The notes under the pieces: generated by a model
What the model was told of the DNA's origin: nothing
The model's database searches: none
The model's input: the letters and a program-made list of their open reading frames with translations, nothing else
Position numbers and translations under genes: made by a program
Part shown: in pieces, positions 1-32,000 of the stretch
How the letters are laid out: the number at the start of each line of letters is the position of its first letter
How positions within the stretch are numbered: position 1 is the first letter of the stretch
Source: Massilicoli timonensis
Lineage (GTDB): Bacteria > Bacillota_I > Bacilli_A > Erysipelotrichales > Erysipelotrichaceae
Assembly (NCBI RefSeq): GCF_900199515.1
Contig: NZ_LT963434.1
Span: 783,272-815,271, forward strand
Direction: 5' to 3'
DNA: 32,000 nt

Positions 1-170
1 GGAATGAGATCAAATGCGTGCAGCACCTGGTCCAGCATTTCCCGATGCTGCGCCGTTACACAAAGCGTACAGTCGATCTCTTCACGCCGTTTTAATTCCT
101 TTACCAGCGGCGCCATCTTGATGGCTTCCGGTCTTGTCCCAAACACACACATTACTTTGATCTTTCGCAT
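1..170 (-). CDS. mnaA: UDP-N-acetylglucosamine 2-epimerase (non-hydrolysing), N-terminal fragment running off the left edge
   Basis: Absent from the ORF track because it has no stop in the window. My minus-strand translation from the ATG at 170-168 is [56 protein letters not shown]. This is the canonical WecB/MnaA N-terminus ([18 protein letters not shown]). GGAGG lies at 181-177, 6 nt before the ATG and directly after the tagA-like stop. Confidence 0.85.
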
Positions 171-181
171 GCGCCGCCTCC

Positions 182-892
182 TTACTTCAATCGTTTTATT
201 TCTCTTACAAAACGGATATTATTTTTCAAAAAACGCTTCATGCGCTTCGGCTCCTTGCCGATGCGATACAGCCATTCCATGCCATGATCGACAAAGAAAT
301 CCGGCGCCCGCCGCTTTGTACCGCTCAAGACGTCAATACTGCCGCCGACCCCGATAAAGATGCCTGATGAAAACTGATCCAAATACTGATAAAGCAAAAG
401 TTCCTGCGCAGGAACACCTAATGCCGCCAATACGATATCCGCCTGCTCCTTACAGTTCTCAAGCAGGGCCGCTTCCTTATCCGCAACATAGCCGTTAATC
501 AGTTTTGTGACGATGATCTGCGGATAGTGCTTTTCGATCTGCCTTGCAAAGCGATCCAGTACCTCCTGCGTACAGCCAAGCACCATGAGCTTTTTATGAC
601 AGCGGTTTGCCTCTTCCAATAAATGCGCAACTACATCTACGCCCGCAATTTTTTCCACCGATCGTTTCCCGATGCGATGACAGGCCTTTACCACGCCGAT
701 GCCGTCGGCAATGATCTCTGTTCGCTCATCTAATAACATCGCGGCAATTCTCACTGAATCCAAGGAAGCCATGATGATCTCCGGATTGGCAGTTACAATA
801 AAACGCTTCTCTCCATGAATCAAACTTTCGCTCAATTCCTGAAAAAAAGCCTGTTTCCGATCCTGATATACTTTTTCCAGTATTTTCTTCAT
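182..892 (-). CDS. tagA: WecB/TagA/CpsF-family glycosyltransferase (N-acetylmannosaminyltransferase-like, linkage-unit synthesis)
   Basis: 236-aa ORF with family-typical motifs: [62 protein letters not shown]. It sits directly upstream of an mnaA/wecB start, the usual ManNAc-supply partner. Confidence 0.85.
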
Positions 893-972
893 CCAATCAC
901 CAGTTAGATTATATCATAAGTCATGCCATTATCCCAATAGCTTCCAAGACAGATTGTAAAAGAAACATTGCT

Positions 973-2151
973 TCATGCTTTTATAAGGGGATGGGAACAG
1001 ATAAAAAGTCCGGCATCCTTGGTGATGGTAAGCGCACCCTGTTCTTGTATCTGTGTTTCGATAAACTGTTTGAACTGCGGCACATGATTGCCGATGATCT
1101 CGTTTTGGTTGCCATGACAACTCAAAATATAATCGACCAGCGGCTGTGCCTGATCTACGACCAGCTTATCTTCATAACGCACGAACTGTACCTGTGCAAA
1201 ATGCTCCTTTAACAGCGCATGGCCGTTTTCTAAGCCAAAGCGTTCATATAAACATTCATCAGATAATGAGATCCGCTCATCAAATGCCTTTGCCAGTTCA
1301 CTTAATTCAGCCATATGTGCTTTGCCATACGTACTGCAATATAAAATGCCCTGTTTTCCCAAGACCCGCGTGATTTCATGCAGGCAGCTCTGCACATCCT
1401 TCACATAAAACAGCATATGATTGGCGATCACCGTATCAAAGTAAGCATTCTTAAAAGGGATCTGTTTGGCATCAATGACAAGATAACTGAAATCATCGCC
1501 GGCGATCTGCTTGGCCTGTGCCAACATGCCTTCGGAAATGTCAGACAGAAAAAACTCCCGGTTGCGCACATTGATCTTATGATACTCCCACAGTTTGCCA
1601 TTCCCGCATCCCAGCTCCAGCAGTTTATTTACCTTGGAAAAATCGATCTGCTGATAAAGCCAGTCAAACCAGTGGATCGGGCTGATCGAATAACGCTCAT
1701 GCAGGTGAATGCGCACATTGAGGTTGGTCGCATCTTTATAATGCGAGATGATTTTTTCTTCTTGCGTCGTCTGTCGAATCAGCGCCGCGATTCGTTCTGC
1801 ATTCAGTTCCTGCTTCTCCAATAAGGAAATCCCGGTACGCAAAGAATCCTTTAACCCTTTTAAGTGCGCCAGACGCTGATCAATGAAAGCGATCTGTGTT
1901 TCAAAGGATTCTTTCAGCGTATGACGATCCTCATTCAAGATCATCGGAAAGATCTCTTCCAAAGAGAATCCCAGCTGCTTGTAAAAAACGATTTTTTGCA
2001 GTTGGATCAAATCATCATCACTGTATTTGCGATAGCCGTTTTCCATGATCAAAGACGGCTTCAATAAGCCGATCTTGTCATAATAGCGAAGGGTACGCTG
2101 GGTAACATTTGCCAGCTTCGCAAATTCACCGCTGAAATAGTATCGTTTCAT
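973..2151 (-). CDS. MerR-family HTH regulator fused to a class I SAM-dependent methyltransferase domain
   Basis: The N-terminus MKRYYFSGEFAKLANVTQRTLRYYDKIGLLKPS is a MerR HTH, followed by a helical linker. The C-terminal half has LELGCGNGKLW (SAM motif I), FLSDISEGMLAQAK and FDTVIANHMLFYV. The track ORF reaches 2178. I prefer the ATG at 2151 because MerR proteins start a few residues before the HTH and a TATAAT sits 6 nt upstream. Confidence 0.8.
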   Translation of the reverse strand: MKRYYFSGEFAKLANVTQRTLRYYDKIGLLKPSLIMENGYRKYSDDDLIQLQKIVFYKQLGFSLEEIFPMILNEDRHTLKESFETQIAFIDQRLAHLKGLKDSLRTGISLLEKQELNAERIAALIRQTTQEEKIISHYKDATNLNVRIHLHERYSISPIHWFDWLYQQIDFSKVNKLLELGCGNGKLWEYHKINVRNREFFLSDISEGMLAQAKQIAGDDFSYLVIDAKQIPFKNAYFDTVIANHMLFYVKDVQSCLHEITRVLGKQGILYCSTYGKAHMAELSELAKAFDERISLSDECLYERFGLENGHALLKEHFAQVQFVRYEDKLVVDQAQPLVDYILSCHGNQNEIIGNHVPQFKQFIETQIQEQGALTITKDAGLFICSHPLIKA

Positions 2152-2157
2152 ACTGCT

Positions 2158-2186
2158 ATTATAGCGATGATCGTTCATTTTGACTA
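2158..2186 (-). promoter_or_regulatory. Candidate sigma-70-type promoter giving a leaderless transcript of the MerR-methyltransferase gene
   Basis: Minus strand reads TAGTCA (2186-2181), 17 nt, TATAAT (2163-2158), 6 nt, ATG (2151). Neither candidate ATG has a Shine-Dalgarno sequence in front of it. Confidence 0.35.
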
Positions 2187-2246
2187 CCGAAAAATATGTT
2201 TTTTTTCAAATCCATTTCACCTGTTTTCGAAGCGATCACAACATTT

Positions 2247-2254
2247 CTTTCTTC
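2247..2254. repeat. Target-site duplication, left copy (CTTTCTTC)
   Basis: The same 8-mer CTTTCTTC lies at 2247-2254 and 3888-3895, each directly abutting the inferred IS ends. The identity extends to 9 nt (TCTTTCTTC) when the terminal T of the IS is counted. Confidence 0.75.
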
Positions 2255-2279
2255 GGCGCTCTAAACTTCCGTGTGGGTG
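2255..2279 (+). repeat. IS left terminal inverted repeat
   Basis: GGCGCTCTAAACTTCCGTGTGGGTG compared with the reverse complement of 3863-3887, AGTAATCTAAACTTTCGAGTGGTTT: 17 of 25 positions match, and 15 of 17 in the core (positions 6-22). Confidence 0.7.
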
Positions 2280-2406
2280 TGGGTACGCCCTAAACTTATG
2301 TGTGGTATTTTTCAGATACCTCTAACATTTTGTGTGGGTGAATAAAAAACCTTCGTGATATGATTTCTTTGTCGAGAAGAAATTACACGAAGGAGGTATT
2401 TAACCT

Positions 2407-3744
2407 ATGAATGATTTTATCACAGATTTATTTAATATTGATAGAAAAAAGATTAAAAAAATGAATGTTGTTACTAGTAAGGATAAAACTGAGTTTCATA
2501 TCGTCTTAAACCACGATGGTGATTTATTTTGTCCTTTTTGTTATGGTGTCGTTCATGCCAATGGCTATTCGAAACCTAAAATAATCAATCACCCTAAACT
2601 AACAGATAGAAAAGCGGTAATTATCTTTTATAACCATCGTTATCAATGCAACGAATGCTTGCGTACTTTCTCTGGGAAAAATCCTTTCACTTTTTCTAAC
2701 TTTAGAAATTCTTATCTTTCTTTTGAAAACATTATGAAGCAGCTTTCTAATTTGAATTATTCATATAAAATGGTAGCTGAGCTGAACCATATCTCTCCTA
2801 CCCAAGTACAAAGATATTTTGATAGCTTCGTAAACATTCCTAGAATCACTCTACCTGAATCTATAGGGATTGATGAGATTCATTCAAAAATGGCAAAACG
2901 AAAAGATTCTGCTTATTTATGTGTGATGGTGGATAATAAGAAACGTTCTCTTTTTGAAATACTTCCATCTCGTTCTAAAGCAGAATTAAAACGTTATTTT
3001 GAAAAGATTCCTCAAATAGAACGGAACAACGTAAAATATGTAACCATTGATATGTGGTTTCCTTATAAAGAAGTAGCGAATAAGTATTTCCCTAACTGCA
3101 TTGTAGCTGTTGATCCATTTCATGTTGTCGAACATTTAATGACTAGTTTCCGCCGTATACGTCTTAATATCATGTATCAGGTAGAATATGGCAGTGATAG
3201 TTACTATTTACTCAAAACATGGAAAGACTTAATTGAAAAGAATGTTTTTCTCGATAATGAACCAGTCTACAATAATCGCTTCAAAATGAAACTAAACAAA
3301 AGACAGCTACTTGATTTAATTCTTGAGATTAGTGAAACATTGGCTTTAGGATATCACCTAAAAGAGATGTATTTAACCTTTAATAAAAATGCAACGGAAG
3401 AAAATTGTGAGGAATGGTTCAATTCTATTTTAGAAGCTTTTAAAAAATCAGGAATATCAGAGTTCCATGATTTTATTCAAACACTTGAAAACTGGAAACC
3501 AGAAATTCTTAATTCATTCAAAAGACCTTTTGATGAGCACAAACTAAGCAATGCACTCTGTGAAAATATCAATGGGCAAATTAGAACATATTTATCTGTA
3601 TCAAAAGGAGTATCTAATTTTATCCGTTTTAGAAAAAGATGTATTTTTGCTTTAAATCCAAAGGTTTTCTATTCAATTACAAATCAATTAAAATCTAATA
3701 AAGTTCAAGGCAAAAGAAGAGGCAAATATAATAAAAACAAATAA
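2407..3744 (+). CDS. ISL3-family DDE transposase
   Basis: 445 aa. N-terminal zinc finger (CPFCYG ... YQCNECLRTF). DDE_Tnp_ISL3-like core: IGIDEIHS, YLCVMVD, VTIDMWFPYKEVANKYFPNCIVAVDPFHVVEHL, SNALCENINGQIR. SD GAAGGAGG lies upstream of the ATG. Confidence 0.9.
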   Translation: MNDFITDLFNIDRKKIKKMNVVTSKDKTEFHIVLNHDGDLFCPFCYGVVHANGYSKPKIINHPKLTDRKAVIIFYNHRYQCNECLRTFSGKNPFTFSNFRNSYLSFENIMKQLSNLNYSYKMVAELNHISPTQVQRYFDSFVNIPRITLPESIGIDEIHSKMAKRKDSAYLCVMVDNKKRSLFEILPSRSKAELKRYFEKIPQIERNNVKYVTIDMWFPYKEVANKYFPNCIVAVDPFHVVEHLMTSFRRIRLNIMYQVEYGSDSYYLLKTWKDLIEKNVFLDNEPVYNNRFKMKLNKRQLLDLILEISETLALGYHLKEMYLTFNKNATEENCEEWFNSILEAFKKSGISEFHDFIQTLENWKPEILNSFKRPFDEHKLSNALCENINGQIRTYLSVSKGVSNFIRFRKRCIFALNPKVFYSITNQLKSNKVQGKRRGKYNKNK

Positions 3745-3772
3745 ATAAATGAATCGTACTTCTCGACACATA

Positions 3773-3819
3773 AAAAGGTGGTTCATTAGTACTTACTTGT
3801 ACTAAATATACCACCTTTT
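3773..3819 (+). terminator. Hairpin after the transposase gene, inside the IS
   Basis: AAAAGGTGG (3773-3781) pairs with CCACCTTTT (3811-3819). An inner TAGTAC/GTACTA stem sits in the loop, and the sequence runs into TTTTA. Confidence 0.4.
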
Positions 3820-3862
3820 ATCTCATCTTAAACCACTCGAAAGTTTAGAGTTCATTTTCTCA

Positions 3863-3887
3863 AAACCACTCGAAAGTTTAGATTACT
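3863..3887 (-). repeat. IS right terminal inverted repeat
   Basis: See the left IR. The outer copy of AAACCACTCGAAAGTTTAGA is here, and an identical inner copy lies 33 bp further inside. Confidence 0.7.
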
Positions 3888-3895
3888 CTTTCTTC
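3888..3895. repeat. Target-site duplication, right copy (CTTTCTTC)
   Basis: Identical to 2247-2254 and positioned symmetrically relative to the IR cores. Confidence 0.75.
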
Positions 3896-3898
3896 ACC

Positions 3899-3934
3899 AA
3901 AAAAGGCGAAGCACACCTTTCTCATGCCTTCACC
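3899..3934 (-). terminator. Rho-independent terminator of the rml operon
   Basis: Minus strand reads GGTGAAGGCA-tgagaaaggtg-TGCTTCGCC followed by TTTTTT. The stem is about 9 bp with one bulge and one G-U pair. It starts 17 nt after the rmlD stop. Confidence 0.65.
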
Positions 3935-3950
3935 TAATATTGATTCGATT

Positions 3951-4793
3951 CTATTCGGCAATTTCTTTCAGATAGCGGGATAAAGCGTCCTGCCAGCTCG
4001 GCAAACGGGTAAAACCATGTTTATCCAGTTCACTGCGATTCATCCGGCTGTTTTTCGGACGTTTTGCTTTTGCCGGGAAAGCGTCGCTGTCGACCGGTGT
4101 TACGGCAACATCCATTTTAGCCTGTTTGAAGATCTCACAGGCGAACTCATACCAGCTGCAAAGTCCTTCATTGGTCGCATGATAGATTCCATAAGCATCG
4201 GTTTGGATCATATCGACGACCAGCCGCGCTAAGTCATACGTATAGGTCGGTGAACCGATCTGATCATTGACAACACTGACGGCACCTTTTTCTTTTCCCA
4301 GACGCAGCATCGTCTTGATAAAGTTATTGCCGTTTTTCCCAAATACCCAAGCAATGCGGACAATGAAGAATTTTTTCAGCTTTTCCACTGCCAATTCCCC
4401 TTCATATTTGGTCTGTCCATATACATTCAACGGATGTCTTTCATCGTATTCTTCCCAAGGGCGTACTCCCTCTCCATCAAATACATAATCTGTTGAAAAA
4501 TACATCATCGGGATATCCAGCTCTGCACACACTTTGGCGATATTGGCAGTTCCTTCCGCATTGACTTTACGGCAGACATCGACCATTTCCTCAGCTTTGT
4601 CTACCGCCGTCCACGCAGCGCAGTGTACCACCGCATCATAATGACCGCTTTTGATCACTTGATCGACTTGCGACGCATCGGTAATATCCATTTCTTCAAT
4701 ATCAACACCGACTGCCTCGATACCGCGTTGCTCTGCCTCATTGACGACATCATATCCCAGCTGTCCTTTTACTCCGGTTACTAAGATCTTCAT
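3951..4793 (-). CDS. rmlD: dTDP-4-dehydrorhamnose reductase
   Basis: MKILVTGVKGQLG Rossmann start, YGQTKYEGE (YxxxK), WVFG, SPTYTYDLA. I chose the ATG at 4793, 1 nt after the rmlB stop. The track ORF extends to 4829, which would overlap rmlB. Confidence 0.92.
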   Translation of the reverse strand: MKILVTGVKGQLGYDVVNEAEQRGIEAVGVDIEEMDITDASQVDQVIKSGHYDAVVHCAAWTAVDKAEEMVDVCRKVNAEGTANIAKVCAELDIPMMYFSTDYVFDGEGVRPWEEYDERHPLNVYGQTKYEGELAVEKLKKFFIVRIAWVFGKNGNNFIKTMLRLGKEKGAVSVVNDQIGSPTYTYDLARLVVDMIQTDAYGIYHATNEGLCSWYEFACEIFKQAKMDVAVTPVDSDAFPAKAKRPKNSRMNRSELDKHGFTRLPSWQDALSRYLKEIAE

Positions 4794-4794
4794 A

Positions 4795-5823
4795 TTAAAC
4801 GCGTCCTTTTTCTTTATACATTTTATCAAAATAATTTTGATATTCCCCGCTTAAAATGTTTTCCCACCATTCCCGATTATCCAAATACCACTGGATCGTC
4901 TGCTGAATACCGGTGTCAAAGTTATATTTCGGTTTCCATCCCAGTTCGGTTTCTAATTTGGTCGGATCAATGGCATAGCGCATATCATGTCCTTTGCGGT
5001 CCGCCACATATTTGATCAGGGATTCCGGTTTGTTTAACGCATGCAGGATCGTCTTTACGACTTCCAGATTGGTTCTTTCATTATGACCGCCGACATTGTA
5101 GATCTCACCTTCTTTGCCTTTGCGAATGATCAGATCAATGGCAACACAGTGATCATAGACATGCAGCCAGTCGCGGACATTTTCTCCGGTACCGTAAACC
5201 GGCAGGCTTTCATCAGCAAGCGCTCTTGAGATCATGAGCGGGATCAGCTTTTCCGGGAAATGATAAGGTCCATAGTTATTGGAGCAGCGAGAGATCGTGA
5301 CCGGCAGCCCATATGTGCGATGATAGGCCAATACGAATAAATCAGCGCTTGCCTTTGCCGAACTGTAAGGGCTGGAAGTATGAAGCGGTGTCGTTTCGGT
5401 AAAGAACAGATCAGGACGATCTAAAGGCAGATCGCCATATACTTCATCTGTCGATACCTGATGATAGCGCTTGATGCCATACTTTACACAGGCATCTAAC
5501 AGTGTCGTTGTTCCTAACACATTGGTCTTGACAAAAATTTCCGGGTCTTCGATGCTGCGATCCACATGTGATTCCGCCGCAAAATTGACGACTACGTCAA
5601 AGTGTTCTTTTTCAAACAGATCAAAGATAAACGCGCGATCGGCAATATCACCTTTCACAAAACGGTAGTTAGGCTTTCCTTCCACCGGCTTGCAGGTTTC
5701 TAAATTGCCCGCATACGTTAATTTATCCAGATTGACGATCATATCATCGGGATAGTTTTCTACCATGTAATGTACAAAGTTGCCGCCGATAAAGCCGGCG
5801 CCTCCGGTTACTAAATATTTCAT
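4795..5823 (-). CDS. rmlB: dTDP-glucose 4,6-dehydratase
   Basis: MKYLVTGGAGFIGGNF, STDEVYG, PYSSAKASADL, NNYGPYHFPEKLIP. I chose the ATG at 5823, preceded by GGAGAA inside the rmlC end. The track start is 5847. Confidence 0.93.
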   Translation of the reverse strand: MKYLVTGGAGFIGGNFVHYMVENYPDDMIVNLDKLTYAGNLETCKPVEGKPNYRFVKGDIADRAFIFDLFEKEHFDVVVNFAAESHVDRSIEDPEIFVKTNVLGTTTLLDACVKYGIKRYHQVSTDEVYGDLPLDRPDLFFTETTPLHTSSPYSSAKASADLFVLAYHRTYGLPVTISRCSNNYGPYHFPEKLIPLMISRALADESLPVYGTGENVRDWLHVYDHCVAIDLIIRKGKEGEIYNVGGHNERTNLEVVKTILHALNKPESLIKYVADRKGHDMRYAIDPTKLETELGWKPKYNFDTGIQQTIQWYLDNREWWENILSGEYQNYFDKMYKEKGRV

Positions 5824-5827
5824 ATCA

Positions 5828-6400
5828 CTATTCTCCTTCCCATACAAACTGATTGTTTGCTTCTTCTAAAGTAGGTCCGTTTTTATCTTTCTCACTTAAG
5901 ACCGGTTCTATTCCATTTAACAAAGAACCCCAGTCCACCTGTACACTCGGATCATCGTAGCGCATGCCGCCCTCTGATTCTTTGTTATAGACATTGTCTA
6001 CTTTATAGCGGAATTCCACATCCGGCGTCAAAGTCAAAAAGCCATGTGCAAAGCCCTGCGGTATGAAAAACTGGCGATGATTTTCCGCACTGAGCTCCAC
6101 GCTGACCCACTCGCCGTAAGTAGGACTGTTCTTGCGAATATCTACTGCCACATCGATGACTTTGCCTTTACTGCAAGATACCAGTTTGGATTGTGCATAG
6201 GGCGGATTTTGCCAGTGTAAGCCGCGCAGGGTTCCCTGCTGCGCTGAAAAAGACATATTGTCCTGTACGAAATCGACACAGATGCCCAGCGCTTCATATT
6301 TCGGTTTTGAATAGGTTTCGCAGAAATAACCGCGGTGATCCCCGAACACATCGGTTTCAATGATCAAAACACCGGGAATCTTGGTTTCGATTACTTTCAT
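5828..6400 (-). CDS. rmlC: dTDP-4-dehydrorhamnose 3,5-epimerase
   Basis: [45 protein letters not shown]. It shares an ATGA 4-nt overlap with rmlA. Confidence 0.93.
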
Positions 6401-7290
6401 GCTTTCACTCCCTTATCGACATATTTGCGATCCATGATCTTTTTCAGATAAGCGCCGTACTGGTTTTTCTTATAGATCTCATAGGTTTCTTCTAATTGCT
6501 TCAAATCGATCCAGCCGTTGTCAAAGGCAATTTCTTCTAAGCAGGCGATCTTGCGGTGCTGATGCTCTTCGATCGTCTTTACAAAATTGGTGGCATCTAC
6601 CAATGATTCATGTGTACCGGTGTCTAACCAAGTAAAGCCATCACCTAGCAGTGTTACATCTAAAGCGCCGGTTTCTAAATAGATGCGGTTTAGATCGGTG
6701 ATCTCCAATTCACCGCGTGCGCTCGGCTTTAAGTTTTTCGCATATTCCACTACTTTGTTATCATAGAAATATAAGCCCGTTACCGCATAGTTTGATTTCG
6801 GGTTCACCGGTTTTTCCTCTAAGGAAACCGCTTTGCCGTTTTCATCGAATTCCACGACGCCGAAGCGTTCCGGATCTTCTACATAGTAGCCGAAAACCGT
6901 TGCGCCGCTTTGTTTAGATGCGGCTGCGCGCAGACGTTTGGTAAGTCCGTGCCCATGGAAAATGTTATCACCTAAGATCATCGCGCAGCTGTCGCTTCCG
7001 ATAAAATCGGCGCCGAGGATGAAAGCCTGTGCCAAGCCATCCGGTGAAGGCTGAACGACATATTGCAGTTCTACGCCGAACTGGTGTCCATCGCCTAGTA
7101 ATTCCCGAAAGCGCGGCGTATCATCCGGAGTAGAGATGATCAAGATCTCACGGATGCCGGCGCTCATTAAAATGCTCATTGGATAATAAATCATCGGTTT
7201 GTCGTAAATCGGCAGCAGCTGTTTGCTTGTTACTTTGGTTAGTGGATATAAGCGGGTTCCACTGCCGCCTGCTAATATGATTCCTTTCAT
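6397..7290 (-). CDS. rmlA: Glucose-1-phosphate thymidylyltransferase
   Basis: [75 protein letters not shown] lies 7 nt upstream. Confidence 0.95.
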
Positions 7291-7315
7291 ATCAGTACCT
7301 CCTGTATACGGATAA

Positions 7316-7346
7316 AGAATAAACCATGACGTTACGTCATGGTCAA
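7316..7346 (-). promoter_or_regulatory. Candidate rmlA promoter with a 19-bp spacer filled by a 21-bp perfect palindrome (MerR-type operator geometry), or alternatively a terminator hairpin of the upstream module
   Basis: Minus strand reads TTGACC (7346-7341), a 19-nt spacer, TATTCT (7321-7316), then 25 nt to the rmlA ATG. The palindrome ACCATGACGT-A-ACGTCATGGT spans 7343-7323. It overlaps the last 3 nt of the -35 and ends 2 nt before the -10. Confidence 0.4.
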
Positions 7347-7403
7347 GTGATAAATAAAGAAAAGATCAGTTTGCTTCCAAATCACTTCTTTTTTATAAGA
7401 ATG

Positions 7404-8039
7404 TTACTCTAATAAATCCTCCATAGAGCAATGCAGCCGATTGGCAAGTGCGTAAACCGTGATCGCTGAAGCTTTTTTTATATCCTTTGCCCCTTGCTCA
7501 TACTGCTGGATCATTCTAAGGGCAACACCTGTCTGCTCTGCCAATTCTTTTTGCGTGTATCCCTGCAACAACCGATATTTCTGTAACTTTGATCGATGCG
7601 GTTGGCGGCTGATGCGTTTTTCCATGACGTCCGTAAATTTATGAACCGACGCTTCATGCAGAGAACTGTATAAATTGATCAGATCTGTTACTGTAATATA
7701 ATAAGACAACTGCTTGAAAGTCATACCGGAATACCACTGATAATATGCTAAAATCCAGCCGCACCAATATGCTTCTGCATAATCATAAAACACTTCCCGC
7801 TTTTTTTCATGATGCACTAATCCGCATTCGGAAAGCAGTTCTAAGACCAATTCCGCTCCTGTTCGTCCTGCTACATATTTAGGATTGCCCTTTTCAAACT
7901 GTTTGCCGACATGTGAAACAAAAAGCATGGCATAAAAATCAGATAATGCAATATCACATGTATTTTGTGCATATTCAAAAGCTTCTCCTAAAATACACAT
8001 CGCATCGTGCACATAACTTTCATCGTAAGCGTGGATCAT
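7404..8039 (-). CDS. XRE-family HTH protein with an N-terminal ~145-aa W/Y-rich domain (DUF3791-like from memory), putative antitoxin/repressor partner
   Basis: The C-terminus LQKYRLLQGYTQKELAEQTGVALRMIQQYEQGAKDIKKASAITVYALANRLHCSMEDLL is a classic Cro/C1-type HTH. The N-terminal domain has YWCGWILAYYQWYSG and LYSSLHEASVHKF. Strong SD AGAGGAGGT lies 8 nt upstream. The gene overlaps the preceding one by 20 nt. Confidence 0.75.
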   Translation of the reverse strand: MIHAYDESYVHDAMCILGEAFEYAQNTCDIALSDFYAMLFVSHVGKQFEKGNPKYVAGRTGAELVLELLSECGLVHHEKKREVFYDYAEAYWCGWILAYYQWYSGMTFKQLSYYITVTDLINLYSSLHEASVHKFTDVMEKRISRQPHRSKLQKYRLLQGYTQKELAEQTGVALRMIQQYEQGAKDIKKASAITVYALANRLHCSMEDLLE

Positions 8040-8697
8040 TTGGCAGTACCTCCTCTTTGATCATATCTCTCATATACAGACCATCTATATCATCTTGCAA
8101 AATCACTTTTCTAAATGCAAGCCGCGCTTCTTGATCGCGCTTCATTCGCTTTGCATAATAGATCGATTCATCTACTGGATAAAAGGATACGAAGCAAAGA
8201 TGTTGAAATGCTTTTTGTGATTTCAAAACATATTGTTTGCCTAACTCCCCTAGTGCCATTGCATAGTTTAGTTGTTTTAATGAAATCTCATTACTTAAAA
8301 AAGAACGTACAAAACTAAAATAAGAATCGTCTGCGCGATACCCGATGATCATATCATATTCCGAAATATCGATTAAATAGTTTTTTCTCAACCATGCAGC
8401 ACCTTTTTCCATGATCGGTGTTCTTAAATCAACTTTGCGATGTTCCATCAGCAATGCAAGCCAGTGTAAAACGGTATATTCTGAACCGGATAAATCACAA
8501 ATATTTAAGTCATCTGTATCAATCTCATATTCATTCACATAACCATCTGTTCCTTCAGTACATGCCCATTCTTTTGCCAACTCCATGTATCTTGTGCAAT
8601 AAAATCCCTTGCCATAATCATTATAACTTTTCCCTTTTTCCAAAACTGGTTTCTGCGCGATTTCCGCAGACCCATGATAAAAAATTACTTTATTCAT
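8020..8697 (-). CDS. DUF3990-like protein with PARP/ADP-ribosyltransferase-like N-terminal motifs, putative toxin/effector
   Basis: 225 aa. VIFYHGS (aa 4-10), YGKGFYCT (28-35), VNEYEID (53-59), MIIGYRADDSYF (116-127). SD GGAGGAG lies upstream. The DUF3990 assignment is from memory of that family's conserved YHGS / GxGFY / ADD motifs. Confidence 0.65.
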   Translation of the reverse strand: MNKVIFYHGSAEIAQKPVLEKGKSYNDYGKGFYCTRYMELAKEWACTEGTDGYVNEYEIDTDDLNICDLSGSEYTVLHWLALLMEHRKVDLRTPIMEKGAAWLRKNYLIDISEYDMIIGYRADDSYFSFVRSFLSNEISLKQLNYAMALGELGKQYVLKSQKAFQHLCFVSFYPVDESIYYAKRMKRDQEARLAFRKVILQDDIDGLYMRDMIKEEVLPNDPRLR

Positions 8698-8739
8698 TGT
8701 CTCTCCTCCGTATATATTAATTGCTTCATTTGCATCTAT

Positions 8740-8768
8740 ATTATATCTCTATAGAGATATAATAGCAA
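8740..8768 (-). promoter_or_regulatory. Near-consensus promoter of the DUF3990-like/HTH pair, overlapped by a 22-bp perfect palindrome (candidate operator)
   Basis: Minus strand reads TTGCTA (8768-8763), 17 nt, TATAAT (8745-8740), 42 nt before the ATG. The palindrome TTATATCTCTA|TAGAGATATAA at 8741-8762 covers the spacer and 5 of the 6 nt of the -10. Confidence 0.6.
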
Positions 8769-8889
8769 TAAATCTGTCACTTTACTTCATTAAGAAAAAA
8801 GGATTGCTTCCTACCATTTATTTTTTCCAGCTGCACTGTTTTCGAACACACGTGTTTATCAAATGCCTTGTTTCCTAAGCCACATACGA

Positions 8890-8945
8890 AAATAACCCTA
8901 TATCGAAACATATCACAATGTATATGCCTAGACACAGGGTTATTT
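8890..8945 (-). terminator. Long-loop hairpin after the nucleotidyltransferase-kinase gene (weak terminator candidate)
   Basis: Minus strand reads AAATAACCCT (8945-8936), a 36-nt loop, then AGGGTTATTT (8899-8890), a perfect 10-bp stem with a short T run. The loop is far longer than in typical intrinsic terminators. Confidence 0.3.
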
Positions 8946-8970
8946 ACTTTATCATAAAGTCATACTATGT

Positions 8971-10725
8971 TTACAACAAATGATCTGCATATTTTTTCGC
9001 CATTTCATACCACTGGTACAGTGATTCTCCCATGATTGCACCGCAAGATTCCCGATACATTGCCCATACAAACCAATAATATGCAATGATTGCCGTATAT
9101 GCCATATAATGGAAACATCGCTGTTCATTGTAGTCTTCTTTCAGATAGGCACGAATAAATTGCTCTGCCTGATCAAACTCGTACATAGCATCGACGATAT
9201 AATAACCAATATCAATACCGGGATCAGAATATCCGGAATATTCCCAGTCAATTAAGATCACATCTTCATCTGCTTTGATCATCCAGTTAGGCCGATACGT
9301 ATCCCCATGACAAAAACACTTTTTCACTCCGTCCGCTTTTGTCATTTGATACAGCTTCCCAATCTTTTCTTTCAATGGATAAAAAGTGTGAAAGCAAGAA
9401 GGATCTTTTTTTACCAGCAGTTCTTCCATTGTCAACGCGTCTTCCCAAGGACGCATACCATAATCAACTGAAACCGGAATTGCGTGCAGCCGTCGCAGCA
9501 CTGCCAAAATTTTCTCAGTATCATCAAAGTTTTGATAGTCCGGTTCGCGAAAAGAAGGAATATAAATCGAGATCTTCCAGCCCTCGTTTATATCCATATA
9601 CACATAAGTCGGATCAAAGCCCCATTCTTTTGCGATTTCCAGCGAGCGTTTTTCATGACTTCGATTGATAATATTTTCTGTGCCATCACCGGGATGCCGA
9701 TAAATATAATCTACGCCATCTATTTGAAAGATGAAGGAAGTGTTGGTCATTCCTTCTTCAACCTTTCTAAAATGACAGATCTTAGCTTCTTCACAATGAA
9801 ACACCGACTGAATGTTACTGATGATCTTACTTTGGGTATGATGGATATACTGTTCATCAAATTTACGCAGTTCATCAAAATAATCAAACTCAAAGATAAC
9901 ATTCGCTGCATACTCTTTCAAATAAAACGGCGGCAGTTCCGGTAAATGATCCTTTACCAGCCATTCCCAAAACAAAGAATCATACATGCCGATGCTTCGA
10001 TCCGCTTCAGCAAGTTCAAGAAACTTAGACGCAAATGGCTTTTGCCAAAAGGCATGTCCCATTAAAATCAAGCCTTCGGCTTTCCCTTTCTTCATTTCCA
10101 CAATACGCATTTGTTCATCAGTTTCCACGTACATTTCATTTGTTCTATCCCGTACCGTCACTCCCGCATAAAATGACTGATATTCATACTGATGGAAAGG
10201 GTTATCCATGAAATAATTATCACAGGAACAAATATAGGTATTCTTCATTTCATTCCGTGCCAGATACAGACTTTCGATATTGTTTTTTATATTATAGGCC
10301 GCATTAAAAATGAATTTCACTTGATACTTCTCCTTTAAGTAAAAAAACATTTCCTTCTTATAGCCTAATACAACGGTAATATCTTTGATTCCGGCTTCCT
10401 GTAATTGTTCGATCTGCCGATCGATCAAGCGTTTTCCTTTTACTTCATATAAACCCTTCGGCTTTTCCAGCGATAAAGGGACAAATCTTGTAGAAGCACC
10501 GGCCGCCATAATAATGGCATTGTCTACCCGATAAGGCTCCAGCGCCTGTATTCCCGCAGCTGTGATCTTTCCGCTGTGACGATCAATATATCCTTTCCCA
10601 ACCAAACGTTCATAGGAAAGCGAATCTGAAAGTATTTGTGTCAAAGCCACTTCCGGCAATTCATTTTTTCTTTCGGTCCCTCTCTCATATAAATGATTCA
10701 AGATCGTAAACTCTGCTTTTGTCAT
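8971..10725 (-). CDS. Trifunctional-looking fusion: N-terminal winged-helix-like module, LicC-like sugar/alcohol-phosphate nucleotidyltransferase, and LicA-like choline/aminoalcohol kinase (APH fold)
   Basis: 584 aa. AIIMAAGASTRFVPLSLEKPKGL is the NTP-transferase G-loop, followed by ITVVLGYKKE. The C-terminal CFCHGDTYRPNWMI and VILIDWEYSGYSDPGIDIGYY form the kinase catalytic loop and DxD-type motif of choline/ethanolamine kinases. SD AGGAGA lies 6 nt upstream. Confidence 0.8.
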   Translation of the reverse strand: MTKAEFTILNHLYERGTERKNELPEVALTQILSDSLSYERLVGKGYIDRHSGKITAAGIQALEPYRVDNAIIMAAGASTRFVPLSLEKPKGLYEVKGKRLIDRQIEQLQEAGIKDITVVLGYKKEMFFYLKEKYQVKFIFNAAYNIKNNIESLYLARNEMKNTYICSCDNYFMDNPFHQYEYQSFYAGVTVRDRTNEMYVETDEQMRIVEMKKGKAEGLILMGHAFWQKPFASKFLELAEADRSIGMYDSLFWEWLVKDHLPELPPFYLKEYAANVIFEFDYFDELRKFDEQYIHHTQSKIISNIQSVFHCEEAKICHFRKVEEGMTNTSFIFQIDGVDYIYRHPGDGTENIINRSHEKRSLEIAKEWGFDPTYVYMDINEGWKISIYIPSFREPDYQNFDDTEKILAVLRRLHAIPVSVDYGMRPWEDALTMEELLVKKDPSCFHTFYPLKEKIGKLYQMTKADGVKKCFCHGDTYRPNWMIKADEDVILIDWEYSGYSDPGIDIGYYIVDAMYEFDQAEQFIRAYLKEDYNEQRCFHYMAYTAIIAYYWFVWAMYRESCGAIMGESLYQWYEMAKKYADHLL

Positions 10726-10754
10726 GATAGAATCTCCTAATCTGCTAAAATATT

Positions 10755-12317
10755 CTATACCTTTCCTTTTTTGAGTAATCCTGATAAAACTGTTTTTACT
10801 ACATTCATCTTACAGCTTTTATACGGTTCTCCATTCAGGATCAGTCCTTCTACCTGTAGATGATGCAATTCTTCTTTTTTCATCGCATATGGATTGTGCG
10901 ATAAAACCGTCATATCTGCTATTTTCCCACATTCCAGACTGCCTCTTTCGGTTTCATCAAAGCAGGCATAATAACCGTTGTAAGTACACATTCTAAGTGC
11001 CTGATGTATAGTGATCGCCTCTTCTTTATGATTCACTGCTTTTGCCATCCAGTCAATCGGATTTGGATCTGTGCATGGTGCATCAGAGCCGGCTGCTAAT
11101 ACAATGCCATTTTCCATAAAGGTACGCAGCGGATTTAACCGCTTTACCCGTTTCTTTCCCATAATGCTTTCTAAATATGAATCCGGCTCTTGCTTCCAGT
11201 CAATAAAGGCGCTTTGCACCAGTAGTTGAATCTGATATTCTTTACAAATCGTCATGCCGGTTTCTGTCGGCAGACATGCGTGAATGATTCCATGGCGATG
11301 ATCTTTTCTAGGATAGTCATCCAACGCTGCTTTCAAGGCACGACACGCCTGATCAAACGCTTGATCACCGATTGCGTGCAGTTCGATTTGTAATCCTTCT
11401 CGATTTGCCTTTTTACAAAATGCAATGATTTTCTTATCACTGTAATATAAAACGCCGTTGCCACCCTCCTCATCTGTATACGCTTCATTCATCGCCGCAT
11501 CATGAGAACCGAAGCAACCATCCAACGCACAGGCAAAGCAACCGCCGATCCGCGGCAGTTTTCTGCTATGCGCAGCTTTTGTATCGAGTGACTGGGGAAA
11601 TACTCTGATTTGAAAACCGTTTTGCAAAGACTGCGCAAACAGCTTTTCTAAAGTGATATCTAAATCTCTTTTGAATCCGACACCGCTTACCGTATGGATA
11701 CAGCCGATTCCTCGCTTCGCCTGAAAATCTAACGATTCCTGCATATTACGAATCAGATCGACTAACGACAGTGAATTAGTGATATAATTGGAAAATGCGA
11801 AAAACGCTTCTTGATTCATTTCGCCGCTTTCCTCATGATAGCCGCGCAGATGCTGTACCTTATCCTTCATTTTACCGAGCAGCTTGGAGTTAACAACACA
11901 GGCATGTCCATCGTATTTTACAACCATTACTTCCTGTTGCGCGCAAACGGCATCTAATTCACTGCGCGAAATCAGTCTTTTCTCCTCAACTGAATAAGGA
12001 GAAGCACCAAATACGATCAGGGTCTTCGCCTTTTTCGACTTTGCGAACGCTTTGATCATTTCCGCAATCTCTCGATTAGAGGTCGCCCCCATGACATTCA
12101 AGCCGCTATGGAAGGTAGAAAAAGAAGCAAAATGCTGGTGCGTGTCCACAAAAGCAGGAATCAGTGCTTTCTCTTTCAAATCTATTATTTCCGCGTTCTG
12201 ATACTGCTTTGGCAATTCATTTCCAACATAGATGATTTTTCCCTTATCTTCCACCAAGTATCTTACCACATCATCATTCGCATTGACTGTAATAATCGTT
12301 CCGCAATAGCACTTCAT
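10755..12317 (-). CDS. Amidohydrolase-superfamily metallohydrolase (YtcJ/Amidohydro_3-like)
   Basis: 520 aa. FVDTHQHF (HxH metal motif), ELHAIGDQAFDQACRAL, HRHGIIHACL, LAAGSDAPCTDPNP. SD GGGAGGA lies 6 nt upstream. Confidence 0.8.
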   Translation of the reverse strand: MKCYCGTIITVNANDDVVRYLVEDKGKIIYVGNELPKQYQNAEIIDLKEKALIPAFVDTHQHFASFSTFHSGLNVMGATSNREIAEMIKAFAKSKKAKTLIVFGASPYSVEEKRLISRSELDAVCAQQEVMVVKYDGHACVVNSKLLGKMKDKVQHLRGYHEESGEMNQEAFFAFSNYITNSLSLVDLIRNMQESLDFQAKRGIGCIHTVSGVGFKRDLDITLEKLFAQSLQNGFQIRVFPQSLDTKAAHSRKLPRIGGCFACALDGCFGSHDAAMNEAYTDEEGGNGVLYYSDKKIIAFCKKANREGLQIELHAIGDQAFDQACRALKAALDDYPRKDHRHGIIHACLPTETGMTICKEYQIQLLVQSAFIDWKQEPDSYLESIMGKKRVKRLNPLRTFMENGIVLAAGSDAPCTDPNPIDWMAKAVNHKEEAITIHQALRMCTYNGYYACFDETERGSLECGKIADMTVLSHNPYAMKKEELHHLQVEGLILNGEPYKSCKMNVVKTVLSGLLKKGKV

Positions 12318-12330
12318 ACAATGTCCTCCC

Positions 12331-13257
12331 TTATTTCTCTGTCTGCATGTTTCGATAATGCGGATCTATTTCAGCCAGTTCATAAAAATTATCAATTTCC
12401 ATAATATCTGTTTTTCTGCATTGTCTGATTTCTACTTGATAATGTTCTTTATATAAAACCAATGGAATGAACTCCCAAAACAGATCATAGCCTTTTTCTA
12501 AAGCATAAGCCGCTTCCCAATCCTTGACCAACTTTCTGCAATCTGCTTCATTCCAATATGTAATTTCATACTGATTAAAGCAGTTCGTGCCACCTTTGCG
12601 ATAATGCGAGGCATAGCCGTTTACAAAATCAAAGCACCAATCATCTGTTTCCAAAGCATAGGAAGCAAGATAATTGCTTTGATAATGGTATTTTTTAATA
12701 ATCGCAGGATTAGATAGCAAAAGATCGCCTGCACAGATATAACAGTTGCGAATTTTCTCCTTTGCCAACAGCGCCGAAGAGATATTGTTTTCTGTCTCAT
12801 ATCTGTCGTTGTCAATGAATGTTAAGAACGGATACTTAACCAGCAATTCATCAAATTTATCCTTCAAATAGCCTCTTACGATCGTAATGTCATAAATTCC
12901 CTTGCTTACCAGCGCGTCAAGCAGACGATCAATGATCCTGACTCCATTTACCATGACCAAAGGCTTTGGTGTATCCAGTGTGGCCGGCACCATCCGAGAA
13001 CCAAAACCAGCAGCAAAAATTACAGCTCTTTCCACACGATACGGCTCCAGACTAGCCAAACCGCTTTCCGTGATTTCCAAAGCATTGTCTTCTGCTTGTG
13101 CAAGCAAGTGATTTTCTAATAGGAAAGTTTGTTCTTTTATGACAGCTGTTCCCGATATAGCTAAGGCGTCTGCTAATTCTCTCCAAGAATAGTGTTTTTT
13201 TCCATGCTCTTCTATATAAGAAAGCAATTCAAATTGGCAGCGATTCAGTTCCATCAT
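12331..13257 (-). CDS. Winged-helix-like module fused to a LicC-like nucleotidyltransferase (cytidylyltransferase candidate)
   Basis: 308 aa. LEPYRVERAVIFAAGFGSRMVPATLDTPKPLV, ITIVRGYLKDKF, NNISSALLA. It is a clear paralogue of the N-terminal 250 aa of the 8971-10725 product. SD GGGAGGA lies upstream. Confidence 0.8.
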   Translation of the reverse strand: MMELNRCQFELLSYIEEHGKKHYSWRELADALAISGTAVIKEQTFLLENHLLAQAEDNALEITESGLASLEPYRVERAVIFAAGFGSRMVPATLDTPKPLVMVNGVRIIDRLLDALVSKGIYDITIVRGYLKDKFDELLVKYPFLTFIDNDRYETENNISSALLAKEKIRNCYICAGDLLLSNPAIIKKYHYQSNYLASYALETDDWCFDFVNGYASHYRKGGTNCFNQYEITYWNEADCRKLVKDWEAAYALEKGYDLFWEFIPLVLYKEHYQVEIRQCRKTDIMEIDNFYELAEIDPHYRNMQTEK

Positions 13258-13276
13258 TCATCCTCCCTATACGCAT

Positions 13277-14350
13277 TTATCGATATAAGCGCAATAATTG
13301 TTCTTTGGTAATGGTCAATGAAAATACTTTATGATGCGGCTGTTTGGCTACTTGTTCATACCAATTATAAACTTCATCTATATGCGGTGTTGCAACATGA
13401 AACAGCACGGCCAAATCTTTAATGATTTTTAGTCCATATGGAAAATCGGCAGTAAAATAGCGAGACTCCCAATCCGGGATCCAGCCATCTCCGTCTACTG
13501 CCTTTTTCATCGGGGAAGTCAATCCTTTGAACGCTTTGATCGATGTGATTTTTTCTGTCATCGCCCTTACACTGTGACTTTCATAATAATCTTGCAGCGA
13601 CGCAACACTTGTTAAATCTAAAGGAATGGTATCGCATAATGTTTGTAGTTCTTGATCACAGTCAATGAGCATTTGTGAAGAGGCGTCATCCCACTCTTCG
13701 TAAAACAAGAAATTTCGTGGATACTTCATACCTTCCCGATAGTTTTTGAACATTGTATACAATCTTGTGGTATGCAAAATCGGATTAGAAGGCGTTAAAG
13801 TAACCGAAAGATAATTATCCAAAGGAACACATGGCATTTCAAGGACCGCGGCTACCTCATTGCAGATCATTTGCGTCATAGAAGCGGGAATCACACCGAT
13901 GCGCAGTTCTGCTTTTCTTCCCAATTCATATACAGAATGTCCATATTCCTTTAAGCGGGCAACACTGTGCACTCTTTGAAAGCCGATGAAGGTACAGCCT
14001 TTTTGAATAAACTGATAAAAAGCAAACTCAGCATCGCCGGTACCGGGAACAATACCGATCTTATGCTTACTTGTCACATATGGCAGCATTTTCTCCGCCA
14101 TGTTTTCAAATGTCTGTGCCGGTGTTACCACCCAAACATATTCCGCATCAGCAAGCGCTTCTTCCATATTATTGGTTATTTTATGAAGCACTGCTGTTTT
14201 CAATAATTCTTCTTCGGCATTATATACTTTGATTTTTTGACTCCAGCGTTCCGGCTTCGACGTATATAAAGTTACATGATGCCCTTTGTCCGCATATTCC
14301 GCGGCCATTAACGTGCCGATATTGCCTCCGCCGATAATAGTTACTTTCAT
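13277..14350 (-). CDS. NAD(P)-dependent octopine/nopaline-dehydrogenase-family oxidoreductase
   Basis: MKVTIIGGGNIGTLMAAEYADKGHHVTLY is a Rossmann start, and size and layout are typical of the opine-dehydrogenase / Gly3P-DH-N family. I chose the ATG at 14350 (GGAG 8 nt upstream). The track start at 14359 is a GTG. Confidence 0.7.
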   Translation of the reverse strand: MKVTIIGGGNIGTLMAAEYADKGHHVTLYTSKPERWSQKIKVYNAEEELLKTAVLHKITNNMEEALADAEYVWVVTPAQTFENMAEKMLPYVTSKHKIGIVPGTGDAEFAFYQFIQKGCTFIGFQRVHSVARLKEYGHSVYELGRKAELRIGVIPASMTQMICNEVAAVLEMPCVPLDNYLSVTLTPSNPILHTTRLYTMFKNYREGMKYPRNFLFYEEWDDASSQMLIDCDQELQTLCDTIPLDLTSVASLQDYYESHSVRAMTEKITSIKAFKGLTSPMKKAVDGDGWIPDWESRYFTADFPYGLKIIKDLAVLFHVATPHIDEVYNWYEQVAKQPHHKVFSLTITKEQLLRLYR

Positions 14351-14361
14351 TTCGATCACTC

Positions 14362-15612
14362 CTACCTTTCTTTTTTATATGAACCGATGAATACAAGCAA
14401 CAACAAAAATGCGATGAAAGAAATCGATACCAGATATAAAGTCGCTGCCCCCTCTACATTGAACTGTTTTGTTACAGGAACTGCCAGCAACTGCATGACA
14501 ATGCTCACAAAGATATATATGAACAACATAAATTTCTGTTTTCGCATCACTGTTATCAGATAATTTACCAAGACCACAAAGCAGTTCATTCCCCCAGCAA
14601 GCAACAATATCATTAATGACAATTTATAATTGGTCAGATCGATATTGTAGATAAAGCTTAGAACCTCAATCCCCAATAAATATCCACCAGCCATGACAAT
14701 TACTGTCAAAAAGATGATATATGTAATATTTTGAAAAACGATGCGCTTAAACTGATGAAGATTATGCTCATTCCAAAACAACGCAATTCTTCCATACAGC
14801 GGCAAAAACACAAACATTCCCAACATATTGATTACCGAAGAGGGCATGAAGATCACACCGTAGATCGCCTGTATTTCTTCATTTAACACAAGTTCTATCG
14901 CATTTTTCGGGATCGATATGATCAAGTTCGTAAAAAACGCACTTGCACAGATTGGAAAACACACATATGTCAATCTCATAATTTTTTTGATATCGAAACG
15001 CCAGATCTTTTCTCCTGATCGTATCGTCAATTTATAATCGAAGAAATAAAGCCACAACAAACCATATACAGTCGCCGCTAAAATCGATATGTTCAACTTT
15101 CCGCCGACAAGGAGCAATCCAAGAAAAAGAAGATCGGAAACCGATGTTCTCACAACCGTAGATTTTCCGGATATATGCAATTTATTATGAAATTGAAAGT
15201 TACCGGCAAAGGCGTCTGCAAGCACTTCCGGGATCACAAAGAACGTAAGCAAAAAAGCAATTTGCGTCTTATAAGCATTCAACCGCAACAGATAAGCATA
15301 GATTGCGCAGCCGATTAGCATAAACACGATATACAGCACTTTAGATGAAAAGTAATCGCTGAATGAAAACTCTTTTTTTATATCGGAAACCTGATAATTG
15401 CGTGTTCCAAACCGCCCCACCGTCAGCAATAACTGACAAATCGTCCAGCCGATCGCAAATACGCCGCCTTCAAACGCTCCCAAAGTCCGCGTAACCAGCA
15501 AAAGCAATAAAAACGACGATGCGGAACTGCATAAACAGCCTGCCGTATACCAAATCGTGTTATCTTTCAAACTGACTTTTTTATTGAGCAGCCGATCATA
15601 AAAATCATTCAT
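14362..15612 (-). CDS. Wzx-like polysaccharide/lipid-linked-sugar flippase (MOP superfamily)
   Basis: About 416 aa and highly hydrophobic, with roughly 12 predicted helices by eye. Its position in the locus fits. The ATG at 15612 overlaps the licD stop by 8 nt (ATGAATGA). The track start at 15624 is a TTG. Confidence 0.7.
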   Translation of the reverse strand: MNDFYDRLLNKKVSLKDNTIWYTAGCLCSSASSFLLLLLVTRTLGAFEGGVFAIGWTICQLLLTVGRFGTRNYQVSDIKKEFSFSDYFSSKVLYIVFMLIGCAIYAYLLRLNAYKTQIAFLLTFFVIPEVLADAFAGNFQFHNKLHISGKSTVVRTSVSDLLFLGLLLVGGKLNISILAATVYGLLWLYFFDYKLTIRSGEKIWRFDIKKIMRLTYVCFPICASAFFTNLIISIPKNAIELVLNEEIQAIYGVIFMPSSVINMLGMFVFLPLYGRIALFWNEHNLHQFKRIVFQNITYIIFLTVIVMAGGYLLGIEVLSFIYNIDLTNYKLSLMILLLAGGMNCFVVLVNYLITVMRKQKFMLFIYIFVSIVMQLLAVPVTKQFNVEGAATLYLVSISFIAFLLLLVFIGSYKKER

Positions 15613-16471
15613 CGTAATCACCAAACTCTATTTTATACGGATAATGATTCACTTGCAATTCCACCGGCGGCATTTCCATGTATTTTTCGCCGTAAAATAT
15701 AGTCAAAAACTTCTCTACCTGATAAATCACATTTACCTCGATCTCTTCATACTTCATTTTTCTTAACGGAAAAATATCATCCGCCACTGAGAAAACGCCG
15801 ATTTCTGTCCGATATCCGCCGAAATGGGCAACATAAGCGCTGTCTTCATGACTTGCCGACATCGCATATCGCATCATTTTTTTATAGATGCTGGATGCTT
15901 TGATTCGAAACAGATTCAAAAAATGATGAATCACGATACAAGCAGCATGATAAAGCTTTCCTTTCAGCCCTTTTGCCGGAATATTCGGATTTGCGGTTCC
16001 CTTCAAAAACAACAACTTACCTAAAAGATAGGTATAGTGAAACTGTTTTTTTCTGATCTTTGGATCATTGCTTACCTTATCGTAGATAAAAATATCCATG
16101 TTGATGCCTGTATGACACTTCAGATCCTTTGAATATTCACTGATAAAAGTCGTGTCCTTGCGCTGTAAATGAGTTACTCTGCTCGCAAACGCTTCGTTAT
16201 GAAGCGGCGTTAAAATCTCTAGATTTTCTATTCCCTCTTTCGCAAACAATTCTAAAAATCTTTCATATTCCGGTCTCAGCATGCCTACATCAATGTCGTC
16301 ATCCCATGGAATAAAACCGTGATGACGCACTGTTCCTAGCGCTGAACCATAAGTCATAAAATAATGTAAATCATGTTTGTCACAGAAAGAAATAAACGAT
16401 TTCAGAATGCCCAACTGTACTTCTTGCACTCTTTTCAGTGTTTCATCGTCATAACCCTTTGAAATTCCCAT
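15605..16471 (-). CDS. licD: LicD-family phosphotransferase (transfers a phospho-alcohol such as P-choline or P-glycerol/ribitol from the CDP-activated donor)
   Basis: 288 aa. FMTYGSALGTVRHHGFIPWDDDIDVGM is the LicD signature. SD GAGAGGAGAAG lies upstream. Confidence 0.85.
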   Translation of the reverse strand: MGISKGYDDETLKRVQEVQLGILKSFISFCDKHDLHYFMTYGSALGTVRHHGFIPWDDDIDVGMLRPEYERFLELFAKEGIENLEILTPLHNEAFASRVTHLQRKDTTFISEYSKDLKCHTGINMDIFIYDKVSNDPKIRKKQFHYTYLLGKLLFLKGTANPNIPAKGLKGKLYHAACIVIHHFLNLFRIKASSIYKKMMRYAMSASHEDSAYVAHFGGYRTEIGVFSVADDIFPLRKMKYEEIEVNVIYQVEKFLTIFYGEKYMEMPPVELQVNHYPYKIEFGDYDE

Positions 16472-16485
16472 TGTGCTTCTCCTCT

Positions 16486-17631
16486 CTAGCTTGTTTGATT
16501 TTGTATGATTTCCATGATCTTACGATATGTGATTTCCCAAGTAAAATGAGTTTTGATTCTTTCTTTCGTAAGCTGAATTGCCTTGCGATAGTCCTCCTCT
16601 TTAAGATTTGGCAGAGCGGAAAGCGCCCTTGCAATATCTTCTTTTCGATTGTTTGGTAAAATCATTCCGTATGTATCGTCTAATATTACTTCCCGAATAC
16701 CGCCGACATCTGATGAAATGATGTAACACTCACAGATTCCCGCTTCTAAAACAGAAGTGGAAAAGCCCTCCGAATCTGATGGTAATATGAAATAATCTGA
16801 TTCGCTTAACAATGCAATTACCTCTTTGAAAGATAATCTGCCCAGTAGATGTATTTGTGCACCGGCATATGCCTGCGCGGTATTTTCCAAGATTCCCTCT
16901 CCCGCAATACAAAGATGCAGATGCTTTGGTAAAACCGCTTGAAACGCCGCCAATAGCTGCAAAATTCCTTTTTCTTGAACTAGACGACCGGTAAAAGTAA
17001 TGACCCGATCTTGTTTTGGAATATGCAGTTTTGTTTTAACTGCTTCCTTTTTTTCCTGTATGATCGCTTCAATCTCATCATCGGCAACAGCGTTGTATAA
17101 CACCCCTTGCGCATGAATATGAAAATGCTCCAGCCACTTTCCACTGTTTTTTGATACGGCATAAAAAGTATCACATTTTTTCTTTACTAAATAAGTTAAA
17201 GCGTGTTCATATGCAGCGCCGATCACATCTAACAGTTTTACATTTACGCTTAGATGCGCAGTACCATGTTCAATCACCATGCAGGGAATATGTTTTTTTC
17301 TCGCAAAATTCACTCCATACAAAGAATGCAGATAGAAACGAGTATTGACGATGACATAATCGAATTCTAAGCGATTGATCTCTTTTTTCAGCTTCGCATT
17401 TGCCCGGTTCTTTTTAGCGATCGGATATCTTCCCTGAATAAAATCAAATGCATCAAATCTATATACAAGAATACCATCAAAATCAGCTGTTCTATCCCAA
17501 CCACCGAGATTACAGGTAATAACAGATACCTGATGCCCCTCAGCTATCATTTTTTTTGCTAAGTGATAAGTATAATTTTCAACACCGCCCATATGAGGCA
17601 AAAACTGAGCGGAAAAAATCGCAATCTTCAT
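16486..17631 (-). CDS. GT4-family (GT-B) glycosyltransferase
   Basis: 381 aa. MKIAIFSAQFLPHMGGVENY start, and a C-terminal PSDSEGFSTSVLEAGICECYIISSDVGGIREV (E-x7-E region). Confidence 0.85.
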   Translation of the reverse strand: MKIAIFSAQFLPHMGGVENYTYHLAKKMIAEGHQVSVITCNLGGWDRTADFDGILVYRFDAFDFIQGRYPIAKKNRANAKLKKEINRLEFDYVIVNTRFYLHSLYGVNFARKKHIPCMVIEHGTAHLSVNVKLLDVIGAAYEHALTYLVKKKCDTFYAVSKNSGKWLEHFHIHAQGVLYNAVADDEIEAIIQEKKEAVKTKLHIPKQDRVITFTGRLVQEKGILQLLAAFQAVLPKHLHLCIAGEGILENTAQAYAGAQIHLLGRLSFKEVIALLSESDYFILPSDSEGFSTSVLEAGICECYIISSDVGGIREVILDDTYGMILPNNRKEDIARALSALPNLKEEDYRKAIQLTKERIKTHFTWEITYRKIMEIIQNQTS

Positions 17632-17645
17632 ATTCGCGTCTTCCT

Positions 17646-17987
17646 TTACTTATTCCTGTTTTTATATTCATGCAAACTTAGTTTCTGTATCAGTTCCTTG
17701 TTTCGCTCCTTTAATAAAGATATGGTAATAGACTGATAGAACAGCAATAAATATAAAAAGAAGATAAACAAGCACAAGATAAAGTTGCTCGGTGATTGAA
17801 ATCCCAAAAATTTTGAGATCCATGACGCAATTTTCGGAAAAATACTGAATACCAGTAACAGCAGCGCCCATAAGATCCACACAAGCGCATCATCAATATT
17901 CAGTTTATGCTTGCGAATCTTACTGACTACAAAAAGAAAGATAAAGAAACTCGCAATCAAGAAAAATAACTGTAAAGATGTTTTCAT
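17646..17987 (-). CDS. Small 3-4 TM membrane protein, DUF2304/GacJ-like partner of the adjacent GT2
   Basis: 113 aa. SKIRKHKLNIDDALVWILWALLLLVFSIFPKIASWISKFLGFQSPSNF, followed by a C-terminal amphipathic tail. It starts 5 nt downstream of the GT2 gene. SD AAGGTGAGG lies upstream. Confidence 0.65.
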   Translation of the reverse strand: MKTSLQLFFLIASFFIFLFVVSKIRKHKLNIDDALVWILWALLLLVFSIFPKIASWISKFLGFQSPSNFILCLFIFFLYLLLFYQSITISLLKERNKELIQKLSLHEYKNRNK

Positions 17988-17992
17988 GGCAT

Positions 17993-18679
17993 TTACCTCA
18001 CCTTTCTAAATGGCTGTATCATAAAAATTGAAATCGCCATTCTTGACATATATTTAATCGTATTGGATAAATTCAGATAGGATTCACCGAACTCTCTATC
18101 CCGCATCGTAACCTGTACTTCTGTTATTTTCCGCTTTTTTCGCAGCATGTAAACCAGTGTATCCGGTTCCGGGGGATTGTTCATATCATTTGCATAATCG
18201 GCAATACATCTTTTCCCATATGCCCGCAAACCGCTGGTAGGATCTTTTATCGTTTTACCGGTTACAAGCTTGATTGAAAAGGCAATCAGTCTGCTTCCCA
18301 GCATTCTTGCGGTAAAGGGCTTCTTCTCACTTACAAAGCGTGAACCAATCGCAATATCATTGCCCGCTTCGATCGCTTCCACCAGCTTTGCAACGGCTGA
18401 AGCGGGATGCTGCCCATCGCCGTCAAACTGAATCGCAATATCGTAATCATATTCAAGCGCATACTTGAAACCGGTCTGCACCGCACCGAATAACCCCTGA
18501 TTCATAAATCCATAAATACAATTAAAGTGATTTTTTTCTATGATCTCTCTTGTATTGTCTTTTGATCCGTCATCTACAATCACATAATCGATCCCTTTTG
18601 CGTTTTCCTGAATATCTTTTATCACATTTTCGATATTCAATGCTTCATTGTATGAAGGTATCACTAATAAAGTCCTCAT
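17993..18679 (-). CDS. GT2 polyprenyl-phosphate glycosyltransferase (GacI/DPM1-like, makes an Und-P-sugar donor)
   Basis: About 228 aa and soluble-sized. LLVIPSYNEALNIENVI, YVIVDDGSKDNT, QFDGDGQHP, DPTSGLRAY. I chose the ATG at 18679, 8 nt after the upstream stop. The track start at 18709 is a TTG. Confidence 0.8.
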   Translation of the reverse strand: MRTLLVIPSYNEALNIENVIKDIQENAKGIDYVIVDDGSKDNTREIIEKNHFNCIYGFMNQGLFGAVQTGFKYALEYDYDIAIQFDGDGQHPASAVAKLVEAIEAGNDIAIGSRFVSEKKPFTARMLGSRLIAFSIKLVTGKTIKDPTSGLRAYGKRCIADYANDMNNPPEPDTLVYMLRKKRKITEVQVTMRDREFGESYLNLSNTIKYMSRMAISIFMIQPFRKVR

Positions 18680-18687
18680 ATTTATCC

Positions 18688-20622
18688 CTACCTTAATTTC
18701 ATCAACCAAAACATTCTCTGTGTTCCATTTTCAAAAGTCATAACACACTCTTTATTATACCCTAATAATTCTTCATATTGTTTTTCATCGCCAATCAAAA
18801 TGTAGTCAATTTCTCTTTTTTTCACGATTATACTTAATTCTGAATATGTTTTCTCACCTCTGAAATAATCAAGAGCCGTGTCATACTCAGTTTGTGTTAA
18901 GCCACATCCGCCTCTCAATGACGTTTCAATTCTATTAGAAGCCATGACAAACCCCATTGAATCTAGTTCGGTATTATCATACGAGTAGGATTCTGCAAGA
19001 AGCAATTTATAATTTCCATAATCCAATGTTTCAAAATATTTGCCAGTTTCTGAAATAAGGTTTGGAATCATCTGATCATTGTGTAACAGTCTTGAAATCG
19101 AATATCCGTCTTTATTGACGCCGGAACCCAGATATTCATACAACTTAAAGCGTTCGATATTTTTAAGCCAATAAACGACCGTCATTGTCAAACAAACTGC
19201 CGCAAAATATGCAATCCATTTAGTAAGGCTGATCCTCTCAACTGTTTTAACCAAAATAACCCCTATAAAAAACAGCAACATGTGCTCAACCGAAGCAATC
19301 GTTCTGAGCGTTACAAAAAACAGATCAAAGGAAGTAATCGCAAGTAATTGTTCAAAAATATTCAGTCGCAAAAACAGATAAAATAGCGTAACCGCAAGTA
19401 TCAGATATCTTCCTATACTGTCTTTACATAAAGGAAATGTAGCTAACAGAATGATAAAGCCATATGCGAAAAAAGCTCCGTCATTGATATATGCAATGAA
19501 AAACGATTCTCCTTCGGCAATGCTAGGCAACGCATTTTTGTCTATAAGGCTCACAGATAAAACAAGTCCCAGCAATAGCCCCCCCGATAAAGCAGCCGAT
19601 ATTTTTCTGCTTCTTATAGATGTTTCCCGATATACGATCCAGATTTTTATAAATATCAAAATAAGAAACATAAGTATTCCTATTTGTATAAAAATAGATG
19701 AAAATGATAACATAACCAGATAAATCATTCCCATGAATATAATTTTTCTGAAATCTATTTTTTCCAATAAGTCTTTGGCAAATAATAAAATCGTAGGAAT
19801 TGCTGTCACTCTCACAACAGAACCACCATAAAATATTGCTGTCTGAAACTGCCAGCCATCATACATATGTATAAATGATTCTACATTCAGATAACCAAAC
19901 GGAATAATAAAGACAACAAACGGCAATAACACATATTGAGACAAAGCCGTTTCCTTCCCCGCAAATACCTCTGCTAAAGCATAATACACAAGCAATACTA
20001 AAATGTAATTATGTATCACCATAGTAGCTCTGCAAAAAAAGGGAACAGAGATATGAAATAAAGTCGCAAAATATCCATATCCTAATTCATATGTATTCAA
20101 TAATCTTTCCAAACCTACCGTTTCGGTCGTAAGCGCGCCGTTGAAGTAGTTTTCATTCAACACCGCCGGTGATTGTATCAAATGAACGATCTTTCCGATA
20201 TAGTAAGGGTCATCATAGTTCATAGAATAATACGGCTGCTGATTTGCCATTGATAATATTGAAAAAACAATTACCAGCGCATACAATAACCAGTATTTTC
20301 TTAAATGGCGCTTAACAAAAGAAAGCAAATTGTCCCTGTCGAAATCAAAACTCGGTTTTATACCGTTTATTTTTACAATAAGGACTATCAACAGCAAATA
20401 CGCCGAAGAAATACCGTAAAAGTAGATATTCCAACTCAAACGCAATAATTGAATGGGAAGAGCAACTATAAAATTGATAAAATAGACGGCAATAAACCCG
20501 CTGATTATTGACTTGATCACCGTGATGTTTTTATATTTTGCCGATTTTAAGATGATTTTACCTGCATTGTAATAAATGAAAAACATCATCGGCAGATAAA
20601 TCAAAGACATTCCCCAATTCAT
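18688..20622 (-). CDS. Large polytopic membrane protein with a C-terminal ~130-aa extracytoplasmic-looking domain; GT-C-type transferase or polymerase candidate (GacL/YfhO-like role)
   Basis: About 644 aa, with more than 12 hydrophobic segments and then a hydrophilic tail (GSGVNKDGYSISRLL ... YILIGDEKQYEELLG). It lies immediately upstream of the GT2 plus small-membrane-protein pair. ATG at 20622, with AAGGAGTGA upstream. No recognisable named motif was seen, so the function is inferred from context only. Confidence 0.5.
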   Translation of the reverse strand: MNWGMSLIYLPMMFFIYYNAGKIILKSAKYKNITVIKSIISGFIAVYFINFIVALPIQLLRLSWNIYFYGISSAYLLLIVLIVKINGIKPSFDFDRDNLLSFVKRHLRKYWLLYALVIVFSILSMANQQPYYSMNYDDPYYIGKIVHLIQSPAVLNENYFNGALTTETVGLERLLNTYELGYGYFATLFHISVPFFCRATMVIHNYILVLLVYYALAEVFAGKETALSQYVLLPFVVFIIPFGYLNVESFIHMYDGWQFQTAIFYGGSVVRVTAIPTILLFAKDLLEKIDFRKIIFMGMIYLVMLSFSSIFIQIGILMFLILIFIKIWIVYRETSIRSRKISAALSGGLLLGLVLSVSLIDKNALPSIAEGESFFIAYINDGAFFAYGFIILLATFPLCKDSIGRYLILAVTLFYLFLRLNIFEQLLAITSFDLFFVTLRTIASVEHMLLFFIGVILVKTVERISLTKWIAYFAAVCLTMTVVYWLKNIERFKLYEYLGSGVNKDGYSISRLLHNDQMIPNLISETGKYFETLDYGNYKLLLAESYSYDNTELDSMGFVMASNRIETSLRGGCGLTQTEYDTALDYFRGEKTYSELSIIVKKREIDYILIGDEKQYEELLGYNKECVMTFENGTQRMFWLMKLR

Positions 20623-20659
20623 TTCAATCACTCCTTACCAAAGACAGATGCGTTTTCCT

Positions 20660-22798
20660 TTACTTATCTAATACGAACCAAAGTTTATAACTATAATTCG
20701 GATTGTAAAAACGATCGTTTTTAATGACGCTCTCCCACTTCTCATACATATAATTCTGCTCTTTCACAAACCGCTTGTATTTTTCGCTGTTAGTATCCAT
20801 ACCTCTAGATTTCGATTCATGATGAATCAGTTCTACCTGCGGCACCAATACGTTAAAATAGCCCGCTTCCAGCAGTTTCAAATTAAAATCAATATCGTTA
20901 TAGGCAACCGTCAATGTTTCTTCCAAACCGTTTACCTGTTCAAACAACTCTTTACGAACCGCCAGACATGCGGCAGTGACAGCCGAATAATTGTACGGAA
21001 CACGCAGTCTTCCATAAATGCCTGGATCCTCTTGCTTTGCACCGATATACGCATGTGATGCAACGCCGCCCAGTCCGATGATCACGCCGGCATGCTGTAC
21101 CGTCATATCCGGATAAAGCAGTTTCGCTCCGACTGCGCCGATATGCTTTTGCATGGCATAGCCGACCATGGTCTCTAACCAATGATCCGTTAAGACTTCC
21201 GTATCATTATTCAGCAGTACGATGACTTCGCCTTTTGCCTCTTTGACCGCCAAATTGTTGATCTTCGAATAATTAAATTCCATATTGGCGTCGATCACTT
21301 TGAAATTTCGATACGTCGTCCGATATTTCTCAAACATGGCAAAAGTTTCTTCTTTTTCACTGTTGTTGTTTACCAGCAGTACTTCATAATTCGGATAAGT
21401 CGTCTTATGAAAGATCGACCACAAACATCTTTCCGTAATATCGGCATAGTCCCGTGTCGGAATAATGATACTGACAAGCGGTTTTTCACTTTCATAGGCA
21501 ACACGGTAATAATGACTGATCGGATCGATCTCCACCTTTGCGTCAATGCCTCTTCGCTGCAATGCCCGCTCGATTGCCGTTTTTCCTTTATCTGCCGCAT
21601 AATCCTTGTTGTCCAAAGACATCGACGTGGAACTTTCGATCATTCGCCAATGATATAAGATCTTAGGAATATGATAGATTTGATCCGTGACCTCGCTTAT
21701 GCGCAAAAACAGATCATAATCCTGCGCCCCCTCTAAACCGACGCTGAAACCGCCTATTTTTTCAATAAGCGTTTTTCTGATGACCGCCAAATGACATATA
21801 TAATTCATGCTCAACAGTGTGTCCGGCGAATAATCCGCTTTGAAATGGGGATCCTGCCGTTTTCCCTGCATATCCAATTTATCTTCATCACTGTAAATGA
21901 AATCAAGATTTCGATTTCGATTCAGCGCTTTTACATTCTCATATAAAGCATTTTCACTCAACATGTCGTCATTATCCACCAGCGCGACAAATTCCCCCTG
22001 CGCGATTGCCAAAGCGCTGTTCGTCGCTCTTGAAATATGCCCATTTTCTTCTCGATATACGACCTTAATACGATCATCTTTCCGCTCATAAGCCTTTAAG
22101 GTGGCAAGCGTTTCCTGATTGGTGGAATGATCATCTGCAATACAGATTTCAAAATGCGGATAACTTTGCGCAAGGATTGAGTCAATACATGCGGAAAGCA
22201 ACTCCCCTGAAACATTATAGACCGGTATCAGCACAGAGATCAAAGGCTGATAAGACCACTCTTTCAGCACTTCTGCCTGTTCGTTTTTTAACAGCCATTT
22301 TCGATATTCATTCGGCACAAACGGATCATAAAACAATTGATTGGCGCCGTTTCGATAACTCATCATAAAATCATAGCGATATTTCTTCCATAAACGCGGC
22401 GGCACTAACAGATGATGCTCTTTCCAGAATAATTTCAAAAATCGTCCGCTCACCGAAAAGAAGATCATCACACTTTCCAGTTTTTGTCGAATGATGCCGA
22501 TTATTTTGAAAACGATCCTTTTCAGGAAATAATTGCGATAGCGCAAAAGCGAGATTTCCCGTTCTTCTTCCACGATCTTTACTTCCACCGATTTGATCTG
22601 CTTATCAAAATCGATCTCCAGTAAATACTGCAATTCTTTTACCAATTTCTTAATGTGATAAGAATGGGGTTTTCCATCGGCATATACTCGAAAATCTGGA
22701 GAGGCGTCCCCAGATTCGTAGATGATTCCCAATTTCGGATTTTGCACGCCCGAAATGTATTTTTTCTTTACTGAAACAGTGTTAGTTTTCTTGCCCAT
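20660..22798 (-). CDS. Dual-domain GT2 glycosyltransferase with a ~190-aa N-terminal extension (polymerising transferase candidate of the ABC-dependent pathway)
   Basis: About 712 aa. GT2 domain 1: LISVLIPVYNVSGELLSACIDSILAQSYPHFEICIADDHS, ALVDNDD. GT2 domain 2: LVSIIIPTRDYADITERCLWSIFHKTTYPNYEVLLVNNNS, LLNNDTE. ATG at 22798, with GAGGAGGT 5 nt upstream. The track start at 22816 is a TTG. Confidence 0.8.
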   Translation of the reverse strand: MGKKTNTVSVKKKYISGVQNPKLGIIYESGDASPDFRVYADGKPHSYHIKKLVKELQYLLEIDFDKQIKSVEVKIVEEEREISLLRYRNYFLKRIVFKIIGIIRQKLESVMIFFSVSGRFLKLFWKEHHLLVPPRLWKKYRYDFMMSYRNGANQLFYDPFVPNEYRKWLLKNEQAEVLKEWSYQPLISVLIPVYNVSGELLSACIDSILAQSYPHFEICIADDHSTNQETLATLKAYERKDDRIKVVYREENGHISRATNSALAIAQGEFVALVDNDDMLSENALYENVKALNRNRNLDFIYSDEDKLDMQGKRQDPHFKADYSPDTLLSMNYICHLAVIRKTLIEKIGGFSVGLEGAQDYDLFLRISEVTDQIYHIPKILYHWRMIESSTSMSLDNKDYAADKGKTAIERALQRRGIDAKVEIDPISHYYRVAYESEKPLVSIIIPTRDYADITERCLWSIFHKTTYPNYEVLLVNNNSEKEETFAMFEKYRTTYRNFKVIDANMEFNYSKINNLAVKEAKGEVIVLLNNDTEVLTDHWLETMVGYAMQKHIGAVGAKLLYPDMTVQHAGVIIGLGGVASHAYIGAKQEDPGIYGRLRVPYNYSAVTAACLAVRKELFEQVNGLEETLTVAYNDIDFNLKLLEAGYFNVLVPQVELIHHESKSRGMDTNSEKYKRFVKEQNYMYEKWESVIKNDRFYNPNYSYKLWFVLDK

Positions 22799-22799
22799 A

Positions 22800-23585
22800 C
22801 TAAACCTCCTCAGCAAATCCCTTTTCTAATTTCTTGAAGATGAACAGTCCCAATACCAGACAAACAAGCGCAATCAATGCGACATAAGCCCAGCTCCAGA
22901 TATCGGTCAATTGGTGGTACATAAAAATATCACGATAAATCTGCATCAGATGCGTAAACGGATTGATTTTTACCAACCAAAGCAGAAAAGCCGGCACCTG
23001 TGTTGAAAAACCGCTCAGCTCATACAAGATCGGGGTACCGTAAAACAGCATATTGATCACAAAATTGATGATATACTCCATATCCTTTATGTAAATATTG
23101 ATGGCGCTAAACGCTAATGTCAATCCTAAACAAATCAGAAACTGCAGCAGTGCTGCAATCGGCAGCAGCAGCAAATGCCAAGAAAAGCCAACTGCGAAAA
23201 TAGCGCAGAAAACCAAAATGATGACACAAGAGATGAAAAAGTTGATGATACCGGCAGAAACCACTGACAAAGGCAGGATTTCTCTTGGAAAATACACCTT
23301 CTTGATAATACCGGCATTCACTTTGATCGAAGCCATGCCCTGGCTCATTACCGTAGTGAAGAAGGTCCACGGAATTACTCCGGTAATCAAATATACCAAA
23401 TAGTTATCCACCGTGCTGCGCATTAAATAGGGAAAGACGATCGCATATACCAATACGGAAAGCAAAGGATTGATAAAAGACCACAGTACGCCTAAAAAGG
23501 AGCCTTTGTATTTCCCTCTGATTTCCTTTTTGATATTTGATTTCAACAACTCCCGATAAGCATAGAGTTCTTTTATCAAGCTCAT
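22800..23585 (-). CDS. ABC-2-type polysaccharide/teichoic-acid export permease (Wzm/TagG/RgpC-like)
   Basis: 261 aa. ELLKSNIKKEIRGKYKGSFLGVLWSFINPLL is the ABC-2 N-terminal signature, followed by 6 hydrophobic segments. It is adjacent to the cognate ATPase. Confidence 0.88.
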   Translation of the reverse strand: MSLIKELYAYRELLKSNIKKEIRGKYKGSFLGVLWSFINPLLSVLVYAIVFPYLMRSTVDNYLVYLITGVIPWTFFTTVMSQGMASIKVNAGIIKKVYFPREILPLSVVSAGIINFFISCVIILVFCAIFAVGFSWHLLLLPIAALLQFLICLGLTLAFSAINIYIKDMEYIINFVINMLFYGTPILYELSGFSTQVPAFLLWLVKINPFTHLMQIYRDIFMYHQLTDIWSWAYVALIALVCLVLGLFIFKKLEKGFAEEV

Positions 23586-23596
23586 AAAACCACCTC

Positions 23597-24727
23597 TTAT
23601 ATCAGTTCAAATTTTCTTTCTTCCATACACAGCAACTGTTCGTTTTCATCATATACCTTTACACTAATATGATGCGTGCCGTTCACAAGATCGGCAACGT
23701 CTATTTCAGCATGGAACCCGGGGGTCGGATTGGTCGCGTAACCCCCAAATTGATTTTCATAAATGATAAGCAGATCCGCTCGCTCTATGCGATCGATTGC
23801 AGTGATTTCCTGACGGTCTATCATGACTTCCAGCCTTGCATGCAGACAATCGCTTAATTCCCAACCCTGTAATTTCAGTTTTTCATTATGTGAAAGCACT
23901 GCTCCGTTTTGCGGGAAATCGATTACCATATGCCCCACATATTTGTCTTTTTTCTCGATCACTTGATTTTTACTGTCCGCTTTATGGTCTAAGATGACCT
24001 GCTGCAAATAAGCGTCAATTACTTCATTGGGTTCTCCATCCATTTGGACTTTTCCCTTATAGATCCAAATTGCCCGATTACACAGCTCTCTCAATGTATC
24101 TAAGCTGTGAGAAACGATCACCACGGTTTTATCGCCATCGCGCAGTTCTTCTAATTTTCTGAAACATTTATCTTGAAAATACTGATCGCCGACGCCTAAT
24201 ATTTCATCAATCAATAAAATTTCCGCATCGACATTGATGGCAACCGAAAAAGCTAAGCGCATATACATGCCCGAAGAATACGTACGTACCGGATTATCAA
24301 TAAAATCGCCTAACTCGGAAAAATCAATGATGTCTTGTATCCGCGCATCGATTTCCTTCCGGGTCAAACCGAAGATCGAAGCATTAAAATAAATATTCTC
24401 TCTTCCCGAAAAATCCGGATGAAAGCCTGCTCCCAATTCCAGCAGGGAAGTCAGTTTTCCATAAGTTTTCAATTCTCCCGCATTGGGATAAAGAATCTTT
24501 GTCATCAGTTTCAAAAGCGTTGATTTTCCGCTTCCATTCGTACCGATCAAAGCAACGGTTTCACCTTTTTTTATATTAATGCAAATATCTTCCAAAACGC
24601 TGCGGTATTCCGCCTTCTTTCTATGGAAAGATATGATTTGTTCTTTTAATGTCTGTGGCTTGTCATACACGACCTTAAACTTCTTGTATAAGTGTCTGAC
24701 TTCGATCGCATTTTCTTTCGTCTGCAT
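23597..24727 (-). CDS. ABC polysaccharide/teichoic-acid export ATPase (Wzt/TagH/RgpD-like) with a ~130-aa C-terminal extra domain
   Basis: 376 aa. GTNGSGKSTLLK (Walker A), YSSGMYMRLAFS (signature), ILLIDEILGVGD (Walker B), SH (H-loop). Residues from about 245 to 376 lie beyond the NBD. Confidence 0.88.
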   Translation of the reverse strand: MQTKENAIEVRHLYKKFKVVYDKPQTLKEQIISFHRKKAEYRSVLEDICINIKKGETVALIGTNGSGKSTLLKLMTKILYPNAGELKTYGKLTSLLELGAGFHPDFSGRENIYFNASIFGLTRKEIDARIQDIIDFSELGDFIDNPVRTYSSGMYMRLAFSVAINVDAEILLIDEILGVGDQYFQDKCFRKLEELRDGDKTVVIVSHSLDTLRELCNRAIWIYKGKVQMDGEPNEVIDAYLQQVILDHKADSKNQVIEKKDKYVGHMVIDFPQNGAVLSHNEKLKLQGWELSDCLHARLEVMIDRQEITAIDRIERADLLIIYENQFGGYATNPTPGFHAEIDVADLVNGTHHISVKVYDENEQLLCMEERKFELI

Positions 24728-24754
24728 GTTATCACCTATCTCTACAATATATTG

Positions 24755-24783
24755 ATTATAACAAAATCCATTTATTTTGTCAT
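24755..24783 (-). promoter_or_regulatory. Candidate internal promoter in front of the ABC exporter genes
   Basis: Minus strand reads ATGACA (24783-24778), 17 nt, TGtTATAAT (extended -10, TATAAT at 24760-24755), 27 nt before the ATG. It sits in a 61-bp gap, unusually long for this operon. Confidence 0.45.
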
Positions 24784-24788
24784 AATTT

Positions 24789-25841
24789 TCAGCATGATTT
24801 TATATCATGATGATGATTATAACGAGAAAAGATATGATAAATGAACCAAAAATAGAGATCTCCACGGTAAAAACACGGATCATCCATATAGTTTTCATAG
24901 GCTCTGTTTTGCTTCATCTGTTTTCTTTTCTTTAGAAATTCTCGCCAGGAAAGCGATGGCAGCTGATTGCGATAGCGCCAAAAATCCAAACACTCGGTTA
25001 ATCGTTTCAGATTTTCATCCTTGCTCTCATGCTTTTTCAAAAATTCATAGACTTCATAATATCTTTGATAATGCTCATACGCATGATCCTGATAATAAAA
25101 CGGCGAATGCAGGATCGTCTTTTTTGTATTGCGGCTAAACGCTTGCTTTAATTGCGCAGGCGTACCATCACGCAGCAATGTAGTATCTCCAATTCCGCAC
25201 ACATTATTGCCATGTAAACGATAGTACGTTAATTTTTCATCTAAATATAATAAAGAATCCGCTGCACCGGCCATCATCGCCAATAAACCATCGTGTAACC
25301 AAAGATCACTGACATGAAAGCACTCCTCAAAAAATCGTTTTCTCATTGCCATCGTCGCGCCGGTAATGCAATAACGCTTCAATAGCTGCGGAAACAAATG
25401 AAACTCCTCTTTCTCGGCATCAAACAGCAAGCCTTCCCTCAAAGTCAAATTCATCGCTTGATCATGCTCATCAATCAATACTGCATTGCTCGCAATTAAA
25501 CTAACACGGGGATATTTCTCGAAATAATCGACCATCACCGCTACCTTATCACTTCTCCATATATCATCCTGATCACAGCTGAAAATCAAATCACCGCCGC
25601 ACAGCTGATAGGCCTTTTGAAAATTCCGCACGACCCCTAATGCTTCTTCATTTCTTTCGATCCGATAAGCAACCGTGCTTTCCGCCAGCAATTTTTCCGC
25701 AATCGCCAGCGTTTGATCCTTTGAGCCGTCATCACAAATGATGATCTCATCTACCGCTTTGCTCTGCTCTAAAATGCTTTTTATCTGCTTCTCGATAAAT
25801 CGTTCCCCATTATAGGTACACATCGCAACCGATACTCTCAC
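24789..25841 (-). CDS. GT2 glycosyltransferase, RgpB/GacC-like (rhamnosyltransferase candidate)
   Basis: VSVAMCTYNGERFIEKQIKSILEQS, IIICDDGSKDQT, GVVRNFQ, FSCDQDDIW. This pattern matches streptococcal RgpB-type enzymes as I remember them. I chose the GTG at 25841 (GAGG 8 nt upstream, just after the upstream stop). The track start of 25886 would overlap the previous gene by 40 nt. Confidence 0.8.
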   Translation of the reverse strand: MRVSVAMCTYNGERFIEKQIKSILEQSKAVDEIIICDDGSKDQTLAIAEKLLAESTVAYRIERNEEALGVVRNFQKAYQLCGGDLIFSCDQDDIWRSDKVAVMVDYFEKYPRVSLIASNAVLIDEHDQAMNLTLREGLLFDAEKEEFHLFPQLLKRYCITGATMAMRKRFFEECFHVSDLWLHDGLLAMMAGAADSLLYLDEKLTYYRLHGNNVCGIGDTTLLRDGTPAQLKQAFSRNTKKTILHSPFYYQDHAYEHYQRYYEVYEFLKKHESKDENLKRLTECLDFWRYRNQLPSLSWREFLKKRKQMKQNRAYENYMDDPCFYRGDLYFWFIYHIFSRYNHHHDIKSC

Positions 25842-25846
25842 TTCGC

Positions 25847-26815
25847 TCACCTCGCTTCCTTCGCCAAAAAACCATACGCCAGCCACGCCACCGCGCGGTT
25901 AAACCGCTTCAAATACCAGTTTTTCGCCGAATGTTCTTGCAAATAGCGGTTGCTTCGATAATCCGGAAAATGACGGTTCACCTCATCGATTGCCCGCACG
26001 ACCGCTTTTCGATATTCACTTCGGTCATATTTCGCAGCCGCCTTGATAAATGTCGCAAACAAATATCGCACATAACAGTATTCCAGTTCTTCCCGATAAC
26101 TTTCATACAAATGCTTTTCTTTATAAAATGCCAAGATGCCGTTCCAATTATCAATGCAGTGATAAATGCGCGGATCGACGCTATTGCTAATGGAGTTTGT
26201 CCGGATCAAATACCGATAAAATGGCTGATGCACCACACCGATGCTGTTTACATACGGCAGCATGCGATAGCCAAGCTCCACATCCTCAAACCAAATGCCT
26301 TCTTTGAAACGCAGGTTTTCAAACAACGCACGCCTATAAAGCTTATTCCATGCGGAAGGATAAAACGAGATCATATGCGCTTGAATCGCTTTTTTTCCAT
26401 ACAGATCCTGCTCGACGTGGCAGGAACAAGCGATCGCTTTGCCACTACGGATCTCATAAAAATCACAGACGACCAAGTCAAAATTTCCTTCCACCGCTTT
26501 CTGATACATTGACGCATACATCGTTTCAGAAACCGTATCATCACTGTCCGCAAACGCCAGATATGCACCCTGTGCCCGTTCGATCCCATAATTCCTGGCA
26601 GAACTCAGCCCGCCGTTTTCCTTTTGATAGGCTTTGATCCGATCCGGATACTGCTTTGCATAACGATCAATGATCTTTTGTGAATCATCCTGCGTGCCGT
26701 CATTTACCACAATGATCTCCATCTCCTTCAAGCTCTGTTTTACCAAAGCTTCCAGGCATGTCTCCAAATAGGCTTCCACATTGTAAACCGGTACGATTAC
26801 ACTGACTTTTATCAT
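25847..26815 (-). CDS. GT2 glycosyltransferase
   Basis: MIKVSVIVPVYNVEAYLETCLEALVKQSLKEMEIIVVNDGTQDDS, SARNYGIE, FADSDD. The ATG at 26815 forms an ATGA overlap with the upstream stop, with GGAGA 6 nt upstream. Confidence 0.88.
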   Translation of the reverse strand: MIKVSVIVPVYNVEAYLETCLEALVKQSLKEMEIIVVNDGTQDDSQKIIDRYAKQYPDRIKAYQKENGGLSSARNYGIERAQGAYLAFADSDDTVSETMYASMYQKAVEGNFDLVVCDFYEIRSGKAIACSCHVEQDLYGKKAIQAHMISFYPSAWNKLYRRALFENLRFKEGIWFEDVELGYRMLPYVNSIGVVHQPFYRYLIRTNSISNSVDPRIYHCIDNWNGILAFYKEKHLYESYREELEYCYVRYLFATFIKAAAKYDRSEYRKAVVRAIDEVNRHFPDYRSNRYLQEHSAKNWYLKRFNRAVAWLAYGFLAKEAR

Positions 26816-27987
26816 ACACATTCTCCATTCAACAGGCTCTCGATCTGCTTCATGATCGCCGCATAATCATATTGATAGTTTTTTAAGCCGGCTTTCCATT
26901 TTGTTAAAAGTGCAGGTTGCCGCAAGATCCTGCGAAGCCCATTCGCAAATCCTTCCCTGCTATTCTCACAAAGACAGCCGTATCGATCATCTGTCATTAA
27001 CATCTCACTGCCCGCAGTACGCGTTGCCAATACCGGCACGCCGCATAAAAATGCTTCCAGCATGACCAATCCAAACGATTCCGCATAAGAAGGCATAAGC
27101 AGCAGATCAAAACATTTCAAATTCGCCGCTACATTCACGCAAGCCCCTTCCCATATGACTTCCTGTTCCAGTCCCAAGGCCTTGCACTGCTGCCGCAACT
27201 GCTCCCGTTCTTCCCCATCACCGAAAATATGTACCTGTACCTGTTCCATCAACCCTTCCCTTTTCATTAGGGCAATGACATCTAATAAGCGATCAAAGCC
27301 CTTCAAGGGATGAAGCCGTCCCACTGCCGCCATCTGCAAACAAGTATTTGTCAGCTCACAGGACGGCTCTTCTGCCATTTCCTGTTTGATCTTCGTTACA
27401 TCGATCGGCGGTGCGATGACAACCGTCTTATTTTCTAAATGATAAATTTCCTGAAACTGCCGTTCGACCTGATGAGAGACCGCAACGATCTTAGTAAAGC
27501 GCGGCAGCACTGTTTCAAACAGCGATGTATAGTGCGCAGTCGGATCATCATAGCGATAGGAACTGTGCAGCCAGTGCAGTTTGATCGGCGTATCGCCATA
27601 ACCGCTGAACAATGCACAGAAGCCATCCTTAAACGCCACTTCCACATCATAGCTGCTGTTCAATAATTTCCGGCGCTCTTTCATGATCTTTTTCGCGATC
27701 CGTCCGGTTTTCATCAAAAAGATCAAGCGCAGCTTATGAACAAGCAAACCTAGATCGCCATTATGCAGTGCGCCTTTCAGCGAACAGTCGATCGCCCGAA
27801 AAAAAGGCGTCCCGAAAAAGACCCGCACATTTGCCGGCAGGTTTTGTAAGCGATCGCCGCGATCGTGGAGCACCAGCACATCCACATCAAATTTTTCATG
27901 ATCCAGCAGATGAAGCAGATCCTCTAATACTGCCGATACCCCGCCCATCTGCCTTTCATCTACGACAAACAACACCTTTTTTTTCAT
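26812..27987 (-). CDS. GT4-family (GT-B) glycosyltransferase (RgpA/GacB-like position)
   Basis: 391 aa. MKKKVLFVVDERQMGGVSAVL, and a C-terminal PSYAESFGLVMLEAFLCGVPVLATRTAGSEMLM (E-x7-E). Confidence 0.85.
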   Translation of the reverse strand: MKKKVLFVVDERQMGGVSAVLEDLLHLLDHEKFDVDVLVLHDRGDRLQNLPANVRVFFGTPFFRAIDCSLKGALHNGDLGLLVHKLRLIFLMKTGRIAKKIMKERRKLLNSSYDVEVAFKDGFCALFSGYGDTPIKLHWLHSSYRYDDPTAHYTSLFETVLPRFTKIVAVSHQVERQFQEIYHLENKTVVIAPPIDVTKIKQEMAEEPSCELTNTCLQMAAVGRLHPLKGFDRLLDVIALMKREGLMEQVQVHIFGDGEEREQLRQQCKALGLEQEVIWEGACVNVAANLKCFDLLLMPSYAESFGLVMLEAFLCGVPVLATRTAGSEMLMTDDRYGCLCENSREGFANGLRRILRQPALLTKWKAGLKNYQYDYAAIMKQIESLLNGECV

Positions 27988-28000
27988 TTCAGTTTCCTCG

Positions 28001-28951
28001 CTATCGCAAAAGCCATTTTAACAGCCGATACCGTTTTTGATAAAACAGCGTACAGATCAGCCGATATTTCCAATTTTTCTGCTTCACATATACGTTTTTT
28101 CGCCAATCGGGAAATCTTGTCTGCATCACCTTTACGATTCGATCCAGTGCTTGTTTCCCCTGCGCAAAGGCGAAAAAGCGAAGTGACGCCGCATGAAGCA
28201 GATGATCCGTAAATAAATATTCCAGCTCATCGTGATAACGCACGCGATGCGCTTCATCAAAGCCATTATATAAATGTTCCATGCAGGGGAAAATACATTC
28301 CAGCTTGTCATTATACGTACTTTGATGCATCGTCGATCCTTCATGCAGGACATAATCATACAGCGCTTCTTCCACATAAGCGATCCGCTTCGCATATTGC
28401 CCATAATGCGGCACGACTGCCAGATCCTCATAGGCGCGCAATTTCGGAAAATATAACGCATGATCTATAAGCAGCTGTCTTTTGATCAGCTTGCGCCAAG
28501 GACTTGCATGATGCAGCACATAGTTTTTTTCATCATCATCGCTCCAAATGGTCGTATCGTCCAAGCAGCCGACCTTCTCGCCGTTTTTGATGAGATTGGC
28601 ACTGCACCAGACAATGTCCGCATCTTCTTGTTGCGCTTTCTGATACAGCCTTTCCAGCATCTTCTCAGACACCGCATCATCAATATCCACAAAGCAGATA
28701 AAGTCGCCCTTAGCCCTATCGATTCCTTTGTTGCGGGCTGCTCCCTGTCCTTTGTTTTCCTGTGACAGGACTTGCACCCGCACATCCTCCTGCGCCAGTT
28801 TTTGTAAGATCGCTTCACTGTCATCAGTTGAACCGTCATTTATAAAGATCAGTTCATAATCTTGAAAGGTTTGGTGCAATAAGGCAGGAAGTGCCTCGGC
28901 AAAATAAACATGTGCGTTATAGACCGGTATAATTACACTGATTGCAGGCAT
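28001..28951 (-). CDS. GT2 glycosyltransferase (paralogue of 25847-26815)
   Basis: ISVIIPVYNAHVYFAEALPALLHQTFQDYELIFINDGSTDDS, AARNKGID, FVDIDD. SD AAAGGAGGAAG lies upstream. Confidence 0.88.
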   Translation of the reverse strand: MPAISVIIPVYNAHVYFAEALPALLHQTFQDYELIFINDGSTDDSEAILQKLAQEDVRVQVLSQENKGQGAARNKGIDRAKGDFICFVDIDDAVSEKMLERLYQKAQQEDADIVWCSANLIKNGEKVGCLDDTTIWSDDDEKNYVLHHASPWRKLIKRQLLIDHALYFPKLRAYEDLAVVPHYGQYAKRIAYVEEALYDYVLHEGSTMHQSTYNDKLECIFPCMEHLYNGFDEAHRVRYHDELEYLFTDHLLHAASLRFFAFAQGKQALDRIVKVMQTRFPDWRKNVYVKQKNWKYRLICTLFYQKRYRLLKWLLR

Positions 28952-28975
28952 TGTACTTCCTCCTTTTACGCTTTT

Positions 28976-29896
28976 CTAAATATAGCCGTCCAGACTTTCT
29001 AAATCTTCTTCATACAGCGCCTGCAGCATAGCAAGCGTCTGTAAGTGCGTTTCATAGCGAAACAGCCGTTTTTTTCGATCCTTATTTCCCATAGCCGCAC
29101 CGGTCGCCGCCTCTTCTTTATGCAGGATCTTTAAGCGCGGCTGGTAGACGCTCAATAAATGATGGCGGATCAACCGTACAAACAGCACGTCTTCTTCTCC
29201 GTAAAACTTCGTTCTGACCTCTAATCCATCAAACTGCGCCACATACACAGGCGTAAAGATCAGCCAGCACCCATGTAAGCGCACCATTTCCATTCTTCCC
29301 TCGATCGGCAGTTCTTCACGATAGCGATGACGAATCTTCTGCCAGCGAATCAGTTTGCCGATATACTTGTAAAGAAATAAATGCAGTGATTCTATCAACC
29401 ACTTGTTGCGTTTGATCAGTTTTTTGACCCGCAGACGATCCGCATCCAATTCACTGTATCGCAGCAGTTTTTTCGGATAAGCACAAATACTGCCATCCGG
29501 CAAATGAATCTGCGGACCGATCACGGCACAGTGTGATGCTTCATATTCCTGCTTTACCACCTGTAAGAAATCATCCTGCATCAATTCGGTATCATTGTTG
29601 CATAAACAGATAAACGTACAGCCAAGCGCTTTCGCACAGCGATAACCGACATTGTTTCCTTGTGAAAAGCCTAAGTTTTCTTCATTCACGATCACCTGCA
29701 CACGCTCACTATTTACAAAGCGTTTCGCTAGTATCTTGCCGCTTCCATTAGGCGATGCATTGTCCACGACGATGATCGCATAGTTTGCCGTATCGATATG
29801 TGCTTCGATCGAAGCAATACAAGCCAGTGTTTCCTGCAGTACCTGATAATGCAAAATGACAAATCCGATTTCCGCTTTCACGTCTTGCTTCCTCAT
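28976..29896 (-). CDS. GT2 glycosyltransferase (WbbL-like rhamnosyltransferase-type architecture)
   Basis: 306 aa. IGFVILHYQVLQETLACIASI, IIVVDNASPNGSG, LCNNDTE, GCWLIF. The SD is weak and too close to the ATG, so the start is less certain. Confidence 0.8.
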   Translation of the reverse strand: MRKQDVKAEIGFVILHYQVLQETLACIASIEAHIDTANYAIIVVDNASPNGSGKILAKRFVNSERVQVIVNEENLGFSQGNNVGYRCAKALGCTFICLCNNDTELMQDDFLQVVKQEYEASHCAVIGPQIHLPDGSICAYPKKLLRYSELDADRLRVKKLIKRNKWLIESLHLFLYKYIGKLIRWQKIRHRYREELPIEGRMEMVRLHGCWLIFTPVYVAQFDGLEVRTKFYGEEDVLFVRLIRHHLLSVYQPRLKILHKEEAATGAAMGNKDRKKRLFRYETHLQTLAMLQALYEEDLESLDGYI

Positions 29897-29911
29897 TTCC
29901 TTAACTGCTCA

Positions 29912-30928
29912 TCAATAAGGCAGATACAATTCCCGCATCCGTTTGATCGATGCGTCCAGACGATCACTGACCTGATAGTTTTTCACTCCGTAAATATGTT
30001 CATGCAGCATCGCCACATTTCCCTGGAAATCTTTTAAGATATAATGAATCGAAGTATTGCCGATCGGCACGGTCGCTTCAATGTCTTCATAGCCGTTTTC
30101 CGGAAACTGCAGCTGTGTGATATTGCCCAGATCAAAAGAAAGCAGATTCATGGCAAAACGCTTGATCTCCGAATTGCTGACATTTGTTTCAATGTACGGC
30201 ATGACCTGATTGACGATATCCAGCAGTTCAAAAGGACTTCTGCTTTTGAATTGATCGACGATCGCCAAGATGACCTGATTTTGTCTGTTCATTCTGCCGT
30301 AATCGCTGTCCAGATTACGAATACGCGAATATTCCAGCGCCTGTTTGCCGTTTAGCGTATAAACACCGCCTCCGGAAAGACCGATCTGTCCCGCTTCCGC
30401 CGCACTGAGCGACAAAGAAACGCCGCCCAAAAGATCGACGATCTTCGGTACGGAATTAAAATCAAACAGCACATAGCGCGTAATATCCAGATCCAGATTA
30501 TAATTCAGCGTCTGCAGCGCCGATTCTACACCGCCGCTGGAATACGCCTCATTGAAGTTATTGTAGTCGTCGATTCCCGGAATATAGACCAGATTGTCGC
30601 GCTGGATCGAACTGATCGTAATTTTATCGTTGTTGAAATCGAGCGATATGATCTTCATGACATCGGTGCGATGTGATGTGTCATTCTCGGTACCATCCGC
30701 ACCCAACAGCGCAATATTGATCACATTGTAGCGTTCTTCAAGCGACAGCGATTCTTCCGATACGCCGCCCTGCTCTTTAGAAATCGCATCTTTTTGATTC
30801 ATCTTGTTCAAGATCGAATCAATATATAAATTGCCGCCGATCACGACTGCGAGCACCAGCACCACGACCGTGCCTAATACCGCAATCAATCGTTTTTTGG
30901 CTTTAATCGATAATCTGTGTTTTTTCAT
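29912..30928 (-). CDS. LytR-CpsA-Psr (LCP) family glycopolymer-peptidoglycan ligase
   Basis: MKKHRLSIKAKKRLIAVLGTVVVLVLAVVIGG is an N-terminal TM anchor. Further motifs: INIALLGAD ... HRTDVMKIISLD, SIQRDNLVYIPG, ALEYSRIRNLDSDYGRMNRQNQVILA. ATG at 30928, with GAGGTGG 5 nt upstream. The track start at 30937 is a GTG. Confidence 0.9.
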   Translation of the reverse strand: MKKHRLSIKAKKRLIAVLGTVVVLVLAVVIGGNLYIDSILNKMNQKDAISKEQGGVSEESLSLEERYNVINIALLGADGTENDTSHRTDVMKIISLDFNNDKITISSIQRDNLVYIPGIDDYNNFNEAYSSGGVESALQTLNYNLDLDITRYVLFDFNSVPKIVDLLGGVSLSLSAAEAGQIGLSGGGVYTLNGKQALEYSRIRNLDSDYGRMNRQNQVILAIVDQFKSRSPFELLDIVNQVMPYIETNVSNSEIKRFAMNLLSFDLGNITQLQFPENGYEDIEATVPIGNTSIHYILKDFQGNVAMLHEHIYGVKNYQVSDRLDASIKRMRELYLPY

Positions 30929-30949
30929 ACTTGCCACCTCACATTAGAG

Positions 30950-30991
30950 ATTATACCTGATTTTATAGAAAAAGGCACTGCTTCTTGTCAT
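30950..30991 (-). promoter_or_regulatory. Candidate promoter region of the polysaccharide operon (two overlapping -10 candidates)
   Basis: Minus strand reads ATGACA (30991-30986), 18 nt, TATAAA (30967-30962). A second TATAAT at 30955-30950 has only a poor -35 (GTGCCT). The region lies directly downstream of a strong terminator. Confidence 0.35.
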
Positions 30992-31010
30992 AAAATCCAT
31001 ACATTTCACG

Positions 31011-31052
31011 AAAAAAACAGACTTTTCACATCTCTTTTCAAAAAGTCTGTTT
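31011..31052 (-). terminator. Strong rho-independent terminator isolating the locus from upstream genes
   Basis: Minus strand reads AAACAGACTTTT, a 14-nt loop, then AAAAGTCTGTTT. This is a perfect 12-bp stem running into 7 consecutive T. Confidence 0.8.
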
Positions 31053-31065
31053 CCCATGTCAGCAT

Positions 31066-31254
31066 TTATTTCTCAAAAAGCGACGCCGCTTCTACTTCCA
31101 GCACCTGTGCGATCCGCGCGATTTCCACTAGTGTTAATGTATCGTCAAGCGCAGCGACCACCGCCTTTTTCAGCACTTCATCTACTTTCATTCCTTTGAT
31201 CGCAGAAAGTGTCGCCAACCGTATTTTCAATAATTCCAGTGCATCTTGATCCAT
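31066..31254 (-). CDS. Hypothetical 62-aa protein
   Basis: MDQDALELLKIRLATLSAIKGMKVDEVLKKAVVAALDDTLTLVEIARIAQVLEVEAASLFEK. GGAGGT lies 7 nt before the ATG at 31254, whereas the track start at 31269 has no usable SD. The tail resembles the last helices of an XRE-type HTH, but no full domain is visible. Confidence 0.4.
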   Translation of the reverse strand: MDQDALELLKIRLATLSAIKGMKVDEVLKKAVVAALDDTLTLVEIARIAQVLEVEAASLFEK

Positions 31255-31349
31255 CCGGTTTACCTCCATCCTCTACTATCAGCTATTTCCTATTTTACCA
31301 GACTTATGCACATAGACAAGTCATTTATTGATTTTTGAAAGCAGTCCCG

Positions 31350-32000
31350 CTATTCATAGCGTTTGATCCTATGCTTGACAAAGAACACCGCGATCTTCAT
31401 CAATACATTGACCGCTAAGATCACCACCGAAATAAAGGCGGTTGCCTCGATCAGCGACTGGGAATCAAACTGCGGGATCAAAAGGGAAAGCGGCATCGTC
31501 TTAAAGTTTGCCAGAAAAGAAACCGCCGAGATCGTTACCATCGCATTGACAAAAATATAACTGAACATCTCACAAAGCGTTTCTTTCATACACGGCATGT
31601 AGACATCGCTCAACATCCTCATGCGGGAAATGCCCAGCGTCATCGACACATCTTCTAAATTTTCATTGAAATTGCTGAAAGAATTATAGGCAAGCAGATA
31701 CGGCGAGGCAAAGAAATGCACCAGATTGACCTGCACCAAGATCGCCAGCGTGCCATAGATCACACTGCCCTTGAAAAACAGCACATAGGAAAGACCAAGC
31801 ACGATTCCCGGTATCGCCAACGATAAGATCGAAATCAAATGCAGCGCCATCGTCGTAAAGGTTCGCTTTGAACGAGCGGTGATATAAGCCGCAAAATAAG
31901 TGAGCAGCACACCGATCAAAGCGGAAAACAGGGCGATGGTAAGGGAATTGATCAAATACATGCCTAGCCCCAGATCAAATGCCTTTGCCACATTTACCAG
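31350..32000 (-). CDS. ABC importer permease (binding-protein-dependent, MetI-like fold), C-terminal part, with the 5' end beyond the window
   Basis: The reading frame stays open to position 32000 (LVN precedes the GTG that the track shows as M). EAA-loop-like ENLEDVSMTLGISRMRMLSDVYMPCMKETL lies about 90 aa from the C-terminus, with multiple TM segments. Confidence 0.75.
   Translation of the reverse strand: MVNVAKAFDLGLGMYLINSLTIALFSALIGVLLTYFAAYITARSKRTFTTMALHLISILSLAIPGIVLGLSYVLFFKGSVIYGTLAILVQVNLVHFFASPYLLAYNSFSNFNENLEDVSMTLGISRMRMLSDVYMPCMKETLCEMFSYIFVNAMVTISAVSFLANFKTMPLSLLIPQFDSQSLIEATAFISVVILAVNVLMKIAVFFVKHRIKRYE

Follow-up and report, generated by a model that had tools for sequence, protein, structure and literature searches.

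In the mqsRA and higBA modules the toxin gene comes first, and the antitoxin combines an N-terminal toxin-binding part with an operon-repressing HTH at its C-terminus. In the RES-Xre modules, a toxin of the ADP-ribosyltransferase (ART) fold that consumes NAD+ or ADP-ribosylates is paired with an Xre antitoxin, which autoregulates the operon via palindromes (PMC12204516). DUF3990, a member of the Pfam ART clan (PMC7955679), is found as the toxin tip at the C-terminus of Rhs T6SS effectors (PMC4524185; PMC10763514). The Tox-ART-HYD2 family, associated with immunity proteins, is marked by the signature H, D, GFY, W and R and by a phyletic spread including lentisphaerae and spirochaetes (Zhang et al. 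2012, PMC3482391). [quoted passage not shown] The PADLOC systems PDC-M10 and PDC-M13 also contain DUF3990-type components.

We analysed a 32-kb stretch of Massilicoli timonensis DNA (the window), in which two minus-strand genes are flanked by a LicC-like gene and rmlA within a cell-wall polysaccharide locus. An earlier note had proposed from the sequence that the two proteins are an ART-like effector and its HTH partner, a candidate toxin-antitoxin (TA) or abortive-infection module. The features of the pair, listed in the direction of transcription, are as follows.

8890..8945, minus strand: long terminator-like hairpin just 3' of the stop codon of the LicC-like gene (RNA fold)
8740..8768, minus strand: sigma-70-type promoter-like site, -35 TTGCTA (8763-8768), 17-nt spacer, -10 TATAAT (8740-8745) (consensus scan)
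8741..8762, no strand assigned: perfect 22-bp palindrome, TTATATCTCTA followed by TAGAGATATAA, filling the -35/-10 spacer and overlapping the -10 hexamer; candidate operator
8705..8709, minus strand: Shine-Dalgarno site GGAGG of protein 1, 7 nt 5' of the ATG (sequence read)
8020-8697, minus strand: gene of protein 1 (WP_102267661.1), 225 aa, DUF3990, ART fold, putative toxin/effector
8049..8055, minus strand: Shine-Dalgarno site GAGGAGG of protein 2, within the 3' end of gene 1 (sequence read)
7404-8039, minus strand: gene of protein 2, 211 aa, N-terminal helical domain and C-terminal XRE HTH
7620..8039, minus strand: N-domain of protein 2, about residues 1-140, all-helical; putative toxin-binding/neutralising domain, possibly sensing
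7413..7586, minus strand: XRE/Cro-C1 HTH of protein 2, residues 152-209, Pfam HTH_3
7322..7344, minus strand: terminator-like hairpin GACCATGACGT-AAC-GTCATGGTT then UAUUCUUUAU, with a 10-bp stem and a U-rich tail (terminator scan)

The described layout was confirmed by the ORF coordinates and by reading the sequence: the two genes overlap by 20 nt, each has its own Shine-Dalgarno site, the non-coding flanks measure 273 bp (8698-8970) and 113 bp (7291-7403), and the surrounding genes are tightly packed, bar one 61-bp gap. The overlap of the gene 1 end with the gene 2 start is kept in most of 80 genome loci. Co-directional genes, the 20-nt overlap, a promoter-like site, flanking hairpins and adjacency of the partner in 81 of 82 loci together make up the layout of a type II TA operon. 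We considered whether the 273 bp upstream conceal a third gene and rejected this, the 52-aa ORF found there and the small ORFs of other loci being mutually unrelated.

The AT-rich patch that had been pointed out exists in part: its GC content is 0.367 versus 0.410 for the window, but 13% of equal-sized windows are equally or more AT-rich, and the GC content of other stretches of the same polysaccharide locus is lower still. We rejected base composition as an argument for foreign origin, the difference being too weak and the composition not clearly foreign. No integrase was found at the M. timonensis pair, and the loci of the sister genera are arranged too differently to define insertion boundaries.

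The earlier assignment of protein 1 to DUF3990 was correct. Its residues 5-168 matched positions 2-151 of the 152 positions of PF13151 (Pfam profile search, E 5.4e-45, 153.2 bits against a cut-off of 32.2). The AF2 model (pLDDT 89.5, pTM 0.85) is predicted to have the ART split-beta-sheet fold. The structural search by Foldseek that had been suggested as a check agreed with it, almost all PDB matches being ARTs, though weak ones (E 0.017-0.25, TM about 0.35, none at E<=0.001); they include tankyrase 2, PARP1-4, cholix toxin, diphtheria toxin, SAIP and the RES toxin VPA0770. In BFVD three matches reached E<=1e-3, the best at 9e-8 and PolyVal ARTs at 8e-4. The hhalign comparison of the DUF3990 profile with an approximate sequence of the PARP1 catalytic domain was not significant (E 0.16) and suggestive at most; it covered motifs 1 and 2 only, pairing those of protein 1 with LWHGS and FGKGIYFA of PARP1. 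Sequence-profile matches in the PDB were discarded as noise, consisting of marginal prion-protein matches (E of at least 0.016) and one other at E 1.2. A RES domain was searched for in both proteins, and Pfam gave no match.

All four strings cited for protein 1 (VIFYHGS, YGKGFYCT, VNEYEID and IIGYRADDSYF) are present, and three of them had been read as PARP-type catalytic motifs. Of these, the motifs with His and Tyr are conserved and the third, VNEYEID with E56, is not. H8-G9-S10 and G29-x-G31-F32-Y33 are at least 90% conserved in 106 diverse sequences (36-50% identity), and these HG[ST] and GxGxY/F motifs lie on predicted strands 3-10 and 32-35. E56 was rejected as the catalytic Glu, position 56 being K, Q, E, C or I in homologues of 60-66% identity; the earlier caveat about the NEY match was well placed, and the match to the third PARP motif is, judging from the homologues, a coincidence. 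E58 is also less than 90% conserved across the wider DUF3990 family.

The conserved residues of protein 1 are H8, G9, S10, D27, G29, G31, F32, Y33, W44, Y57, R87, D115, G119, R121, A122 and D123, with D115 and D123 invariant in the same 106 sequences. D115 directly precedes predicted strand 116-119 and lies 82 residues from Y33, a distance that we compare with the 81 residues which we take to separate Y907 and E988 in PARP1. It is retained in the short DUF3990 homologue of plasmid pBF9343. By topology, D115 may be the counterpart of PARP1 E988 on the fifth core strand, and the family fits the H-Y-D type, as in Tox-ART-HYD2. Protein 1 could also be inactive or catalyse a different chemistry.

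The C-terminal Cro/C1 HTH ascribed to protein 2 is there (HTH_3, E 7.3e-11), and its Foldseek matches are SinR, CapH, C.AhdI and P22 c2, with TM (target) of 0.8-0.9 and rmsd of about 1 A. In the AF2 model (pLDDT 88.5) the N-domain consists entirely of helices, and Foldseek found no PDB match for it. Its suggested likeness to DUF3791 was not supported, there being no Pfam match at E<=1. The DUF3791 assignment was rejected as well on the basis of the family, in which 6 of 120 members match faintly (best E 0.027), and of hhalign with a genuine DUF3791 protein from pBF9343 (E 0.15 over 13 columns). Neither protein has a Pfam match to DUF2384; there were weak, HTH-level matches to MqsA models, far below the family cut-offs.

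In the searchable literature we found no experiment on any DUF3990 protein, and in the searchable paper texts no mention of PDC-M42 or PF13151, and within that literature the statement that the pairing has no experimentally defined function holds. The pairing is not wholly uncharted, as PADLOC model PDC-M42A matches protein 1 (3.4e-44, residues 1-202) and PDC-M42B matches protein 2 (2.9e-9, residues 3-131), placing A and B components in adjacent genes. The pair type is already catalogued as a defence candidate and is therefore not a new kind of finding.

The near-consensus promoter proposed for the pair is predicted at 8768-8740, where TTGCTA-17-TATAAT agrees with the consensus at 10 of 12 positions; across the region as a whole promoter-like sites are not enriched (7 found, 9.9 expected). 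The 22-bp palindrome occurs once in the window, with 0 copies expected. A related palindrome with co-varying half-sites was detected in 57 of 79 (72%) upstream regions of homologous pairs, most commonly 40-44 nt 5' of the ATG, versus 6 of 76 downstream regions, 3 of 66 regions at 1.4 kb upstream and 10% of shuffles. The HTH_3 domain of protein 2 and a conserved promoter palindrome, the predicted operator, correspond to the regulatory part of a type II TA module, and the palindrome fits a candidate operator for autorepression by protein 2.

RNA folding of 8860-8975 (minus strand) gave -33.9 kcal/mol (z -3.9), a value equalled by 0 of 200 shuffles, and the hairpin at 8890-8945 would insulate the pair from the upstream polysaccharide genes. 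The hairpin-capable palindrome that had been noticed 3' of the pair was recovered at 7344-7322 (fold z -2.9). It is confined to M. timonensis loci and is terminator-like, probably ending the transcription unit of the pair 60 nt past the stop codon; alternatively, it could be part of the rmlA promoter or operator.

The position of the pair raises the question of a role in the polysaccharide pathway, for example control of rmlACBD by protein 2, and we regard such a role as very improbable. The pair does lie on the same strand as the LicC-like gene and rmlA, the hairpin 5' of rmlA could overlap the rmlA promoter, and the pair was present at the licC-rmlA junction in 13 of 13 same-species places, which represent near-identical strains only, the contigs having been retrieved by identical flanking proteins. 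Such uniform presence resembles a fixed, possibly domesticated gene more than a mobile one. However, the comparison of syntenic loci that the earlier note had called for demonstrated that the pair is not invariably present in relatives: it is missing upstream of rmlA in three sister genera, CAG:536, Amedibacillus and Traorella, whose RmlA shares the 90%-identity cluster of the M. timonensis RmlA. Gene-by-gene inspection of three neighbourhoods of homologous pairs revealed no polysaccharide locus, and in a census of 150 neighbours the 25 most frequent Pfam families include no polysaccharide family. Terminator-like hairpins flank the pair on both sides, and no second copy of the operator palindrome was found elsewhere in the 32-kb window, which counts against regulation of the polysaccharide genes by protein 2.

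Linkage of the two proteins is strict. In 81 of the 82 loci fetched, the DUF3990 gene is followed directly by a gene for a domain like the N-domain of protein 2; an HTH is present in 78, and the same overlap usually recurs. Homologous pairs were found in Clostridia, Bacilli, Lentisphaerae, Spirochaetes, Betaproteobacteria, Actinobacteria, Elusimicrobia and Bacteroidales, and homologues on 63 plasmid records and 6 phage-like contigs; the family comprises more than 1,000 partner clusters at 90% identity and more than 2,200 DUF3990 clusters at 50% identity. The 150 flanking proteins of the census fall into 135 Pfam families, the neighbours being unrelated, about half of them on the same strand, with flanking gaps of about 150 nt. 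Among 150 cluster representatives, five are single-chain fusions of proteins 1 and 2, and both domain orders occur. Two of the fusions (P0352 and P0375) may have arisen artefactually from frameshifts where the genes overlap; the joint action of the two proteins is shown by natural fusions. Stable single chains are a misfit with a simple labile-antitoxin model.

These data also bear on an alternative without toxicity, in which an ART-fold enzyme such as a NAD+-dependent modifier or a repair-type transferase works with a dedicated transcription factor or regulatory subunit. The existence of stable fusions and the fixed, intact state of the pair at every same-species place examined would suit such an enzyme. 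The ART clan includes enzymes that are not toxins, such as Tpt1/PTS_2-RNA (PMC7955679), and the RES-Xre relative GndRX is reported to have a non-canonical activity (PMC12457610). We consider this alternative improbable in view of the use of DUF3990 as the toxin tip of Rhs effectors, the association of Tox-ART-HYD2 with immunity proteins (PMC3482391) and the patchy, cross-phylum spread next to plasmid and defence genes, which is typical of conflict systems.

The neighbourhoods contain defence genes as well. Some homologous pairs adjoin type I RM genes, one adjoins a Gabija-like pair with IS remnants, and PtuA, GajA, AbiLi and PDC-S01 are among the neighbour matches. The pair could be a dedicated anti-phage (abortive infection) system, in which the N-domain of protein 2 would act as a sensor and, on meeting a phage product, free the ART-fold effector or switch it on, as in fused toxin-antitoxin defence proteins; the effector would ADP-ribosylate nucleic acid or protein, or drain NAD+, and the infected cell would stop. 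We hold this possible, although on the whole unlikely. Both proteins match PDC-M42, of a class picked from the interiors of BREX, DISARM and type I RM systems, and single-chain fusions are easier to reconcile with a sensor-effector than with a labile antitoxin. An Abi_2 gene is found in the equivalent locus of a related lineage. The host locus builds cell-wall polysaccharide, a typical phage receptor in Gram-positives. On the other hand, the neighbourhood is very mixed, with defence genes in the minority, and the PDCs are untested candidates in their source paper.

Our preferred explanation, which we think probable though far from certain, is that the pair is an autonomous type II TA-like cassette, horizontally acquired and with no role in polysaccharide synthesis. 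The original proposal of a TA or abortive-infection candidate stands as far as the fold, linkage, fusions, palindrome and sister-genus absence are concerned; the assignments of E56 and DUF3791 and the argument from composition do not support it. The cassette would have been acquired horizontally and then fixed between the LicC-like gene and rmlA. Protein 1, as a putative ART-fold enzyme of the H-Y-E clade, would most likely use NAD+, either ADP-ribosylating a macromolecule or destroying NAD+, with growth arrest as the consequence. Protein 2, encoded by the overlapping gene, would be translated in a coupled fashion; its all-helical N-domain would keep protein 1 inactive, and its XRE HTH, as a dimer on the 22-bp palindrome over the -10 hexamer, would repress the operon. 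If protein 2 were lost or displaced, for instance during phage infection or once the cassette is gone, the enzyme would be set free.

DUF3990 is an abundant ART-clan family of gut bacteria, occurring in free-standing pairs, on Bacteroides plasmids and as Rhs toxin tips. More speculatively, and with a good deal of doubt, DUF3990-HTH pairs might be a very large class of gut-microbiome immune or addiction modules, in which an H-Y-D ADP-ribosyltransferase is restrained by a structurally new helical domain that doubles as a sensor, and the target might be a nucleic acid, as for DarT and CmdT. If this is true, the M. timonensis copy would be a defence lodged among the genes that make the likely phage receptor, and the Abi_2 gene in the equivalent locus of the other lineage would suggest that receptor loci serve abortive-infection genes as landing sites. 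For mutagenesis, our analysis directs attention to H8, Y33, D27, D115 and D123 rather than E56. For annotation, both genes are best treated as passengers in the cell-wall polysaccharide locus, outside the pathway.

Compared with the known systems, the pair shares its DUF3990-first gene order with PDC-M42. The latter consists of three families, whereas here there are two genes with the HTH fused to the B-type domain. No PDC-M42C model match was reported, no conserved third gene lies upstream (the small ORFs are locus-specific) and the downstream neighbours are heterogeneous; the HTH portion of protein 2 may take the place of the third family, FAM_00360.

DUF3990 is probably Tox-ART-HYD2, judging from signature and phyla rather than from the sequence of the prototype gi 238064042: H8, D27, G31-F32-Y33, W44 and R87 reproduce the signature, all at least 90% conserved, and the same unusual phyla recur, including lentisphaerae and spirochaetes. 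In Tox-ART-HYD2 and the Rhs tips the toxin is a secreted tip with an immunity protein, whereas protein 1 is cytoplasmic and free-standing, is extended C-terminally by helices and has a partner that bears an HTH.

The B. fragilis plasmid pBF9343 carries a tightly coupled DUF3791-DUF3990 pair next to a zeta-toxin gene. It has the same toxin family (hhalign probability 99%, E 1e-18), but its DUF3990 protein is short (159 aa), and the partner gene comes first and encodes DUF3791 without an HTH. The layout likened earlier to mqsRA/higBA is indeed shared, with the toxin first and a C-terminal HTH in the partner; those toxins are RNases, in contrast to the ART fold here, and the N-domains are unrelated.

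The closest characterised analogue is RES-Xre (P. putida Xre-RES, MbcTA, NatRT, ParST and VPA0770-VPA0769). VPA0770 is among the structural matches of protein 1, a likeness confined to the ART fold. The RES toxin has R-E-S where DUF3990 has H/Y/D, the gene order is reversed, with the toxin first here, and the antitoxin there has an N-terminal HTH and a C-terminal DUF2384, whereas protein 2 has a putative N-terminal binding domain and a C-terminal HTH. With neither RES nor DUF2384 and with its HTH at the C-terminus, the pair falls outside RES-Xre. If protein 1 is a NAD+-dependent toxin with a new target, DUF3990 pairs would form a fourth ART-based TA/defence family beside DarTG, RES-Xre/ParST and CmdTAC.

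The gene pair lies inside a long cell-wall polysaccharide locus of Massilicoli timonensis (Erysipelotrichales), with genes for glycosyltransferases, an ABC exporter, a DUF6077 protein, LicD, a flippase, nucleotidyltransferases and a LicC/choline-kinase fusion upstream of it, and rmlA, rmlC, rmlB and rmlD, followed by an ISL3 transposase, a MerR-methyltransferase and WecG, downstream. The arrangement proposed in the earlier note was recovered: two minus-strand ORFs with a 20-nt overlap, a strong Shine-Dalgarno sequence ahead of each, a putative promoter of their own and a hairpin after the pair (10-bp stem and U-rich tail, 7344-7322).

Features of the gene pair and its flanks
8020-8697, minus strand: protein 1 gene (225 aa, WP_102267661.1)
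7404-8039, minus strand: protein 2 gene (211 aa, WP_102267660.1)
8705-8709, minus strand: Shine-Dalgarno GGAGG of protein 1, from sequence
8049-8055, minus strand: Shine-Dalgarno GAGGAGG of protein 2, from sequence
8768-8740, minus strand: promoter-like site TTGCTA-17-TATAAT, 10 of 12 consensus positions matched
about 8890-8945, minus strand: hairpin directly 3' of the LicC-like stop codon (116-nt fold, -33.9 kcal/mol, z -3.9)
7322-7349, minus strand: hairpin palindrome ACCATGACGT-AAC-GTCATGGT, immediately ahead of rmlA and flanked by a TTGACC hexamer and a TATTCT/TTTATT stretch

Non-coding flanks of 273 bp and 113 bp set the pair apart in an otherwise closely packed locus, and the AT-rich patch described for it is present but mild (GC 0.367 against 0.410 for the window, with 13% of equal-sized windows as low or lower). 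The long, strong terminator-like hairpin right behind the LicC-like gene probably ends transcription of the polysaccharide genes upstream; since the other hairpin lies at 7344-7322, the pair has one on each side. The latter palindrome, confined to M. timonensis among the loci compared, could be the terminator of the pair and also part of the rmlA promoter/operator.

Elsewhere in the locus, the 361-bp stretch between the GT4 and GT2 genes (17632-17992, minus strand) is not a true intergenic gap, since it contains a small DUF2304 gene (113 aa in same-species contigs) missed by the 120-aa ORF filter. The ISL3-family transposase gene (2407-3744, plus strand; DDE_Tnp_ISL3, E 3.8e-44), between rmlD and the MerR-methyltransferase gene, lies in an AT-rich stretch (GC 0.31) and is missing from the 12 same-species places reaching that region, and is thus a strain-specific insertion. 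The MerR-methyltransferase gene is called at 401 aa in the window and at 401-436 aa in other same-species places.

Protein 1 is unambiguously a DUF3990 protein (Pfam PF13151, E 5.4e-45), the family named in the earlier note, and DUF3990 is placed by Pfam in the ADP-ribosyltransferase (ART) clan (PMC7955679). Its AlphaFold model is confident (pLDDT 89.5, pTM 0.85). The Foldseek search detected similarity to ART folds, though each PDB match was weak (TM about 0.35; the best E was 0.017, so that none reached 0.001); the matches were nearly all ARTs of the H-Y-E clade, namely tankyrase 2, PARP1-4, the cholix and diphtheria toxins, SAIP and VPA0770, the last a RES-type toxin-antitoxin toxin. Against viral models, three matches were found at E of 1e-3 or below; two of them are PolyVal ARTs and one is an unnamed phage protein (E 9e-8, TM 0.55-0.60), with several PARP-like proteins next.

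All three PARP-like motifs quoted as a catalytic set are present in the protein, as is the string IIGYRADDSYF, and two of the three held: H8-G9-S10 and G29-x-G31-F32-Y33 are kept at 90% or more both among 120 homologues at 60-66% identity and among 106 representatives at 36-50%. VNEYEID was rejected as the third motif, position 56 being variable and E58 falling below 90%. D27 is likewise conserved at 90% or more, and P17, D115 and D123 are invariant among the 106 representatives. D115 directly precedes the predicted strand 116-119 and lies 82 residues past Y33, about the spacing from Y907 to E988 in PARP1; a distant 159-aa plasmid homologue retains D115 and has Asn in place of D123. Because of its invariance, pre-strand position, PARP1-like spacing and retention in that homologue, we propose D115 as the likely catalytic acid, judging from the predicted topology.

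Tox-ART-HYD2, a predicted toxin family of the H-Y-E clade with the signature H, D, GFY, W, R, is found at RHS tips and is spread through firmicutes, bacteroidetes, lentisphaerae, spirochaetes, actinobacteria and some eukaryotes (Zhang et al. 2012, PMC3482391). DUF3990 appears to be this family, since signature and phyletic spread fit. In Rhs effectors of type VI secretion (T6SS), DUF3990 has also been noted as the toxin tip at the C-terminus (PMC4524185, PMC10763514).

Protein 2 carries the proposed C-terminal Cro/C1 (XRE) HTH (HTH_3, E 7e-11), which matches the SinR, CapH, C.AhdI and P22 c2 structures at about 1 A rmsd. In its N-terminal domain, previously called DUF3791-like, DUF3791 is not detectable; the domain is modelled as all helices over about 140 residues (pLDDT around 90), and the structure search gave no PDB match for it.

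A perfect 22-bp palindrome (TTATATCTCTA followed directly by TAGAGATATAA, 8741-8762) occupies the -35/-10 spacer of the promoter-like site and overlaps the -10 hexamer; it is present in one copy in 32 kb, with none expected by chance. The palindrome design (TAY-N4, short spacer, reverse complement) was searched in the homologous loci.

Occurrence of the palindrome design in homologous loci
120 nt upstream of the DUF3990 gene: 57/79 loci (72%)
120 nt downstream of the partner gene: 6/76 loci (8%)
control region 1.4 kb upstream: 3/66 loci (5%)
shuffled upstream sequence: 10%

The commonest position is 40-44 nt ahead of the start codon, and the half-sites co-vary across lineages (TACTTCT/AGAAGTA, TATCTCT/AGAGATA, TATCACT/AGTGATA, TATCGCT/AGCGATA), a sequence pattern that would be expected if a dimeric HTH repressor had evolved together with this candidate operator.

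In M. timonensis the pair was at the same junction in 13 of 13 places examined, on contigs retrieved via identical flanking proteins, so that close strains alone are sampled. It is absent in three sister genera whose RmlA belongs to the same 90%-identity cluster, a different gene abutting rmlA there, so that relatives do not all carry it alongside their polysaccharide genes. That it serves the synthesis or regulation of the polysaccharide, to which the constant junction within the species might point, is very improbable beside this absence. A second, unrelated conflict-type gene, of the abortive-infection type Abi_2 (PF07751), was seen inside an rml/cell-wall polysaccharide locus of a related lineage (12601-13638 of L096, a contig with the Firmicutes bacterium CAG:536 RmlA sequence). 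A metagenome scaffold (L081) has 99.9% identity to window 7128-9158, and where the window runs on past 9158 with the remainder of the LicC-like gene, the scaffold (L081 1-4640) has G6PD, 6PGD, transporter and porin genes; the switch reflects either recombination or a chimeric assembly.

The DUF3990 family comprises 2,213 clusters (50% identity, E at or below 1e-3), and full-length protein 2 relatives form more than 1,000 clusters at 90% identity. We fetched 82 loci, 80 from genomes (Clostridia, Bacilli, Lentisphaerae, Elusimicrobia, Spirochaetes, Betaproteobacteria, Actinobacteria, Bacteroidales) and two from same-species metagenome contigs. A protein 2-like N-domain is encoded directly downstream of the DUF3990 gene in 81 of them. 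The HTH was detected in 78, and of the four others three are cut by the contig edge; a gene overlap of ~17-20 nt is usual. Both proteins form one chain in 5 of 150 cluster representatives, in both orders. Two of these fusions could be frameshift artefacts at the overlap, which cannot explain P0245, where the order is reversed, or P0252, with its 45-aa linker. Another DUF3990 representative (P0347, 791 aa) has a long Lys/Asn-rich C-terminal region that by sequence looks like TnpB/IS605 OrfB, and may be a gene-calling fusion.

The proteins flanking homologous pairs are heterogeneous (the 150 proteins fall into 135 Pfam families, each seen five times at most), roughly one flanking gene in two shares the strand of the pair, and the flanking-gap medians are 164 and 148 nt. 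In some cases the neighbour is a type I RM system, or an OLD-TOPRIM/UvrD pair of Gabija-like type accompanied by IS remnants, PADLOC matches among the neighbours are PtuA, GajA, AbiLi and PDC-S01, and relatives turn up in 63 plasmid records and in 6 phage-like contigs from faeces. On the conjugative B. fragilis plasmid pBF9343 (L112, NC_006873.1; 2549-4609), a DUF3791 gene overlaps by 4 nt the short DUF3990 gene that comes after it, and next in line are a small hypothetical gene and one of the zeta-toxin family, which places two toxin-antitoxin-like modules side by side. The pair of M. timonensis is probably a toxin-antitoxin-type module; within that reading, a genuine anti-phage role, toward which the defence neighbours would point amid otherwise mixed flanks, is possible but doubtful.

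As a toxin-antitoxin-type module, the cassette would be transcribed from its own promoter, and coupled translation from the overlapping gene would yield protein 2, whose N-domain would keep the ART-fold enzyme inactive and whose HTH would repress the operon at the palindrome. Once protein 2 was lost or displaced, the enzyme would spend NAD+ modifying a macromolecule, or deplete NAD+, and growth would stop. A non-toxic enzyme with a dedicated regulator seems unlikely. The main inference of the earlier note, a toxin-antitoxin or defence-type pair, is reasonable, and our analysis adds a corrected set of candidate catalytic residues, the conserved candidate operator, the fusions, the defence and plasmid contexts, and evidence for the pair as a passenger in the polysaccharide locus.

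Proteins 1 and 2 match the PADLOC models PDC-M42A and PDC-M42B. The 145 PDC candidates were nominated for instances embedded in BREX, DISARM or type I RM and are called untested by their authors; by definition PDC-M42 is a cassette of three families, the first of them common to PDC-M10 and PDC-M13, and it occurs 72 times in RefSeq (Payne et al., bioRxiv 10.1101/2024.01.29.577857). The pair adds one more member to this candidate family, catalogued yet untested, and does not represent a new kind of system; the family is very abundant in gut bacteria. The likeness to mqsRA extends to the toxin-first order and the C-terminal HTH, but not to the folds. The closest characterised analogue is RES-Xre, in which an ART-fold toxin consuming NAD+ or ADP-ribosylating is paired with an operon-autoregulating Xre antitoxin (PMC12204516, PMC12457610). 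Here the toxin is of another family, and neither the order of the genes nor that of the antitoxin domains is the same; we therefore propose that the pair acts in the manner of RES-Xre without belonging to that group.
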